This document shows positions 1-64,000 of a stretch of 64,000 bases of DNA, in pieces. The notes below the pieces were generated by a model. It had not been told where the DNA came from and did not search any database. It saw nothing but the letters and a program-made list of their open reading frames with translations. Source of the stretch: Alphaproteobacteria bacterium (lineage in GTDB: Bacteria; Pseudomonadota; Alphaproteobacteria; Bin95); the NCBI GenBank assembly GCA_965205265.1, contig CBDBGH010000003.1, positions 608,001-672,000 on the forward strand, written 5' to 3'. Position 1 is the stretch's first letter; every line of letters begins with the position of its first letter. The position numbers were made by a program, and so were the translations under genes.

Positions 1-190
1 GGAGTTCGGTGCGTTCTCCGGTCCTGTGATGATGACCGTGAACGACCGACCTCGCGCTGCCTAGAGGACCGTTGCCGTGAATTGCCCGGCCGTCAGGCAG
101 TCCAGGCTTGTTGAGAGATTGCTCGTTTCGTTAACGTCGCCCTCGGCCGGTCCCGATTTGGCCCTTGGATTACCGGCAAGAGAGCTGCCC

Positions 191-1396
191 ATGGCAATCA
201 TCGCGGCGCGGTTTCCCCTGCTGCACTTTGTTTTTTCGCTCGCCGGTTTGGCGGTGTTGGCGTTTTTGGCGCTGTGGCCTGCCGGGGCGGAGGCCCAGCG
301 GCCTTCGCCGGTGCGGGTGGACAAGGTGGTCCTGCAACCGCTGGCGGAGACGGCGCCGGTGTTCGGCAGGCTTGTGTCGCGGATGCGGGGCGCTGTCGCG
401 GCGCAAACCGAAGGTGCGGTGACCGAGATGCGCGTGCAGGTGGGCGACCGGGTGGCGGCGGGCGATGTTCTGGCGGTGCTCGACATCGAGAAACTTGCCT
501 CCGAGCGCGCCGCCCGCGCTGCCACGGCGGACGCCGTTGCCGCGCGGGCCGTTGCCGCCGGGGCCCGTCTGGAGCGGGTGGAGCAGGAGATTGCGCGCTA
601 TGAGAAGCTTCGCCGCTCGGCGGCCTTCAGCAAGGCGCGCCTGCAGGACAAGGAGCAGGAGCGGGCCTGGCTGCGCTCGGAGCAGGATGCGGCGCGCGCG
701 CAGCTTGTGCAGGCGAGGGCCGGTCTGGGGCTTGCGGAGATGAACCTGGCGCGGGGCACGGTCCGCGCACCCTATGACGGCGTGGTGACGGCGCTTCACA
801 CGGAGATCGGCTCCTATCTGAAGGAAGGCGGCGCGGTGCTGGTGCTGGTCAATGACCGCAAGCTGGAGATCGAGGCGGACGTGCCGGCGGCGCGCATAGG
901 GGGGCTCGCGCCGGGCGTTGAGGTTGCGGTGCTGCTGCCCGACGGCACGAAGCACCGCGCGCGGGTGCGGGCCGTGGTGCCGGACGAGAACGCGATGACG
1001 CGCACGCGGCTCGTGCGCTTCACGCCGGAGTTCGGGCGGACGCAGACGCCGCTGGCGGCCAATGCGGCTGCGACGGTGGTGCTGCCGGTCGGCGCCGGCG
1101 CCCCGGCGCTTACGGTTCACAAGGACGCGATCGTGCGCCAGGGGCAGCAGGCGTTTGTGTTCGTTGCGAAGGGCGGCAAGGCGGACCGGCGCCGGGTGCG
1201 CCTCGGCCGCGCCTCGGGAACCCGTTTCGAGGTTCTGGACGGGCTGGCGGAGGGCGACCTCGCCATCGTGCGCGGCAATGAGCGGCTGCGCCCCGGCCAG
1301 CCGGTGCTCGTGCCCGGCGCGAAGACCGCCGAGCCCGGCAAGTCCGGCAAGTCCGGCACACCCGGCGAGGGTCCGCAGAAGGCGAAAGCGGGATGA
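191..1396 (+). CDS. RND efflux periplasmic adaptor (membrane fusion protein)
   Basis: N-terminal hydrophobic/signal segment, lipoyl-like 'VQVGDRVAAGDVLAVLD', coiled coil, 'VRAPYDGVV', 'GLAEGDLAIVRG'; 4-nt overlap with the downstream RND permease; ATG at 191 chosen as start. Confidence 0.9.
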   Translation: MAIIAARFPLLHFVFSLAGLAVLAFLALWPAGAEAQRPSPVRVDKVVLQPLAETAPVFGRLVSRMRGAVAAQTEGAVTEMRVQVGDRVAAGDVLAVLDIEKLASERAARAATADAVAARAVAAGARLERVEQEIARYEKLRRSAAFSKARLQDKEQERAWLRSEQDAARAQLVQARAGLGLAEMNLARGTVRAPYDGVVTALHTEIGSYLKEGGAVLVLVNDRKLEIEADVPAARIGGLAPGVEVAVLLPDGTKHRARVRAVVPDENAMTRTRLVRFTPEFGRTQTPLAANAAATVVLPVGAGAPALTVHKDAIVRQGQQAFVFVAKGGKADRRRVRLGRASGTRFEVLDGLAEGDLAIVRGNERLRPGQPVLVPGAKTAEPGKSGKSGTPGEGPQKAKAG

Positions 1397-4300
1397 ACCT
1401 CGTCCGCTTCGCCATAGACCGCCCCATCGCGGTGATCGCGGCGGTGCTGATGGTTGTGCTGTTCGGGCTGGTGGCGCTGGAGACGATCCCGATCCAGCTG
1501 ACGCCGGATGTGCGCAAGCCGGTGATTACCGTCCAGACGCTGTGGTCCGGCGCCGCCCCGGCGGACGTCGAGCGCGAGATCGTCAACCGCCAGGAGGAGA
1601 AGCTGAAAGGCGTCGAGGGCCTGGAGGAGGTGGAGAGCCGGTCGGAAACCGGGCGCGGCACGATTACGCTTACTTTCGCCATCGGAGCCAATATGGAACG
1701 CGCGCTGCTTCGGGTCGCCAACCGGCTCGGCCGCGTGACCGGCTACCCCGCCGAGGCCGAACGCCCGACAATACATACGGCGAGCGCGGAAGATAACGCC
1801 ATCGCCTGGTTTGTGCTTCAAACCGCAAAAGGCAATTCGCGGCCGATCCACACCTATGGCGATTTCGTCGAGGAAGTGATTCTGGACCGGATTGAACGGG
1901 TGCAGGGCGTCTCACGCGCCGACGCCTTCGGATATGTCCGGCGCGAACTGCATGTCACCATTCGGCCTGAGCGCATGGCGCAATACGGTTTAACCGTAAC
2001 GGAGTTGGTCCAGAAGCTGCGGGCTGCCAACGCCTCTGCTTCCGCGGGCGATGTACAAGAAGGCAAGCGCCGTTACCTCGTGCGCGCCGAGGGTGAACTG
2101 AATACACCGGAAGCCGTGCGTGCCGTCGCGCTGCGTGCGCAGGCCGATATTGAGGCCGGGCGCATAACACGCGTGACGGTCGGCGACATCGCCGAGGTCT
2201 CCTACGGCTATTCCGAGCCGCGGGCATACATCCGTCGCCTGGGCGGAGGCGCCGTCATGTTGAGCATCAAGCGGGAGGCAGGCGCAAACGTCATCGAGAC
2301 CATGGAACGCCTGCGCGCGGCCGTCGCCGAACTGAACGAAACTGTGCTGCCTGGCGAGGGCCTCGTCATCGATCCGGTTTATGACGAGACCGAATACATT
2401 TTGTCCGCCGTCGGTCTCGTGCAGCAGAACATCGTCGTCGGCGGCGCGCTGGCCGCAATCATGCTGCTGCTGTTCCTGCGCTCCTGGCGGCCGACCCTGA
2501 TCGTCTCGCTGGCGATCCCGGTCTCGGTGGTGGGCTCCTTCGTCGCCATGGCCATGCTCGGCCGCTCGCTGAACGTCGTGTCGCTCGCCGGCATCGCCTT
2601 TGCGGTCGGCATGGTGGTGGACGCCGCCATCGTGGTGCTGGAGAACATCTACCGCCTGCGGGAGCGCGGCATGCCGCCGCGCGAGGCGGCGCTGCGCGGC
2701 GCCAGCCAGGTCTGGGGGGCGATCCTGGTCTCGGCGCTGACGACGGTGCTGGTCTTCGTGCCGATCCTCGCCATGGACCTCGAGGTCGGGCAGCTGTTCC
2801 GCGACATCGCGGTCGCGATCTCGGTGTCGGTCATGCTCTCGCTCATCGTTGCCGTCACGGTCATCCCACCGCTGTCGCACCGCCTGTTGGCCATGCCTTT
2901 TCGATCGGATGGGCGCATGGCACTGCCCGTAATCGACAGCTTGGCGAGGGGCTTCGAACATGCAGTCGTGACCTATACCAAGGCCGTGGTGCAGAACCGC
3001 GCGGCCGCCCTCCTTTCCGTCGCCGTCATCATATCGGGCACCATGGTGGTAGTTTGGTGGCTGACGCCGAAGCTCGATTACCTGCCTGATGGCAGCCGCA
3101 ATTTTGTAGTTGGCCGCATACTGACGCCGCCTGGCTACAACCTCAAAACTAACAGCAAAATCGCCAACGAGATCGAAGACGCGACGCGGGCGCTCTGGGC
3201 GAGCGAGACCGGCCCCGAGCCCGAGCCCGGCGGGCCACCCAAGATCGCCAATATCTTCTTCGCAGCATTGCCGTCTTACACATTCGTGGGAGCGACGGCA
3301 GTCGATTCCGCAAGGGCCGAGGAACTGGCGCCCATACTCCGGCGAGCGACGTTCCGGGAGCCCGGCACCTTCGGCTTCTTTACAGTCTCACCCATCTTCG
3401 GGCGCGGCCTCGGCGGCAAGGGGTCGATCGACCTGGATATCTTCGGGCCAGACCTGGAAGCCGTCATGGCGGCAGCGAGCCGGGCCGCCGGCAAGACCGC
3501 GAAGGTGCTGCCGCGCGGCGAGGGCAATCAGCTCCGCCCGATCCCCGGCCTCGAACTCGGCGCACCGGAAGTCCGGATGTTGCCCGACCGGCTCCGGCTC
3601 GCGGACAACGGCGTCTCGGCGCGGGAATTCGTCGACACCATCGACGCCTTCAATGACGGGCTCCGGGTCGCGCGGGTGACCATAGACGGGCGGCGCACCA
3701 ACCTCGTCCTCAAGGGGCCGACCGACAATGTCGCCTCCACGCAGGGCATCGACTTCCTGCCCGTGGTGACGCGGAACGGTCACATTGTGCCAGCCTCCTC
3801 GCTCGCCAACATAGAAGTGACCAGCGGGCCGACCGAAATCCGGCACAAGGAGCGGGTGCGCACGGTCACGCTGCAGATCCGGCCGCGCGCGCAGATGCCG
3901 CTGGAGGAGGCGATGGACCTCGTGCGCGCCGAGGTCATCGCCCCGCTCGAAGCCGACGGCCTGCCGCCCGGGGTGAAGCTCCGGCTCTCCGGCGCGGCCG
4001 ACCAGCTCACGATCACCTGGAACCACATCGTGCTCGACCTGCTGATCGCGGTGGCCATCGTGTTCCTGGTCATGGCGGTGCTGTTCGGGAACTTCGTCTA
4101 TCCGCTGGTCATCATGATCTCGGTGCCGCTGGCGACGGCCGGCGGCGTGCTCGGCCTGGCCGTGCTGAACCTGTTCGCCTTCCAGCCGCTCGACATGCTG
4201 ACATTGCTCGGCTTCATCATCCTGGTCGGCATCGTCGTCAACAACGCCATCCTGCTGGTCCACCAGGCGCTGTTCCATATCCGGGAGGGCAACATGGCGC

Positions 4301-4575
4301 CGTCCGACGCGATCCGGGAGGCGACGAAAGACCGGCTGCGCCCGATCTACATGTCCACCTTGACGAGCATATTCGGCATGGCCCCGCTGGTGCTGTTCCC
4401 GGGCGCGGGCTCGGAGCTCTACCGGGGGCTGGGCTCGGTGGTGCTGGGCGGGCTGTCGCTCTCGGCGGTGCTGACCTTGACCATCATCCCGCCGCTGCTC
4501 GGCCTGATCCTCGCCCCGCTGGAGGAGCGCCGCCGCACACGCCTCGAAGCGCCCGCGCCCGCAGCGGCAGAGTGA
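1393..4575 (+). CDS. RND efflux permease, AcrB/AcrD/AcrF family
   Basis: 1060 aa; 'GMVVDAAIVVLENI', 'GIVVNNAILLV' and 'RLRPIYMSTLTSIFGMAPL' RND motifs. Confidence 0.95.
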   Translation: MNLVRFAIDRPIAVIAAVLMVVLFGLVALETIPIQLTPDVRKPVITVQTLWSGAAPADVEREIVNRQEEKLKGVEGLEEVESRSETGRGTITLTFAIGANMERALLRVANRLGRVTGYPAEAERPTIHTASAEDNAIAWFVLQTAKGNSRPIHTYGDFVEEVILDRIERVQGVSRADAFGYVRRELHVTIRPERMAQYGLTVTELVQKLRAANASASAGDVQEGKRRYLVRAEGELNTPEAVRAVALRAQADIEAGRITRVTVGDIAEVSYGYSEPRAYIRRLGGGAVMLSIKREAGANVIETMERLRAAVAELNETVLPGEGLVIDPVYDETEYILSAVGLVQQNIVVGGALAAIMLLLFLRSWRPTLIVSLAIPVSVVGSFVAMAMLGRSLNVVSLAGIAFAVGMVVDAAIVVLENIYRLRERGMPPREAALRGASQVWGAILVSALTTVLVFVPILAMDLEVGQLFRDIAVAISVSVMLSLIVAVTVIPPLSHRLLAMPFRSDGRMALPVIDSLARGFEHAVVTYTKAVVQNRAAALLSVAVIISGTMVVVWWLTPKLDYLPDGSRNFVVGRILTPPGYNLKTNSKIANEIEDATRALWASETGPEPEPGGPPKIANIFFAALPSYTFVGATAVDSARAEELAPILRRATFREPGTFGFFTVSPIFGRGLGGKGSIDLDIFGPDLEAVMAAASRAAGKTAKVLPRGEGNQLRPIPGLELGAPEVRMLPDRLRLADNGVSAREFVDTIDAFNDGLRVARVTIDGRRTNLVLKGPTDNVASTQGIDFLPVVTRNGHIVPASSLANIEVTSGPTEIRHKERVRTVTLQIRPRAQMPLEEAMDLVRAEVIAPLEADGLPPGVKLRLSGAADQLTITWNHIVLDLLIAVAIVFLVMAVLFGNFVYPLVIMISVPLATAGGVLGLAVLNLFAFQPLDMLTLLGFIILVGIVVNNAILLVHQALFHIREGNMAPSDAIREATKDRLRPIYMSTLTSIFGMAPLVLFPGAGSELYRGLGSVVLGGLSLSAVLTLTIIPPLLGLILAPLEERRRTRLEAPAPAAAE

Positions 4576-4625
4576 CCGATAGACTCCGGTCGAAATCATC
4601 CGCAATTCGTCCGCAATGCACTGCC

Positions 4626-5375
4626 CTATCGTCTCCGGCTTCGGTCGTTGCTGTGCTCAGGCGTTAACAGCCGTCCCGCGACCGTTTGGGCTTCATCGAG
4701 CTTATCCACGATTCGGTCTTCCGGAACGTATCTCAACACGTCGAACGCGTTCAGAATGCCTTTTACGTCTTCGGACATGCCCATAACGACGATTTCCGTC
4801 TTCTCCTTGACCGCGCGGTCCATCAGTTGGGCAATCAAATGGGCAGCACTGTCGTCGATATGTGTCACGCCCGAGAAGTCAAAGATCACAACTTCATGGC
4901 CCCGGATATCTCCTCCCACCATCCGTACCAGCTTGCGAGATGAAGCCACCGTCAAAACGCCCCGAAAGGCCAGGAGTCCGACGCGGGCATCGAACGGCGC
5001 GGCGTCGGTTTCCCTGGTGCCGGGGGTGAGGAAAATCCGGTCCAGCAAGGGCACCGAGACCACGCTGTCGAGCTCCATTCTTTCCAGCCTTGCGGCATTT
5101 GCGATACACGCCGCCACGAGCCCGAATACGATTGCCGAAAGAGGATCCACGAACACGGTCAGCGCGAGTGTCAGCAGCATCACGACCGCATATTCTCGCT
5201 GCATTTGCCTGACGCGTGCGAGGAATCGCCAGTCGATCAAACCCCAGCCGAATCTGATCAATATGGCGGAAAGCGCCGCAAGCGGAATCGGCTCAGCGTA
5301 ACTTCCGAGACCCATCAGCAGCGCGAGAATGCCCGCGGCGCGCACAATGCCGGCGACGACTGTGCGGCCGCCAAG
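4626..5375 (-). pseudogene. SulP family anion permease, 3' fragment (with STAS domain), IS-interrupted
   Basis: 'GGRTVVAGIV...IPLAALSAIL' and STAS 'VIFDFSGVTHIDDSAA'; joins the 5' fragment in frame once the IS and one TSD copy are removed. Confidence 0.9.
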
Positions 5376-5399
5376 GGGTGCACGTCGTATTTGTGAGAT

Positions 5400-6782
5400 T
5401 CATGGTATTGCGCCGGCTCGTCGTTCCCAGAAGTCGTCGAAGCGATTGCTCTCGACGGCGCAGCGCAGGGCGATGATGGCGTTGGCGCCGTTGACGGTCC
5501 AGCGCATACCTCCCTGCTTGAGGCGGGCGCCGACGATGTTCTTGCAGCCGCCCTCGACCACGCCGCTGGCCACGCACAAGCCCATCGCGCGGAACTTCGG
5601 GTAGTTCATGCGCTCGCGGTTGTTGGAGAAGTACTCGGCGTTCTTCCGGGCGTTCTCGCAAGTTTCGGCATGGCCCTTGAGGGCGGCGATCACCTCGTCG
5701 ACGCGGCCCTCGTCGAGTTCCTCGCGCCGCTTCCCGGCCCATCGCTCACCGATCTCGCTGCCGATCCCGTAGATCGCCTTGGCTGCGTCGAACAGGTGGC
5801 CCTTGGCATGGAAGATGTCGACGATCTGGATGGCGTCGGGGAAGTGCTCATCGGCGAAGTTCCAGATCCACGGCGCGCCGTCGCCGAGGATGACCCGGCG
5901 CTCGGCCGTGTCGAAGCCGCGGCGTTCGGCCTCGCGGATGACACGCCGGGCGAAGGGCGCGGGCTCGGGGTCGAACTCGCGGGTGGCGATGGATTCGATG
6001 GCGGCGTTGTAGGTGGCGGAGCCGGGATCGCGCACCGGACGCCCCTCCCTGTCGACGGTCTCCGCCGACCACACGACGGCGAGCTTGGCCTCGCGGGTGC
6101 TGGCGGAGCCGTCGGGCTGCTTGCCCGCGCGGCCCTCGACCTCGGTCTTGCGCGCCGGCACGCCGGTGCCGTCGAGGCCGAGATAGAGGGTGGGGGCGTC
6201 GGACGGCTCGGGTTCGATCACGCGGCATTCGTCGCCTGCGATCTCTCGCCCGAGCGCCTCGGCATGGCGTTCGACCGTCTTCGGCGCGACAGCCAGGCCT
6301 GCCAGTTCGCGCAACAGGGCGCTGGAGCCCTCGAAGCTGGTACGGGCAGCAGCAACGCCGATCATGCGCAGCGCCGCCGGTGAGAGGAAAGTATCTTGCA
6401 TGCCGAGGGTTCGATCACGCGGGCTGAAGCCGCGGTGGCAACGGTCGCAGTGATACCAGGCGCGCTCCAGCGTCAGAGGGCCGAGAGCGGTGGTGAAGGT
6501 CTTGGGCCGGCGGCCGGCGAAGCGCGCCTCGCCGCCGCACGCACACGACAGCCACGGTCCCCGGTTGTCGGAACGGTCGGCATTGAGCCTGTGGGCGACG
6601 GCCTGCCCCATGATCTGCAACGCAACCCGCCGCGCTTCGATCTCGATCGCCTGGAAGTCATCGACGACGCCCGCGCCGATCAGCCACTCGACCTCGGCCT
6701 CGACCTCCTCCGCGATCGCTGCGTCGAGACCCCCCTTTTTCCCGGCGCGGCCGGCTTGTCCGCGTCCAGCCTGGCATCGCAT
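5400..6782 (-). CDS. ISKra4-family DDE transposase (true start uncertain, probably a frameshift fusion)
   Basis: 'LYLGLDGTGVP', 'VILGDGAPWIW', 'QIVDIFHA', 'SGVVEGGCKNIVGARLKQGGMRW' motifs. Confidence 0.9.
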   Translation of the reverse strand: MRCQAGRGQAGRAGKKGGLDAAIAEEVEAEVEWLIGAGVVDDFQAIEIEARRVALQIMGQAVAHRLNADRSDNRGPWLSCACGGEARFAGRRPKTFTTALGPLTLERAWYHCDRCHRGFSPRDRTLGMQDTFLSPAALRMIGVAAARTSFEGSSALLRELAGLAVAPKTVERHAEALGREIAGDECRVIEPEPSDAPTLYLGLDGTGVPARKTEVEGRAGKQPDGSASTREAKLAVVWSAETVDREGRPVRDPGSATYNAAIESIATREFDPEPAPFARRVIREAERRGFDTAERRVILGDGAPWIWNFADEHFPDAIQIVDIFHAKGHLFDAAKAIYGIGSEIGERWAGKRREELDEGRVDEVIAALKGHAETCENARKNAEYFSNNRERMNYPKFRAMGLCVASGVVEGGCKNIVGARLKQGGMRWTVNGANAIIALRCAVESNRFDDFWERRAGAIP

Positions 6783-7099
6783 ATCCGGCCGCTGACCTCG
6801 ACAAGCGCGCGCACCAGACCGCGAAGCCGCTGGTATTCCGCGATCTGCGCCCGCGTTCCCTCAATGGCGTCGGCGGGAACGGTGCGGCCGCGGGACTTCC
6901 CCGTCTCCCTGTCCGGCCAGGTCAACAACCAGTAGGGGCCATGCCCCTGCGCCCCCTCGACCGCGCAATGGCAGTTCGGTTTGCCGCACTTGCGGTACTG
7001 TGCCCTGAGCGAACCCTGACGGAGGTCGCCGATGCCCGCAATCTCCCGCAGCAGCTCGCCACGCTGTTCGACGAGGCCGTCGTGATCGGTCCTGGCCAT
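6680..7099 (-). CDS. IS accessory ORF, DUF6788-like
   Basis: 'GSLRAQYRKCGKPNCHCA...GHGPYW' motif; GGAGG RBS; overlaps the transposase 5' end. Confidence 0.8.
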   Translation of the reverse strand: MARTDHDGLVEQRGELLREIAGIGDLRQGSLRAQYRKCGKPNCHCAVEGAQGHGPYWLLTWPDRETGKSRGRTVPADAIEGTRAQIAEYQRLRGLVRALVEVSGRICDARLDADKPAAPGKRGVSTQRSRRRSRPRSSG

Positions 7100-7190
7100 G
7101 TCCGCCTCCATCTGCCCCCCGAATATAAGAAACAGATATCGTGGCGGAACCATGGCATTTCTCAACCTCGCAAAATCAGGACGTGCACCC

Positions 7191-8171
7191 GCCGCCAAGC
7201 TGCAGGTTGATAAGGGTGCCTGGGTTGGCGGCGCCGGGCATCGCTCCGAATATGCCCGCCGCTATGTTGCCGATCCCCTGCCCGACCAGCTCCCGGTTGG
7301 GGTTATGCTGGGCTCCCGTGATGGAGTCCGCCGTCAGCGAAATGATCAGGCTGTAGATGGAGCCGACCAAGGCGATCAAAAGGGCAGGCTCAACCGCAGC
7401 CATCAAAGAATCGAGCGACGGCAAGCTGAGGCTAGGGACAGGCAACCCGGTAGGCAAAGCCCCGATGACTTGGACCCCATCCAACCAGAAGGCCCCGAGT
7501 GGGGTCGCGACAGCCAGCGCTACCAGGGGCGCCGGCACCCATCTGTCCAGAATTCGCGGCCAGAACAGCATGAAGGCCATAGTCACGGCGAAAACGACTA
7601 CAGTGTCTGCATCCGCCTCAAGAACTGCCGCAGGCAACGCCGTTATCGCGCCGCCTGCGCCGCCTATATTTGGAGAGGGTATATCGGTTCCGAGAACAGT
7701 CTGGACTTGGGACAGGATCAGGATAATGCCGACGCCGGAAATGAATCCGGATAGCACGATATGGGGTATGTAGGAGACGAAACGCCCCACCCTGAACAGT
7801 CCGAACAGGATCTGGAAGCCGCCGGCCAGCGCTGCAATGATAGCAATTTCGGCTAAACTTGTGCCATCCGTCGCGATAATGACCGAGATCATAACCGCGA
7901 TCGCGACGTTCGGGCCGCTCGACTGGGCTTTGGTTCCGCCGAAGAGAGCCGCGAAGAATCCGACAATGGCGATACAATAAAGGCCGGCCAACGCTCCCAT
8001 GCCGGACGCGATTCCCAAAGCCATGCCACCCGGTGCCCCGGCTAGCAGCATGATAATGCCGCTGCGGGCGTCCGCTAGAAACGTCTTCCAACTGTAGGCT
8101 TCCGTCGCCACCGGCCTCCAGCCATGCACTATTCGACTCGTTTGCGCGCCGCTTGGGAGTGGCAGGGGCAC
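7191..8171 (-). pseudogene. SulP family anion permease, 5' fragment
   Basis: 'GLYCIAIVGFFAALFGGT..SGP', 'VLSGFISGVGI', 'NRELVGQGIGNI' SulP motifs; truncated at the IS end. Confidence 0.9.
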
Positions 8172-8390
8172 GCCGGATGAAGTAGTTCGCGATTATGGCG
8201 AAAACTAAGGCCTGCTGAGAATCATCGAATATTTATGACGGTTGAGCAGGCGTAGAGCAAGGCTTGCAAGTGTCGTCGGAAGCTGCACGCAGGCCGACAG
8301 CCAGAGACTTCAGTTTGAAAAATGCCGCATTCGGTTTGATGACTGATCCTGTAAATCCCGGGCTGCAAGCTGGAGAATGAGACACATTAT

Positions 8391-8963
8391 TCAATCTTTA
8401 CAATGCGCTATATGTACGATGCGAAAATCGCTTCGGCCTTGTTCCGGAAAGACTTCCGTGGCCGTAACGCCATGCGCAGTCATTGGCATCCTGCGCCGTC
8501 TCGTCCCCGCGGACGCGGTTCTCGATCTTCGCGGCATTTGCCTCGACTGCGCCCGGTCCTCAGGGGCGGTTTCGTCGAGCCTGTCGCGGTCGTGCAGCAG
8601 CAGGCGGATGGCATCGGCCTGCGGCCGCCGCGACGGCCGTTCCTCCACGAGCCGGTTCAGGGTTCGGTGAAGCCGGGCGGTCTCCTCCGCCGACAGGAAC
8701 CGGGTCATCTTCCCGCCCGGGTTCGGCCTGACGCCAGCGACCGGATCGGTACCGACATGGCCGGCGGCTCTGGCGGCGCTCATGATCTGGCGCCGCACGG
8801 CGAGCGCCGTGTTGGCTGCGCCCGGTGTCTTGCGGCTCATGGCGTCGAACCGGCGCTCGACATGGGGCCTGACTATCTCCGACTTGCGGCAGCCGGTCGG
8901 CGGAAGCAGGCGCAGGGCCGCAACCCGGAAGGGCTGCCGGGCCTCATGCCGGTCCAGCATCAT
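8391..8963 (-). pseudogene. Degenerate tyrosine recombinase/phage integrase remnant
   Basis: 'PGAANTAL', 'RFLSAEETARL', 'ADAIRLLL' and 'TGCRKSEI' fragments in scrambled order; no HxxR or catalytic Tyr region. Confidence 0.7.
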
Positions 8964-9125
8964 GCCGAGGCGGCGATATTCCTCCGGGGACAGGAATCGC
9001 TCTTAGCGCTTCTGCCGGTAGCGCCTGCTCCCCTTGCAGGGATTGCCGCCGCCGACGCGCTATGGGCAGGGCGCGCCCCGGCCTGTATATCGGGCTGAAG
9101 GATCGGCGGGAAGGATGCGGGGGAC

Positions 9126-10799
9126 GTGCCGGAAGAAGCGGTGAAGCAGCGCCGGCGGGGGCGCACGCAGCCCAAGGGGCGCCAGGTCGAGCCCGAAGCG
9201 CTGGCGGAGATGCGGGCGCTGCTGGGCGAGGCGCCGCGCGAGCGGGAGTTCCTGATCGAATATCTGCATCTGGTGCAGGGCCGCTTCGGGCATCTCTCCG
9301 CGCGGCATCTGGCGGCGCTGGCGGAAGAGATGCGCCTTGCCATGGCGGAGGTCTGGGAGGTCGCGACCTTCTACGCCCATCTCGACACGGTGAAGGAAGG
9401 CGAGGAGGCGCCGCCGGCGCTCACGCTCCGCGTCTGCGACAGCCTCTCATGTGAGTTGGCGGGCGCGCCGGCGCTGCTGGAGTCGCTGCGCACGGCCTTC
9501 CCGGAGGCGAGGGTCGTCACCGCGCCCTGCATGGGCCGCTGCGACTGCGCGCCGGTCGTCGAGGCGGGGCACCGGCATGTGGACGAAGCCACGCCGGAGA
9601 CGGTGCGCGCGGCTGTTCTTGGAAGCCGCGTCGGCGCGGCTGTTGCGGACAAGTCGGAGCATGCCGCTCCGGCAGCGGCGGCAGGAGACTACGCACAGTT
9701 CCGCGCCTGCTTCGAAGGCCGGCGGAGCCGCGAGGAGGTGACGGCCGAAATAGAAGCGGCGGGCCTGCGCGGCATGGGCGGCGCGGGCTTCCCGAGCGCG
9801 CGCAAATGGGGCTTCGTGCGCGCGGGGCCGAAGCCGCGCCACCTGGCCGTCAATGCCGACGAGGGCGAGCCCGGCACCTTCAAGGACCGCCATTTCCTGG
9901 AGACAGCGCCGGCCGCCGTGCTGGAGGGCGCGCTGATCGCCGCCTGGGCGGTCGAGGCGGACACGGTCACGATCTACCTTCGCGACGAATACCCGGATGC
10001 GCGGGAGATCATGGCAGCAGAGATCGCGCGGCTGGGAGACCTCGCGCCGCCCGGCGGCGTGCATTTGCGCCGGGGCGCGGGCGCCTATATCTGCGGCGAA
10101 GAGTCGGCGATGATCGAGAGCATCGAGGGCAAGCGCGGCCTGCCGCGCCACCGGCCGCCCTATGTAGCCCAGGTCGGCCTGCACGGGCGGCCGACGCTCG
10201 TCCACAATGTCGAGACGCTCTACTGGATGCCGGCGATCCTGGAGCGGGGCGCGGCCTGGTTCGCGGAAACGGGGCGGCATGGCGGCAAGGGCTGGCGGGC
10301 CTATTCCGTCTCCGGCCGGGTGAAAGAGCCGGGCGTCAAGATCGTGCCCGCCGGCGTCACCGCGCGCGAGCTGATCGAGGAGTTCTCCGGCGGCATGGCG
10401 GACGGCCGCGCGTTCAAGGCCTATCTGCCGGGCGGCGCCTCGGGCGGCATATTGCCGGCGCGCCTCGCCGACATCCCGCTCGATTTCGGCAAGCTGGAGC
10501 TGCACGGATGCTTCACCGGCTCGGGCGCGGTGGTGGTGCTGGCGGAAGGCGACGACATCGGGGCTGCGGCGCTCAACCTCATGCGCTTCTTCGCCTATGA
10601 GAGCTGCGGGCAATGCACCCCTTGCCGCGTCGGCACGGAGAAGGCCGCGCTGCTGATGGCCGAGCCCGCCTGGGACCGCGACGTGCTGGAGGACCTCGCC
10701 GCCGTCATGGCCGATGCCTCCATCTGCGGCCTCGGCCAGGCCGCCCCCAACCCGCTGCGCTGCGCCATGAAATACTTCCCGGAGGACGTGGGGCTCTGA
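9126..10799 (+). CDS. NuoE/NuoF-like fusion flavoprotein (NAD-dependent formate dehydrogenase beta-subunit type)
   Basis: N-terminal 2Fe-2S 'VCDSLSC...PCMGRC', FMN 'GLRGMGGAGFP', 'NADEGEPGTFKDR', 'GAGAYICGEE', 4Fe-4S 'ESCGQCTPCR...SICGLG'. Confidence 0.88.
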   Translation: MPEEAVKQRRRGRTQPKGRQVEPEALAEMRALLGEAPREREFLIEYLHLVQGRFGHLSARHLAALAEEMRLAMAEVWEVATFYAHLDTVKEGEEAPPALTLRVCDSLSCELAGAPALLESLRTAFPEARVVTAPCMGRCDCAPVVEAGHRHVDEATPETVRAAVLGSRVGAAVADKSEHAAPAAAAGDYAQFRACFEGRRSREEVTAEIEAAGLRGMGGAGFPSARKWGFVRAGPKPRHLAVNADEGEPGTFKDRHFLETAPAAVLEGALIAAWAVEADTVTIYLRDEYPDAREIMAAEIARLGDLAPPGGVHLRRGAGAYICGEESAMIESIEGKRGLPRHRPPYVAQVGLHGRPTLVHNVETLYWMPAILERGAAWFAETGRHGGKGWRAYSVSGRVKEPGVKIVPAGVTARELIEEFSGGMADGRAFKAYLPGGASGGILPARLADIPLDFGKLELHGCFTGSGAVVVLAEGDDIGAAALNLMRFFAYESCGQCTPCRVGTEKAALLMAEPAWDRDVLEDLAAVMADASICGLGQAAPNPLRCAMKYFPEDVGL

Positions 10800-11032
10800 C
10801 AGACCGTTTGAGAATGGCGTCTATACGGGATCCGGTCCGGTTCCGTAATGCCCGAACGTCCCCCTTCGTCATGCCCGGACTTGTTCCGGGCATCCACTTT
10901 GGCCGCCGCAATGGCCCCCGAGGGAGATGCCCGGAACAAGTCCGGGCATGACGGGAAAAGGATCGGGGTAACGCCTTCGGTCCTGCCTCGAACCCCCCGG
11001 ATACCGTAAATGGTCAATTCTCAAACGGTCGC
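10800..11032. mobile_element. MITE family A with an internal REP hairpin pair
   Basis: TIR GACCGTTTGAGAAT / ATTCTCAAACGGTC; flanked by TGA on both sides (10797-10799, 11033-11035); internal inverted GTCATGCCCGGACTTGTTCCGGGCATC pair; second copy starts at 18449. Confidence 0.8.
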
Positions 11033-11049
11033 TGAGAGGGGCTCGCAGC

Positions 11050-11187
11050 TCAGGGAATCAGCTTGGCGGCGGCAATCGTTATGCCGGCAATTGCGATAGC
11101 GATGGCATAGAGCCTGTAGGTCAAGCGCCGTTCGAATTCTGCGAGGTCCGCCTTCGTCGCGGGGTCTTCCAACCCTACTTGAGTCAC
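11050..11187 (-). CDS. Small membrane-anchored protein, DUF1640/CCDC90-like (possibly a fragment)
   Basis: AGAGGA RBS and GTG start; 'PATKADLAEFERRL' followed by one C-terminal TM helix. Confidence 0.5.
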   Translation of the reverse strand: MTQVGLEDPATKADLAEFERRLTYRLYAIAIAIAGITIAAAKLIP

Positions 11188-11198
11188 TGTCCTCTTTT

Positions 11199-12881
11199 CT
11201 ACCCCCGCGTGAGCGGTTTGTAGCGGATGCGGTGGGGGTTGTCGGCTTCCGCACCGAGGCGGCGGCGGCGGTCGGCCTCGTAGTCGGCGTAATTGCCCTC
11301 GAACCACTCCACATGGCTGTCGCCCTCGAAGGCGAGGATGTGGGTCGCGATCCGGTCCAGGAACCAGCGGTCGTGGCTGATGACCAGCACCGAGCCGGCA
11401 AACGCCAGCAGCGCCTCCTCCAGCGAGCGCAGGGTCTCGACGTCGAGGTCGTTGGTCGGCTCGTCCAGCAGCAGCAGGTTGGCGCCGGACTTGAGCATCT
11501 TGGCGAGATGGACCCGGTTGCGCTCGCCGCCGGAGAGCGAGCCCACCTTCTTCTGCTGGTCCGGGCCCTTGAAGTTGAAGGTGGAGACATAGGCCCGGCT
11601 CGCCACCTCGCGCCCGCCGAGCGCAACCGTGTCGAGTCCGCCCGAAATCTCCTCCCAGACCGTCCTGTCGGGCGCAAGCGCCTCGCGGCTCTGGTCCACC
11701 GCGCCGATCTTCACCGTCTCGCCGACGCGCAGAACGCCGGCATCCGGCGCCTCCTCGCCGGTCAGCATGCGGAAGAGCGTCGTCTTGCCGGCGCCGTTCG
11801 GCCCGATCACACCGACAATGCCCGCGGGCGGCAGGCGGAAGGAAACGCCCTCCATCAGCAGCCGGTCGCCGAAGGCCTTGGCGACGCCCTTGGCCTCGAT
11901 CACCACATCGCCCAGCCTCGGCCCCGGCGGAATGACGATCTCGGCCGTGTCGAGCGCCCGGCGCTGGCCCTCGGCCAGCAACTCCTCATAGGCCCGGAGC
12001 CGCGCCCGGCTCTTGGCCTGCCGGGCGCGCGGGCTCTGGCGGACCCATTCCAGCTCGCGCTGCAGCACCTTGCGCCGCGCGCTCTCCTGCTTCTCCTCCA
12101 GCGCGAGGCGGCGCTCCTTCTGCTCCAGCCAGGAGGAGTAGTTGCCCTCGAACGGCACGCCGCGACCGCGGTCCAGCTCCAGGATCCAGCCGGCGACATT
12201 GTCGAGGAAGTAGCGGTCATGGGTGACGGCCACCACCGTGCCTTCGTATTGCTCCAGGAAGCGCTCCAGCCAGGCGACGCTCTCCGCGTCCAGATGGTTG
12301 GTCGGCTCGTCCAGCAACAGCAGGTCGGGCCGCGAGAGCAGCAGGCGGCAGAGCGCGACCCGCCGCCTCTCGCCGCCGGAGAGCCGGCTTGTGTCGGCGT
12401 CGCCGGGCGGGCAGCGCAGCGCATCCATCGCGATTTCGACCGTGCGCTCCAGCTCCCAGCCGTTGGCCGCGTCGATCCGCTCCTGCAGTTCGCCCTGCTC
12501 CTCGATCAGCGCGTCCATCTCGTCGGCGGTCAGCTCCTCGGCGAAACGCGCGCTCACTTCGTTGAAGCGCTCCAGCAGCCGGGCCGTCTCCGCCACGCCC
12601 TGCATGACATTGCCCATCACGTCGCGGCCGGGGTCGAGCTCCGGCTCCTGCGGCAGATAGCCGACCCGCGCGCCGTCCGCGGCCCGCGCCTCGCCATCGA
12701 ATTCGGTCTCGATGCCGGCCATGATGCGCATGAGCGTGGATTTGCCGGCCCCGTTCGGTCCGAGCACGCCGATCTTGGCGCCCGGCAGGAAGGCGAGGCG
12801 GATATTGTCGAGCACCTTGCGCCCGCCCGGATAAGCCTTGGCGAGCCCGTGCATTACATAGACATACCGGTAGGAAGCCAT
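11199..12881 (-). CDS. ettA: Energy-dependent translational throttle protein (ABC-F)
   Basis: Two ABC domains, '[16 protein letters not shown]', '[19 protein letters not shown]', C-terminal 'PHRIRYKPL'. Confidence 0.95.
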
Positions 12882-12971
12882 GGCGCCGCTCATACCCCGC
12901 CGCCGGCTTCGCTGCAACGCGCCGGCGGCGACGGGCTATACTCCGGCGCGATGCAGGAGAGGAGATGGGTC

Positions 12972-13388
12972 ATGGATCTCCCGTTCGGCGGCGGCTGCGC
13001 GTGCGGCACCATACGCTACGAATGTTCCGGCGCGCCGGTCTATATGGGTAACTGCCACTGCCGGGACTGCCAGCAGGCCACGGGCAGCGCCTTTTTCCCG
13101 GCTGTGGCGGTCCGGGAGCGGGAGTTCAGCCTGCTCGGCGGCGCGCCCGCCTGGTTCGAAAGGCCCGCGGACCGGGGCCACCCCATGCGCCGCGCCTTCT
13201 GCCCCGAATGCGGCTCCCCGGTGTTCCTGATAAACGGGGCGTCCGAGTCGGTGCGGGTGCTCTATGCGGGAAGCCTCGACGATCCGGGCTGGTACCGGCC
13301 GAGCCGGGACATCTTCGTGGGCAGCGCGCAGCCCTGGTGCCCGATGGACCCCGGCCTCCCCAAGGACAGGGGCATGCCGGGAGGATAA
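12972..13388 (+). CDS. GFA (Mss4-like Zn-binding) family protein
   Basis: 'GGCACGTIRY', 'CHCRDCQ' and 'FCPECGS' motifs. Confidence 0.9.
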   Translation: MDLPFGGGCACGTIRYECSGAPVYMGNCHCRDCQQATGSAFFPAVAVREREFSLLGGAPAWFERPADRGHPMRRAFCPECGSPVFLINGASESVRVLYAGSLDDPGWYRPSRDIFVGSAQPWCPMDPGLPKDRGMPGG

Positions 13389-13397
13389 GCCCGGCCC

Positions 13398-13850
13398 TCA
13401 GGCGGCCCTCGCCCGCTGGCGCTCCAGGCCGCGGGCGAAATTGTCGAGCGTGATCTTGCGGTCGAGCGTGAGGTCCTCGCGGAGGATGTCATAGACGTCG
13501 CCCTCCACCGCCTGCATGGAGAGCAGGATGATCGCGCCCTCCGGCCCGCCGCCCTCGACATGGGTCTCGTCGCCCCGGTTTTCGGAGAAGGTCCCGGCCG
13601 GGCGGATGTCGGGCGCTCCCGGCGCGCCGTCCGGCCCCGGCCTGTAGATGCGGTGCTCGCCTTCGAGCACCAGCGTCTTGGTGACGCCGACATGAGTGTG
13701 CGGCACGCAGTTGGTGTCGGGATCGAACTTCATCAGCATATCGACCCGGTTCAGCTCCCGGTCCACGCTCAGGATCGAATAGTAGAGGCCCTCGAAGCCG
13801 TTGAACGGCGCCCAGTCGATGGCGCGGTCGTCGAACCTGTATGCGGTCAT
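13398..13850 (-). CDS. Cupin-fold (ChrR-like) protein
   Basis: 'PHTHVGVTKTLVLEGEH' and 'THVEGGG' cupin motifs. Confidence 0.7.
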   Translation of the reverse strand: MTAYRFDDRAIDWAPFNGFEGLYYSILSVDRELNRVDMLMKFDPDTNCVPHTHVGVTKTLVLEGEHRIYRPGPDGAPGAPDIRPAGTFSENRGDETHVEGGGPEGAIILLSMQAVEGDVYDILREDLTLDRKITLDNFARGLERQRARAA

Positions 13851-14007
13851 GGCAAGCTGTCTCTGCTGGCGGGGAATCTCCCGACAATAGAGCGCAGGAA
13901 CGGCCCAAAAGGAAGGGCGGCGCGGGTGTCCGGACGCAACGCGGGGCCGAAACCGCAGCGGGAGGTGCGGGCTAGTGCAGTGTCCGTTCATGTTGAACCG
14001 GAGCGGC

Positions 14008-14168
14008 AGCCGCCCTTCGATACGCGCCCGCTGGCGCGGGCGCTACTCAGGGTGAGGGACAGGAGGAAGCGGTGCGGGGCTGCTCAGGGTGAGGGAAAGA
14101 AGGAAGGCAGAGCTCCGAAAATTCCCTCATCCCGAGTAGCGGCGCCAGCCGCGTATCGAGGGACGGCT
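14008..14168. repeat. REP-like inverted pair (second family)
   Basis: CCCTTCGATACGC..GCTACTCAGGGTGAGGG and its near inverse CCCTCATCCCGAGTAGC..GCGTATCGAGGG. Confidence 0.7.
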
Positions 14169-14200
14169 CGATTTCCGTTTCAGACTGAACGGGTCCCGCT

Positions 14201-14443
14201 CTAAAGGGAGGCGTTCCGCAGGGGCTCCGCGTCCCGCGTCGGCAGGTCATCGTCTTCCAGCCCCGAGGCGAGCAGCAAATGCCCGAATGACGGGACGCGG
14301 CTAAGGCGGTTCCATTCGTCGATTCCCACGAGGACCGCCCGGGGCTTGCCGCGGCTGGCGATGATGGAGCCTTCACCCCGCGCCGCATCTTCGACCAAGG
14401 ACGACAAGGCAGCCCGTGCCTCACGCAACCGAATCAATCGCAT
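14201..14443 (-). CDS. Phd/YefM family antitoxin (no adjacent toxin)
   Basis: 'LREARAALSSLVEDAARGE..IASRGKPRAVLV'; AAAGGA RBS. Confidence 0.85.
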   Translation of the reverse strand: MRLIRLREARAALSSLVEDAARGEGSIIASRGKPRAVLVGIDEWNRLSRVPSFGHLLLASGLEDDDLPTRDAEPLRNASL

Positions 14444-14598
14444 AGCGGTCCTTTCGTGACAGATACGGCGACGCTAAAGGAAAGTTTGGGCGCTGAGCAA
14501 CGCCCGTTCCACCGTCCGCCGGCAAAGTGCCGTGCCTGTGGACCGAACCGGCCCGGCGCGCGACCATGCCTCCTGCGCTGCTGCGCCGGGGGGTGTCG

Positions 14599-15129
14599 AT
14601 GCCCGAGAGAATGGGTTTCCTGCTGAAGCCGCTGGCCATGCTGTCGCTCCTGTTTTCGGGGGCGATGTTCGGCTTCTTCTTCGCCTGGGTGTGCTCGACC
14701 ATGTGGGGGCTGGACGCGGCGGACCCCAATACTGCCATCGCCGCCATGCAGGCCATGAATGCGAGCGTGCGCAACTGGGTCTTCGCGCCGGCCTTCTTCG
14801 GCACGCCCGTGCTGCTGATCTTCACGGCGCTGGCCGCCCTGAGGGCCGGGGAGCGGCGGGCCGCAACCGGCTTCGCGCTTGCCGGCCTCCTCTATGTGCT
14901 GGGCGCGATGGTTCCGACGATGACCGTCAACGTGCCGTTGAACGAGGCGCTGGCGCTGGTGGAGACGCCGCTCGGCGCTGCAGAAGCCGGCGATGCGTGG
15001 CGGGCCTATTCCGGGCCCTGGCAGGCCTGGAACGCCGTTCGCGCCGTGGCCGCCGGCTTCGTCCTCGCGCTGGCGGGCTGGAGCCTCCGGGGCGCGGGCG
15101 CCTGTCCGGTCAGGCGCGCCGGCGGATGA
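14599..15129 (+). CDS. DUF1772 / anthrone oxygenase family membrane protein
   Basis: 'AIAAMQAMNASVRN', 'TMTVNVPLNEAL', 'WQAWNAVR'. Confidence 0.85.
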   Translation: MPERMGFLLKPLAMLSLLFSGAMFGFFFAWVCSTMWGLDAADPNTAIAAMQAMNASVRNWVFAPAFFGTPVLLIFTALAALRAGERRAATGFALAGLLYVLGAMVPTMTVNVPLNEALALVETPLGAAEAGDAWRAYSGPWQAWNAVRAVAAGFVLALAGWSLRGAGACPVRRAGG

Positions 15130-15958
15130 GCCAGACGCCGGCCATGGTGAGCGCGAAGCCGGGCCACATGGCGGCCGGAAGGTCCTCGCCGAGAAAGGTC
15201 CAGGCGAGCAGCGCGGTCACCCCCGGCACCAAGTAGAAGTTGGATGCGGCGCGGCCGGCCTCGCCCTGGCGCAGCATGTAGAGCAGCAGCGCCATGGCGC
15301 CGAGCGAGACGCCGAAGGTGAGATAGGCGAGCGCGGCCACCATGCCGGGCGTCCAGACGGCGTGCGGCGTCTCGAACGCCCAGGTGAACGCCCATGCCGC
15401 GGCCGCCGCCGAGGCAAGCTGCACCGTATTGGCCCCGATGAGCGGCGCGTCGCGGCAGAAGCGCGCATGGTAGAGCGTGCCGGCGGTGAGCGCGGCGATG
15501 GAGCCGACGGCCCAGGCGATGCCAGCAGGCCGGCCGAGGTCGAAGGCGCCGATGCCCGCCACCAGCGCGACGCCGCCCGCGCCCAGCAGGAAGCCGGCCC
15601 ACTGCCGGCCCCGGAAGCGTTCGCCGAGCAGGGGGCCGGCCATGAGCGCCGTCGCAATCGGGTGCAGCGCGCCGATCAGCGCCATGGTGGCGCCGCGGAT
15701 TTCGGTCATGGCGAGATAGGCGCCGCCCAGATAGACGGCGTTGATGACGGCGCCCGACAACGCCAGATGGGCCAGCCCGGAGAGGCCCGGCCGCCAGTTC
15801 CGCACGACGAACGCCGCAGCGAGCGCCAGCACTGCCGCGGCGACGGTGAAGCGGATCGCCAGAAAGTAGAACGGCGTGATGTCCGGCAGGCCGGCGCGGA
15901 CTGCGACGAACGCGCCGGACCAGATCAGGACGAAGAGGAACGGGGCGAAGCGGGTCAG
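15110..15958 (-). CDS. DMT/EamA family transporter (probable CTG start)
   Basis: About 10 TM segments, 'FVLIWSGAFVA', 'LLGERF', 'FYLVPGVTALLAWTFLGE'. Confidence 0.85.
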   Translation of the reverse strand: MTRFAPFLFVLIWSGAFVAVRAGLPDITPFYFLAIRFTVAAAVLALAAAFVVRNWRPGLSGLAHLALSGAVINAVYLGGAYLAMTEIRGATMALIGALHPIATALMAGPLLGERFRGRQWAGFLLGAGGVALVAGIGAFDLGRPAGIAWAVGSIAALTAGTLYHARFCRDAPLIGANTVQLASAAAAAWAFTWAFETPHAVWTPGMVAALAYLTFGVSLGAMALLLYMLRQGEAGRAASNFYLVPGVTALLAWTFLGEDLPAAMWPGFALTMAGVWLIRRRA

Positions 15959-16716
15959 CTTGCGCTGTCCTCGATCACCTCGCCGCCGAGTTCCTCGACG
16001 CAGGCGTAGATTTCGGTTGCCGCCGCGTCGATGCGCGCGCGGTCCGCCCCGCGCACGACCAGCGCGACGCCGGTGCCCTTGTCGGTGTTGTAGAAGGGGT
16101 AGGAGCCGAGGTCGAGTTCCGGGAAGCGCTGCTGCACCGCGCCCAGACCCTTGGCCAGCACGCCCTCCACCAGCCGGGTCGAGAGCGACCGGGAATGGAT
16201 CACCGTGCCGCGCCGGAGCGAGGGTTTGGCGGCCTCGAACATGGACTGCATGATCTGCGGCACCCCGGCGAAGACGAACACGTTCTCCATGCGGAATCCG
16301 GGCGCGATGGACACGGCGTTGTCCACGAGCTCGGCGCCGACCGGCGTGATCGTCATGCGCTTGCGCGCCTCGGTGAATTCCTGGCCGCGCCGGTCGTACC
16401 ACTCCGCCATCCGGCGGTAGCTTTCGGGGTGGTAATGCCACTCCGTCCCGAAGGCGGCGGCGACGGATTCGGGCGTGATGTCGTCATGGGTCGGCCCGAT
16501 GCCGCCGGTGGTGAACACGTAGTCGTAGCGCGCCCTGAGCTCGTTGACGGCCCCGACGATCTCGTCGCGGATGTCGGGCACGATGCGCACTTCCGAGAGC
16601 TGGATGCCGATCTCGTTGAGGCCGTTGCCGAGAAAGGCGATGTTCCTGTCCTGGGTGCGGCCGGAGAGGATTTCGTTGCCGATGACGCAGAGTGCGGCGG
16701 TAACCGTGGGGGCCAT
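15955..16716 (-). CDS. CinA-like molybdopterin-binding protein
   Basis: 'IGNEILSGRTQDRN' and 'TTGGIGPTHDDIT'. Confidence 0.9.
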   Translation of the reverse strand: MAPTVTAALCVIGNEILSGRTQDRNIAFLGNGLNEIGIQLSEVRIVPDIRDEIVGAVNELRARYDYVFTTGGIGPTHDDITPESVAAAFGTEWHYHPESYRRMAEWYDRRGQEFTEARKRMTITPVGAELVDNAVSIAPGFRMENVFVFAGVPQIMQSMFEAAKPSLRRGTVIHSRSLSTRLVEGVLAKGLGAVQQRFPELDLGSYPFYNTDKGTGVALVVRGADRARIDAAATEIYACVEELGGEVIEDSAS

Positions 16717-16848
16717 GGAAGTCGTCCTCGGGCGGCGGGCGGGCGGAGGATAGCCCCGCCGGGCGCGCTCTTGAAGACAGCGCGGCCCGCGAGCCGAAAT
16801 GCTATGCTTGGGGCGAGCCCTTTCCGCCAGCACCCTTCGGGAGCCTCG

Positions 16849-17667
16849 ATGCAGCTCAAGCGCCAACAGACCCGCCGCCGGGAAGACGAGATCGCGATCC
16901 ATACCGAAGACGACCTTGAGGCCATGCGCAAGGCCGGGCGGCTTGCGGCGGAAGTGCTGGACCATGTGACGCCGCACGTCGTGCCGGGCGCGACGACGGA
17001 GCATCTGAATACGGTCTGCCACGAGTTCATCCTCGCCGCCGGGGCCGTGCCGGCGCCGCTCAATTACAGGGGCTTCCCGAAGTCGATCTGCACGTCGATC
17101 AACCATGTCGTCTGCCACGGCATTCCAGGCCCCCGCCGGCTGCGCGACGGCGACATCATGAATATCGACATCACCGTCGTACTCGACGGCTGGTACGGCG
17201 ACACCAGCCGCATGTTCCTGGTCGGCGAGCGCGTCGGCGTGAAGGCGCGCCGGCTCGTCTCGGCCACGCATGAGGCCTTGATGCGCGGCATCGACACGGT
17301 CCGTCCGGGCGCGCATCTCGGCGATATCGGCCACGCCATCCAGGCCTATGTCGAGCCGATGGGCTTTTCCGTGGTGCGGGATTTCTGCGGCCACGGCCTC
17401 GGGCGGGAGTTCCACCAGCCGCCGAGCGTGCTGCATTACGGCCGGCCGGGCGACGGGCCGATGCTGCGGGAAGGCATGTTCTTCACCATCGAGCCGATGA
17501 TCAATGCCGGCCGGTTCCATGTGAAGATTCTCGCGGACAACTGGACGGCCGTCACCAAGGACAAGTCGCTCTCGGCCCAGTTCGAGCACACGGTCGCCGT
17601 GGTGCCGGACGGCGTGGAAGTGCTGACCTGTTCTCCGAAGGGGTGGGACAAGCCTCCCTATGCCTGA
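16849..17667 (+). CDS. map: Type I methionine aminopeptidase
   Basis: 'SICTSINHVVCHGIP', 'GDTSRMF', 'GHGLG..FH', 'FTIEPMIN', 'SAQFEHT'. Confidence 0.97.
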   Translation: MQLKRQQTRRREDEIAIHTEDDLEAMRKAGRLAAEVLDHVTPHVVPGATTEHLNTVCHEFILAAGAVPAPLNYRGFPKSICTSINHVVCHGIPGPRRLRDGDIMNIDITVVLDGWYGDTSRMFLVGERVGVKARRLVSATHEALMRGIDTVRPGAHLGDIGHAIQAYVEPMGFSVVRDFCGHGLGREFHQPPSVLHYGRPGDGPMLREGMFFTIEPMINAGRFHVKILADNWTAVTKDKSLSAQFEHTVAVVPDGVEVLTCSPKGWDKPPYA

Positions 17668-18448
17668 CGAGCCTCGAAACGAGGGCGGCAGCAACGTCGT
17701 TCCGCTCTTCGGCTCGGCCGCGCCGGCCCGTCCGGAGCAGAGCAGGGCTCCGGAGGATGAGGAACGGCTGAAGAAACAGCAGAAAGGACACAGGCAGCGC
17801 CTGCGCCGGCATTTCCTGAAGAATCTGCGCGGCGACATCCGCATGCGGGATTACGAGTTGCTGGAGCTGCTGCTGTTCGGCGCCTATCCCCGGCGCGACG
17901 TGCAGCAGATCGCGAGGGACCTGATCGAGGCCTTCGGCTCGCTGGCGGGCGTGCTGGCCGCCGAACCGGCGGCGCTCCGCAAGGTCCGGGATGTGGGCGA
18001 GGCGGCCGTCTCGCTCATCAAGGTCGCCGAGGCGCTCGGGATCGAGCTTGCCCGCGAGGCCGCGCTCGCCGGCGAGATGCTGAACGACTACGACGCGCTC
18101 GCCGCCTATTGCCGCGCCCGCATGGGCCGACGACCGGTGGAGGAGTTCCATATCCTGTTCCTCGACAAGAGGAACCGCCTGATCCTGGACGAACGCCAGT
18201 CCAGCGGCACGATCGACCAGGCTCCGGCCTATCCCCGCGAAGTCTGCCGCCGGGCGCTCGATGTCGGCGCGGCCTCCATCATCCTGGTCCACAACCATCC
18301 AAGCGGCGACCCGACCCCGTCCGCGGCCGATGTCGAGCTCACCCGGCGCATCCAGGCGGCTGCGAAGACGCTCAATATCTCCGTGTTCGACCATCTGGTG
18401 GTCACGCGCGGCCAGATCCTGAGTTTCCGGTCCAGGGGCCTGCTCTGA
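17660..18448 (+). CDS. radC: RadC family JAB-domain protein
   Basis: 'GHRQRLR', 'DYELLELLL', 'HNHPSGDPTPSAAD'; follows map. Confidence 0.95.
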   Translation: MPDEPRNEGGSNVVPLFGSAAPARPEQSRAPEDEERLKKQQKGHRQRLRRHFLKNLRGDIRMRDYELLELLLFGAYPRRDVQQIARDLIEAFGSLAGVLAAEPAALRKVRDVGEAAVSLIKVAEALGIELAREAALAGEMLNDYDALAAYCRARMGRRPVEEFHILFLDKRNRLILDERQSSGTIDQAPAYPREVCRRALDVGAASIILVHNHPSGDPTPSAADVELTRRIQAAAKTLNISVFDHLVVTRGQILSFRSRGLL

Positions 18449-18722
18449 GAGACCGTTTGAGAACAGTGTCTATGCAAGATCCGATACGGTTCTTTCATGC
18501 CCGAACGCCTCCCCGCGTCATGCCCGGACTTGTTTCATTGTTGTCCGGTTCAGGATTTACAGGCAGGACGCATGGCTTGGATTCAACCGGATTTCGAGGG
18601 GTTCGGCGGGATCGGGACCCGGATCGAAACCCGGCGGCCCGCCCCCTAACCCTTCGGCGGACTCCCGTTCAGCCTCGCCCAACGGCTAAACCGGACAGCA
18701 ACGGAACAAGTCCGGGTATGAC
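18449..18722. mobile_element. MITE A copy (right end not found) whose REP hairpin carries a MITE B
   Basis: Starts GAGACCGTTTGAGAA directly after the radC TGA; similar to 10800-10885; REP arms at 18517-18535 and 18704-18722. Confidence 0.72.
18536..18703. mobile_element. MITE family B core (~168 bp)
   Basis: TIR CATTGTTGTCCGGTT / AACCGGACAGCAACG; closely similar, in inverse orientation, to both ends of 28222-28584. Confidence 0.8.
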
Positions 18723-18793
18723 GCTGGAGAGAAGGCGCGAAGCCTCGCAAACCTGCCGTCAACCTGTCTATATAGGCCCCAAAGATTGCGACA

Positions 18794-19075
18794 ATGAGAG
18801 AATACGTTCCTGTCACATCCGGGAAAGGCTGCCCAGCCGCAAACTCGACCCCGACGGACAAGCTTCCGACTTATCGAAAGCCGAAGCTTGAACGACTCCG
18901 GTGCGAGGTTCGGATTGGACTTGCCGATCTGGAGGCAGGCAGGGTTGTAGACGGCAGTCAAGCATTCGAGGCTATCCGGCACGAACTTGGTGAACGACTT
19001 GCTGCGTCGATGGTTCGTAGCCTGCGCCGGCGGCTCGGAGCCCTCGGTGCGCGGTTGCTCCCCCGGCGCTGGTAA
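18794..19075 (+). pseudogene. ParD-like antitoxin C-terminal fragment
   Basis: 'KLERLRCEVRIGLADLEAGRVVDG..AFEAIR' resembles a ParD C-terminus; no RHH N-terminus and no toxin. Confidence 0.5.
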
Positions 19076-19091
19076 GGAAGAGGCGGCGGAG

Positions 19092-19790
19092 ATGTTGCGC
19101 CTGTTCGTCGATGCCGATCTCCGCGAGGGAGCGTCCGTTCCGTTGGACGGCGGGCAGGCGGCGTGGCTCGGCCGCGTGATGCGGCGGCGGGCGGGCGAGC
19201 GGCTTGCGCTCTTCAACGGCCGGGACGGGGAGTGGGAAGCGGAGATCGCGGCGCTGGAGCGCGGCTCGGGACGGGCGGCCGTGCTGCGGCGGCTTCGTCC
19301 CCAGGCCGCGTCGCCCGATATCTGGCTCGCCTTCGCCCCGGCCAAGCGCGGCATGGCGGACCTCGCCGTGCGCCAGGCGACGGAGCTCGGCGCCGCGCGC
19401 ATTCTGCCTGTCGTAACGGAGCGCAGCGTGGTGGACCGGCTCAATCCCGAACGCCTCGGCCGCATCGCCGTCGAGGCGGCGGAACAGTGCGGGCGGCTCG
19501 ATGTGCCGGCCGTCGCGCCGCTCGCTGCCCTGCGAGACCTGCTGGCGGCATGGCCGGCGGAGCGGCCGCTCGCGGCCTGCCATCCGGGCGGCGGCGCGAT
19601 GCGGGACGGACCCCCGCCCGGCGGCTTTTTGCTCGGGCCGGAAGGCGGCTTTGCAGCGGCGGAACTTGACGCTTTGGCCGAAACCGGTTTCGTTCGCCTG
19701 GTCGATCTCGGCCCGCGAATCCTGCGGGCGGAAACGGCGGTCGTGGCCGCGCTCTCCATGCGGCAGGCGATTTGGGGAGACGGAGCGTGA
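19092..19790 (+). CDS. rsmE: 16S rRNA (uracil1498-N3) methyltransferase
   Basis: 'LFNGRDGEW', 'QATELGA', 'EAAEQCGR', 'GPEGGF', 'LGPRILRAETA'. Confidence 0.95.
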   Translation: MLRLFVDADLREGASVPLDGGQAAWLGRVMRRRAGERLALFNGRDGEWEAEIAALERGSGRAAVLRRLRPQAASPDIWLAFAPAKRGMADLAVRQATELGAARILPVVTERSVVDRLNPERLGRIAVEAAEQCGRLDVPAVAPLAALRDLLAAWPAERPLAACHPGGGAMRDGPPPGGFLLGPEGGFAAAELDALAETGFVRLVDLGPRILRAETAVVAALSMRQAIWGDGA

Positions 19791-19806
19791 GGCGAGGGAG
19801 CGGCCG

Positions 19807-21171
19807 ATGGCGGCGGTGGCGGTAGAAGCGGAAGGCGCGATAGAGGACCGCCGCGAGCTCGTGGAATGGTTCGAGCAGGGCTGCAAGCCGCCGGAGGACT
19901 GGCGCTGCGGCACCGAGCACGAGAAATTCGTCTTCCGGCGGTCGGACCTTACCCGCCCCGGCTATGACGGCCCGGACGGCATCGGCGAACTGCTGCGCCG
20001 GCTGGAAGCGTTCGGCTGGAAGCCAAAGCGCGAGGCCGGCAAGACCATCGCGCTTGCCATGGATGCGGCCAGCATCACCCTGGAGCCGGGCGGGCAGTTC
20101 GAGCTTTCCGGCGCGCCGCTGGAGACCGTCCACCAGACCTGCGACGAGGTGCACGACCACCTCGACCAGTGCCGGCAGGTGGGCGACGCGATGGGGCTCG
20201 GCTTCCTCGGCCTCGGCTTCGACCCGAAATGGCGCCGGGAGGACATTCCCTGGATGCCGAAGGGCCGCTACGCCGTGATGCGCCGCTACATGCCGACGGT
20301 CGGCTCGCTCGGCCTCGACATGATGCTCAGGACCTGCACCGTGCAGGTGAACCTCGACTATACCGACGAAGCCGACATGGTGGACAAGTTCCGCCTGTCG
20401 CTTGCGCTCCAGCCGCTGACGACCGTGCTGTTCGCCGACTCGCCCTTCAAGGAGGGCAGGCCGACGGACCATGTGAGCCTCCGCTCGCATGTCTGGACGG
20501 ACACCGACCCTGACCGCTGCGGCATGCTGGGCTTCGTCTTCGAGGAGGGCTTCGGCTTCGAGCGCTACGCCGAATATTGCCTCGATGTGCCGATGTATTT
20601 CGTCTATCGCGACGGCCGCTATATCGACGTGGCGGGCCGGTCGTTCCGCGATTTCCTCGAAGGGCGGCTGCCGGAGCTGCCGGGCGAGCGCCCGCATATC
20701 GGCGACTGGTCGGACCATGTGACGACCGCCTTCCCGGAAGTGCGGATGAAACGCTATCTGGAGCTGCGCGGCGCGGACGGTGGACCGTGGGGGCGCCTCT
20801 GCGGGCTGCCGGCGCTCTGGATCGGCCTGCTTTACGACGGCGCGGCGCGGGCCGCCGGCTGGGACCTCTGCAAGCACTGGACGGACGAGGAGCGCGAACG
20901 GCTGCGCGCCGAGGCGCCGCGCATCGGCTTCGCCGCCGAGGTCGGGGGCCGCTCGCTCCGCGACATCGCGAAGGACATGGTCGCCATCGCCCGGCAGGGG
21001 CTGAAGGCGCGCGCGCGTCTCGACGGGGCCGGCAATGACGAGACCGGCTTCCTCTCCGACCTGGAGGAGATCGCGGAAAGCGGCATCACCGCCGCCGAAC
21101 GCAAGCGCGCGCTGTTCGAGGGCCGCTGGGGCGGCAGGGTCGAGCCCGTATTCGAGGAGTTCGCATATTGA
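19807..21171 (+). CDS. gshA: Glutamate--cysteine ligase (alphaproteobacterial/plant type)
   Basis: 'GTEHEKF', 'LEPGGQFELSGAP', 'MLRTCTVQVNLD', 'FPEVRMKRYLELRGADGG'. Confidence 0.95.
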   Translation: MAAVAVEAEGAIEDRRELVEWFEQGCKPPEDWRCGTEHEKFVFRRSDLTRPGYDGPDGIGELLRRLEAFGWKPKREAGKTIALAMDAASITLEPGGQFELSGAPLETVHQTCDEVHDHLDQCRQVGDAMGLGFLGLGFDPKWRREDIPWMPKGRYAVMRRYMPTVGSLGLDMMLRTCTVQVNLDYTDEADMVDKFRLSLALQPLTTVLFADSPFKEGRPTDHVSLRSHVWTDTDPDRCGMLGFVFEEGFGFERYAEYCLDVPMYFVYRDGRYIDVAGRSFRDFLEGRLPELPGERPHIGDWSDHVTTAFPEVRMKRYLELRGADGGPWGRLCGLPALWIGLLYDGAARAAGWDLCKHWTDEERERLRAEAPRIGFAAEVGGRSLRDIAKDMVAIARQGLKARARLDGAGNDETGFLSDLEEIAESGITAAERKRALFEGRWGGRVEPVFEEFAY

Positions 21172-21341
21172 CCGACGATCCGCGCGCAAAAGCCGCCGGC
21201 CTCGACCACCTGAAGGGCGAGGACAGGGCCGCTCTCGACGCCGGCACGAAGCTGGCCGACGAGCTGGCCGCCGCGCTGCCCCGCGACCACCATATGTATG
21301 AGGAGCCGGCGCTGACCTGGCGGCCGGAGCCCGGCCGGTGA
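21168..21341 (+). CDS. 57-aa protein, putative amidase accessory subunit (GatC/AtzG-like)
   Basis: GAGGAG RBS; TTGA overlap with the gshA stop and GTGA overlap with the amidase start; MTDDPRAKAAGLDHL...YEEPALTWRP; absent from the ORF track. Confidence 0.7.
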   Translation: MTDDPRAKAAGLDHLKGEDRAALDAGTKLADELAAALPRDHHMYEEPALTWRPEPGR

Positions 21342-22717
21342 CGGCGCTGCACTGGCTGACGCTCGCGGAGGCGGCGCGGGCGCTCCGCCGGCGGGAGCTT
21401 GGGGCGCTCGAATACACCGAGGCGCTGCTGGCGCGCATCGAGGCGGTCAACCCGAAGCTCGACGCCTTCGTCGCCCTGCTGGCGGACCGCGCCCGCGAGC
21501 GCGCCGCCGCGCTGGACGACGGCCCCGTGCGGGGCGCGCTGCATGGCGTGCCCTTCGGCCTCAAGGACATCATCGACGTGGCCGGCGTGCCGACCACGGC
21601 GCATTCGGCGGTGCTGAGGGACAATGTCGCGGCGAAGGACGCCGGCGTGACGCGCCGCCTGGAAGCGGCGGCGGGCGTGCTGCTCGGCAAGCTCTCGACG
21701 CATGAATTCGCCATTGGCGGCCCGAGCTTCGACCTGCCCTGGCCGCCGGCCCGCAACCCCTGGAACACGGACTGCCATCCGGGCGGCTCGTCCTCCGGGT
21801 CCGGGGCGGGCGTGGCGGCGGGGCTCTTCCCGCTGGCGCTCGGCACGGACACGGGCGGTTCGGTGCGCAACCCGGCGTCCTGCTGCGGCATTGTCGGCAT
21901 GAAGGCGACATACGGGCGGGTGAGCCGGGCGGGTGTGGTGCCGCTCTCCTGGTCGATGGACCATATCGGCCCGATGACCCGCACGGTCGGGGACAATGCG
22001 CTGGCGCTGGAAGTGCTGGCCGGTTTCGACCCGGACGATCCGGCAAGCGCCAACGAGCCGGTGCCCTCCTACACGGCCGGGCTGGAACGGGGCGTGAAGG
22101 GCATGAAGGTCGGCCATGTCCGCCGCTGGCACGAGGACGACATGCCGGCCGCGCCGGAGATGCGCGCCGCCATAGACGACGCGCTCCGCGTGCTGGAAGG
22201 CGAGGGCGCGGAGATCGTCGAGGTCGATCCCGGCCCGCTGCAGGACTATTCGCGGGTGAACCGCATCGTCCTCTGGGCGGAGGCCTGGTCGATCCACGAG
22301 CGCTGGCTGAAGGAGAAGCCCGAAGCCTATGGACGCTTCGGCCGCGAACGGCTGATCGCGGGCGCCTATCTCTCCGCCGGCGACTATCTCCGCGCGCTCA
22401 GGCAGCGGGGCCGCTGCACAGAGCGCATGTCGGAGGCGCTCGCCGGCGTGGATGTGCTGGTCTGCGCGTCCAGCATGGAGCCCGCCTGCGCCATCGAGGA
22501 CGAGGCGGAAGTGCTGCGCACCTATTCGCGCCAGGCGCGCCAGCCCTTCAATGTCACCGGCCATCCGGCGCTCGCCGTGCCGGCGGGCTTCTCTTCCGCC
22601 GGCATGCCGCTGTCGTTCCAGATTGCCGGCCGGAATTTCGACGAGGCCACGATCTACCGCGCCGCCCGCGCCTATGAGCGCGCAACCGGCTGGCCGGACC
22701 GCCATCCGGACCTCTGA
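21338..22717 (+). CDS. Amidase signature family enzyme
   Basis: 'GLKD', 'GGSSSGS', 'GTDTGGSVRNPA' (Ser-cisSer-Lys triad). Confidence 0.93.
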   Translation: MTALHWLTLAEAARALRRRELGALEYTEALLARIEAVNPKLDAFVALLADRARERAAALDDGPVRGALHGVPFGLKDIIDVAGVPTTAHSAVLRDNVAAKDAGVTRRLEAAAGVLLGKLSTHEFAIGGPSFDLPWPPARNPWNTDCHPGGSSSGSGAGVAAGLFPLALGTDTGGSVRNPASCCGIVGMKATYGRVSRAGVVPLSWSMDHIGPMTRTVGDNALALEVLAGFDPDDPASANEPVPSYTAGLERGVKGMKVGHVRRWHEDDMPAAPEMRAAIDDALRVLEGEGAEIVEVDPGPLQDYSRVNRIVLWAEAWSIHERWLKEKPEAYGRFGRERLIAGAYLSAGDYLRALRQRGRCTERMSEALAGVDVLVCASSMEPACAIEDEAEVLRTYSRQARQPFNVTGHPALAVPAGFSSAGMPLSFQIAGRNFDEATIYRAARAYERATGWPDRHPDL

Positions 22718-22758
22718 CCCGGAAGGCGGGAGGGCGGCGCAAGAGGAGGGACGGACCC

Positions 22759-23364
22759 ATGGAGGCGCTGCTGGTTGTGGATGTGCAGAACGATTTCTGC
22801 ACGGGCGGGGCGCTCGCGGTGCCGGGCGGCGAGGCGGTCGTGCCCGGCATCAACCGGCTCTGGGACGGCTATGCCTGCAAGGTGCTGACCCAGGACTGGC
22901 ACCCGCCGGGCCATGCCTCCTTCGCCAGCAGCCATGAGGGCAAGCGGCCCTTCGATACCGGCCGGCTCGACTATGGCGAGCAGGTGCTCTGGCCGGACCA
23001 TTGCGTGCAGGGCACGCCCGGCGCGGCCTTCCATGCCGACCTGCGCACCGACGGCGCCGACCTCGTGCTGCGCAAGGGCTTCCGGCCGGGCATCGACAGC
23101 TATTCCGCCTTCTTCGAGAACGACCGCGAGACGCCGACCGGGCTCGCCGGCTATCTGCGCGAGCGCGGCGTCGGGCGGGTCGTGCTGACGGGCCTCGCAA
23201 CCGACTTCTGCGTCGGCTTCTCGGCGCTCGACGCGCTCGCCGCCGGCTTCGAGACCGTCGTGCTGGAAGACCTTTGCCGCGGCCTCGACATGGAGGGCTC
23301 GCTCGCCCGGATGCTGGACGATATACGCGCTGCCGGCGGGCGCATCGAACGCAGCCCTGCCTGA
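22759..23364 (+). CDS. pncA: Nicotinamidase/pyrazinamidase
   Basis: 'VDVQNDF', 'TQDWHP', 'WPDHCVQGT', 'GLATDFCV'. Confidence 0.95.
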   Translation: MEALLVVDVQNDFCTGGALAVPGGEAVVPGINRLWDGYACKVLTQDWHPPGHASFASSHEGKRPFDTGRLDYGEQVLWPDHCVQGTPGAAFHADLRTDGADLVLRKGFRPGIDSYSAFFENDRETPTGLAGYLRERGVGRVVLTGLATDFCVGFSALDALAAGFETVVLEDLCRGLDMEGSLARMLDDIRAAGGRIERSPA

Positions 23365-23431
23365 CGCATTGCCAAAGCCCGGCCGCATCCCAATCTGAAA
23401 GGGAGCGGAGGCGGGCGAAGCGGGAGGACAT

Positions 23432-24418
23432 ATGCGCGCGTTGATCGACCGGGGCGCGGGCTGGCTGACGACAGCGCGCGACCGTATCCGGATGCATGAC
23501 TGGCGCGGCTCCCGGCCCTGGCTCCGCTGGAGCCTCGTCGGCGTGGTGTCGTTCCTGCTGCTCTGGTACCCGGTCGGCATGGCGGTCTATACCCATATCG
23601 ACGACGATACGGGCTTCGAGCCGAGGCCGACCGCCTACGACGCCGGCGGCTCCAAGGCGGTGGCGACGGCGGCGGCCTTGGTCGAGCGGGAGATCGAACG
23701 CTGGGCGCCCAACAAGCCGTTCTGGCACCCGGCGGCGGCGCTCGACAACATGCCGAACTACCAGCTCGGCCTCATGTACGCCGTCTCGCGCTTCGCCATC
23801 GAGATGGGCGACCAGCTGGGCCGCACGCGCGGTTCGAGCGCCATCGACAAGGACCTCGACCGGGCCGCCGGCCTGCTGAAATACGACGGGCGCATCTGGT
23901 ATTGGGGCTCGGGCGGCCTGCTGCCCGTGGCCCCGGCGCAGCGGCAATACCAGAACGCCGCCGAGGCGCTCGCCCGCTACAATGAGCGCCTCGCCAACGG
24001 CGAGGCAACCTACGACCGTCGCGCCGACAACCTGATCGCCCTGCTCGACCGGGTGGGTGCGGACCTCGGCGCATCCAGCGCCGCGCTCGACAAGCGGGCT
24101 CTGGAGACCAATGCCGGCTGGTTCGACACCATCGCCGACGACCTGCTGTTCAACGTCAAGGGCCGGCTCTACGCCTATTACCTGCTGCTGCGCGACATCG
24201 GCACGGACTTCGACAAGGCCATCGCCGAGAAGCAAGCGAGCAAGATCTGGCAGCAGATGCTGGCGAGCCTCCGCCAGGGTGCGGAACTCTATCCGCTCCT
24301 GGTCTCCAACGGCTACGAGGACGGCTTCCTGATGCCCTCGCACCTCACCGCGCTAGGCTTCTACCTCCTCCGCGCCCGGACGCAGTTGAAGGAAGTGGCG
24401 GACGCGCTGTCGAAATAG
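23432..24418 (+). CDS. DUF2333 family protein
   Basis: N-terminal TM, 'LDNMPNYQLG', 'GRTRGSSAIDKDL', 'SHLTALGFYLLRA'. Confidence 0.85.
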   Translation: MRALIDRGAGWLTTARDRIRMHDWRGSRPWLRWSLVGVVSFLLLWYPVGMAVYTHIDDDTGFEPRPTAYDAGGSKAVATAAALVEREIERWAPNKPFWHPAAALDNMPNYQLGLMYAVSRFAIEMGDQLGRTRGSSAIDKDLDRAAGLLKYDGRIWYWGSGGLLPVAPAQRQYQNAAEALARYNERLANGEATYDRRADNLIALLDRVGADLGASSAALDKRALETNAGWFDTIADDLLFNVKGRLYAYYLLLRDIGTDFDKAIAEKQASKIWQQMLASLRQGAELYPLLVSNGYEDGFLMPSHLTALGFYLLRARTQLKEVADALSK

Positions 24419-24425
24419 AGCCGTC

Positions 24426-25193
24426 CTACCGCGGCGCGAGCCTTATCGCGCCGTCGAGGCGGATGGTTTCGCCGTTCATGTAGTCGTTGCGGACGATCTC
24501 CATGACGAGGGAGGCGAATTCGCGGTCGCGGCCGGTGCGCTTCGGGAAGGGCACCTGCTTGCCGAGCAGGTCCAGGGTCGAGTCCGGCAGGCCGGCGAGC
24601 AGCGGCGTGTCCATGATGCCGGGGGCTATGGTGCACACGCGCACGCCCCAACTGGCGAGGTCGCGCGCCGCCGGCAGCGTCATGCCGACAATGCCGGCCT
24701 TGGCCGACGCATAGGCGATCTGGCCGATCTGGCCCTCGTAACCGGCGACCGAGGCGGTGTTGACGACCACGCCGCGCAGGCCCTCGCCGTCCGCCGGCTC
24801 CAGCTTCGCCATGTCCTCGGCCGCCTGCGAGAGCACGTTGAAGGAGCCGAAGAGGCAGATATCGACGATGCGCTTGTAGTTCTCGAACGGGATGCGCCGG
24901 CCGTTGCGGTCCACGATGCGCTGCGAGCCGCCGACGCCGGCGCAATTGATGCAGATGCGGGCGATGCCGTGCGCCTCCCGGGCCGTGGCGATGGCGGCGG
25001 CCACCCCCTCCTCGCTCGTCACGTCGCAGGGCACCGCGAGCGCGCCGAGCTCCGCCGCAGTCTCCTCCGCGAGCGCCGCATTGCGGTCGAGCAGCGCCAC
25101 CCGCGCGCCCGCTTCCGCAAGCGCCGCCGCCGTTGCGCGCCCGAGGCCGGACGCCCCGCCGGTCACCAGCGCCGCTTCTCCCCTTGCTTCCAT
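24426..25193 (-). CDS. SDR oxidoreductase (3-hydroxyacyl-CoA dehydrogenase type II-like)
   Basis: 'TGGASGLG', 'NTASVAGYEGQIGQIAYASAK', 'NGETIRLDG'. Confidence 0.9.
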   Translation of the reverse strand: MEARGEAALVTGGASGLGRATAAALAEAGARVALLDRNAALAEETAAELGALAVPCDVTSEEGVAAAIATAREAHGIARICINCAGVGGSQRIVDRNGRRIPFENYKRIVDICLFGSFNVLSQAAEDMAKLEPADGEGLRGVVVNTASVAGYEGQIGQIAYASAKAGIVGMTLPAARDLASWGVRVCTIAPGIMDTPLLAGLPDSTLDLLGKQVPFPKRTGRDREFASLVMEIVRNDYMNGETIRLDGAIRLAPR

Positions 25194-25304
25194 CGGTCCG
25201 CCCCTCCCGTGTCCGGATGCCGGGCGCACTCTGCCATAGCGGGCCCCGGCTTTCGACGCCCTTGATTTCCGCGCGCCCTCGTCCATTATGCGCCCCTGCC
25301 GCGC

Positions 25305-25380
25305 GGCCCCTTCGTCTAGCGGTCCAGGACGCCGGCCTCTCACGCCGGAAACACGGGTTCGAGTCCCGTAGGGGTCACCA
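25305..25380 (+). tRNA. tRNA-Glu (CTC)
   Basis: Acceptor stem GGCCCCT/AGGGGTC, anticodon arm CCGGC-CTCTCAC-GCCGG, T-loop GTTCGAG, encoded CCA. Confidence 0.96.
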
Positions 25381-25427
25381 GAGCCGCCGGAAGCGGCTGC
25401 CGCGGAACGGCGTCCCTGAACATCGAA

Positions 25428-25447
25428 GGGCGGGCCGAAGCCCGCCC
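25428..25447. terminator. GC hairpin between the convergent tRNA and ABC operon
   Basis: GGGCGGGC-CGAA-GCCCGCCC perfect stem; no clear U-tract. Confidence 0.45.
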
Positions 25448-25458
25448 CCGAAGCGGCC

Positions 25459-26448
25459 CTATTTCAGGGCTTCGTCGGTGATCGCATGCGTCCAGGCGCC
25501 TTCCGGAGCCCTGGTGATCACCGGGTCCGAGCCGCCTTTCAGCAGCGTCTCGACGGTGCGCTCGTAATCGGCGGGGTTCAGCGCGCCGCTGCTGCCGGCG
25601 GTCAGCTTCGCGATCTCGCCCATCATGCGCTTCTGGTGCTTCTCGGTCTGGGCGCCGGTCGCGTCGTTCTCCAGCACGATCTCGGCGGCGGCGTCCGGGT
25701 TCGCCTCGGCCCATTTCCAGCCCTTCATCGAGGCGCGCACGAAGCGGACCATCCTGTCCTTGAACGCGGCGTCTTCGAGCGCGGATTCGAGCACGTAGAT
25801 GCCGTCCTCCAAGGTGGCGACGCCCTGGTCCTCATATTTGAAAACCACGAGGTCGTCGGCCGAGAGGCCGGCGTCGATGACCTGCCAGTATTCGTTGTAG
25901 GTCATGGTCGAGATGCAGGCGGCCTGGCCCTGCAGAATCGGATCGACGTTGAAGCCCTGCTTGAGCACGGTCACGCCTTCCGCGCTGCCGTCGGTCGGGA
26001 TGCCGAGCTGGCTCATCCAGGACAGGAAGGGGTATTCGTTGCCGAAGAACCAGACGCCGATGGTCTTGCCCCGGAAGTCCGCCGGCGTCTTGATGCCGGT
26101 GTCCTTGCGGCAGGTCAGCATCATGCCAGAGCGCTTGAAGGGCTGGGCGATGTTGACCAGCGGCAGGCCCTTCTCGCGGGTGGCGAGCGCCGAGGGCATC
26201 CAGTCGAGGATCACGTCGGCGCCGCCGCCGGCCAGCACCTGGGGAGGCGCGATGTCCGGGCCGCCGGCCTTGATTTCGACCTCCAGCCCTTCCTCGGCGT
26301 AGAAGCCCTTGTCGGCGGCCACGTAGTAGCCGGCGAACTGGGCCTGCGTGACCCACTTCAACTGGAGCGTGACCTTGTCGGCGGCCTGCGCAAGGCCGGC
26401 CGACAGGGCGAACATCGCCGCCGCTGCAAAGATTGCTGTCCTTCTCAT
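25459..26448 (-). CDS. ABC substrate-binding protein, NMT1/THI5 family (pyrimidine uptake)
   Basis: Signal peptide, 'LQLKWVTQAQFAGYYVA'; operon context. Confidence 0.9.
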   Translation of the reverse strand: MRRTAIFAAAAMFALSAGLAQAADKVTLQLKWVTQAQFAGYYVAADKGFYAEEGLEVEIKAGGPDIAPPQVLAGGGADVILDWMPSALATREKGLPLVNIAQPFKRSGMMLTCRKDTGIKTPADFRGKTIGVWFFGNEYPFLSWMSQLGIPTDGSAEGVTVLKQGFNVDPILQGQAACISTMTYNEYWQVIDAGLSADDLVVFKYEDQGVATLEDGIYVLESALEDAAFKDRMVRFVRASMKGWKWAEANPDAAAEIVLENDATGAQTEKHQKRMMGEIAKLTAGSSGALNPADYERTVETLLKGGSDPVITRAPEGAWTHAITDEALK

Positions 26449-26484
26449 GTCGCTCTCCCTGGCAATGAAGCGTTGCGGTTGCCG

Positions 26485-27321
26485 CTATCCCCGGATCGAC
26501 GGATGCCAATGGGTGACCGTCCGCTCGACCAGCGTGACGCAACCATAGAATGCCGATCCCGCGAAGGCCGCAACTGCAATCTCGGCCCAGACCATGTCGA
26601 GCGCCATGCGGCCGATCTCGGTCGAGATGCGGAAGCCCATCCCCACAATCGGCGTCCCGAAAAATTCTGCAACGATGGCGCCGATCAGCGCAAGCGTGGT
26701 GCAGATCTTCAGCCCGTTGAAAATGAAGGGGCAGGCCGCGGGCAGGCGCAGCTTCCAGAGCGTCTGCCAGTAGCCCGCCGCATAGGTGCGCATCAGGTCC
26801 CGCTGCATGGGCTCGGCCATGCGCAGCCCCTCTATGGTGTTCACCAGCATCGGGAAGAAGCACATCACCACGACCACGGCGGCCTTGGACTGCCAGTCGA
26901 AGCCGAACCACATCACCATGATGGGCGCGATGCCGACGATGGGCAGGGCCGCGGCGAGATTGCCCATGGGCAGGAGGCCCCGTTGCAGGAACGGCGACCG
27001 GTCCACGGCGACCGCCATCAGGAACGCCGCCCCGCAGCCCATGACGTAGCCCGGCAGCACCGAGCGGATCACCGTCTGCACGAAATCCGCCCAGAGGACC
27101 GGCAGGTTGCCCGCGAACGCCCCGGAGATCGCGGAGGGCGCCGGCAGGATGACCGCCGGCACGTCCAGCCCGCGGACCAGCCCCTCCCAGATCGCCAGCA
27201 GCGAGATGCCGAAGACCGCGGGCACCAGCAGGCGCGTCGCCCGGCCCGTCCGCCGCACGAGCAGAATGTTGGCGGCCCAGCCCCCGAGCCATGCGGCAAT
27301 GGCGGCGAGAATCCAGCTCAT
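26485..27321 (-). CDS. ABC transporter permease
   Basis: 'LRLPAACPFIFNGLKI...GAIVAEF' EAA-type loop. Confidence 0.9.
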   Translation of the reverse strand: MSWILAAIAAWLGGWAANILLVRRTGRATRLLVPAVFGISLLAIWEGLVRGLDVPAVILPAPSAISGAFAGNLPVLWADFVQTVIRSVLPGYVMGCGAAFLMAVAVDRSPFLQRGLLPMGNLAAALPIVGIAPIMVMWFGFDWQSKAAVVVVMCFFPMLVNTIEGLRMAEPMQRDLMRTYAAGYWQTLWKLRLPAACPFIFNGLKICTTLALIGAIVAEFFGTPIVGMGFRISTEIGRMALDMVWAEIAVAAFAGSAFYGCVTLVERTVTHWHPSIRG

Positions 27322-28181
27322 CGCGCCTGCCCCGTCCGGCCGAGCACCGCGCGCTGCGCCGCCCCGATGGCGCCCACCATCAGCGCCGCGCAGATCGCGG
27401 CGCCGAAGAGTGCCGACCAGATAATGAGCACCTGGCCGTAATAGCTGCCGTTCAGCATCCGCGCCCCGAAGCCGCCCTGGCTGCCGGTGGGCAGCTCCCC
27501 GATGATCGCGCCGACGAGCGCAATGGCGATGGCGACCTTCAGCGACGCGAAGAGATAGGGCAGCGAGGACGGCCAGCGCAGCTTCCAGAAAACCTGCCAG
27601 GCGGATGCATTGTAGGTGCGCATCAGGTCGAGCTGCATGTCGTCGGGCGCGCGCAGCCCCTTCACCATGCCGACCGCCACCGGGAAGAAGCTGAGATAGG
27701 CCGAGATCGCGGCCTTCGCGACGAGGCCGGAGATGCCGACATTGTAGAGCACCACGATAATCATCGGCGCGACCGCCAGAATGGGCACGGTCTGGCTGGA
27801 GATGACCCAGGGCATGACGGAGAGGTCCATCGCCCGGTTGTGGACGATCCCGACGGCCAGCAGGATTCCGAGGCCGACGCCCATGACGAAGCCCAGCAGG
27901 GTCGCCGACAGTGTGATCCAGCCGTGATAGACGAGGCTTCTCTTTGACGTGATGCGCTTTTCGACCGTGGTCTTCCAGATCTCCACGGCGACCTGGTGCG
28001 GCGCGGGCAGGACGGGGCGGTCCTGGGACATGGTGGCGGGGAGGATTTCCGCCCAGCCGATCTCGACGCCCGCGCGGGCGGCCTGGTCGCGTTCCCATTT
28101 GGCGTTCAGGAAAACGGCCCCGACATACCAGACGGCCACGATGGCCAGGCAGATCGCCGCGATGGGAACGATGCTGCGCAT
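27318..28181 (-). CDS. ABC transporter permease
   Basis: 'LRWPSSLPYLFASLKVA...GAIIGEL'. Confidence 0.9.
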   Translation of the reverse strand: MRSIVPIAAICLAIVAVWYVGAVFLNAKWERDQAARAGVEIGWAEILPATMSQDRPVLPAPHQVAVEIWKTTVEKRITSKRSLVYHGWITLSATLLGFVMGVGLGILLAVGIVHNRAMDLSVMPWVISSQTVPILAVAPMIIVVLYNVGISGLVAKAAISAYLSFFPVAVGMVKGLRAPDDMQLDLMRTYNASAWQVFWKLRWPSSLPYLFASLKVAIAIALVGAIIGELPTGSQGGFGARMLNGSYYGQVLIIWSALFGAAICAALMVGAIGAAQRAVLGRTGQAR

Positions 28182-28221
28182 CAGCCCCGCCGCGCTGCCG
28201 GCCGGAATGCCGCGCCGGCCG

Positions 28222-28584
28222 CATTGCTGTCCGGTTCAGCCATTGGGTGAGGCTGAACGGGAGTCCGCGGGGGGTTTCGGGGGCGCGCGGCGTCTGCGAT
28301 CCGCCCCTTGCCCGTGAGGCTCGAACGCCCCCTTTCGGCAGGCTCGGGGCAGGCTCTTTCGTCATGCCCGGACTTGTTCCGGGTATCCATACGGCCGCCC
28401 GGCGGAGCCGCTTGAGAGAGATACCCGGAACAAGTCCGGGCATGACGATATGGGGGTCGGGCATGACGACTTGGGGGCCGGGCCGCCGGGCGTCGATCCG
28501 GGTCCCGATCCCGCCGAACCCCTCGAAACCCGGTTGAATCCAGGCCATGCGCCCTGCCCGCAAATCCTGAACCGGACAGCAATG
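28222..28584. mobile_element. MITE family B with nested REP pair and 9-bp TSD
   Basis: Perfect TIR CATTGCTGTCCGGTTCAG / CTGAACCGGACAGCAATG; TSD CGCCGGCCG at 28213-28221 and 28585-28593; REP pair at about 28361-28446. Confidence 0.88.
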
Positions 28585-28598
28585 CGCCGGCCGCTGCC

Positions 28599-29387
28599 TC
28601 ACTCATCGTAGCTGTGCCCCGCGCGCAGGCCTTCGCGCACCCGCCCGGCCAGTTCCAGGAAGGTGGCGCTCTCGCGTATGTCGAGCGGACGCTCCGGCGG
28701 CAAGGTGCTGTCGATCACGTCGATGATGCGTCCCGGCCGCGGGCTCATCACCACGATCCTGGTGGAGAGGTAAACCGCTTCCGGGATCGAGTGGGTGACG
28801 AAGCAGACCGTCTTGCCCGTCCGCGCATGCAGCGCCAGCAATTGCTCGTTCAGGTGGTCGCGCACGATCTCGTCGAGCGCCCCGAAGGGCTCGTCCATCA
28901 GCAGCAGGTCCGCATCGAAGGCGAGCGCGCGCGCAATCGAGGCCCGTTGCTGCATGCCCCCCGAAAGCTGCCAGGGGAACATGCGCCCGAAATCGCCGAG
29001 GCCGACGAGGTCGAGGACGCGGCTCACCCGCTCCGCCCGTTCCTGCGCGGGGTAGCCCATGACCTCGAGCGGCAGGCGCACATTCTTTTCGATCGTGCGC
29101 CAGGGATAGAGCCCCGCCGCCTGGAACACATAGCCATAGGCCCGGTTCAGCCGCGCCTCCCTCGGCGTCATCCCGTTGACGGCGATGGCGCCGCCCGTCG
29201 GCTGCTCAAGGTCGGCGATCACGCGCAGCAATGTCGTCTTCCCGCAGCCCGACGGCCCGATGAAGCTGACGAACTCGCCGGGCGCCACCTCCAGATCGAC
29301 GTCGGACAGCGCGTGGACGGGCCCGTCATTGGTCTGGAAGACCAGGTCGAGCGCAGACGCGGCTATCGCTGCTTCCGTACGATTCAT
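28599..29387 (-). CDS. ABC transporter ATP-binding protein
   Basis: 'GPSGCGKTT', 'LSGGMQQR', 'LLMDEPFGALD'. Confidence 0.95.
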   Translation of the reverse strand: MNRTEAAIAASALDLVFQTNDGPVHALSDVDLEVAPGEFVSFIGPSGCGKTTLLRVIADLEQPTGGAIAVNGMTPREARLNRAYGYVFQAAGLYPWRTIEKNVRLPLEVMGYPAQERAERVSRVLDLVGLGDFGRMFPWQLSGGMQQRASIARALAFDADLLLMDEPFGALDEIVRDHLNEQLLALHARTGKTVCFVTHSIPEAVYLSTRIVVMSPRPGRIIDVIDSTLPPERPLDIRESATFLELAGRVREGLRAGHSYDE

Positions 29388-29448
29388 CGCAGAGCGCCGC
29401 CCCGGCTCAGGCGAAGCGCCGGGACGCGCGGCCTCGCGCCCGGCGGGC

Positions 29449-30909
29449 TCAAACCCCGCTCGGGATGTTCAGCGGGTCGCGCTGCACCTTGCGCGGCGCG
29501 GTCAGCTCCTTCCAGCGGGCGAGCGCCTCATGCACGGCGGGGAACGCCCGGCGCCGCACGAACCGCCCGCGGCCGGGGCGCGGCTGCGAGTTCTTGCCGT
29601 ATTCCCAGATCACCTCGCCGCGACTCAGCGTGTAGCGCGCCTGGGCCGACACCTCTATGCCCTCGAAGACGTTGTAGTCGATGATCGATTTCTGGGTGGT
29701 GGCGGAGATCGTCTTGCTGATCTTCGGGTCCCAGACCACGACATCGGCGTCCGCCCCTTCCACCAGCGCGCCCTTCTTCGGATAGACGTTGAGGATCTTG
29801 GCGATATTGGTGGAGGTGACGGCCACGAACTCGTTGGGCGTGAGGCGTCCGGTGTCGACGCCCTTGGTCCAGAGCACCGGCATCCGGTCCTCGAGCCCCC
29901 CGGTGCCGTTGGGGATCATCGGGAAGCCGGCCAGCCCCATGCGCTTCTGGCCCGTGGTGAAGGCGGCGTGGTCGGTCGCCACCACCTGCAGGGAGCCGGC
30001 CGCCAGCCCGTTCCAGAGCCCGTCCTGGTGGTCCTTGCCGCGGAAGGGCGGCGACATGACCCGCTGCGCGGCATAGTCCCAGTCCCGGTCGAAATATTCC
30101 GACTCGTCGAGTGTGAGATGCTGGATCAGCGGCTCGCCATAGACCCGCATGCCCTTCTGGCGCGCGCGCCGGATCGCCTCATGCGCCTGCTCGCAGGACA
30201 CATGCACGATGTAAAGCGGCACGCCCGCCGCATCGGCGATCATGATGGCGCGGTTCGCGGCCTCGCCCTCGACTTCCGGCGGGCGCGAATGGGCGTGCCC
30301 CTCGGGCCCGGTCATGCCCTGCTCCATGTATTTTTCCTGGAGCGCCGCCACGATGTCGCCGTTCTCGGCGTGGACGAGCGGCATGGCGCCGAGCGCCGCG
30401 CAGCGCCGGAAGGACGCGAACATCTCGTCGTCCTCGATCATCAGCGCGCCCTTGTAGGCCATGAAGTGCTTGAAGGTGTTGATGCCCCGCCTGACGACCT
30501 CTGCCATCTCGTCGTGGATCCGCTCGTTCCAGTCCACGATCGCGCAGTGATAGCCGATATCGACGCAGATCTGGTCCTTCGACTTGGCATCCCAGGAATC
30601 GACGGCGCTCAACAGCGAGCCGTCCTCGCCGGGCAGCACGAAATCGACCAGCATGGTGGTCCCGCCGGTCGCCGCCGCCCAGGTGCCGGACTCGAAGGTC
30701 TCGGCGGCGGTCGTGCCCATGAAGGGCATTTCCAGATGCGTGTGCGGGTCGATCCCGCCCGGGATGACATAGGCCTCCGAGGCATCGACGACCTCGTCGC
30801 CGCTCAGGTTCTCGCCGATGGCGGCGATCTTCTCGCCTTCGATCAGGACATCGGCCTTCCAGGTCCGGTCCGCGGTGAGAACCGTGCCGCCCTTGATGAC
30901 TTTGCTCAT
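29449..30909 (-). CDS. hydA: Dihydropyrimidinase / D-hydantoinase
   Basis: 'PGGIDPHTH', 'FKHFMAYK', 'VHAENG', 'VMSPP', 'ATDH'. Confidence 0.95.
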   Translation of the reverse strand: MSKVIKGGTVLTADRTWKADVLIEGEKIAAIGENLSGDEVVDASEAYVIPGGIDPHTHLEMPFMGTTAAETFESGTWAAATGGTTMLVDFVLPGEDGSLLSAVDSWDAKSKDQICVDIGYHCAIVDWNERIHDEMAEVVRRGINTFKHFMAYKGALMIEDDEMFASFRRCAALGAMPLVHAENGDIVAALQEKYMEQGMTGPEGHAHSRPPEVEGEAANRAIMIADAAGVPLYIVHVSCEQAHEAIRRARQKGMRVYGEPLIQHLTLDESEYFDRDWDYAAQRVMSPPFRGKDHQDGLWNGLAAGSLQVVATDHAAFTTGQKRMGLAGFPMIPNGTGGLEDRMPVLWTKGVDTGRLTPNEFVAVTSTNIAKILNVYPKKGALVEGADADVVVWDPKISKTISATTQKSIIDYNVFEGIEVSAQARYTLSRGEVIWEYGKNSQPRPGRGRFVRRRAFPAVHEALARWKELTAPRKVQRDPLNIPSGV

Positions 30910-30973
30910 TCGAGGCCTCCGCTGCATCTCTTTGCCTGCGCGGGCCGATCCGGCCTGCCCGCAGCCGTCCGCC

Positions 30974-32224
30974 CTACTCCAGGAGCTCCGCGGTCTCGAC
31001 CACCGCATGGAAGAGCACGTCGCAGCCCCGGGCGGCCCATTCCGGCGAAATCTCCTCGGCCTCGTTGTGGCTCAGCCCGTCCACGCAGGGGCACATCACC
31101 ATCGCCGCCGGCGCGATCTTGTTGATCCAGCAGGCGTCGTGGCCGGCGCCCGAGACGATATCCATGTGGGAATAGCCGAGCCGCTCCGCTGCATCGCGCA
31201 CCGCCGTGACGCAGCCGTGATGGAACTCGGGCGGGTCGAAGCTGCCGACGATCTCCGTTTCGATTTCGCAGCCCAGCGCCTCGCAGATCGCGGGCGCCTT
31301 CTCCATGACCTCGGCCACCATGCCCTCCAGCGTTTCCAGCACATGGCTGCGGAAATCGATGGTGCACACGACCCGGCCCGGGATGATGTTGCGCGAGTTC
31401 GGATAGACATCGACATGGCCGATGGCGCCGACCGCGTTGGGCTGGTGCTTCATCGCGACCTCGTGGACCAGCTCGGTGATCTGCGCCAGCCCGCGCCCGG
31501 CATTGCGGCGCATGGCCATGGGCGTCGAGCCGGTATGGCTTTCCTTGCCGGTTATCCGGCACTCGATCCAGCGCAGTCCCTGGCCGTGGGTGACGACGCC
31601 GATATCGCACTCCTCGGCCTCCAGGATCGGCCCCTGCTCGATGTGCAACTCGAAATAGGCGTGCATCCTGCGCGCGCCGGTCTCTTCCTCGCCGCGCCAG
31701 CCGATGCGCTCGAGTTCGTCCCCGAAGCGCTTGCCGTCCGCGTCCGTCAGGCCGTAGGCCCAGTCCTGGGTGTGGACGCCGGCGAAGACGCCCGACGCCA
31801 GCATGGGCGGCGCGTAGCGCGTGCCTTCCTCATTGGTCCAGTTGATGACCGCGATCGGGCGCCTGGTGCTGATTCCCAGATCGTTGAGGGTCCGCACGAT
31901 CTCGAGCCCGCCGAGCACGCCGAGCACGCCGTCATACTTGCCGCCGGTCGGCTGCGTATCGAGATGGCTGCCGACGAAGACCGGCAGCGCGTCGGGGTCG
32001 GTTCCGGCCCGCGTCGCGAACATGTTGCCCATCTGGTCGAGGCCCATCTCGCAGCCGGCCGCCTCGCACCATTGCCGGAACAGCGCGCGGCCCGCGCCGT
32101 CCTCGTCGGTCAGCGTCTGGCGGTTGTTGCCGCCGGCCACGCCGGGGCCGATCTTCGCCATTTCCATCAGGCTGTCCCAGAGCCGCTCGCCATCGATCTT
32201 CAGGTTCTCACCGGGGGCGGGCAT
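30974..32224 (-). CDS. Zn-dependent N-carbamoyl-amino-acid hydrolase / beta-ureidopropionase (PydC-like)
   Basis: 'GSHLDTQPTGGKYDGVLGV', 'NWTNEEG', 'ELHIEQGP', 'SGAGHDA', 'SHNEAE'. Confidence 0.93.
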   Translation of the reverse strand: MPAPGENLKIDGERLWDSLMEMAKIGPGVAGGNNRQTLTDEDGAGRALFRQWCEAAGCEMGLDQMGNMFATRAGTDPDALPVFVGSHLDTQPTGGKYDGVLGVLGGLEIVRTLNDLGISTRRPIAVINWTNEEGTRYAPPMLASGVFAGVHTQDWAYGLTDADGKRFGDELERIGWRGEEETGARRMHAYFELHIEQGPILEAEECDIGVVTHGQGLRWIECRITGKESHTGSTPMAMRRNAGRGLAQITELVHEVAMKHQPNAVGAIGHVDVYPNSRNIIPGRVVCTIDFRSHVLETLEGMVAEVMEKAPAICEALGCEIETEIVGSFDPPEFHHGCVTAVRDAAERLGYSHMDIVSGAGHDACWINKIAPAAMVMCPCVDGLSHNEAEEISPEWAARGCDVLFHAVVETAELLE

Positions 32225-32283
32225 GGGCACCTCACTCTGTGGATCGCCGGGCGAACGCGACGCTATCAAGCTCCCTGGGCCGG

Positions 32284-33306
32284 TCAAGCGGAAAGTCCGG
32301 CCGCCGGCCGGAACGCCGGAATGATCGACCGGCCGTATTCGGCGATGATTTCCTCTTCGTCGCCGTTGTCCAGATAGATGTTGAACTGGGTGACGCCGGC
32401 GGCCTGCAGCTCTTCCAGCTTGGCGACATGCTCCTCCGGCGTGCCGAGCACGCTGAAGCCGTCGATCACGTCGTCGGTGATGAAGTCCAGATAGGCGTTG
32501 TCGCTCTGCCCGTGCCTGGAATAGTCGTAGCCCCTGCGGCCCTCGATATAGGCGGTCAGCGAGGGGGGAATGTCCTCGCGGTCGGTGCCGTATCTCTCGA
32601 CGATGTCCGCCACATGGTTGCCGACCATGGCCGGGAACCAGCGGGTGGCCTCCCGGCATGTCGCCCTGTCGCCGAAAAAGGCGGGCGCGGCGGACATGAC
32701 GCGGTAGTTCGACATGTCCCGCCCGGCTTCCCTGCCTGCGGCAATCGCCTGGTCGGCCAGCCACTTGCAGATCGACGGCTCGGCGATCTGGAGGACGAGG
32801 CCGTCGCCTACGCGGCCTGCCGAGTTCAGCGCCCGGGGGCCGTAGGCGGCAACCCAGACCGGCAGTTCGTAGCCCGTCGCCCAGGGGAATTGCATCGGGT
32901 TCGGCACATTGCCGTACTGGACTTCCTCGCCGCGCACGAGCGCGCGCACGACATGGATGAACTCCTCCATCCGGGCGAGCGAGGACGGCCTGTTGCCCAT
33001 CACGCGCACGGCGCTGTCGCCGCGGCCGACGCCGATGTCGAAGCGGTTGTTCGATTGGAGCGCCAGCGAGCCGAAGAGCGAGGCCGCCGCGGACCAGTCC
33101 CGCGTATTGGGGTTGGTGACGCAAGGGCCGAAGCGGAGCGTCTCGGTGTGCTCCATGCACATGGCCATCGCCGGGTAGCTCTCGCGCCAGAGGATGTGGC
33201 TGTCGTAGAACCAGCAATAGGAGAACCCCGCATCCTCGGCCTGTTTCACCAATGCGCGCGCCCGGTCGGGCTGCACGAACCCCTTGAAGGTAATGCCGAA
33301 TTCCAT
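32284..33306 (-). CDS. LLM-class, probably F420-dependent, oxidoreductase (Mer-like, TIGR03842-like)
   Basis: 'WFYDSHILWRE', 'GPCVTNP', 'GVGRGDSAVR', 'VWVAAYGP'. Confidence 0.85.
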   Translation of the reverse strand: MEFGITFKGFVQPDRARALVKQAEDAGFSYCWFYDSHILWRESYPAMAMCMEHTETLRFGPCVTNPNTRDWSAAASLFGSLALQSNNRFDIGVGRGDSAVRVMGNRPSSLARMEEFIHVVRALVRGEEVQYGNVPNPMQFPWATGYELPVWVAAYGPRALNSAGRVGDGLVLQIAEPSICKWLADQAIAAGREAGRDMSNYRVMSAAPAFFGDRATCREATRWFPAMVGNHVADIVERYGTDREDIPPSLTAYIEGRRGYDYSRHGQSDNAYLDFITDDVIDGFSVLGTPEEHVAKLEELQAAGVTQFNIYLDNGDEEEIIAEYGRSIIPAFRPAAGLSA

Positions 33307-33443
33307 GTCCGCCTCCCGGGTGGCTCGGTATCCCGGCGCCTCGGACCGGCTGCCGCCGGCCGGCTCGGCCGGAATGGTAGTGTATAGGCCGTTTGTCCGC
33401 CAAGCCGGCCTCCGGGCCGTCTGCCGCGCATGGGAGGCCGTCG

Positions 33444-34727
33444 ATGGAGAAAGCCCTCAGCACCGACCCCTTCTGGTGGGAAGCCGCGCCGCGTCCCGAT
33501 CCCGAACCGGAGGCGCCGCCGGGGCGCGCCGATGCGGTGGTCGTGGGCGCGGGCTTCACGGGGCTCAGCGCCGCGCTCACGCTGGCGCGGGCGGGGCGCC
33601 AGGTCGTGGTGCTGGAGAAGGACCGGCCGGGGGAGGGCGCCTCCAGCCGCAATGGCGGCATCGCCAGCGGCAATCTCCGCCGCAGCTTCGGGGCCATGAT
33701 CCGCGCCTGGGGGCTGGAGCGGGCGAAGGCCGTGGAGGCCGAAGGGCAGGCCGCGCGCGCCGACCTCGCGCGCTTCATCGGGGACGAGGGCATCGACTGC
33801 GACTGGAAGCAGGCCGGGCGCTTCACCGGCGCGATGCGCCCGAAGCATTACGAGGCGATGGCCGCCGAATGCGAGCTGCTGAACCGCCATCTGGACTACG
33901 GCGCCTGGATGGTGCCGAAGGCGGAGCAGCACGGGGAGATCGGCTCGGACCTCTATCACGGCGGCATGGTGCGCGAGGACATCGGCGGGCTGCATCCCGG
34001 CAAGTTCCACCAGGGGATGCTCGACCGCGCGCTGGAAGCCGGTGTCTCGGTCCATGCACGCACGACCGTCGAGGCCGTGGAGGACGACAGCAGCCTGAAG
34101 CGCGTCCGCACCGACCGGGGCAGCATCGCCGCCCCGCATGTCATCGTGGCGACCAACGGCTATACCGGCCGCGCGACGCCGTGGCTCCGCCGGCGGATCG
34201 TGCCGATCCCGAGCCAGATCGTCGCCACCGACCCGATCCCGAAGGAGGTGCTCGACCGGCTGATGCCGAAGCGCCGGATGCTGGGCGAGACGCGCAACCT
34301 CTACCACTATTTCCGCCCCGCGCCGGACGACAGCCGCATCGTCTTCGGCGGCAGGGCGGGCGCGCTCACCGACGACGAATCGCGCAAGGCCGAGCGGCTC
34401 GGCGCCGGGCTCGCGCAGATCTTCCCGGAACTCGCCGGCATCGGCATGACCCATTGCTGGTTCGGCTATACCGGCTTCACCTTCGACTTCATGCCGAAGC
34501 TGGTGGTGCGCAACGGCGTGCACTACGCCGCCGGCTTCTGCGGCTCGGGCGTGGTCTGGGCGCGGTGGCTCGGCATGAAGGCGGCGCAAAGCATCGCCGG
34601 CAACCGCCCGCCCGAGACGGCCTTCGCCGCCGGCGACTTCGCCACCCGCCCGCTCTATTACGGCCGCCCCTGGTTCCTGCCCCTCATGGTCGGCTGGTAC
34701 GAGTTGAAGGACCGAGCGGGGCTGTAG
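33444..34727 (+). CDS. FAD-dependent oxidoreductase (DAO/PuuB-like)
   Basis: 'VVGAGFTGLSAA', 'GASSRNGG', 'VATNGY'. Confidence 0.9.
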   Translation: MEKALSTDPFWWEAAPRPDPEPEAPPGRADAVVVGAGFTGLSAALTLARAGRQVVVLEKDRPGEGASSRNGGIASGNLRRSFGAMIRAWGLERAKAVEAEGQAARADLARFIGDEGIDCDWKQAGRFTGAMRPKHYEAMAAECELLNRHLDYGAWMVPKAEQHGEIGSDLYHGGMVREDIGGLHPGKFHQGMLDRALEAGVSVHARTTVEAVEDDSSLKRVRTDRGSIAAPHVIVATNGYTGRATPWLRRRIVPIPSQIVATDPIPKEVLDRLMPKRRMLGETRNLYHYFRPAPDDSRIVFGGRAGALTDDESRKAERLGAGLAQIFPELAGIGMTHCWFGYTGFTFDFMPKLVVRNGVHYAAGFCGSGVVWARWLGMKAAQSIAGNRPPETAFAAGDFATRPLYYGRPWFLPLMVGWYELKDRAGL

Positions 34728-34748
34728 CGGCCCGGCGGCCGCCCGGGC

Positions 34749-35372
34749 TCAGACCTCCTGCGCCTTGAGGCCGCGCTGGACGGCGGGGCGGGCGGTCACG
34801 ATGTCGAACCAGCGCTTCACATTGGGAAAGCGGTCGAAGTCGAGGTCGATCCACTCATGGCGGCAGGCCCAGGGATAGACGGCGATATCGGCGATGGAAT
34901 AGTCGTCGCAGAGGAAGTCCCGCCCCTCCAGCCGCCGGTCCATGACGCCGTAGAGCCGGTAGGTCTCCTGGGTATAGCGCTCGATGCCGTAGGGTACCTC
35001 CACCTTGGCGGCGCGGCGGAAATGGTGCGCCTGGCCCTGCATCGGCCCGACGCCGCCCATCTGCCACATCAGCCATTGCAGCACTTCGAGGCGCCGGCGC
35101 GGCTCCGTTGGCCAGAGGGGGCTCCCGGTCTTCTCGGCGAGGTAGATCAGGATGGCGCCGCTCTCGAACAGCGAGATCGGCCCGCCGCCCGGCCCGTCGG
35201 GATCGACGATGGCCGGGATGCGGTTGTTCGGGCTGATCTTCAGGAAGTCCGGATGGAACTGCTCGTCCTTGCCGATATCGACCGGGTGCCATTGGTACTC
35301 CAGCCCCAGCTCCTCCAGCATGATCGAGATCTTGCGCCCGTTGGACGTGTTCCAGCTATGGAGATGAATCAT
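34749..35372 (-). CDS. Glutathione S-transferase (YfcG-like)
   Basis: 'TSNGRKISIMLEE', 'SPNNRIPAI', 'FESGAIL', 'QMGGVGPMQGQ'. Confidence 0.92.
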   Translation of the reverse strand: MIHLHSWNTSNGRKISIMLEELGLEYQWHPVDIGKDEQFHPDFLKISPNNRIPAIVDPDGPGGGPISLFESGAILIYLAEKTGSPLWPTEPRRRLEVLQWLMWQMGGVGPMQGQAHHFRRAAKVEVPYGIERYTQETYRLYGVMDRRLEGRDFLCDDYSIADIAVYPWACRHEWIDLDFDRFPNVKRWFDIVTARPAVQRGLKAQEV

Positions 35373-35393
35373 TCGGGCCGTTTTCCTCCGGCG

Positions 35394-35801
35394 TTACGTA
35401 CGTTGTCGGCGCGGCCGTCGCGGAGCGCCCGCCCGGACGCCCTTGAGCCGCACGGCGGGCAGACGTTTCAGCCTTTGGTTGAGCGGATCGACTTCGATCC
35501 CGACCGACTCCAGCGCCGTTACGCCCAAAAGGGGTTCTGCGTCGGCATCGCCATACAGAACGGTGCCGCCTACGGTCTCTCCCATGAATTCGATCTCCGC
35601 AACGGTTACGTCCATGGTGATCTCGCTGCCATCCGCGAGTTCGTAAACACGCTTACCTCTCGGCTTCAGCCCGATGGCGTCCAAATGCGGTCGCGGCACG
35701 AGCGAATCCGTCGCGCCGGTGTCCACCAGGAACAAAGCTTCCCAGAAGCGATCCGGGTCCGCCGGATTGCGGATGGCTACGGTCACATGCGTCGCACCCA
35801 T
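35394..35801 (-). CDS. Small clan AA (retropepsin-like) aspartic protease
   Basis: 'FLVDTGA' catalytic motif, 'LADG' flap, 'LLGVTALE'; GGAGG RBS. Confidence 0.85.
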   Translation of the reverse strand: MGATHVTVAIRNPADPDRFWEALFLVDTGATDSLVPRPHLDAIGLKPRGKRVYELADGSEITMDVTVAEIEFMGETVGGTVLYGDADAEPLLGVTALESVGIEVDPLNQRLKRLPAVRLKGVRAGAPRRPRRQRT

Positions 35802-35842
35802 GAGCCTCCGGCCTCCCTTGCCTGCGATTCCGTTCGCGAACC

Positions 35843-36949
35843 TTACCCGCCCGCCGTGCCGTTGGCGAGCAGCGCGTCGATGCGACCGGTCGCGAGTCCC
35901 GTCGCGCGGACCGAGGCGACAATCGCATCCCAGGCGTCGTCCGTGAGCGGCAGGCCGCCCGCGCGGCGCTCGGCAGCGGTCATGCGCTCCGGGTCGCCGG
36001 GCACGAGCACCGGCCTGTCCGGGTCGGCCGGCCGGGCGGAAAGCAGCCAGTCGATATAGTCCTCCACGGCGCGCGCAAACGCCTCGCCCGGGCCGAAGGC
36101 GTCCGGGACCGCGTAAAGCGAGAACATGCCGTTGGCGAAGGGCTTGTCCGTCGGTCCGCAGACGCCGTTGCCGGTGAGCGCGCCGCCCAGCAGCTCGCAC
36201 ATCAGCGCCAGGCCCGAGCCCTTGTGCTCGCCCATCGCGCGGATGGCGCCCTTGCCGTCGCGGAACTGCGGCGGCGCGTCGGGGCCGGCGGAGCCGTAGA
36301 GCGCGGCGGGGTCGTTCGTGCGCCGGCCCTCGCCGTCGATCAGCGCGTCGTCCGGCACCGGCTTGCCGCCCTTGGCCGCGACCAGCACCTTGCCTTCCGC
36401 GACCACGGAGGTCGCGAAATCGAGCACCAGCGGCTCGCGGCCCTCACGCGGCACGGCGACGCAGAAGGGCGCGGTCGAGAAACGCCGTTCGCGCGCGCCG
36501 TAGGGGGCCACCAGGATGCTGCCGCGCGCATTGACGAAATGGACCGAGACCAGCCCTTCCTCCGCCGCCATCGCGGCCCATTCGCCGATGCGCCCGAGAT
36601 GGCCGGTATTGCGCAGCGCGACCACGCCGACGCCGCCGGCGCGCGCCTTGCCGATGCCGCAGCGCACGGCCTGTGGGCCGATGGTCTGGCCGAAGCCGAG
36701 ACGTCCGTCCAGCACGGCCATCGCGCCCGCATCCGACACCACCTCCACTTCCCGGTCCGCCACGACGCGCCCGTCGCGCAGCATGTCCAGATAACGCGGC
36801 ACGCGCACGATGCCGTGGCTGTCATGGCCGGCAAGGTTGGCCGAGACCAGCGAGGCGGCGATGCGCGCGCCCTCGGCAACGGAGCAGCCCGCCGCAGCGA
36901 AGGCTTCGCCGATCAGGGATTCGGCGGTTTCGACCGGTATGCGGGGCAC
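35843..36949 (-). CDS. Ldh_2 family (malate/lactate/ureidoglycolate) dehydrogenase
   Basis: 'GHDSHG', 'HLGRIG', 'LDFATS', 'HKGSGL'. Confidence 0.9.
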   Translation of the reverse strand: MPRIPVETAESLIGEAFAAAGCSVAEGARIAASLVSANLAGHDSHGIVRVPRYLDMLRDGRVVADREVEVVSDAGAMAVLDGRLGFGQTIGPQAVRCGIGKARAGGVGVVALRNTGHLGRIGEWAAMAAEEGLVSVHFVNARGSILVAPYGARERRFSTAPFCVAVPREGREPLVLDFATSVVAEGKVLVAAKGGKPVPDDALIDGEGRRTNDPAALYGSAGPDAPPQFRDGKGAIRAMGEHKGSGLALMCELLGGALTGNGVCGPTDKPFANGMFSLYAVPDAFGPGEAFARAVEDYIDWLLSARPADPDRPVLVPGDPERMTAAERRAGGLPLTDDAWDAIVASVRATGLATGRIDALLANGTAGG

Positions 36950-36959
36950 CGGGTTCTCC

Positions 36960-37994
36960 TCAGAGTGTCGGGAACAGCACTCCGAAGACGATACCGGAGA
37001 GGACCGCGCCCGCAAATCCGAGTCCGACATAGGCCGCGAAGACAGGGCGCCGCACCAGCGCATAGACGGCCGTCATCGCCGGGATGCAGCTCACCGCGCC
37101 CGCCACCATGAAGGCCATGCCGGCGCCGTTGCTCATGCCCTGCTCGATGAGGCCCGCGACCAGCGCCGGGGCGGCGTAGCCGTTGAGATAGGCCGGCGCG
37201 CCCACCAGCGCGGCTATGACGATCGGCAGCAGGCCCTCGCCGCCGACCGCGCCCGCGATCGCCTCGGCCGGCAGCCAGGCCAACATCAGGCTCTCCAGCA
37301 GATAGGCGAGCGTCAGCCATTTGAGCAGGAAGAGCGCGTTCTCCTTCGTTTCGTCGGCGAACAGGCGCCGGCGGTCCGCATGGCCCCAGAAGCGCCATTC
37401 CGGCGCGCCGCCGAAGGCGGAGGGCGCGCCGCAGCAGCCGCCCGAGTCGCGGGGCCTCACCGGGTTGGCGAAGAAACCGGCGCGCACCGCCGCCTGCATG
37501 GCGAACCCGCCCAGAAGGCCGACCCCGACGGCGGCGGCCGTCTTGCCGATGGCGAACGGCCAGCCGAGCGCGCCGGCGGTAATGAGGAAGGCGGCCGGGT
37601 CGATCAGCGGCGAGGACAGCCAGAACGCCATCACCGCCGAGACCGGCGTGCCGAGCGCGAGCAGCGCGGCGATGAACGGGATCACCTCGCAGGAGCAGAA
37701 GGGCGCCAGGCCCCCGACCAGCGCCGCCAGCACGATCATCCGGCTCTCGCGTCCCACGAAGGCGCGGGCCACCAGCGCATCCGCCCCCGTCGCCTTCAGC
37801 ACCGCCACGGCCAGCACGGCGAAGGCGATGAAGGGCAGGGTGTGCGCAAGCGCGTCCAGCGTGAAGGAGACGGAGGGACGGAACTGCGCCGGATCGAGCA
37901 GCGCCACCGCAGCCAGGATGGCGAGCACGGCCAGCCACACGCGGCCGATTTTCGGCAGTTCCAGGCGTCTCAGGGTGGCGGCGAGGGTTGCCAT
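36960..37994 (-). CDS. ArsP/DUF318 family permease
   Basis: 'APFCSCEVIP', 'FWLSSPLIDP', Cys pair in the central loop; next to ArsR. Confidence 0.85.
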   Translation of the reverse strand: MATLAATLRRLELPKIGRVWLAVLAILAAVALLDPAQFRPSVSFTLDALAHTLPFIAFAVLAVAVLKATGADALVARAFVGRESRMIVLAALVGGLAPFCSCEVIPFIAALLALGTPVSAVMAFWLSSPLIDPAAFLITAGALGWPFAIGKTAAAVGVGLLGGFAMQAAVRAGFFANPVRPRDSGGCCGAPSAFGGAPEWRFWGHADRRRLFADETKENALFLLKWLTLAYLLESLMLAWLPAEAIAGAVGGEGLLPIVIAALVGAPAYLNGYAAPALVAGLIEQGMSNGAGMAFMVAGAVSCIPAMTAVYALVRRPVFAAYVGLGFAGAVLSGIVFGVLFPTL

Positions 37995-38014
37995 CGGCGC
38001 GAGCCTCTATTTCT

Positions 38015-38038
38015 ATATTTCTAACTAAATCGAAATAT
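38015..38038. promoter_or_regulatory. Putative ArsR operator palindrome upstream of the permease
   Basis: ATATTTC-N10-GAAATAT in an AT-rich patch overlapping the last codons of arsR. Confidence 0.55.
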
Positions 38039-38348
38039 GCCGATGATGGCACGAGCCGTCAAGATGGTCTGCGCAACATTCTTCCAGGAGGAACCCCAGC
38101 GTTTCGTTCATCGCCTCGGCATTGGCGCGGCAGATGAGCGTGGTGCCGCGCCGTTCCCGCTGCATCAGGCCGCAATCCGCCAGCCGGCGCAGATGATGCG
38201 AGAGCGTGGAGCGCGGCACGCCCGTGCGCTCGTGGATTTCGTTGACGGCAAGCCCCGCCTCGCCCGCCCGCACCACATGGCGGAACACGGCAAGCCGCGT
38301 CTCGTTGCCGAGCACTTCCAGCCGGACAGCAATTTCACCGAGCGTCAT
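38025..38348 (-). CDS. ArsR/SmtB family regulator with C-terminal Cys triad
   Basis: 'LGNETRLAVF', 'STLSHHL', 'EECC-x7-C'. Confidence 0.9.
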   Translation of the reverse strand: MTLGEIAVRLEVLGNETRLAVFRHVVRAGEAGLAVNEIHERTGVPRSTLSHHLRRLADCGLMQRERRGTTLICRANAEAMNETLGFLLEECCADHLDGSCHHRHISI

Positions 38349-38472
38349 GGGCCCGCAGTATAGAGCGGAAACGCCCCCTATGCGCCGTAAATCGAGGCGG
38401 GAGGTTGGACCTTCCGTTGTGGCTTGGAATGAACAATTTCGGATATTTTTGAATTATGTTCCCTGTATGGGC

Positions 38473-38499
38473 TTGACATCTGGCGGATTGTGGTATGAT
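38473..38499 (+). promoter_or_regulatory. Sigma70-like promoter, repeat element copy 1
   Basis: TTGACA-15 nt-TATGAT with extended -10 TG; equivalent motif in copy 2; spacer is short. Confidence 0.55.
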
Positions 38500-38504
38500 G
38501 GTCC

Positions 38505-38730
38505 CCAGGGAAGCGGACTCCGGAGCCGCCTCCCCCGGGTGCCGCGCGGCCGAGCGGCGCCATTTCTGAAAACCCGTGAGAAGCCGACGGGAGACGTGCG
38601 CCCTGTGCCTCGCGCGCGCAATCAGGCGCGCAAACCGCGCCGCCGCGAAACGCGCGCCCGCGCCGACACAGGCGCCCGCGCAGGATACGCGCGGAAAAGG
38701 GACCCGCTCCCCGTCGGAGGAGGAGAGACG
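38505..38730 (+). ncRNA. Putative structured non-coding leader, copy 1
   Basis: Identical 12-22 nt blocks shared with 57481-57705 (-); conserved 5' hairpin GAAGCGG..CCGCYTC. Confidence 0.5.
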
Positions 38731-39318
38731 ATGACCGCAACTGACCCCCGCCCCGCACTGGCGGCGATGCTGGCCGAAAAGCTGGCCCCGGCCGCCGCAG
38801 CCCTTGCCGAAGCTTATGCCCAGGACATGGGCGCAGCGCCGCCGCCGGAGGACAACCGTGCCTCGGCCGAACGCCATCGCGCCGGACGCGCCGCGCTCTC
38901 CCATCTGCGCCAGATCCTCAATGTCCTCGACTGGGCCGCCGCCCGCATGCCCGAGCCGGAGCCGGCAGTCATCGAGGAACCGGCGGACGACTGGGTTCCG
39001 GAGCCGGAGCCCGAGACCGGCTATGACGGCAGCGAGGACGAATACCACTATTTCGACGAGGTCTGGGTCGGCAGCCAGCAGACGCCCGAGTTCCGGGCCT
39101 GGCATGCGGAGCAGGAGCGCCGCTTCGGGCCGCTGGTGCCGGACGAGGACAGTTACGACGGCAGCGAGGACTACTACAATTTCGGCGAGCGCCAGTATGT
39201 GGGCAAGCTGACCACGCCCGCGTTCTACGACTGGCTCGCCCGCCAGGAACGCCGCGAGGCCGCAGAACTCGCCGCAAGGGAGGCCGCAGAAGGAGGCGGG
39301 GGTACCGGCGGGTGGTAG
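38731..39318 (+). CDS. Hypothetical protein with a duplicated YDGSED motif
   Basis: GGAGGAGGAG RBS; host-like GC-rich codons; two repeats YDGSED...T-P-x-F-x-x-W-x-A-x-QERR. Confidence 0.75.
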   Translation: MTATDPRPALAAMLAEKLAPAAAALAEAYAQDMGAAPPPEDNRASAERHRAGRAALSHLRQILNVLDWAAARMPEPEPAVIEEPADDWVPEPEPETGYDGSEDEYHYFDEVWVGSQQTPEFRAWHAEQERRFGPLVPDEDSYDGSEDYYNFGERQYVGKLTTPAFYDWLARQERREAAELAAREAAEGGGGTGGW

Positions 39319-39365
39319 AGCATGCTCCGCTCGGGCTGAAACGAATCCCTCCACAGAGCCCCCAT

Positions 39366-39405
39366 CGTCACCCCGGCCGGAGCGAAGCGGAGAGCCGGGG
39401 TCCAG
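39366..39405. repeat. REP-like hairpin (third family)
   Basis: CGTCACCCCGGCCGGAGCGAAGCGGAGAGCCGGGGTCCAG. Confidence 0.55.
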
Positions 39406-39574
39406 ACTGCCGGGGTCTTTACCGGATTGCGCCGGTCGTGCCGGGCTCCGGCTCGGGGGTCGGAGCGACAATAGGGGCCGTCGCCATAGGTTCCGATCAA
39501 CGACCGTTGGTATCAAAGAGCGGACGGCTTCATGCCCAAATCGGCTACGGCATATGAACTCCGCGCATGCAGAA

Positions 39575-39601
39575 CATGACATCGCATGACATTCCATGAC
39601 A
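39575..39601 (+). repeat. Three CATGACA heptamers at 10-bp period, copy 1
   Basis: CATGACA at 39575, 39585 and 39595. Confidence 0.9.
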
Positions 39602-39747
39602 CATCCCTGGAGTGGGCCCCTGGGGTCGGACAGTCCGGTTGAGGAGATTTGTCGGATGCGCAGGCGTCGGAAGGACTGCGGCCGCGGGGAAGCGCCGGGC
39701 GGTTCCCGGCTCCCGGCCCGGCGGGACCTGCCGCGCGTTTGCCGGGC

Positions 39748-40992
39748 CTAATCCCGGTCCCCGAACTCCCGGCTCGCCGCGGCGAGCGCCGCCTCCCTGC
39801 CGGGGCCGGCGACCGCCTGCAGCGCGAAGGGCATGCCGTTCGCCATTCGTCCGCAGGGGAAGGCGAGCGCCGGCAGGCCGGCAAGATTGGCGAAGGCCAG
39901 CAGTTCCGCCTGGTTGGCGGGCGCCTTGCGGGAGCGGGGGAACGGGCCGCAGGGCGCGACCGGCGCGATAATGACGGCGTCGCCGATGCGCTCGGCCGCA
40001 TCCTCCCGGATGCGCCCGACTGCCTCCCGCGCCGCCGCCAGGCGTTCGGGCGCCAGCGTCGCGCCGTAATGGAGGAAGCCGCGCAATTCGTCGGAGGCGC
40101 CCTCCGGCATGCCGAGCACCGCATGGGCTTCCGCCTCTATGACCAACAGGCCCGCCTTGCGCGCCGCCGAAGGCTCGTAGCCCGGCCAGTCCAGCGCCGG
40201 CAGGTCGAGCGCCGGCATGGCGTCCTCGACTTCCGCTTCGAGGGGGTATCCGTCGAAGGCGGAGAGCCTGACCGGATGCCAGCGTCCCTCCGGCTCCGCC
40301 GGGCGCCCCGCCATGACCTCAAGCAGCGCCAGCGCGTCGTCGGCCGTGCGCGCGAGCGGTCCCACATGGTCGAAGCTCGGCGCAAGCGGCGCGACACCGT
40401 CCAGCGGCACCGCGCCCCGCGTCGGCTTCAGGCCGAAGCAGCCGCAATAGGCCGCCGGCAGGCGTATCGAGCCCATGGTGTCGGAGCCGAGCGCGGCAGC
40501 CGCAAGCCCGGCCGCAACGACCGCGCCGGAGCCGCCGCTCGACCCGCCCGCCGTCCACCCCTCGCGGTGCGGATTGTGCGTCATGCCCCAATGCGGGTTG
40601 AAGGTCGTCGTGCCGAAAGCCGCCTCATGCAGATTGGTCTTGCCGAGCAGCACCGCGCCCGCTTTCCGGAGCCGCGCGACGACGGACGCGTCCGCCTCCG
40701 CGAGCCGCCCGCCCGGCAGGCCGTTCGCGGTGACGATGCCGGCCATATCGATATTGTCCTTGATCGCAATGGGTGCGCCGTCGATGGCGGAGGCCGGCCG
40801 GCCTGCCCGCCAGCGCGCCGCAGACGCCGCCGCGGCCTCGCGCGCGGCCTCCGCCGCGACGGCGACATAGGCGTTGAGCCGGGGATTCTCCCGCGCGATC
40901 CGGTCGAGACAGGCCTCGGTGACCGCGACGGGATCGAGACGTCCGGCGGCATAGCCTTCCCGCAGTTCGGAAAGGGAAAGTCCGGTGCTCAT
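39748..40992 (-). CDS. Amidase signature family enzyme
   Basis: 'IKDNID', 'GGSSGGS', 'GSDTMGSIRLPA'. Confidence 0.9.
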   Translation of the reverse strand: MSTGLSLSELREGYAAGRLDPVAVTEACLDRIARENPRLNAYVAVAAEAAREAAAASAARWRAGRPASAIDGAPIAIKDNIDMAGIVTANGLPGGRLAEADASVVARLRKAGAVLLGKTNLHEAAFGTTTFNPHWGMTHNPHREGWTAGGSSGGSGAVVAAGLAAAALGSDTMGSIRLPAAYCGCFGLKPTRGAVPLDGVAPLAPSFDHVGPLARTADDALALLEVMAGRPAEPEGRWHPVRLSAFDGYPLEAEVEDAMPALDLPALDWPGYEPSAARKAGLLVIEAEAHAVLGMPEGASDELRGFLHYGATLAPERLAAAREAVGRIREDAAERIGDAVIIAPVAPCGPFPRSRKAPANQAELLAFANLAGLPALAFPCGRMANGMPFALQAVAGPGREAALAAASREFGDRD

Positions 40993-42239
40993 GGCGCAGA
41001 CCCGCGGCTTCGTTGGCGGTGACCGTGCCACAGGACCAGGAGGCCGGCCAGCAGGTGCAGCCCGGCGAGGCCCAGCAGCGGCCAGACATAGGCGCCGGTC
41101 GCATCGAACAGCCAGCCGGTCAGGGCGGTCGCAAGGCTTGCCATGACGAACATGCCGGCCGCGGTCAGGCCGTAGGCCGTGCCGTAGCCGTCCTGGCCGA
41201 AGCCGTCCACCAGCAGCAGGGGCGGCAGCATCACGATGCAGCCGATGACGAAGCCGGCGATGGCGGAGGCGGCGAACAGCAGGGCGGGCGGCTCCCCGGC
41301 CAGCAGCAACAGCAGCCCGAATGCCTGTATCAGGTAGCAGCCGGCGGCCAGCACCGGCAGCGGGAAGCGGGCGCTCAGCGCCCCCAGCACAAACCGGCCG
41401 CCGGCCGCGCTCAGGGCCGCAACGCTGACCGCGAAGGCCGCGCCGGAGAGCCCGAGAGCGCCTTCCAGGAGCGGGATCTGGTGCATCAGGAACCCGACCT
41501 GCGCACCGAGCGACAGGCTGCAGGCGGATGCGACGAGCCAGAACCGGAAGTCGGCCAGAAACCGCCCCGGCGGCGGCTTGCGGCGCGCTTCGGCGGCGGC
41601 GGACGCTCCGAACTCCCTTGCGGCTTCCCCCTCCCGGGGCGGCCGGACCAGCAACAGCGCAACCGGCAGCACCGACAGGATGAGCGCCGCGCCGATGCCT
41701 GTCATGGCGGCGTCGAAGCCGTATCGGGCGGAAAACCACGTCATCAGCGGCGGCATGACGGCGCCGCCGGCGCTCGCCCCGGTCAGCGCAATGCCGAGAG
41801 CAAGGCCGAGCCGGCGCCTGAACCACGGCACCAGCGCGGCGCTGACCGCCATGGCCGCCAGACCCGGATAAGCGCTGCCCATGAGCGCGAAGATCGCGAA
41901 GAGCTGCCAGCGCGCCTCGAAGAAGCCCGCCTCGAACGCCGCCAGCGCAAAGCAGCCCGCCGCCATGGCCAGGGCGCCGTACACCGCTGCCGGCCGCGCG
42001 CCGAACCTGTCCGCTACCCGCCCGAATACGAGGCTGGAGGCCACATTCGCCAGCCAGAACCCCGCCACGACGCTCGACAGGAGAGAGGCCGGCCAACCGG
42101 TCGAGCGGCCGAGCACAGCCATGTAGAACCCGTGGCCGTAGAACCCGACGCCCCAGGCATAGAACGCCATGACGAATCCGCCCGCCGCCACCCACCAGCC
42201 GCGGTAAATGCCCCCGCCCGAGTCGCTGTCCGGCGGCAA
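40989..42239 (-). CDS. MFS transporter
   Basis: About 12 TM segments, 'GRVADRFGAR', 'WFRRRLGLALGI'. Confidence 0.9.
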   Translation of the reverse strand: MPPDSDSGGGIYRGWWVAAGGFVMAFYAWGVGFYGHGFYMAVLGRSTGWPASLLSSVVAGFWLANVASSLVFGRVADRFGARPAAVYGALAMAAGCFALAAFEAGFFEARWQLFAIFALMGSAYPGLAAMAVSAALVPWFRRRLGLALGIALTGASAGGAVMPPLMTWFSARYGFDAAMTGIGAALILSVLPVALLLVRPPREGEAAREFGASAAAEARRKPPPGRFLADFRFWLVASACSLSLGAQVGFLMHQIPLLEGALGLSGAAFAVSVAALSAAGGRFVLGALSARFPLPVLAAGCYLIQAFGLLLLLAGEPPALLFAASAIAGFVIGCIVMLPPLLLVDGFGQDGYGTAYGLTAAGMFVMASLATALTGWLFDATGAYVWPLLGLAGLHLLAGLLVLWHGHRQRSRGSAP

Positions 42240-42269
42240 ACCGGGAACTACGCTTCGAACCGGAACGGT

Positions 42270-43622
42270 TCAGCGCTCATCGACGAGCCTGACCGGCTTT
42301 TGCCGTTCGTTGACTTGCGTGAACGCAGCCGTTCCGCCGGGCGCGACGAGCTCGACTGCGACCTGGACGCCGAGGCCCCGTTTCAGGCGCTCGGACAGGG
42401 CCTCCGCCAGCCGGTCCCCCGGTTCGCGCGCCTCCGCCATGACCGCCATTTCCTCGCGGCCTCCGGCCCGGAATACCCGGCAGACATATTCGCCGGTGAG
42501 CGCTTCGAACTCTTCGAGAAACGCGCCGACAGCCGTTGGATAAACATTGATGCCGCGCAGCTTCACCATATTGTCCGACCGGCCCTCGAACCCCGACATG
42601 CGGCGGAAGTTGATGCCGGAATCCGGATCCGGCGCGGAAAGCGTCGTCAGATCCTTGGTGTCGAAGCGGACGATCGGGTAGATGCCGGTCTTGAACAGGA
42701 CCGTCGCGCAAAGATTGCCGGCATGGCCGTCCTCGACCGGCTTGCCCGTTTCCGGGTCGAGCGCTTCCACGAGATGCGCATCCTCGAAGATGTGCAGGCC
42801 GTTCCGGCTCGGGCTTTCGGCGGCGATGACGCCGGTGTCGCCGACCCCGTACCAGTCATAGACCGCCGCTCCGCCCCAGGCGTCCGAAACCGCCTGCCGG
42901 TCGCCGCGCCCGAAATGGCCGAGGACGAGGCGGAGCGGAATCGTCAGACCTTTCCGCGCGGCGGTTTCGGCCAGATGGCGGACATAATCGCCGAAGCCGA
43001 CCAGCACCGTCGCGCCAAGCCGCGCCATGGTTTCGACCTGCTGTTCGGACGGCATGTCGCGCCCCGTGCCGGCGGGAACCAGCAGCGCGTCGGTGAAATG
43101 CGTCACCGCCTCGCGGACATAATGGCCGCCATTGACCGTGCCGAAGCCGTAAACGGAATGGACGACATCGTCGTCCCTGAGCCCCATGAGGCGATAGGCG
43201 CGGGCGAGCAGAAGGTTCTGGATTTCGCGGTCTTCGGCTCCGTAGAACAAGGGCTGCGGGATGCCGGTCGTGCCGGAGGTCGTGTGGAATACGACGAAGG
43301 CATTGTCAGCGTCGCGCCCGTCGAAACGCCCGAACGGCGGGGCCGCGGCCACGCTCGCCATCAGGTCGTCCTTGGAGAAGGAGGGAACCCGCGCCAGGTC
43401 GTCGAGGCCCGAAATGTCGCCCGGCTCCAGGCCCGCCGCGGTCCATCGGTCCCGGTAGAACGGAACCTGCCAAGCGCGCTCCATGACACGGGCAAAGCGG
43501 CGCTCCTGGAGCGCCCGCAGCGCATCGCGGGACAGCGCCGCCGGGCCTTCGAGAAAGGCCGTGCCCATCGGGTAGTCCCTAAGCATGGCCCCCACATCGA
43601 GCCGGCCGAGCAGTCCGCTCAC
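42270..43622 (-). CDS. Phenylacetate-CoA ligase family adenylating enzyme
   Basis: 'HTTSGTTG', 'RFDTKDLT', 'GRSDNMVKLRGINVYP'; GTGA overlap with the upstream gene. Confidence 0.88.
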   Translation of the reverse strand: MSGLLGRLDVGAMLRDYPMGTAFLEGPAALSRDALRALQERRFARVMERAWQVPFYRDRWTAAGLEPGDISGLDDLARVPSFSKDDLMASVAAAPPFGRFDGRDADNAFVVFHTTSGTTGIPQPLFYGAEDREIQNLLLARAYRLMGLRDDDVVHSVYGFGTVNGGHYVREAVTHFTDALLVPAGTGRDMPSEQQVETMARLGATVLVGFGDYVRHLAETAARKGLTIPLRLVLGHFGRGDRQAVSDAWGGAAVYDWYGVGDTGVIAAESPSRNGLHIFEDAHLVEALDPETGKPVEDGHAGNLCATVLFKTGIYPIVRFDTKDLTTLSAPDPDSGINFRRMSGFEGRSDNMVKLRGINVYPTAVGAFLEEFEALTGEYVCRVFRAGGREEMAVMAEAREPGDRLAEALSERLKRGLGVQVAVELVAPGGTAAFTQVNERQKPVRLVDER

Positions 43623-44479
43623 GGCAGGCAGTCCGCTATGTCCCGCCTGAGCGCGACCCACACGCCCTCATGCTGCCCGGCATGATCGAGGAAGCGCTCC
43701 AGCCAGCCGATGCGGCCCGGACGACCGATGATCCGCAGATGCACGCCGAGGCTCATCATCTTCGGCGCCCCTTCGACGCCCTCCCGGTAAAGCCGGTCGA
43801 ACGTCTCCCGCGCATAGTCGAACCAGTGCGCCGGCGTATAGGCGGGATCGGTCCACATCTTCATGTCGTTGGTGTCGAGCGCATAAGGCACGACCGCGAT
43901 CCGGCCCGCGGGCTCCTCGTGCCGGAAGGGCAGGTCGTCCGAATAGTCGTCCATGTGGTAGGCGAAACCTTCCTCGATCAGCAGCCGCCTCGTGTTGTCG
44001 GTCAGCAGATAGCGCGACAGCCAGCCTGCCGGCCGGGCGCCGGTCGTCCGCTCGATCGACGCCGCGGCATCGCGCACGAAGGCCCGCTCCTGCGCCTCTT
44101 CCATGCGGAACTGATGCACCCAGCGATGCCCGTGCGCGCAGACCTCGTGCCCGCCCGCCGCAATCCGCGCCGCGAGCTCCGGCGCCCGCTCCAGCGCCAT
44201 AGCCGCCGCGGTGAAGGTCGCCTTCAGCCCGCGCTCTTCCAGCAGCCGCATGACCCGGGGCGCGCCTGCCTTTATGCCGTAGGCGTAGTTGCTTTCGTTG
44301 CCGTAATTGCGGACCGCGCGCCTCGGGCTGGCGCCCAGTTCGTCCACGGGTTCGGGATAAGGGTCGCCGTCGTCGATGCGGGCCTCCGCGCCCTCCTCGA
44401 CATTCACCACCAGGGAGAGCGCGATCCGCGCCCCGCCGGGCCAGGGCGCCCGGCGCCAGTCGCTGTCGTTCGTTTCCAT
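43619..44479 (-). CDS. Polysaccharide deacetylase family (PuuE allantoinase-like)
   Basis: 'WPGGARIALSLVVNVEEG', 'HGHRW', 'LDTNDMK', 'HLRIIGRPGR'. Confidence 0.88.
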   Translation of the reverse strand: METNDSDWRRAPWPGGARIALSLVVNVEEGAEARIDDGDPYPEPVDELGASPRRAVRNYGNESNYAYGIKAGAPRVMRLLEERGLKATFTAAAMALERAPELAARIAAGGHEVCAHGHRWVHQFRMEEAQERAFVRDAAASIERTTGARPAGWLSRYLLTDNTRRLLIEEGFAYHMDDYSDDLPFRHEEPAGRIAVVPYALDTNDMKMWTDPAYTPAHWFDYARETFDRLYREGVEGAPKMMSLGVHLRIIGRPGRIGWLERFLDHAGQHEGVWVALRRDIADCLP

Positions 44480-44567
44480 CGCCTCTCCGCCGCCCTCGCT
44501 TCCCGCGCCGGCCGTGCTAGGTTTCGGCGGGCGCGATACCCGCGCAGCATAGAATAAATCGTCCCCG

Positions 44568-45635
44568 ATGGCCGAAATTCCCCTCAAAAAGCGCCGCAGG
44601 GCTTACACCTATCTGCTGTTGGCCCTGCCGGTGGCGGCGATCGCCGTGGGCGTCAACGAGGCGATCCACTGGTGGCACAATGTCTATGAGCCGGACGCCC
44701 GCGTCGCGGCGGATTTCACCCTGCTCTCCTCCAGCGTCAATGCCCGCGTCGCGGCGATCCGCGTGCGCAAGGGCGATGTCGTCGAAAAGGGGGCGCCGCT
44801 CGCCGACATGGACGATGTCGTCGCCGGGCTCGACCTCCGCGCGCTCGAAGCCGAACTGGAAAAGCAGAAGGCCCAGCGCGGCCAGGTGGAAGCGGAACTC
44901 ACGCTTTTCAAGGCGGAACTCGCCGACAAGATCGCCACCGTCGAGGAGACCGTCCGGCTGCTGCGCCTCGAGCTGGCAACGCTGGAGCGCCGCAAGCAGA
45001 TCGCGGAGGACAATCTCAAGCGGAACAGGCGGCTCGGCCGCGATGTCGTGCCGCAACGGCGGATCGACGAGGCGCGCGATGAGCTGCTGGAAATGGAAAG
45101 CAAGCTGCGCGACATCCAGACCCGCATCGCCGTGAACCTCAGGGAAGCCGCAGAACTGGCCGGCACCGCCGGACGGGAACGCCTGTTCCGGACCCGGCTT
45201 GCGGTCATCGACCGGGACATCGACAAGACCGCTGTCGAAGTCGAACAGGCGCGCCGCCGGCTGGAGGACATGCATATCCGCGCGCCGGTCCGCGCCGTCA
45301 TCGACGAAGTGCATGTCAATCCGGGCGCCTATGTCGAGGACGGCGATCCGGTATTCCTGATCCACGCTCCCGACCGGGTCTGGATCGAGGCCGATATCGA
45401 CGAGTCCGACATCCGCCATATCCAGCCTGGCCAGCCGGTCGCCATCGACTTCGACGCCTGGCCGGACGAGACGCTTGAGGGCCGCGTGCGGGCGATCGGG
45501 CGCACGACCGTGGGCGGCAGCGAGGCGAACGGCCGCGGCGGCGCGCGCAAGATCCCGGTATTCATCGACATCCCGCCGGTGGAGAAGACCGTCTGGCCGG
45601 GAATGCGCGCCGCGGTCAATATCCGCATACGCTGA
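44568..45635 (+). CDS. HlyD/EmrA-like membrane fusion protein
   Basis: N-terminal TM, lipoyl half-motifs, long coiled coil, 'WIEADIDESDI', 'PGMRA'. Confidence 0.85.
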   Translation: MAEIPLKKRRRAYTYLLLALPVAAIAVGVNEAIHWWHNVYEPDARVAADFTLLSSSVNARVAAIRVRKGDVVEKGAPLADMDDVVAGLDLRALEAELEKQKAQRGQVEAELTLFKAELADKIATVEETVRLLRLELATLERRKQIAEDNLKRNRRLGRDVVPQRRIDEARDELLEMESKLRDIQTRIAVNLREAAELAGTAGRERLFRTRLAVIDRDIDKTAVEVEQARRRLEDMHIRAPVRAVIDEVHVNPGAYVEDGDPVFLIHAPDRVWIEADIDESDIRHIQPGQPVAIDFDAWPDETLEGRVRAIGRTTVGGSEANGRGGARKIPVFIDIPPVEKTVWPGMRAAVNIRIR

Positions 45636-46996
45636 TGGACCTCGCGCGTTTCAGCCCGCGCACGATCATGGCGGCGGCGACTGTCGCCATGCTGGTGCAG
45701 CAGGCGTTCTCCTATGTCTGCCAGATCGCGCTGCCGATCCTGGCCGACCGGATCGCCGAGGACTTCGGCATCTCCCGGGCCTGGCTTGGCTTCTACCTCT
45801 TCCTCCAGAATGTGGCTGCGATCATTGCGGCAGTCGGCTGCGGCGGCTTCATCCTGCGCTACGGGCCTCTGCGGGTAAGCCAGTTCGCCCTGCTGCTGAT
45901 GGGGTCGAGCCTGCTGGTGACGGCATCGGCGCAGCTGTGGCTGTTCCCGCTGGGCGCAGTCCTGCTGGGCGCGGCCTCCGTTTCGACGCCCGCGAGTTCC
46001 CACATCCTGGCGCGGGTGACGCCGTTGCGCCTCGCACCGCTGGTCTTCTCTATCAAGCAGACCGGCGTGCCCGTCGGCGCGCTCATCGGCGGGTTGCTCG
46101 TGCCCTTCCTGCTGGCGCTTACCTTCTATTCGGAGACGCTCGGCGAGTCGGTTCGGCTCGGCCCTTACGGCGCCGCATTCGTCACCTGCCTGATCGTCTT
46201 CGCGGTGATGGTCTCGCTGGAGCCCGTGCGAACCTATTTCGACGCCGACCGCCGCCCTGACATGAAGATCGCCTTCGGCGACCTTCCGGCAACCCTGAAG
46301 ACGGTGCTCGCCATCCGCCCGCTGCGCGACCTGTCCTTCGCCGCCTTCGCCTTCGGCGGCCTGCAGGCGCTCTTCTCGGGCTTCTTCATCCTCTTCCTCA
46401 TCGACGGGCTGGACTACTCGGAAGCCGAGGCCGGCTCCGCCTTTGCCATCGCATCCTTCTCCGCCGTCTGGGCGCGCATCCTCTGGGGCGCTCTCGGTGG
46501 CGGCGCCGTGTCGCCGCGCATCATCATGGCCGGCATCGGGCTGGTGGCCGGACTTTCGGCAGTCGCGACCGCGCTCTACGGGACCGACTGGACTTTCTGG
46601 GAAATCACCGCCGTCGCCGTCGTCTTCAACATGACAGCGCTCAGCTGGCACGGCATCCTGCTGGCGGAGACCGCGCGGCTCGCGCCGGAAGGACAGGTCG
46701 GCGGCGTCACCGGCGGCGTGCTGGCCTTTACCTCCATCGCCATGATGATCTATCCGGCGCTTTACGGCGGCCTGCTCGCCTGGACGGGCTCCTACGGAAT
46801 CGGCTTCATCCTGGGCGCCATCCCGTCCTTCGCCGCGTTCGTCATATTCGTCAATCCGCCCGTGGACGGCGCGTGGACCGGCCTTGCCGCGCGGTTCGGC
46901 CGCCTGCTCCTCTCAAGGCGGGCGCTCGCACGCGCCGGGGCCGTAACCGTGCTCGGCTCCGCGCTTGGCGTCGCGCTCAACGCGGCGGGCTGGTGA
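45635..46996 (+). CDS. MFS transporter
   Basis: Multi-TM protein, 'FSIKQTGVPVG'. Confidence 0.88.
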   Translation: MDLARFSPRTIMAAATVAMLVQQAFSYVCQIALPILADRIAEDFGISRAWLGFYLFLQNVAAIIAAVGCGGFILRYGPLRVSQFALLLMGSSLLVTASAQLWLFPLGAVLLGAASVSTPASSHILARVTPLRLAPLVFSIKQTGVPVGALIGGLLVPFLLALTFYSETLGESVRLGPYGAAFVTCLIVFAVMVSLEPVRTYFDADRRPDMKIAFGDLPATLKTVLAIRPLRDLSFAAFAFGGLQALFSGFFILFLIDGLDYSEAEAGSAFAIASFSAVWARILWGALGGGAVSPRIIMAGIGLVAGLSAVATALYGTDWTFWEITAVAVVFNMTALSWHGILLAETARLAPEGQVGGVTGGVLAFTSIAMMIYPALYGGLLAWTGSYGIGFILGAIPSFAAFVIFVNPPVDGAWTGLAARFGRLLLSRRALARAGAVTVLGSALGVALNAAGW

Positions 46997-47789
46997 CCCG
47001 GTCGAGAAAGGCCAGCAGCGGCGCGTTGAACGCCTCCGGCGCTTCGACATTCGAGAAGTGCCTGAGCCCCGGCAGCATGACAAGTTCGGCCCCGGCAATG
47101 CCGTCGCGGAGCTCCTCGGCGCGGACAGGCGGCGTCACCGGGTCGTCGCCCGCGCCCAGCACCAGGACCGGGCAGGAGATCCGGTCCAGCCGGTCCAGAT
47201 AGTCGAGTTCGGCGACGGCCGAGGTGCCCGCCAGATAGCCGGTAATGTCCGTCGCGTTGAAGATGTCGCGAATTGCCGCGTAGTCCGGCCCGGCGGCATC
47301 GGCGAAGGCGTCCGAGAACCAGAGCTTGTGGGTCATTTCCCAGACCGGCGCCATGCCCGATGCGCGGACCACCGCCTGGCGCTCGACGACCCATTGGCGG
47401 TACCAGGGCGTTGCGCGGGCCATGGTGTTGCAGAGCGCCGCGGCGCGCACGCGGTCGGGATGCCCGATGGCGACGCCTTGTGCGATCATGCCGCCGGTGG
47501 AAATGCCGACGAATGTCACCTGCCCGATGTAGAGCGCGTCCATGACGCCCACGGCGTCGGAAACGAAGCCGTCGAGCGAATAGGGCCCTTCCGGCGCATC
47601 GCTGGCGCCGTGGCCGCGCCAGTCATAGAGCAGCAGCCGGTAGCGCCCGGCGAGCGCCGGGACCTGCCGGTCCCAGATACGGTGGCTGGTGCCCATCGCA
47701 TGCGCCATCATCACCACCGGGCCGTCGGCAGGCCCTTGCCAGCGATAGAAGAAGCGGTTGCCGCCGACCTCGACATATCCCTCCGTCAT
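46977..47789 (-). CDS. Alpha/beta hydrolase (3-oxoadipate enol-lactonase-like)
   Basis: 'YDWRGHGAS', nucleophile 'GISTGG', 'GDDPVTP', 'HFSNVE'. Confidence 0.88.
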   Translation of the reverse strand: MTEGYVEVGGNRFFYRWQGPADGPVVMMAHAMGTSHRIWDRQVPALAGRYRLLLYDWRGHGASDAPEGPYSLDGFVSDAVGVMDALYIGQVTFVGISTGGMIAQGVAIGHPDRVRAAALCNTMARATPWYRQWVVERQAVVRASGMAPVWEMTHKLWFSDAFADAAGPDYAAIRDIFNATDITGYLAGTSAVAELDYLDRLDRISCPVLVLGAGDDPVTPPVRAEELRDGIAGAELVMLPGLRHFSNVEAPEAFNAPLLAFLDRVTSPPR

Positions 47790-48901
47790 CGGTCGATCCT
47801 GTAGGCTTCGACTTTGTCTGGATCGAGCCGGATGCCGAAGCCCGGCCGGTCCGACACATGCAGGCGGCCGTCGCGGAGTTCGGGCGGGTCGAGCCACATG
47901 CCGGGCCAGATCGGGTCGCGCTCCGGGTCCGCGAAACACTCGACCGCAAAGCTGTTCGCCGTCGCGGCCAGCAGGTGAAGCGCGATCTGCGGTTCCTCAT
48001 GGTGGGTCATCTGCACATCGTGCAGGCGGCAGACCGCGGCTGCATCCAGCCAGGCCGTTGGCCCGCCCGCCTCCGAAGCGTCGATATTGACCATATCGAC
48101 GGCCCCCGCCTCTACCAGCCGGCGCGCGCCGTGCGCGGTAATCTCGCTCTGGCCTGCATTGACGGGAATGGACGTTGCGTTGCGCAAGGCCGCCATGGCG
48201 GACACGTCGTCGAACCAGTGGCAGGGCTCCTCGAACCAGGCGATATCGAGCGGCTCCACCAGCCGCGCAAAGCGTTCGGCATCGCGCCGGTTCCAGCCCC
48301 GGTTTGCGTCCACCGCCAGCATGAAGTCTGGACCGGCGCCGTCGCGGCAGGCTGCCACCCGCTCGGCGTCTTCCTCGGGCGAAAGGCCGCCGACCTTCAC
48401 CTTGCAGCCCGCCATGCCCCATTCCTGCAACTGGTGCATTTCCCGGCCCAGATCGTCCAGCGTCTTGCCCTCTTCGTAGTAGCCGCCGATGGAGAAGGTC
48501 GGCAGCGACTCGCGCGCGCCGCCCATCAGCCGAGCCACGCTGACGCCGTAGATGCGCCCGAGGGCGTCCCAGACCGCGCTGTCCACGCAGGCTATCGCCT
48601 CCAGCAGCAGCTTCGGCGCCATGGCCGCGCCGGGCACGCGGGCGAACATTCCGTCATGGTGCCGGCGCCAGTCGCGCAGATCCTTGCCCACCGCCAGCGG
48701 CGCCAGGACGTCTTCCACCAGCCGCGCGATTTCCCGGCCCTCGGAGCGGTTGTCGCCGTTATAGACCTCCGCGGTCGGCCCGTCCCTGACCGTCAGCCGG
48801 GTGATGACCGTGCAGCGGGTCGGCACCGCATAGGTGCTGCCGCCGAAGACCCGGGACAGCGGAATTTCTATCGGTATCGCTTCGATTCGCTCGACAATCA
48901 T
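47786..48901 (-). CDS. Mandelate racemase/muconate lactonizing enzyme family
   Basis: 'KVKVG', 'VDAN', 'WFEEP', 'GQSE', 'RPGFG'. Confidence 0.9.
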   Translation of the reverse strand: MIVERIEAIPIEIPLSRVFGGSTYAVPTRCTVITRLTVRDGPTAEVYNGDNRSEGREIARLVEDVLAPLAVGKDLRDWRRHHDGMFARVPGAAMAPKLLLEAIACVDSAVWDALGRIYGVSVARLMGGARESLPTFSIGGYYEEGKTLDDLGREMHQLQEWGMAGCKVKVGGLSPEEDAERVAACRDGAGPDFMLAVDANRGWNRRDAERFARLVEPLDIAWFEEPCHWFDDVSAMAALRNATSIPVNAGQSEITAHGARRLVEAGAVDMVNIDASEAGGPTAWLDAAAVCRLHDVQMTHHEEPQIALHLLAATANSFAVECFADPERDPIWPGMWLDPPELRDGRLHVSDRPGFGIRLDPDKVEAYRIDR

Positions 48902-48972
48902 GAATGCCGCCTCCGGCAGACAGGGAACGGAGCGGAGTTTGCAAGCTCGCATCCCCCCTGTCTAATGGCCGG

Positions 48973-50268
48973 ATGAGCGGGGCGGCCAAAGCGGGGATCG
49001 ATCTGGGGACCTGCTACCGGTTTTTCGTTCCGCTCATCTTCATGACCGAACTCAACATGATCTCGAAGTCGGTTATCAACGCCTTCCTCGCGCGCATGGA
49101 CGACAGCAGCATCGTGCTCGCGGCCTTCCACAGCGCCTTCACGCTCTACTACTCCATCGCCAGCGGCACCGAGGTCTGCTCCCTTCTGACGCTCTCCTAC
49201 ATGCGCACCCGCCGCGCGCTCGGCCGCCTGTTGCGCTTCATGGTCATCATCGTCGCGATTCCCTGGGCTGTGGCGCAGCTGCTGGCTTTCACGCCGCTCG
49301 GCGATCTTGCGTTTCGCATATTGTTCGGTATCAGCGACGCCGCGGTCGCCGAGGCCAAAACGGCGACCTTCCTGCTGTCGCTGAGCGCGCCGATCCTGAT
49401 TTGCCGATCAATTGCCTTCGGCCTCCTGATGATCGGGCAGAAAACGATCTGCATCACCTGGGCGACGGTCGCGCGGCTGGGCTCGCTCGCCGGCTCGCTT
49501 GTCGTGTTGCCGCTTGTGCTGGAGGGTGCTGCCGTGGGCGCGGGGGCGCTGGTATTCGCCATGCTATGCGAGACGGTGGTGGCAGTCTTTTTCGCCCGGC
49601 GCATCTTTGCCGGCCTGCCCGAGCACGGCGAGGCGCCGCCGACCCTGAGAACCCAATGGCGGTTTTCCTGGCCGCTCATGCTGAACTCCTCGGCCGAGAT
49701 GGGCATGGTCTTCGCCATCAGCGTGTTTCTCGGGCGCCTTCCCGATCCCGACCTGGCGCTCGCCGCATTCGCAATCGTGTACGGTCTGGCGGGTCTGATG
49801 TTGAGCCCGCTGCGCAACCTGGTGCAGAGCGCGCAAACGCTTGTGCGCCGCGCGGACGACCGACCGGTGATCCTGAAATTCGCCGGACAGCAGATGCTGT
49901 TCTTCGGCGCCGTGGCAGCGCTCCTGTTCCACACGCCGCTCGACAGCCTTGTGCTTTCCGAGGCGATGGGTCTCGAACCCGTGCTCGAAGCCTATTGCGC
50001 GCCCGCTATGCAGATCGCGTTTGCCATGGCTGCTTTCTGGGGCCTGTCGGCAGTCTTTCGCGGCCTTCTGGCAGGCGCCAGGGTCACGGGCGCGCTCGCC
50101 GTATCCGGCATCGCCCGCATTGCTGCGGCCGCACTCGTCGCAGCCGCGGGGCTGTTGCTACCCGGCGGCAACGGAGCCATCATCGGCCTCGTCGCCTGGA
50201 TGGCGGGCTATGGCGCGGAAGCTGCCATTCTGGCGCTCCGGGTGCGTCGGCTCGGACCGCGCGGCTAG
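48973..50268 (+). CDS. MATE/MOP-fold membrane transporter (ANKH-like)
   Basis: About 12 TM segments with two-fold internal repeat ('FFVPL..INAFLAR..LAAF' / 'FSWPL..ISVFLGR..LAAF'). Confidence 0.7.
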   Translation: MSGAAKAGIDLGTCYRFFVPLIFMTELNMISKSVINAFLARMDDSSIVLAAFHSAFTLYYSIASGTEVCSLLTLSYMRTRRALGRLLRFMVIIVAIPWAVAQLLAFTPLGDLAFRILFGISDAAVAEAKTATFLLSLSAPILICRSIAFGLLMIGQKTICITWATVARLGSLAGSLVVLPLVLEGAAVGAGALVFAMLCETVVAVFFARRIFAGLPEHGEAPPTLRTQWRFSWPLMLNSSAEMGMVFAISVFLGRLPDPDLALAAFAIVYGLAGLMLSPLRNLVQSAQTLVRRADDRPVILKFAGQQMLFFGAVAALLFHTPLDSLVLSEAMGLEPVLEAYCAPAMQIAFAMAAFWGLSAVFRGLLAGARVTGALAVSGIARIAAAALVAAAGLLLPGGNGAIIGLVAWMAGYGAEAAILALRVRRLGPRG

Positions 50269-50753
50269 TCCTCTTCAGCGGTCTCCTCCTCGGAGACTTC
50301 GCGGACGACGAGCGTCACGCCGTCGACCTCCACGACCGTTACTTCGGTATCCGCTGGCAGATCGCCCTCGGGCGATGCCAGGCGGAGCGCCCACATCGTG
50401 TCTCCGATCCGCACCCGGCCGCGGCCGCTGACGGTCGCATCCCGCAGCGTGGCGCGCGTGCCGACCATGCTGCGGCCGCGCCGGTTCAGGGTCGGGTGGT
50501 CGGTGGGGCCCTGTCTGAAGGCTACGAAGCGCCGCCCCAGGAAGATCGCCGCCACCGACAGGACGGCGAAAGAGACTAGTTGAACCTGCCAGTCCAATTC
50601 CGGAACGGCGGCAAGCAGCAGCCCGGTCAGGACCCCGGCGATCCCGAGCCAGAGGAAGACGACGCCCGGGACGAGGATTTCCACCAGCATGAGCAGGACG
50701 CCGAGCGCCAGCCAGTGCCAGTAGGAGATATCCTCGGGGGAAAACGTTTCCAT
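50265..50753 (-). CDS. NfeD family protein
   Basis: 'WLALGVLLMLVEI', 'GRGRVRIGDTMW', 'VVEVDGVTLVV'; downstream of the SPFH gene. Confidence 0.9.
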   Translation of the reverse strand: METFSPEDISYWHWLALGVLLMLVEILVPGVVFLWLGIAGVLTGLLLAAVPELDWQVQLVSFAVLSVAAIFLGRRFVAFRQGPTDHPTLNRRGRSMVGTRATLRDATVSGRGRVRIGDTMWALRLASPEGDLPADTEVTVVEVDGVTLVVREVSEEETAEED

Positions 50754-50763
50754 GGACCGGGCC

Positions 50764-51765
50764 TCAGGCGCCGGAACCGGAAGGCGGCACCGAGCTTCCG
50801 CGGCGCGGGGCGGGCGGGCCCGAATCCCCGTCTTTGCCGAAGGCCTCCTTCGCGATCTCGGTGAGGCCTGCAAGTGCGCCGATCACGCCGGAGGCCTCAA
50901 GCGGCATCAGCACGACCTTCTGGTTGCGCGCGCTGGCGATGCCCTCGAGCGCCGTGACGTATTTCTGCGCGACGAAATAGTTGATCGCCTGGACGTTTCC
51001 CTCGCCGATGGCCTTGGAGACCATTTCGGTGGCGCGCGCTTCCGCCTCGGCCTCGCGTTCGCGCGCTTCGGCATCCCGGAAGGCGGCTTCCCGCCGGCCT
51101 TCGGCATCGAGGATCGCCGCCTGTTTCTGCCCTTCGGCGCGAAGGATTTCCGCCTGCCGCACGCCTTCCGCCTCCAGGATGACCGCGCGCTTTTCGCGCT
51201 CGGCTTTCATCTGGCGCGCCATGGCGTCCACCAATTGGGTGGGCGGGGTGATGTCCTTGATCTCGATGCGGGTGATCTTGACGCCCCAGGGCGCGGTCGC
51301 TTCGTCCACGACCTTCAGCAGTTCCGCGTTGATCTTGTCGCGCTGCGACAGCAACTCGTCGAGGTCCATGGAGCCCATGACTGTCCGGATATTGGTCATC
51401 GTCAGGTTGAGAATCGAGATTTCGAGGCGGCGCACTTCGTAGGATGCCTTCACGGCGTCGAGAATCTGGAAGAACACCACGCCGTCCACGGTCACCATCG
51501 CATTGTCGCGGGTGATGATCTCCTGCGAGGGCACGTCGGTCACCTGCTCCATCACATTCTGGCGCTGGCCGATGCGGTCCACGATGGGGACGATGAGGTG
51601 CAGTCCGGGCGCGAGCGTCCGCGTGTAGCGGCCGAAGCGTTCCACCGTGAACTCGAAGCCCTGCGGGACCGTCTTCACGCCCATGAACACGAGCGCCACG
51701 GCGAAGACCAGCACGACGACCACGAACACCGAAAACGGACTCAACACAGGTATCGCGTCCAGCAT
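50764..51765 (-). CDS. SPFH/stomatin (QmcA-like) protein
   Basis: 'VERFGRY', 'ITRDNAMVTVD', 'QMKAEREKRA'. Confidence 0.93.
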   Translation of the reverse strand: MLDAIPVLSPFSVFVVVVLVFAVALVFMGVKTVPQGFEFTVERFGRYTRTLAPGLHLIVPIVDRIGQRQNVMEQVTDVPSQEIITRDNAMVTVDGVVFFQILDAVKASYEVRRLEISILNLTMTNIRTVMGSMDLDELLSQRDKINAELLKVVDEATAPWGVKITRIEIKDITPPTQLVDAMARQMKAEREKRAVILEAEGVRQAEILRAEGQKQAAILDAEGRREAAFRDAEAREREAEAEARATEMVSKAIGEGNVQAINYFVAQKYVTALEGIASARNQKVVLMPLEASGVIGALAGLTEIAKEAFGKDGDSGPPAPRRGSSVPPSGSGA

Positions 51766-51858
51766 TTTCCGATTTTCTCCAACGGGTTGGCGGGAGCATC
51801 GCTCGTTACTCGCAGAATAGGCGAGTCGCGGTTGGCGGAACAGGTGGAAAAGCCGGTT

Positions 51859-54036
51859 TCACGTCCGCTCCGCCGCGTCCCGGATTGCCCGCCAGATGCG
51901 GAACGGACTGGCGGCTCCCTCGAAGCGCGTGACGCCGAGCGGCGCCAGCGCATCGAGAATGGCGTTGGTGACGGCGGGGTATCCGGCGATGGTGCCGGCC
52001 TCGCCGCATCCCTTCACGCCAAGCGGGTTGGTCGTGCATCTCGTCGGCGTGAATGCGATGTCGAAGGACGGCAGGTCGTCGGCGCGCGGCATGGCGTAGT
52101 CCATGAAGGAGCCGGTAATCGGCTGGCCCGTTTCCGGCTCGAACACCGCTTCTTCCAGCAAGGCCTGCCCGACGCCCTGCGCGATGGCGCCATGCACCTG
52201 GCCGGCGACGATGGCATCGTCGATATGCTCGCCATAGTCGTCGAAGGCCGCATAGCGGACCAGGCGCACCGCCCCCGTCTCCGGGTCGATCTCGACTTCC
52301 GCCAGATGGGTGCCGTTCGGGAAGGTCATCCAGTCCCGCGCCCAGTGGTAATAGGTGTCGAGCGCGCCGTCCCCGGCAAGTTCGAACAGGCCGACGGTCC
52401 GGTCGGTGCCGGCGACGCGGAACTCACCCGCTTCGTATTCGATATCCGCCTCCGCCGCCTCCAGCCGGTCCGCCGCCAGGACCCGGCCCTTCTTCACGAC
52501 GATCTCGCTCGCGCGGAAAATCGCCGTGCCGGCCATATAGGTTGCGCGCGAGCTGCCATGACCGCCTCCCATGGGGATCTCATCCGTGTCGCCCTGGACG
52601 AGGCCGATCCGGCCGCTGGGCAGGTCAAGGCAGCGGGCCACGATTTCCGGGAAGGTGGTCTCGTGCCCCTGGCCGATATGCTGCGTGCCGGTCGCGAGGT
52701 CCACGCGGCCGTCGCCGTGGAAGCGCAGTTCGACATTCTCCTCCGGGAAACCGCCGGTCGCCTTGATGTGGCAGGCGAAGCCCAGACCGCGAAGCAGGCC
52801 CGCGGCCTCGCTCTCGCGCCGGCGTGCCGCGAAACCCCCGGCGCTCCGCTCGGCAAGCGCAAAACCCTCCCGGAAGGCGCCGCTGTCCACCGTGAAGCCA
52901 AGCGCATTCGTCATCGGCAGGCCGGATACGAGATTTCGGCGCCGCAGCTCCTCCCGGGCGATGCCCGTCTCTGCCGCCGCCTTGTCGATCAGCCGTTCGA
53001 GGATATTGACCATTTCGGCGAAACCCGGCCCGCGCGTCACGCCCTCGGGCGGCGTATTGGTCAACACCGCCCGAATATGCAGGGCAACGGCCGGAATGGC
53101 ATAAACCGAGCCGGCCAGATGGACGAATTGGCCTGTCTGGACGCCGCCCGCGACATTGCCGAACCATGCGCCTGCGTTCGCCGTGCTCGCGACCCTGAGC
53201 GCCAGAAAGCGCCCTTCGCCGTCGAGCGCGAGCTCGGCCTCTGCGCGCTGGCCCCGGCACTGGTGGTCGCTCAGGAAGACCTCGGAGCGCGTCGCCATCC
53301 AGCGCACCGGGCGTCCGAGCCGCTGCGCGGCCCAGAGCAGCAGTACATGCTCGGGATAGGCGAAGTTCTTGACGCCGAAGCCTCCGCCCACGTCCTCTGC
53401 GATAAAGCGCACCCGCTCGGGCTCCACGCCGAGGCATGCGGCCACATGGTCGCGATTGACATGCAGGTTCTGGCTGGAGAGCCGGAGTGTGTAGCGGCCT
53501 TCCTCCGGGTCGTAGAAACCGGCCGCACCGCGCGGCTCCATCGGGTTGATGACCACGCGATGGTTCAGCAGTGCGATCCCGACCCGGTGGGCGGCCCGCG
53601 AGAATGCCGCTTCGACGGCTTCGGCGTCGCCGGTCCGCCAGTCGAGGCAGACCCTTTCCGGCTCCGGGTCCAGCGCCTCATAGACGACCCGCACCCGGTC
53701 CGCCGCATCCAGGGCCTCGTCCGGCGTGGCCCCGGTAACGAAAGCGACCGGCTGGCCCGCATAATGGGCGGTATCCCGCGCCAGCAGCGGCTGCGCCTCG
53801 CAATCGAACGGCTCGCCCGTCTGCATGTTGGCGGGCTGGTAGGGTCGCAGGCCCCCGAGGCCGGCAATGTCCCCCGCGGTGAAGACCTGCACACCGCGGC
53901 CCTCGACCGCCCGGATGCGGGCATGCGCATGCGGGCTGCGCAGAAACGCTGCCCAGAGCGCGCCCGGAACACCGATGTCGTCCAGATAGCGGCCCCGTCC
54001 CATAATGAACCGGGCGTCCTCGCGCCTGCCTGCCAC
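51859..54036 (-). CDS. Xanthine dehydrogenase/CoxL-family molybdopterin-binding large subunit
   Basis: 'RREDARF..G.GRY.DD', 'RSPHAHA', 'VGGGFGVK', 'GQGHET', 'GQVHGAIAQG', 'GVKGCGE'. Confidence 0.92.
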   Translation of the reverse strand: MAGRREDARFIMGRGRYLDDIGVPGALWAAFLRSPHAHARIRAVEGRGVQVFTAGDIAGLGGLRPYQPANMQTGEPFDCEAQPLLARDTAHYAGQPVAFVTGATPDEALDAADRVRVVYEALDPEPERVCLDWRTGDAEAVEAAFSRAAHRVGIALLNHRVVINPMEPRGAAGFYDPEEGRYTLRLSSQNLHVNRDHVAACLGVEPERVRFIAEDVGGGFGVKNFAYPEHVLLLWAAQRLGRPVRWMATRSEVFLSDHQCRGQRAEAELALDGEGRFLALRVASTANAGAWFGNVAGGVQTGQFVHLAGSVYAIPAVALHIRAVLTNTPPEGVTRGPGFAEMVNILERLIDKAAAETGIAREELRRRNLVSGLPMTNALGFTVDSGAFREGFALAERSAGGFAARRRESEAAGLLRGLGFACHIKATGGFPEENVELRFHGDGRVDLATGTQHIGQGHETTFPEIVARCLDLPSGRIGLVQGDTDEIPMGGGHGSSRATYMAGTAIFRASEIVVKKGRVLAADRLEAAEADIEYEAGEFRVAGTDRTVGLFELAGDGALDTYYHWARDWMTFPNGTHLAEVEIDPETGAVRLVRYAAFDDYGEHIDDAIVAGQVHGAIAQGVGQALLEEAVFEPETGQPITGSFMDYAMPRADDLPSFDIAFTPTRCTTNPLGVKGCGEAGTIAGYPAVTNAILDALAPLGVTRFEGAASPFRIWRAIRDAAERT

Positions 54037-54090
54037 GTTCCCCACTCCCGCTTTCGGGCTATAGTAGCCGCGTTGCGAGGGGAGAGTCCC

Positions 54091-55476
54091 ATGGCCGAAC
54101 TCTGGGAGCTGACTGCGGAGGAAGCGGTTCGCCGGCTGACCGCGGGCGAGGTGTCGCCGCTGGAACTGGTGGACGCTTCCATTGCCCGGATCGAGGCGGT
54201 TGACGGGGCGGTGAATGCGCTGCCGCTGCACCGGTTCGACCGCGCCCGCGATGACGCCAGGCGGCTCAGCGATGTGCCGCCCGGCGACCGGGGGCTGCTG
54301 GCCGGCCTGCCCATCGCCATCAAGGACCTGATCGACGTGGAAGGCATGCGGACGACCTACGGCTGTCCGCTCTATGCCGAGAATGTCGCGGCCAAATCCG
54401 ATCCGCTCGTGACCCGGCTGGAGGCGCGCGGCGGCATTGTGGTGGCCAAGTCGAGCTCTCCGGAAATGGGCATGATGCCGGTGACGACGAACCGGGTCTT
54501 CGGCCACACGCGCAACCCCTGGAACCTCGAGACGACTCCGGGCGGCTCGTCGGGCGGCGCCTCGGCGGCGCTGGCGGCGGGCGAGGTCTGGCTCGCGCAC
54601 GGCTCCGACATAGGCGGCAGCCTTCGCATCCCGGCGGCCTTTGCGGGCGTGTGCGGTCTGCGCCCGAGCCCCGGGCGGGTGCCGCGCACCCATTCGCACC
54701 GCTGCTTCAACCATATGTCGGTGCAGGGCCCGATGGCGCGGTCGGTGGGCGACATCGCACTCTTCCTCGACGCCATGTCGGGCCTTCTGACAAGCGACCC
54801 GCTGAGCCTGCCCGATCCCGAGGGCTCCTTCCGGGCCGAAGGCAAGCGACCGGCCCGCATCGGCTATGTCGCGGATATCGGGCTTGGCGGCGTCGAACCC
54901 GATGTCGCCGCGGTCGTCGAGGGCGCGCTCGCCAGGCTGGACATTCCCGTGGAGCCCATTGCGCTCGATTTCGGCGACATGGCCCGGCTGTTCTCGGTGA
55001 TGATCGCGCACAACACCCTGATCGAACGCGCGGACTTCATTGCGGAAAACCGGGAGAAGCTGGAGCGCGTGCTGGGCCTGCTGCTCGACTTCGCCAACAC
55101 GCTCACCGCCGAGGATTTCATCTGGGCGGAGCGGGAGCGCGCCGCCGTGTTCCAGCGCCTTTGCCAGGCGTTCGAGCAGGTCGATGTCATCGTGATGCCG
55201 ACGGTCTGCTGCACGGCCTTTTCGGTCGAGGAGCGCGGCGCCCGGGTGGACGAATGGTCCGAAGCGCCGCCGCCCTGGTTCCAGCAATGCTGGGGCACGG
55301 TGCTGACGTCCTGCCCGATCCTCGCGATCCCGGCCGGCCTCGCGCCGAACGGCATGCCGGTCGGCCTCCAGATCGTCGCGCCGGTCCGGCGGGAAGACAT
55401 GGCGATCGCCGCGGGCCGCGCCATCGAGGAGGCGGCCGGCGCGCTCCCGGCCATCGACCCGCGGCCGGCCTCCTGA
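54091..55476 (+). CDS. Amidase signature family enzyme
   Basis: 'IKDL', 'GGSSGG', 'GSDIGGSLRIPA'; GGAGAG RBS. Confidence 0.92.
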   Translation: MAELWELTAEEAVRRLTAGEVSPLELVDASIARIEAVDGAVNALPLHRFDRARDDARRLSDVPPGDRGLLAGLPIAIKDLIDVEGMRTTYGCPLYAENVAAKSDPLVTRLEARGGIVVAKSSSPEMGMMPVTTNRVFGHTRNPWNLETTPGGSSGGASAALAAGEVWLAHGSDIGGSLRIPAAFAGVCGLRPSPGRVPRTHSHRCFNHMSVQGPMARSVGDIALFLDAMSGLLTSDPLSLPDPEGSFRAEGKRPARIGYVADIGLGGVEPDVAAVVEGALARLDIPVEPIALDFGDMARLFSVMIAHNTLIERADFIAENREKLERVLGLLLDFANTLTAEDFIWAERERAAVFQRLCQAFEQVDVIVMPTVCCTAFSVEERGARVDEWSEAPPPWFQQCWGTVLTSCPILAIPAGLAPNGMPVGLQIVAPVRREDMAIAAGRAIEEAAGALPAIDPRPAS

Positions 55477-55512
55477 CTCCCGGATATCCAGCCCCCCAAC
55501 GGAGACCCCTTC

Positions 55513-55977
55513 ATGGTCGGAAAGATCGACGCCCGCCTCGCCGAACTCGGCATAGAACTGCCCGATGCACCCGCACCCGCCGCCAACTATGTGCCCTGGG
55601 TCAGGAGCGGCAATCTGCTCTTCGTGGCGGGCCAGGTTTCCGGCAACAACCAGGGTATCCACAAGGGCCGCCTCGGGGACGATCTCGGCCTCGAGCAGGG
55701 CGTCGCTGCGGCCAGGGCCTGCGCGCTCAACCTCATCGCGCAGGCGAAGGCCGGCTGCGGGGGCGACCTCGACCGCGTGGCGCGCGTCGTCAAGCTCGGC
55801 GGTTTCGTCAATTGCACGCCGGACTTCGTCCAGCATCCCCAGGTCGTGAACGGTGCCTCGGACCTCATCGTCGAGATATTCGGCGAGACGGGCCGCCATG
55901 CCCGCTTCGCTGTGGGCGCGCCATCCCTGCCGATGGGCTTCGCGGTCGAGGTCGATGCCGTGTTCGAGATCGACTGA
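55513..55977 (+). CDS. RidA/YjgF family protein
   Basis: 'PAANYVP', 'NGASDL', 'HARFAVG', 'VEVDA'. Confidence 0.92.
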   Translation: MVGKIDARLAELGIELPDAPAPAANYVPWVRSGNLLFVAGQVSGNNQGIHKGRLGDDLGLEQGVAAARACALNLIAQAKAGCGGDLDRVARVVKLGGFVNCTPDFVQHPQVVNGASDLIVEIFGETGRHARFAVGAPSLPMGFAVEVDAVFEID

Positions 55978-55983
55978 CCCCCC

Positions 55984-57144
55984 GTGCCCGACGGCAAGGA
56001 ACCGATCTCCGTCCGGATCGCGTCGGGCATAGACGCGGTTTGCGCAGAAGACTGGGACGCCTGCGCCGGAGACGGCAATCCGTTCGTTTCGCACGCCTTC
56101 CTGAAGGCGCTGGAAGACGGCGGCGCCGTCGGGGCCGATACCGGCTGGCTGCCGCAGCATCTCGTGGTCGAGGACGAAACGGGCCGCGTGTCGGGCGTCG
56201 CCCCCTTCTACATGCGCGGCGACAGCTATGGCGAATATGTCTTCGACCACGGCTGGGCGCATGCCTTTGAGCGCGCGGGCGGACGCTATTACCCGAAGCT
56301 GCTTTCCGCTGTGCCGTTTTCGCCCGTGCCGGGCCCGCGCCTGCTCGTTCGCCCCGGCGCTTTTGCCGAACAGGCGCGCGCGGCGCTCGCTTCGGCAATG
56401 GTCGAAATCGGCAAGCGGGCCGGCGTGTCGTCGGTGCATGTCAACTTTCTGCCGAAGGAAGAGTGGGACTATCTGGGCGAATTCGGTTTCCTCAAGCGGC
56501 TCGGCCAGCAATATCACTGGCACAATGACGGCTACCGGAGCTTCGACGATTTCTTGGCCGCGCTGAACTCGCGCAAGCGCAAGACAATCCGCAAGGAACG
56601 CCGGAAGCTGGAGGAATGGGGCCTCACGTTCGAAGCGCTCAGCGGCGACGGCCTCAGGGAGGAGCATTGGGACCTGTTCCACCGCTTCTACCGCAACACG
56701 GTGGACCGGAAATGGGGCGGGGCGTACCTCACGCGGGACTTTTTCTTCCGCCTGCACGAGACCATGGCCGACAAGACGGTGCTGATTGTTGGCCGGCGCG
56801 AAGGCAGGATCGTCTGCGGCGCGCTCAACATGCTGGGCGCGGACACGCTCTACGGGCGCAATTGGGGCTGCGACACGCGCTTCCGCTTCCTGCATTTCGA
56901 AGCCTGCTACTACCAGGCCATCGACTATGCGATCCGCGAGGGCCTCCAGCGGGTCGAGGCCGGCGCCCAGGGCCAGCACAAGATCCAGCGCGGCTACGTC
57001 CCGGTCGAGACCTACAGCGTGCATTGGATCGCCGACCGCAATTTCCGCCGGGCGGTCGCGGACTATCTGGAACGCGAGCGCGATGCCGTCGGCGACGAAA
57101 TCGAGTTCCTCGCCGATTTCTCGCCGTTCCGCAGAGAGGGATAA
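55984..57144 (+). CDS. FemAB-like GNAT protein (DUF482)
   Basis: 'SYGEYVFDHGWA', 'YYPKL', 'LYGRNWG', 'LHFEACYYQ', 'EAGAQGQHK'. Confidence 0.92.
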   Translation: MPDGKEPISVRIASGIDAVCAEDWDACAGDGNPFVSHAFLKALEDGGAVGADTGWLPQHLVVEDETGRVSGVAPFYMRGDSYGEYVFDHGWAHAFERAGGRYYPKLLSAVPFSPVPGPRLLVRPGAFAEQARAALASAMVEIGKRAGVSSVHVNFLPKEEWDYLGEFGFLKRLGQQYHWHNDGYRSFDDFLAALNSRKRKTIRKERRKLEEWGLTFEALSGDGLREEHWDLFHRFYRNTVDRKWGGAYLTRDFFFRLHETMADKTVLIVGRREGRIVCGALNMLGADTLYGRNWGCDTRFRFLHFEACYYQAIDYAIREGLQRVEAGAQGQHKIQRGYVPVETYSVHWIADRNFRRAVADYLERERDAVGDEIEFLADFSPFRREG

Positions 57145-57167
57145 CCGCCGGCAGCGCCGACCCAGCG

Positions 57168-57194
57168 TGTCATGGGATGTCATGTTTTGTCATG
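57168..57194 (-). repeat. Three CATGACA heptamers at 10-bp period, copy 2
   Basis: TGTCATG at 57168, 57178 and 57188 on the + strand. Confidence 0.9.
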
Positions 57195-57480
57195 TTTCCC
57201 ATGCATGCGATTTATGTTCCCATGCCAATCCCGGCATAATACCAACCGCGCCGGGCTGCGCCTCATGAGGAATGCCGCCGCCCCCGGGCCTCGTGCCGCG
57301 GGAGGGGGCCGGATCGACGCCAGGGCGCCGTCCGGAACGATGGGAGATGTTCGTCGGTTCCTACTTGCCGTTATTGGCGCGCGCCTCCGTTTCGAGTTAG
57401 GGTTCCGGGTATTCCGCCGGTGTTTGCCGTCTTCATGTTTCGGGCATGGCTCCCTGCTTCCCGCTCCATTGCCGTTCCCG

Positions 57481-57705
57481 TCTCCCCGCCGCTGGCCTGC
57501 CCGGGCAGCGGACCCTGATTCGCGCGTAATGTGCGCGGGCGCCCGCGCCCGCCAGCGCGCGTTTCGCGGCGGCGCGAATCGCGCGCCTGATTGCCCGCGC
57601 GCGCGAGGCCTGAATGCGGGCGCACGTCTCCCGTCCGTTCCAAAGGGGTTATTTTGCGCCGGCGCCGGCGCGGACGGCGAAGCGGTTTCCGGATGCCGCT
57701 TCTAT
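57481..57705 (-). ncRNA. Putative structured non-coding leader, copy 2
   Basis: Reverse-complement homolog of 38505-38730. Confidence 0.5.
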
Positions 57706-57708
57706 CCT

Positions 57709-57736
57709 ATACTATCACAGAATTTTCCATTGTCAA
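57709..57736 (-). promoter_or_regulatory. Sigma70-like promoter, repeat element copy 2
   Basis: TTGACA-16 nt-TAGTAT with extended -10 TG and an AT-rich upstream tract. Confidence 0.6.
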
Positions 57737-57774
57737 ATCATATTGAGAAATATTACTAATTCAGTGAACAAATC

Positions 57775-60396
57775 CTAGCCCAGCCGGGCGAGCGCTCCTT
57801 CGAGCGCTGCGCGCTGGCCGGCGAGCTCGTTGCGCTGCTCCCGCTGGTCCTCGACCACCTCGGCCGGGGCGCGGGTGAGGAACCGGTCATTGCCGAGCTT
57901 CTTGTCGATCCCCGAAATGCGGGCGTCGATCTGCGCCATTTCGCGGTCCAAACGCTCGCGTTCCTTGCCGAAGTCGATCACCTCTGCGAGTTTCAGCGCC
58001 ACCGTTGCGCCGGGCAGCGCCACCTCGACCGAGCCCTCCGGCGCGGCCCCCTCCGACAGGCTTTCCAGCCGCGCCAGCCTGAGTATCTGCGGCGCATTGC
58101 GCGCGGCGCGGTCGGCGCTCTCCCCGTCGGCGCCGACAAGCGCGGCGTCGATCCTGGCGCCCGCCGGGACATTGAGTTCCGACCGCACGCGGCGGATCTC
58201 CGAGATCAACTGGATGGTCCAGCCGATCTCGGCCGGCGGCTCGCCCGCGTCGTCATCGGGCCAGGCCGCGCCGATCAGCCCGCCTTCCACGAGGCCCAGC
58301 GCGTCGTTCAACTCCTCGGTCACGAAGGGCGTCAGCGGGTGCAGCATCCGCAGGACGCGGTCCAGCACCCAGGCGGCCGTCGCGCGGGTCTCGTCCGCCG
58401 CCCGCCCGCCCTCGGCGAAAACCGGCTTGGCGAACTCGATGAACCAGTCGCAGAACTCGCCCCAGACGAAGCGGTAAAGAACGTCCGCCACCTCGTTGAA
58501 GCGGTATGTGTCCATCGCCGCTTCCACCTGTCGGCGCGTCTCGACGGTCCGGGCGACGATCCAGCGGTTCAGCGTTTCCTCGACGGCGGCGGAATCGAAA
58601 CCCGGCCGGGGCGTGCAGCCGTTCATCTCGCAGAAGCGCGCGGCGTTCCAGAGCTTGGTGGTGAAGTTGCGGTAGCCCGCGACCCGGCTTTCGGAGAGCT
58701 TGATGTCGCGGCCGGGCGCGGCGAGCGCGGCCAGGGTGAAGCGCAGCGCGTCGGCCCCGTAGCTCGCGCACATGTCCAGCGGGTCGATGATATTGCCCTT
58801 GGACTTGGACATCTTGGCGCCGTGCTGGTCGCGCACGAGCGCATGGATATAGACGGTGCGGAAGGGCACTTCACCCATGAAATGCAGGCCCATCATCATC
58901 ATCCGGGCGACCCAGAAGAAGATGATGTCGAAGCCCGTCACCAGCACGTCGCCCGGATAGTAGCGGTCGAGCGCGGGCGTCCGCTCCGGCCAGCCGAGCG
59001 TCGAGAACGGCCAGAGCGCGGAAGAGAACCAGGTGTCGAGCACATCCGGGTCCTGCTGCAGTTCCACGCCCGGCCCGAAACGCGCTTCGGCCTCCGCCCT
59101 TGCCTCGGCCTCCGTTTCGGCGACGAAGACCGAATCCCCGGGGCCGTACCAAGCCGGAATCCGGTGCCCCCACCAGAGCTGCCGCGAGATGCACCAGGGC
59201 TGGATATTGCGCATCCACTCGAAATAGGTCTTGGCCCAGTTTTCCGGGACGAAGCGGGTGCGTCCGCTCTCGACCGCCTCGATCGCCGGTTTCGCCAGGG
59301 TCGCGGCGTCGGCATACCACTGCTCCGCCAGGTAGGGCTCGATGGGCACCCCGCCGCGGTCGCCATAGGGGACCGTGTGGCGATGGCGCTCGACGCGCTC
59401 CAGCGCTCCCGCCGCTTCAAGGTCGGCGACCACCCGCTCGCGCGCCGCGAACCGCTCCAGGCCGCGATAGGCCTCCGGCGCCGCGTCGTTCAGATGCGCC
59501 GTCCGGTCGAAGATGTTGACGACATCCAGCCCGTGCCGCCGCCCGACCTCGAAATCGTTGAAGTCGTGCGCCGGGGTGATCTTGACCGCGCCGGAGCCCT
59601 GCTTCGGGTCGGCATGGGCGTCGGCGACGATGGGGAGTCGCCGGTCCACCAGCGGCAGGATGCAATGGCGGCCGACCAGATGCCTGTAGCGCGGGTCGTC
59701 CGGATGGACCGCGACGCCCGTATCGCCCAGCATCGTCTCGGGCCGCGTCGTGGCGACGGTCAGGCTCTCGCCGTCCCCGCCTTCGACGGGATAGCGGATA
59801 TACCAGAGATGGCCGTCGGTCTCGGTCTGCTGCACCTCGAGGTCCGAGATCGCGGTCTCCAGCGCCGGGTCCCAGTTCACCAGCCGCTGGTCCTTGTAGA
59901 TCAGGCCCTCGCGGTATAGCTGCACGAAGACCCTGACGACCGCTTTCGACAGGCCCTCATCCATGGTGAAACGCTCGCGCGCCCAGTCGGCCGATGCGCC
60001 GAGCGAGCGAAGCTGGCGGGTGATCTGCCCACCCGACTCCGCCTTCCACTCCCAGACCCGGTCCAGGAACTTCTCGCGTCCGAGGTCGGTCCGCTTGAGT
60101 CCTTCCTCGTCGAGCTGGCGCTCCACCACCATCTGCGTCGCGATTCCGGCATGGTCGGTGCCGGGCTGCCAGAGCGCGTCCCTGTTCCTCATGCGGTGGT
60201 AGCGGATCAGGATGTCCTGCAGCGTGAAAGTCAGGCCGTGGCCCATATGCAGGCTGCCGGTGACATTCGGCGGCGGCATCATGATCGTGTAGGGCCGGGC
60301 GCCTTGCCTCACGCCCGCGGCAAAGGCGCCGGCGCGCTCCCAGGCGTCATAGCGCGGCGCTTCCACCGCGTCGGAACGGTAGGTCTTCTCCAGCAT
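57775..60396 (-). CDS. valS: Valine--tRNA ligase
   Basis: 'PPPNVTGSLHMGH', 'KMSKS', C-terminal coiled coil. Confidence 0.98.
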   Translation of the reverse strand: MLEKTYRSDAVEAPRYDAWERAGAFAAGVRQGARPYTIMMPPPNVTGSLHMGHGLTFTLQDILIRYHRMRNRDALWQPGTDHAGIATQMVVERQLDEEGLKRTDLGREKFLDRVWEWKAESGGQITRQLRSLGASADWARERFTMDEGLSKAVVRVFVQLYREGLIYKDQRLVNWDPALETAISDLEVQQTETDGHLWYIRYPVEGGDGESLTVATTRPETMLGDTGVAVHPDDPRYRHLVGRHCILPLVDRRLPIVADAHADPKQGSGAVKITPAHDFNDFEVGRRHGLDVVNIFDRTAHLNDAAPEAYRGLERFAARERVVADLEAAGALERVERHRHTVPYGDRGGVPIEPYLAEQWYADAATLAKPAIEAVESGRTRFVPENWAKTYFEWMRNIQPWCISRQLWWGHRIPAWYGPGDSVFVAETEAEARAEAEARFGPGVELQQDPDVLDTWFSSALWPFSTLGWPERTPALDRYYPGDVLVTGFDIIFFWVARMMMMGLHFMGEVPFRTVYIHALVRDQHGAKMSKSKGNIIDPLDMCASYGADALRFTLAALAAPGRDIKLSESRVAGYRNFTTKLWNAARFCEMNGCTPRPGFDSAAVEETLNRWIVARTVETRRQVEAAMDTYRFNEVADVLYRFVWGEFCDWFIEFAKPVFAEGGRAADETRATAAWVLDRVLRMLHPLTPFVTEELNDALGLVEGGLIGAAWPDDDAGEPPAEIGWTIQLISEIRRVRSELNVPAGARIDAALVGADGESADRAARNAPQILRLARLESLSEGAAPEGSVEVALPGATVALKLAEVIDFGKERERLDREMAQIDARISGIDKKLGNDRFLTRAPAEVVEDQREQRNELAGQRAALEGALARLG

Positions 60397-60432
60397 GGGG
60401 AATCCGTTCTGTCGGATGGGGTGAAAGGCCCG

Positions 60433-60897
60433 TCAGCGTCTGCCGGCCCGCGAAAGGCGCTGAATCTCCTCTTCGACCAGACGCTCCACGATGTCCGGCA
60501 AATGCTTGTCCAGCCACTCGTTGAGCATCGGCCTCAGCATGGCGCGGACCATATCCTCTATGGTCTCGCCGCCTTCGCTGACGGGCAGCCGCCTCGCCGC
60601 CGTCTCGTCCTCCTCGACCGCCTGCGCCAGACCGGCAAACGCCTGCGCCGAGGCAGCCGCCGTAGAAGTCGATACCAACTCCTCGCCACCGGCACCCGCC
60701 TTCGCTGCACCCGCCTTCGCTTCACCCTCCGGCGGCACTTCGTCCGTGAGTTCGAGAATATCGTCGTCGTCCGGGTTCTGCTGCGCGGGGTTCGCGTTCT
60801 GCGTTTCGTCCGAGACGGCCTTGCCGATGGATGCCATGATCTCCTCCATGGTCCGCTCGTCCTCGCCGCGTCCGGCGCCGCTGACAGGTTCTCTCAT
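60433..60897 (-). CDS. popZ: Polar organizing protein PopZ (DUF2497)
   Basis: 'TMEEIMASI', 'DILELT', 'MLRPMLNEWLDKHLP.IVERLVEEEI'; lies between tolC and valS. Confidence 0.88.
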   Translation of the reverse strand: MREPVSGAGRGEDERTMEEIMASIGKAVSDETQNANPAQQNPDDDDILELTDEVPPEGEAKAGAAKAGAGGEELVSTSTAAASAQAFAGLAQAVEEDETAARRLPVSEGGETIEDMVRAMLRPMLNEWLDKHLPDIVERLVEEEIQRLSRAGRR

Positions 60898-62291
60898 TTG
60901 CTCCGGCCTCCGCCGAATATCGCGCCCGGATCCCACCGGAGCGTGCGGGCGCGGTCGTAATTGGTCCGGAAATCGTAAAGCGGCACGGGCACCTGCTGGA
61001 CCTCCGCGGTCAGACGGCCCATCGCCGCCGCCAATCGGTAGCTGGCGACCGCTTCCGACTGCTTCGTGCGCACGACATTCACGCGGGCGTCCAGAAGGTC
61101 CTGCTCGGCATCCAGAACATCGAGCAGGGTGCGGGTGCCGACCTCGGCTTCCTGTTGCAGGCCGTCGAGTGCGATCTCCGAAGCCCGGACCTCCGTGGTC
61201 AGCGATTCCAGCCGCGCGCGAGCGGCGGCGAGGCTTTCCCAGGCCCTGACCGCCTGCTCGACGGCGATGCGGCGGCGGTCCTCGGCCACGGCGCGCAGGC
61301 GCGACGCGGTTTGTATAGCCGCGCGGCGGCGGGAGGTGACGCTTCCGGCTTCGTAGAGGGGTACCGACACCACGGCCGATATCGTGGCGTCGCTGTTCCT
61401 GTTGTCCCGCCCCCCGGCATCTCTTCGATGCATGACATTGCCGACCAGATTGACCGTCGGCAGCAATTCGCTCCGAATCGCGTCCGCATCCGCCAGCGCC
61501 GCCTGCTCGTCGAAGGAGGCAGCCGCCACATCCGGATGATGCTGCGATGCAGCCTCGACGGCTTCTTCCTTCGTCCCGGGCAGGCCGGTGAGCGGCGGGG
61601 GCGCCTCCAGCCGGCCGGGAAGCCCGCCGACCACGCGCTCATAGCCGGCCCGAGATGCTTCCAACTGGCCCTCGGCGGAGGCCCGCTCTGCAATGGCGCG
61701 CGCCAGCCGCGCTTCCGCCTGCGCGACATCGGTGCGCGTCACCTCGCCGACCTCGAACTGGTCGCGCGCCGCCTGAAGGCGGCGGCGCAGCACATTGACG
61801 TTGTTGACCGTCAACTCCACCACGGCCTGGTCGCGCACCACGTCCATAAACGCCATGCCGGTGCTGAGGAAAACGGCCTGCTCGACAGAGATGAGCCGTG
61901 CCCGCTGGGCGGAGACGCGATGCTTCGCTCCGCGCAGCCGGGCGGCGGTCTGCTGCCCCTTGTAAAGCGGCTGCCTCGCCTCGAGTTCCAGAGTGGCGGG
62001 ACTGCGTTTCTCCGACATGGAACCTTGGGGCCGGCTCGGAACCCTGGAGTCATAGTGTCCGAAACCCGCGCTGCCCCGCGCCGTCACTGTCGGCCGCCAG
62101 CCGGACAGCGCCTGCGGCACGCCCTCGTCCGTGGCGCGCAGGCGCGCGCGCTCGGCCTCGAGCTGCGGGTTCGCGGCGTAGGCCTTGGCCATCGCCTCGA
62201 GGAGTGTGTCGCCGGCCGCTGCCTGAGGCAGGGCGGCCGCCAGCGCCGCCGCAGCGCAAAGCGTCGCAAATCGGAACCGTCGAGCGCTCAA
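60894..62291 (-). CDS. TolC family outer membrane protein
   Basis: Signal peptide, 'AYAANPQL', 'FEVGEVTRTDVAQAEAR', 'VGTRTLLDVLDAEQ'; TTG start overlapping the pcm stop. Confidence 0.92.
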   Translation of the reverse strand: MSARRFRFATLCAAAALAAALPQAAAGDTLLEAMAKAYAANPQLEAERARLRATDEGVPQALSGWRPTVTARGSAGFGHYDSRVPSRPQGSMSEKRSPATLELEARQPLYKGQQTAARLRGAKHRVSAQRARLISVEQAVFLSTGMAFMDVVRDQAVVELTVNNVNVLRRRLQAARDQFEVGEVTRTDVAQAEARLARAIAERASAEGQLEASRAGYERVVGGLPGRLEAPPPLTGLPGTKEEAVEAASQHHPDVAAASFDEQAALADADAIRSELLPTVNLVGNVMHRRDAGGRDNRNSDATISAVVSVPLYEAGSVTSRRRAAIQTASRLRAVAEDRRRIAVEQAVRAWESLAAARARLESLTTEVRASEIALDGLQQEAEVGTRTLLDVLDAEQDLLDARVNVVRTKQSEAVASYRLAAAMGRLTAEVQQVPVPLYDFRTNYDRARTLRWDPGAIFGGGRSK

Positions 62292-62941
62292 AACACGAAC
62301 TCCTGCCTGGGCTCGAAGCCGGCAACATAGGGGGTGCCGGCATCGAAGACGGTGCGCGACGACACCACGCCGCCCCGTTTCGTAAAGATCTCCGCCCGGC
62401 CGAGCCCGCCGCCGGACCGCACCACCGCGGCGAGCCGTCCGCCTTCCGCCAACTGGTCGAGCAGGGCCGGCGGAACGGACGCGACGGCGCCCTGGACGGT
62501 GATGAGATTGAACGGCGCCTCCTCGGGACAGCCGGCCTCCAGCGGCCCTTCGACCACCAGGACATTGTCGCTGCCCGCCTCGGCAAGCGCTTTGCGGGCC
62601 TTTTCCGCGAGCTCGCCGTCGCTTTCCAGCGCCACGACGGCGCTCGCAATCCGGCCTAGAACGGCGCTCGAATAGCCGAGCCCGGCGCCGATATCGAGCA
62701 CATAGTCGCCCGGTCCGGGTTCGGCGCACTGCACGAGGCGCGCAAAGACCATCGGCTCCACCAGAACGCGGCCGCGAAACGCAAGGTCCTCGTCCACATA
62801 GGCGACCGGCTTCAGCGCGGTCGGAACGAACTCCTCGCGCGCCACATCGCCCATCGCGTCCAGCAACGCCGCATTCGTCACCCGGCCGGCCCGCAACTGG
62901 CACTCCACCATATTCGCCCTCTGGACGACATATTCGCTCAT
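62288..62941 (-). CDS. pcm: Protein-L-isoaspartate O-methyltransferase
   Basis: 'RANMVECQLR', 'VLDIGAGLGYSSA', 'QLAEGGRL'. Confidence 0.9.
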   Translation of the reverse strand: MSEYVVQRANMVECQLRAGRVTNAALLDAMGDVAREEFVPTALKPVAYVDEDLAFRGRVLVEPMVFARLVQCAEPGPGDYVLDIGAGLGYSSAVLGRIASAVVALESDGELAEKARKALAEAGSDNVLVVEGPLEAGCPEEAPFNLITVQGAVASVPPALLDQLAEGGRLAAVVRSGGGLGRAEIFTKRGGVVSSRTVFDAGTPYVAGFEPRQEFVF

Positions 62942-63116
62942 CGCCGCATGCCCGCTTCCCGCTTTGAGGCGAATATAGCCCGTCTCGCGGGCATGACAAC
63001 GCCATGCGCCTTCCCGCCGGGTCCGCTTCCTGCACGCCGGCAAGAACCTTAGTTTTCCACAAATTGCGGTCTTAGATCATTGGCAATACGACATATTGTG
63101 CTGTATTGGCTAGCGC

Positions 63117-63611
63117 ATGTTCAAACAGAGAACTTTTGCCGAGGCGCTGAATCCGATCGATCTGGTCGAGGATATCGTGCGGGCGTGGGACTGGGCCTAC
63201 AGCCGGGACGATTCGCGAACGCTCACGGCCGAGCTTCAGGGCAGTTGGGGCGAGACCTCCGTGTGCGCGGCCTGGCACACGCGCCCCGCCGTCATGCAGA
63301 TTGCCGCGGCCTGCCGATTGCCGGTGCCGGCGGAGGGGCGGGACGCACTGCTGGAAATGCTCGCCCATGCCAACGATATGCTGGAAATCGGGCATTTCTG
63401 CTTCGAACGCGACGCCGGGGCGCTTTGCTTCCGCCACGCCGTTCCGCTTCGCGGCGTTTCGGCCTCCAGGGAACCGGTGGAGGATATCCTGCTCGCCGCC
63501 ACAAGCGGGCTGGACCAATTCTATCCGGCGTTCCAACATGCGCTGTGGGGCGGCAAGTCGCCGGCCAAGGCCGTGGCGGCCGCAATGATCCATCCGATGG
63601 GCGAGGCATGA
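63117..63611 (+). CDS. YbjN domain protein
   Basis: 'NPIDLVE', 'GHF', 'FYPAFQHALWGGKSP..A'; upstream of proC. Confidence 0.85.
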   Translation: MFKQRTFAEALNPIDLVEDIVRAWDWAYSRDDSRTLTAELQGSWGETSVCAAWHTRPAVMQIAAACRLPVPAEGRDALLEMLAHANDMLEIGHFCFERDAGALCFRHAVPLRGVSASREPVEDILLAATSGLDQFYPAFQHALWGGKSPAKAVAAAMIHPMGEA

Positions 63612-64000
63612 GCACTCCTAACCTGATCCTTGTCGGCTGCGGCAAGATGGGCGGCGCGCTGTTGACCGGCTGGCTGGAACGGCGCTTCGCCGACCAGATC
63701 GTGGTCGTCGAGCCGGAAGAGGCCGCGACGCGCGAATTTCAGGGCAGTCCGGGCGTCCACATCACGACGGCGCTCGAAAATGTCACCGACCGGCTGCGCC
63801 CGGACGCGGTTATCTTCGCGGTCAAACCCCAGGTGATGGACGAGGTCGTTCCGGCCTATTGCAGATATACGGGGCATGGTGCGCCCGTGTTCCTCTCGAT
63901 AGCCGCCGGGACCCCGGTCGCGTTCTTCGAGAAAATACTGGGCCGGGGCGCCGCGGTTGTCCGCGCCATGCCGAACACGCCGGCGGCGGTCGGGCGCGGC
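63608..64000 (+). CDS. proC: Pyrroline-5-carboxylate reductase (partial, runs off the window)
   Basis: 'LVGCGKMGGA', 'FAVKPQ', 'SIAAG', 'VRAMPNTPAAVG'. Confidence 0.95.
   Translation, partial: MSTPNLILVGCGKMGGALLTGWLERRFADQIVVVEPEEAATREFQGSPGVHITTALENVTDRLRPDAVIFAVKPQVMDEVVPAYCRYTGHGAPVFLSIAAGTPVAFFEKILGRGAAVVRAMPNTPAAVGRG

Follow-up and report, generated by a model that had tools for sequence, protein, structure and literature searches.

A multi-copy intergenic cassette family with a conserved leader, a variable slot and phased heptad tails in one genus of uncultured Alphaproteobacteria

Promoter-bearing intergenic repeats of the Correia and ERIC type are examples of MITEs and non-autonomous derivatives. 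The cassette family described here resembles MITEs in being dispersed, intergenic and numerous with common ends, in the coexistence of cargo-bearing and internally deleted forms, in presence or absence that varies among relatives, and in copies that lie at rearrangement breakpoints and contain nested insertion sequences (IS). Unlike MITEs, it has neither terminal inverted repeats nor a clear target duplication, it encodes only an acidic protein and an HTH protein of terminase-like type, neither of them a recognisable transposase, and its units are much larger (0.45–1.4 kb) and comprise a complete promoter, a ~230-nt structured leader and a translated slot. REP and BIME repeats are palindromic units of 20–40 nt, often clustered, whereas the present unit is asymmetric, at least 440 bp long and equipped with a promoter and an ORF slot; a preliminary description of this DNA had likewise not recognised it as a known REP.

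Other described systems resemble individual parts of the unit. Small terminases and their pac sites, as in the pac-type phages SPP1/SF6 and P22, share with it an N-terminal Terminase_2 domain and helically phased direct repeats beside the gene; they differ in that the family has seven gene copies and ~100 arrays per genome, in a genome (G000) that lacks PF03237 and PF03354, and has no relative in GenBank phages. PICIs, the terS-carrying phage satellites, are islands of several kb with integrase, regulatory and replication genes, whereas the units here measure 0.44–1.4 kb and contain no integrase, capsid or replication genes. The IS110 bridge RNA and IS200/IS605 omega-RNA systems also have a structured non-coding region next to an ORF and no terminal inverted repeats, but the present unit has no DEDD, TnpB or Y1 gene, the leader shows no complementarity to the flanks of its own copy, and the cargo is unrelated. 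Integron cassettes similarly have interchangeable ORFs, flanked by a conserved platform on the 5′ side and a conserved site on the 3′ side; unlike them, these units are solitary and dispersed with a promoter-like site of their own, form no array beside an integrase and have no attC-like imperfect palindrome at the 3′ end. Riboswitches and other Rfam leaders are likewise long, conserved, GC-rich 5′ regions upstream of ORFs, but here ~75 copies precede unrelated or decayed ORFs in a single genus and match no Rfam family. The cassette family matches no described element, and the literature searched contains no description of it.

Anatomy of the unit and of its two copies

The window, i.e. the whole 64,000-nucleotide stretch analysed, contains one copy in a plus-strand intergenic region (copy 1) and another in a minus-strand intergenic region (copy 2). 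The preliminary description had claimed that these two regions share the same ordered parts, and each part that it listed (promoter, hairpin, shared blocks, GCATGCA and three CATGACA heptads) is present in both copies where it had been placed.

In copy 1, the orthologous left flank ends at ~38394 in relatives, and similarity between copies starts with an AT-rich tract (38429–38472) 5′ of the −35 box. The promoter-like site (38473–38499) consists of TTGACA (38473–38478), a 15-nt spacer and a TG-extended −10 element, TGGTATGAT (38491–38499), with a predicted start near 38506. It is followed by leader hairpin P1 (38508–38534), a palindrome found in the inverted-repeat search, and by a conserved GC-rich leader core (38575–38711), which contains candidate helices P3–P10 and the shared blocks starting at 38586, 38619, 38636, 38671 and 38686. 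The cargo region (38716–39318) opens with a Shine-Dalgarno sequence (38716–38727) and an ATG at 38731, and its ORF, which ends with TAG at 39316–39318, encodes a 195-aa acidic protein with an internal repeat. Downstream lie a nested REP-like hairpin repeat (39367–39403), which belongs to a separate repeat family with matches at other genome loci, and a 'GTTGGTAT' motif (39489–39513), which belongs to a longer repeat located directly 5′ of heads elsewhere in the family. The conserved tail module (39523–39574; profile match 39523–39598) includes GCATGCA at 39565–39571. Three CATGACA heptads at 10-bp spacing (39575–39601; starts at 39575, 39585 and 39595) follow, and then a terminal motif (39602–39620) that also ends the inserted unit of a relative.

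Copy 2 begins directly after the valS stop codon with its AT-rich tract (57737–57775); in a relative, this spacer holds unrelated DNA. The promoter-like site (57709–57736) is made up of TTGACA (57736–57731), a 16-nt spacer and an extended −10 element, TGATAGTAT (57717–57709), with a TG-extended TAGTAT and a predicted start near 57703. Hairpin P1 (57679–57702) was identified from the sequence and the family hairpin test, and the conserved leader core extends through hairpin P10 (57489–57635), with the blocks common to copy 1 ending at 57618, 57581, 57555 and 57532. The variable slot (57248–57488) is of a compact, decayed type without a long ORF. The tail (57168–57247), which is matched by the profile, comprises GGTTGGTAT, GCATGCA (57208–57202) and heptads at 57194–57188, 57184–57178 and 57174–57168. 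As the preliminary description had noted, there are no terminal inverted repeats: none of the 11 inverted-repeat pairs reported connects the two ends of either copy.

A family profile built from eight compact copies and searched against the 5.7 Mb genome gave 114 matches, which represent 76 promoter-plus-leader heads, all on contig C3. The proposal of a dispersed, unnamed cassette family from two copies thus understated its size. A tail profile match follows 60 of the 76 heads, and at least one same-strand cluster of at least two CATGACA heptads follows 66. The order within a unit is an AT-rich tract with a −35 box and an extended −10 element, a ~230-nt leader, a ribosome-binding site, a start codon, the slot and the heptad tail. 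Units are usually 440–550 bp long (range 0.44–1.4 kb) and contain at most one ORF; 38 compact units (36 of them distinct) can be aligned end to end. When the 76 heads are lined up on the −35 box, their flanks are unrelated beyond the AT-rich left end, i.e. the unit has discrete ends.

Distribution, occupied and empty sites, and nested elements

The copy count suggested in the preliminary description shows the family to be genus-wide. Among 16 other genomes of the genus, 13 carry multiple copies of its leader, and other genera give marginal single matches at most. A leader-core pattern has 71 matches in this genome, 3–113 in those 13 genomes and none in the remaining three (G001, G003 and G013), with no match for a reversed control; copy number varies ~30-fold between species. 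Heptad pairs follow the same distribution, with 103 here, 23–319 in the 13 leader-positive genomes and 1, 0 and 0 in the three that lack the leader. In a search of one genome per species (185,579 species), the best 80 of 95 matches come almost entirely from alphaproteobacterial MAGs. The carriers are uncultured alphaproteobacteria represented by MAGs only, and part of the window is also found in sponge and marine metagenome runs. A blastn search of PLSDB plasmids gave no match, and neither did a search for the leader core in the 2.9 million viral contigs of IMG/VR. Triple heptads occur in 10 IMG/VR contigs.

Both filled and empty sites exist, in line with the earlier suggestion to look for them. 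A relative carries a 2.46-kb insertion at a site that is uninterrupted in G000, a filled site of G000 is empty in three relatives, and the same flank hosts different subfamilies in different species. The two flanks of copy 1, and those of four of six other copies tested, are found apart from each other in one or more relatives. Nested within copies are an IS3, an IS110 and a ~2.8-kb IS; the rve and IS110 transposases and a ~500-aa ORF found inside copies belong to these nested IS, which also occur elsewhere in the genome, and the ~500-aa ORF of the ~2.8-kb IS has no Pfam match. The IS110 gene is on the opposite strand and is nested in only one of the 76 copies. No recombinase or transposase belongs to the element itself; the preliminary description had likewise seen no transposase. 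Separate REP-like hairpins are also nested in or beside copies.

Filled and empty sites, nested IS, truncated cargo and rearrangement breakpoints together identify the unit as a discrete, at least formerly mobile piece of DNA. At the two filled/empty junctions the ends differ from each other, and there is no clear target duplication, although a CCGG/CGGG-rich target could hide a repeat of 2–3 bp. Hairpin P1 lies ~80 nt inside the left end, 3′ of the promoter, and the tail has no supported hairpin: shuffled partners pair at least as well as those of a candidate tail hairpin. Numerous sites hold a copy in several species, so much of the likeness among copies of one genome may reflect gene conversion rather than recent transposition. 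With copies at rearrangement breakpoints between species and IS attracted to them, the element shapes genome architecture, and its contribution to the intergenic DNA of the whole genus is visible.

Leader, slot and heptad array

The leader is a GC-rich 5′ region that combines invariant, junction-like blocks with variable peripheral hairpins. Hairpin P1 persists across 60 distinct variants (mean z-score −2.3); in 48 of these it folds more stably on the sense strand, and G–U pairs number 58 in the sense strand versus 23 in the antisense strand. The whole leader has no such bias (sense more stable in only 29 of 83). Consensus folding of the whole leader gave poor structures from both profile-aligned and MAFFT alignments, for which reason hairpin-wise tests and a hand-drawn structure were used instead. 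In these, the covariation sought by the preliminary description was found: hairpins P1 and P10 stay paired through compensatory changes. Across 23 leaders, 90.9% of cells are paired versus 33–55% with partners slid, and two-sided changes affect 8 pairs and 21 cells versus 3.3 and 6.6 in shuffles, values matched by none of 500 shuffles; this covariation is modest and confined to peripheral hairpins, and the structure tested was derived from the same sequences. The core helices are invariant and thus uninformative on pairing. Only a few copies have direct repeats of the P10 part of the leader 3′ of the heptads.

At gathering scores, Rfam 15 finds only a tRNA in the whole window, and permissive E-value searches of copies 1 and 2 give chance-level matches far below those scores, which agrees with the earlier view that the leader is not a known riboswitch. 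Orthologous leaders are 0.87–0.93 identical between two species, as conserved as the coding flanks. Cargo proteins reach at most 67–76% identity between species, which is below leader identity, and the cargo differs even among orthologous copies, bearing out the idea of a conserved leader with variable cargo.

Seven copies encode in their slot a ~310-aa protein with a small-terminase DNA-binding domain, and all seven Terminase_2 matches of the genome sit inside elements. The domain (PF03592, residues 11–85) is recognised at E 4e-13 (50.6 bits versus a cut-off of 26.1); the protein also matches PHROG 51, a small terminase, at E 5e-14 and the PDB small-terminase DNA-binding domains 4zc3, 2cmp and 3zqp at E 0.009–0.024. 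It is about twice the usual length of a small terminase and has a conserved acidic C-terminal half. The earlier suggestion to inspect the longest copies for a recombinase, RT, HUH or terminase gene is thus answered by a terminase-domain gene. Matches to the large-terminase families PF03237 and PF03354 number zero each in G000 (98.98% complete), and no partner large terminase of these families accompanies the protein in the genome. In nine copies, including copy 1, the slot encodes the 195-aa acidic protein, whose full copies are 90–100% identical and whose family is found in this genus only. It has no Pfam family above threshold and no homology to the terminase-like protein, and NCBIfam and PADLOC have no family for either.

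The remaining copies, including copy 2, have short ORFs whose frame differs from copy to copy, and these were accordingly rejected as conserved peptides. Conservation covers the ribosome-binding site and start codon but not the peptide. Fragments of both proteins are common in relatives, and in many copies the cargo is truncated or internally deleted. Each cargo type is paired with its own leader subfamily, which indicates that whole units diverged and that cassettes were not shuffled.

CATGACA occurs 737 times in the genome (292 expected from base composition), and CATGACA-N3-CATGACA 103 times versus none for a reversed control; these counts, like the number of heads, far exceed chance. Spacings between heptads peak at 10 bp (103 pairs), 20 (20), 30–33 (15), 42–43 (26), 52–53 (22) and 62–63 (7). 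The heptads are thus helically phased, on one face of the DNA helix, over ~63 bp. The tail module is conserved as nucleotides and not as a reading frame, and clusters of only two heptads are common. For ArtA, an RHH protein of the Staphylococcus plasmid pSK41, CATGACA is a demonstrated operator, in tandem and overlapping −35 boxes, which indicates that the motif can serve as a protein-binding unit (PMC2777438). The organism and the protein family (ribbon-helix-helix) are unrelated to those considered here, and the likeness is an analogy only.

Interpretation of the family

The reading we favour, with slightly better than even confidence, is that both regions are copies of a genus-specific, high-copy, self-contained intergenic cassette element that works as follows. 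A sigma-70-type promoter with an extended −10 element would fire at the left end, and the leader would act at the RNA level, as a structure with a cis-regulatory or other function. The family would consist of intact cargo-bearing forms and internally deleted derivatives, with most copies, copy 2 among them, being the latter. The intact forms would fall into a terminase-like lineage and a second lineage with the 195-aa acidic protein, to which copy 1 would belong. The heptads may form a protein-binding array on DNA, for which the terminase-like protein is the best candidate ligand; it could act in trans on all copies, in the manner of a small terminase on a pac site or a repressor on phased operators. 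Units would have spread as DNA via machinery supplied in trans, and gene conversion would later have homogenised them within each genome. The earlier reading, an unnamed dispersed cassette family for which in-trans mobilisation or a structured leader had been suggested, is supported.

If the parts work in this way, the element would combine four features that no described bacterial repeat is known to bring together: a complete promoter, a long structured leader with higher conservation than the cargo, a translated slot open to exchange or loss of its content, and protein-binding heptads arrayed on one face of the helix. It would also supply a new candidate among structured RNA classes, with natural variants in the thousands for covariation analysis, an instance of a phage small-terminase domain kept in many copies without a phage, and a tractable test of dispersed pac-like arrays in DNA transfer or phage interference.

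The units might instead be host genes, i.e. paralogous small-RNA or small-protein genes of one regulon with a common promoter, regulation through the 5′ leader and an operator or processing signal at the 3′ end, multiplied by duplication and kept alike by gene conversion. This is unlikely. Many sites are indeed orthologous between species, the leader is as conserved as coding flanks, the promoter, ribosome-binding site and start codon are all conserved, and there is no transposase. Host genes would not, however, be expected to have sharp common ends between unrelated flanks, filled and empty sites, cargo truncated or internally deleted in many copies, short-ORF peptides that are not kept in frame, ~30-fold variation in copy number between species, or three genomes of the genus from which the family is missing.

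Somewhat less likely still is a network of packaging sites, in which the heptad array is pac-like, the terminase-like protein is a functional small terminase lacking a partner, and a large terminase brought in by a phage or gene-transfer-agent particle starts headful packaging of host DNA at ~100 arrays, which would act as distributed starters of transduction or as packaging decoys against phage. The N-terminal Terminase_2 DNA-binding domain fits this, as does the position of the array at the 3′ end of the terminase-like gene; in P22- and SPP1-type phages, terS contains the pac site or adjoins it. A helical phase over ~63 bp suits wrapping round a ring-shaped oligomer, and with PF03237 and PF03354 absent from the genome any partner would come from outside. 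Genome G008, in which the terminase-like gene was not found with the query used, has fewer heptad pairs per leader than any other genome (23 for 44 leader cores), but this correlation comes from a single genome, and because G008 keeps the element, the protein is not needed for its persistence. Moreover, tblastn finds no relative of the protein in 50,697 GenBank phage records, the leader core is absent from the 2.9 million viral contigs, and the 195-aa lineage has the same tail without the terminase-like gene. Packaging also leaves the spread to new sites, the strong promoter and the conserved leader unexplained.

It is improbable that the heptads work in the transcript. Repeated three times, CAUGACA yields a UGA overlapped by AUG in all frames, and since the 10-nt spacing puts TGA in all three frames, translation from the conserved start codon would stop at one fixed place whatever the frame of the slot and might reinitiate there, with possible coupling to termination, decay or a downstream structure. 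Every ORF examined does stop in the array, in differing frames, the peptide varies behind a conserved Shine-Dalgarno sequence and start codon, and spacing within clusters is exactly 10 in 103 pairs. Against this, spacings between clusters track the helical repeat and not the codon phase, seven conserved bases exceed what an AUGA overlap needs, and the common two-heptad clusters do not cover three frames. A further reading has an equally low probability: a new class of chromosomal mobile cassette in which a terminase-derived DNA-binding protein assembles on the right-end heptads, the structured leader RNA controls the process or participates in it, and the ~100 arrays of each genome make up a distributed network of pac-like entry sites. 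Incoming phage packaging motors, absent from the host itself, would there be made to carry host DNA or be diverted as a defence.

An RNA-guided or RNA-mediated element of the IS110 bridge-RNA, IS200/605 omega-RNA or retroelement type, with the leader RNA as target specifier or intermediate, is hardly credible: a non-coding RNA-like leader does stand 5′ of the ORF, and terminal inverted repeats and a clear target duplication are absent, but no DEDD, TnpB or RT gene belongs to the unit, Rfam gives no match, the longest exact match of a leader to its own flanks is on a par with that to flanks of other copies (e.g. 7.8 vs 7.7 nt), and the promoter, which lies inside the unit upstream of the predicted start, would be lost in a retro-copy of the transcript.

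Under the favoured cassette-element reading, the promoter-like site would be active. TTGACA is present in 33 of 74 family copies and the TG extension in 46, and the spacer is 15–16 nt long in 56 of the 74, shorter than the 17-nt optimum. A simple promoter scan gave copy 2 a score of 10 of 12 positions, with the TG, and did not call copy 1, since its 15-nt spacer is outside the scan's range of 16–18. Of 58 units, 29 are convergent with their neighbour, 22 are co-oriented and seven have no neighbour; with orientation unbiased, the unit is not simply a promoter for downstream host genes. In RNA data at contig level (the metatranscriptome run X20 and the possible RNA run X24), repeat depth is not above that of DNA runs, with a pile-up on the repeat of ~80-fold over the flank in RNA versus ~140-fold in a DNA run. 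A 135-nt X20 contig that starts exactly at 38506 is treated as a coincidence and not as a transcript start, because contigs break at repeats. In one DNA run, depth spikes over the REP-like repeat of copy 1 (39367–39403).

Cassette elements and their distribution

The shared arrangement of parts described from the sequence for two intergenic regions of the window is real, and it is much larger than originally noted. The regions are members of what is most likely a genus-specific family of cassette elements, each unit having its own promoter, and the element matches no family that could be tested. Copy 1 (window 38429–39620, plus strand) and copy 2 (57168–57775, minus strand) share, in the same order, an AT-rich tract, a TTGACA box, a TG-extended −10 box, a hairpin and identical GC-rich blocks, all of which are confirmed by reading and alignment with exact coordinates. 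Both end in GCATGCA and three CATGACA heptads at 10-bp steps, and their middles differ as first described: copy 1 carries a 195-codon ORF (38731–39318) and copy 2 has no long ORF. Across the family, similarity between copies starts abruptly ~45 nt upstream of the −35 box, inside the AT-rich tract. A simple promoter scan called copy 2 (10 of 12 positions plus TG) and missed copy 1, in which the spacer is 15 nt long. Among 74 distinct copies, TTGACA is found in 33, the TG extension in 46 and a 15–16-nt spacer in 56; the promoter is presumed to fire.

The leader opens with a hairpin (P1), continues into a GC-rich core that has invariant blocks as well as hairpins of variable length and may be closed by a long-range helix, and ends in a last hairpin (P10). 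It is followed by a purine-rich Shine-Dalgarno sequence, a conserved start codon and a variable slot. A conserved tail module then leads into the heptads, 3′ of which a short G-rich terminal motif is often found. A typical unit is 440–550 bp long, and about a dozen units measure 1–1.35 kb.

The source genome (5.70 Mb, three contigs, 65–68% GC), in which the window spans C3:608001–672000, was searched with BLAST and then with a profile made from eight compact copies. The profile gave 114 matches that correspond to 76 heads (promoter plus leader), all on contig C3, and the family extends across the genus, far beyond the two copies of the preliminary description. A profile tail match follows 60 of the 76 heads, at least one cluster of two or more heptads follows 66, and C3 contains two pairs of exactly duplicated heads. 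Of 16 same-genus genomes, 13 carry the leader in multiple copies; another two, together with four genomes of other genera, have single marginal matches (E about 1e-4), and one of the 16 has no match at all. A 25-nt leader-core pattern occurs 71 times in the source genome, 3–113 times in the 13 positive genomes and never in G001, G003 and G013 or in the reversed control. CATGACA-N3-CATGACA occurs 103 times in the source genome and 23–319 times in the 13 leader-positive genomes (control 0), and the three leader-negative genomes have 1, 0 and 0. A scan of one genome per species (185,579 species) returned at least 95 stretches; among the 80 listed, nearly all are from alphaproteobacterial MAGs, and two odd taxon labels may be binning errors.

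No Rfam family matches either copy, in agreement with the earlier view that the leader is not a known riboswitch; the sole Rfam match in the window is its sole tRNA, a tRNA-Glu (CTC) at 25305–25380. Neighbouring genes show no orientation bias (29 convergent, 22 co-oriented, seven units without a neighbour). Parts of the window are matched in sponge and marine metagenome runs. In a sponge DNA run (85% likeness threshold) the two flanks are covered by contigs of ~92% and ~90% identity, which places a relative in the sponge sample.

Cargo genes and compact units

A search of the long copies for a terminase gene, proposed at the outset, was positive. Seven copies encode a protein of 307–330 residues in which residues 11–85 form a Terminase_2 domain (E 4e-13); it has further matches to small terminases in PHROG and to DNA-binding domains of the SF6 type in the PDB. 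A Terminase_2 search of the whole source genome returns exactly seven matches, all of them element cargo, and this genome has no large terminase of family PF03237 or PF03354. The terminase-like protein is conserved over most of its length, including its acidic C-terminal half, and its C-terminal residues are almost always encoded by the heptads. It has hundreds of close metagenome homologues, often many per contig; among 1.84 billion cluster representatives only 52 match it at E ≤1e-30, and the long architecture is rare. The second cargo, an acidic 195-residue protein with an internal repeat, is present in nine copies, copy 1 included. It is found in this genus only, matches no protein family and shows no relationship to the terminase-like protein.

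The remaining copies, copy 2 among them, contain only short ORFs; where the conserved start codon is recognisable, those starting at it run in differing frames and stop within the heptads. Since the frames differ between copies, the peptides are not conserved. N- and C-terminal fragments of both cargo proteins are frequent in relatives, orthologous sites hold a cargo-bearing unit in one species and a compact unit in another, and each cargo type is paired with its own leader subfamily; compact copies are thus best read as internally deleted descendants. On the most likely reading, intact forms hold a cargo gene, which in one lineage encodes a terminase-derived DNA-binding protein, and the many compact forms have lost it, with the conserved structured leader and the one-faced heptad array kept in all.

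A distant parallel is found in a genome of another family (G033), where nine dispersed ~1-kb units (L142–L150) carry a terminase-like gene (~280 residues, 34% identity), with a 14-bp palindrome where the promoter is presumed to lie and a hairpin further downstream; they have neither this leader nor the heptads. The terminase-like gene therefore behaves elsewhere as a multi-copy unit itself.

The leader and the heptad array

Hairpins P1 and P10 are formed in nearly all distinct leader variants, with compensatory changes, as looked for in the covariation check suggested by the preliminary description. In a hand-drawn structure based on 23 sequences of six genomes, 90.9% of cells are paired, compared to 33–55% with slid partners. 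Changes on both sides affect eight pairs and 21 cells, compared to 3.3 and 6.6 in shuffles, and none of 500 shuffles scores as high. This support is real but modest, since these same sequences served to derive the structure and its core helices are invariant. The sense strand of P1 is the more stable one in 48 of 60 variants (58 sense G-U pairs versus 23); the whole leader displays no such bias (sense favoured in 29 of 83). The leader may have a role as an RNA. A guide function was considered and rejected, as no guide-like complementarity is seen between the leader and its own flanks.

In orthologous copies of the source genome and G005, a same-genus genome, leader identity is 0.87–0.93 and that of the AT tract is 0.74–0.85; six of eight mostly coding flanks are at 0.91–0.97, about equal to the leader. 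Between genomes, the two cargo proteins reach at most 76% and 67% identity, so within the unit it is the leader that is under the strongest constraint.

Heptad-to-heptad distances show peaks at 10 bp (103 pairs), 20 (20), 30–33 (15), 42–43 (26), 52–53 (22) and 62–63 (7). This period of ~10.5 bp places all heptads on one face of the DNA helix. Arrays to which an oligomeric protein binds cooperatively are typically phased in this way, and the heptads are accordingly suspected to be protein-binding sites. The spacings between clusters hold no fixed codon phase, and this speaks against a role in translation alone; within a cluster, however, the 10-nt step does put TGA in all three frames. A tail hairpin, initially apparent, failed a shuffle test.

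The best candidate ligand of the heptads is the terminase-like HTH protein, given the position of the array at the end of its gene and a distribution (12 of 16 genus genomes) that equals that of the element except in G008. The latter, a single data point, has 44 leader cores but only 23 heptad pairs, and no other genome has so low a ratio. CATGACA has been demonstrated to serve an unrelated RHH protein as an operator (PMC2777438). A 97-kb IMG/VR viral contig (L163) carries inverted CATGACA triplets with 10-bp spacing (617–643 and 1045–1071) around a ~400-bp AT-rich stretch, which looks like an iteron or operator arrangement.

Mobility, recombination and associated repeats

As first noted, the units have no terminal inverted repeats (0 inverted repeats link the ends of copy 1 or copy 2); no clear target duplication is seen at two filled/empty sites, and no transposase belonging to the unit was found. 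A G005 copy with a nested IS3 is a 2.46-kb insertion that runs from the AT-rich head to the post-heptad motif; the corresponding flanks abut at C3:3570711 in the source genome. The copy at C3:4185986 lies within a 614-bp insertion absent from G007, G010 and G016, where the flanks are ~60 bp apart. The valS–DUF482 spacer, the site of copy 2, holds unrelated AT-rich DNA in a close relative. Together with the nested IS elements described below, and with a cargo identity of 90–100% among copies within a genome but at most 76% to copies in other genomes, these sites mark the unit as a discrete piece of DNA that has probably been mobile.

Most of the 20 G005 copies examined adjoin flanks that also adjoin a copy in the source genome, and one site is occupied in four of five relatives, by different subfamilies. 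Many sites are thus old, and gene conversion probably contributes to within-genome similarity. In G005, G007 and G012 the two flanks of copy 1 are on separate replicons or contigs, those of four of six other copies tested are apart in at least one relative, and one recombinant of copy 1 with the copy at C3:851256 can be reconstructed. The copies therefore serve as substrates for homologous recombination. Beyond the tail of copy 1, the adjoining sequence and the start of the downstream gene (window 39602–39660) are conserved beside another copy (C3:4633190–4633260) and beside a compact G005 copy (L096:1500–1600), so one or more host gene families move together with the element tail or recombine there.

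IS3, IS110 and a ~2.8-kb IS are found within copies or at their tails. The ~2.8-kb IS (46 BLAST matches in the source genome, with at least 24 copies close to 2.8 kb in length, e.g. C3:2709750–2712543, 691601–694392, 2356012–2358804 and 3851475–3854264) has a 500-residue ORF that matches nothing in Pfam at E 1e-3. Four or more copies of this IS are inside a cassette element or within ~50 bp of a tail, which suggests that it prefers the tail as a target. One element contains a transposase gene of the IS110 family, nested on the strand opposite to it, and a P4-type tyrosine integrase gene is located ~1.3 kb 3′ of a truncated head (the two cases together: C3:2141200–2143600, L155; C3:2544150–2547200, L152). 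The integrase may point to an island that inserted at an element.

Segments 202–646 and 42553–43194 of C3 are exact duplicates of 4632769–4633213 and 5413545–5414186, respectively. The region from 4.63 to 5.41 Mb has no cassette copies, and another IS-like repeat (more than 12 copies, ~1.6 kb) is concentrated there. Estimated contamination is 7.28%, and some parts of the assembly may be duplicated or foreign.

The intergenic repeats of the source genome are mosaics. A REP-like GC hairpin repeat is nested in copy 1 (window 39367–39403), and others fill intergenic spacers (e.g. C3:1359000–1359780); a similar hairpin flanks the G033 terminase-like units, and a depth spike is seen on this repeat in the sponge DNA run. 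A second repeat family of ~250 bp (C3:4009079–4009330 and at least 11 other places, e.g. 980250, 1205674, 2926064 and 3619388) comprises 12 near-full copies and 61 copies of a ~100-bp core and often abuts a cassette element at either end.
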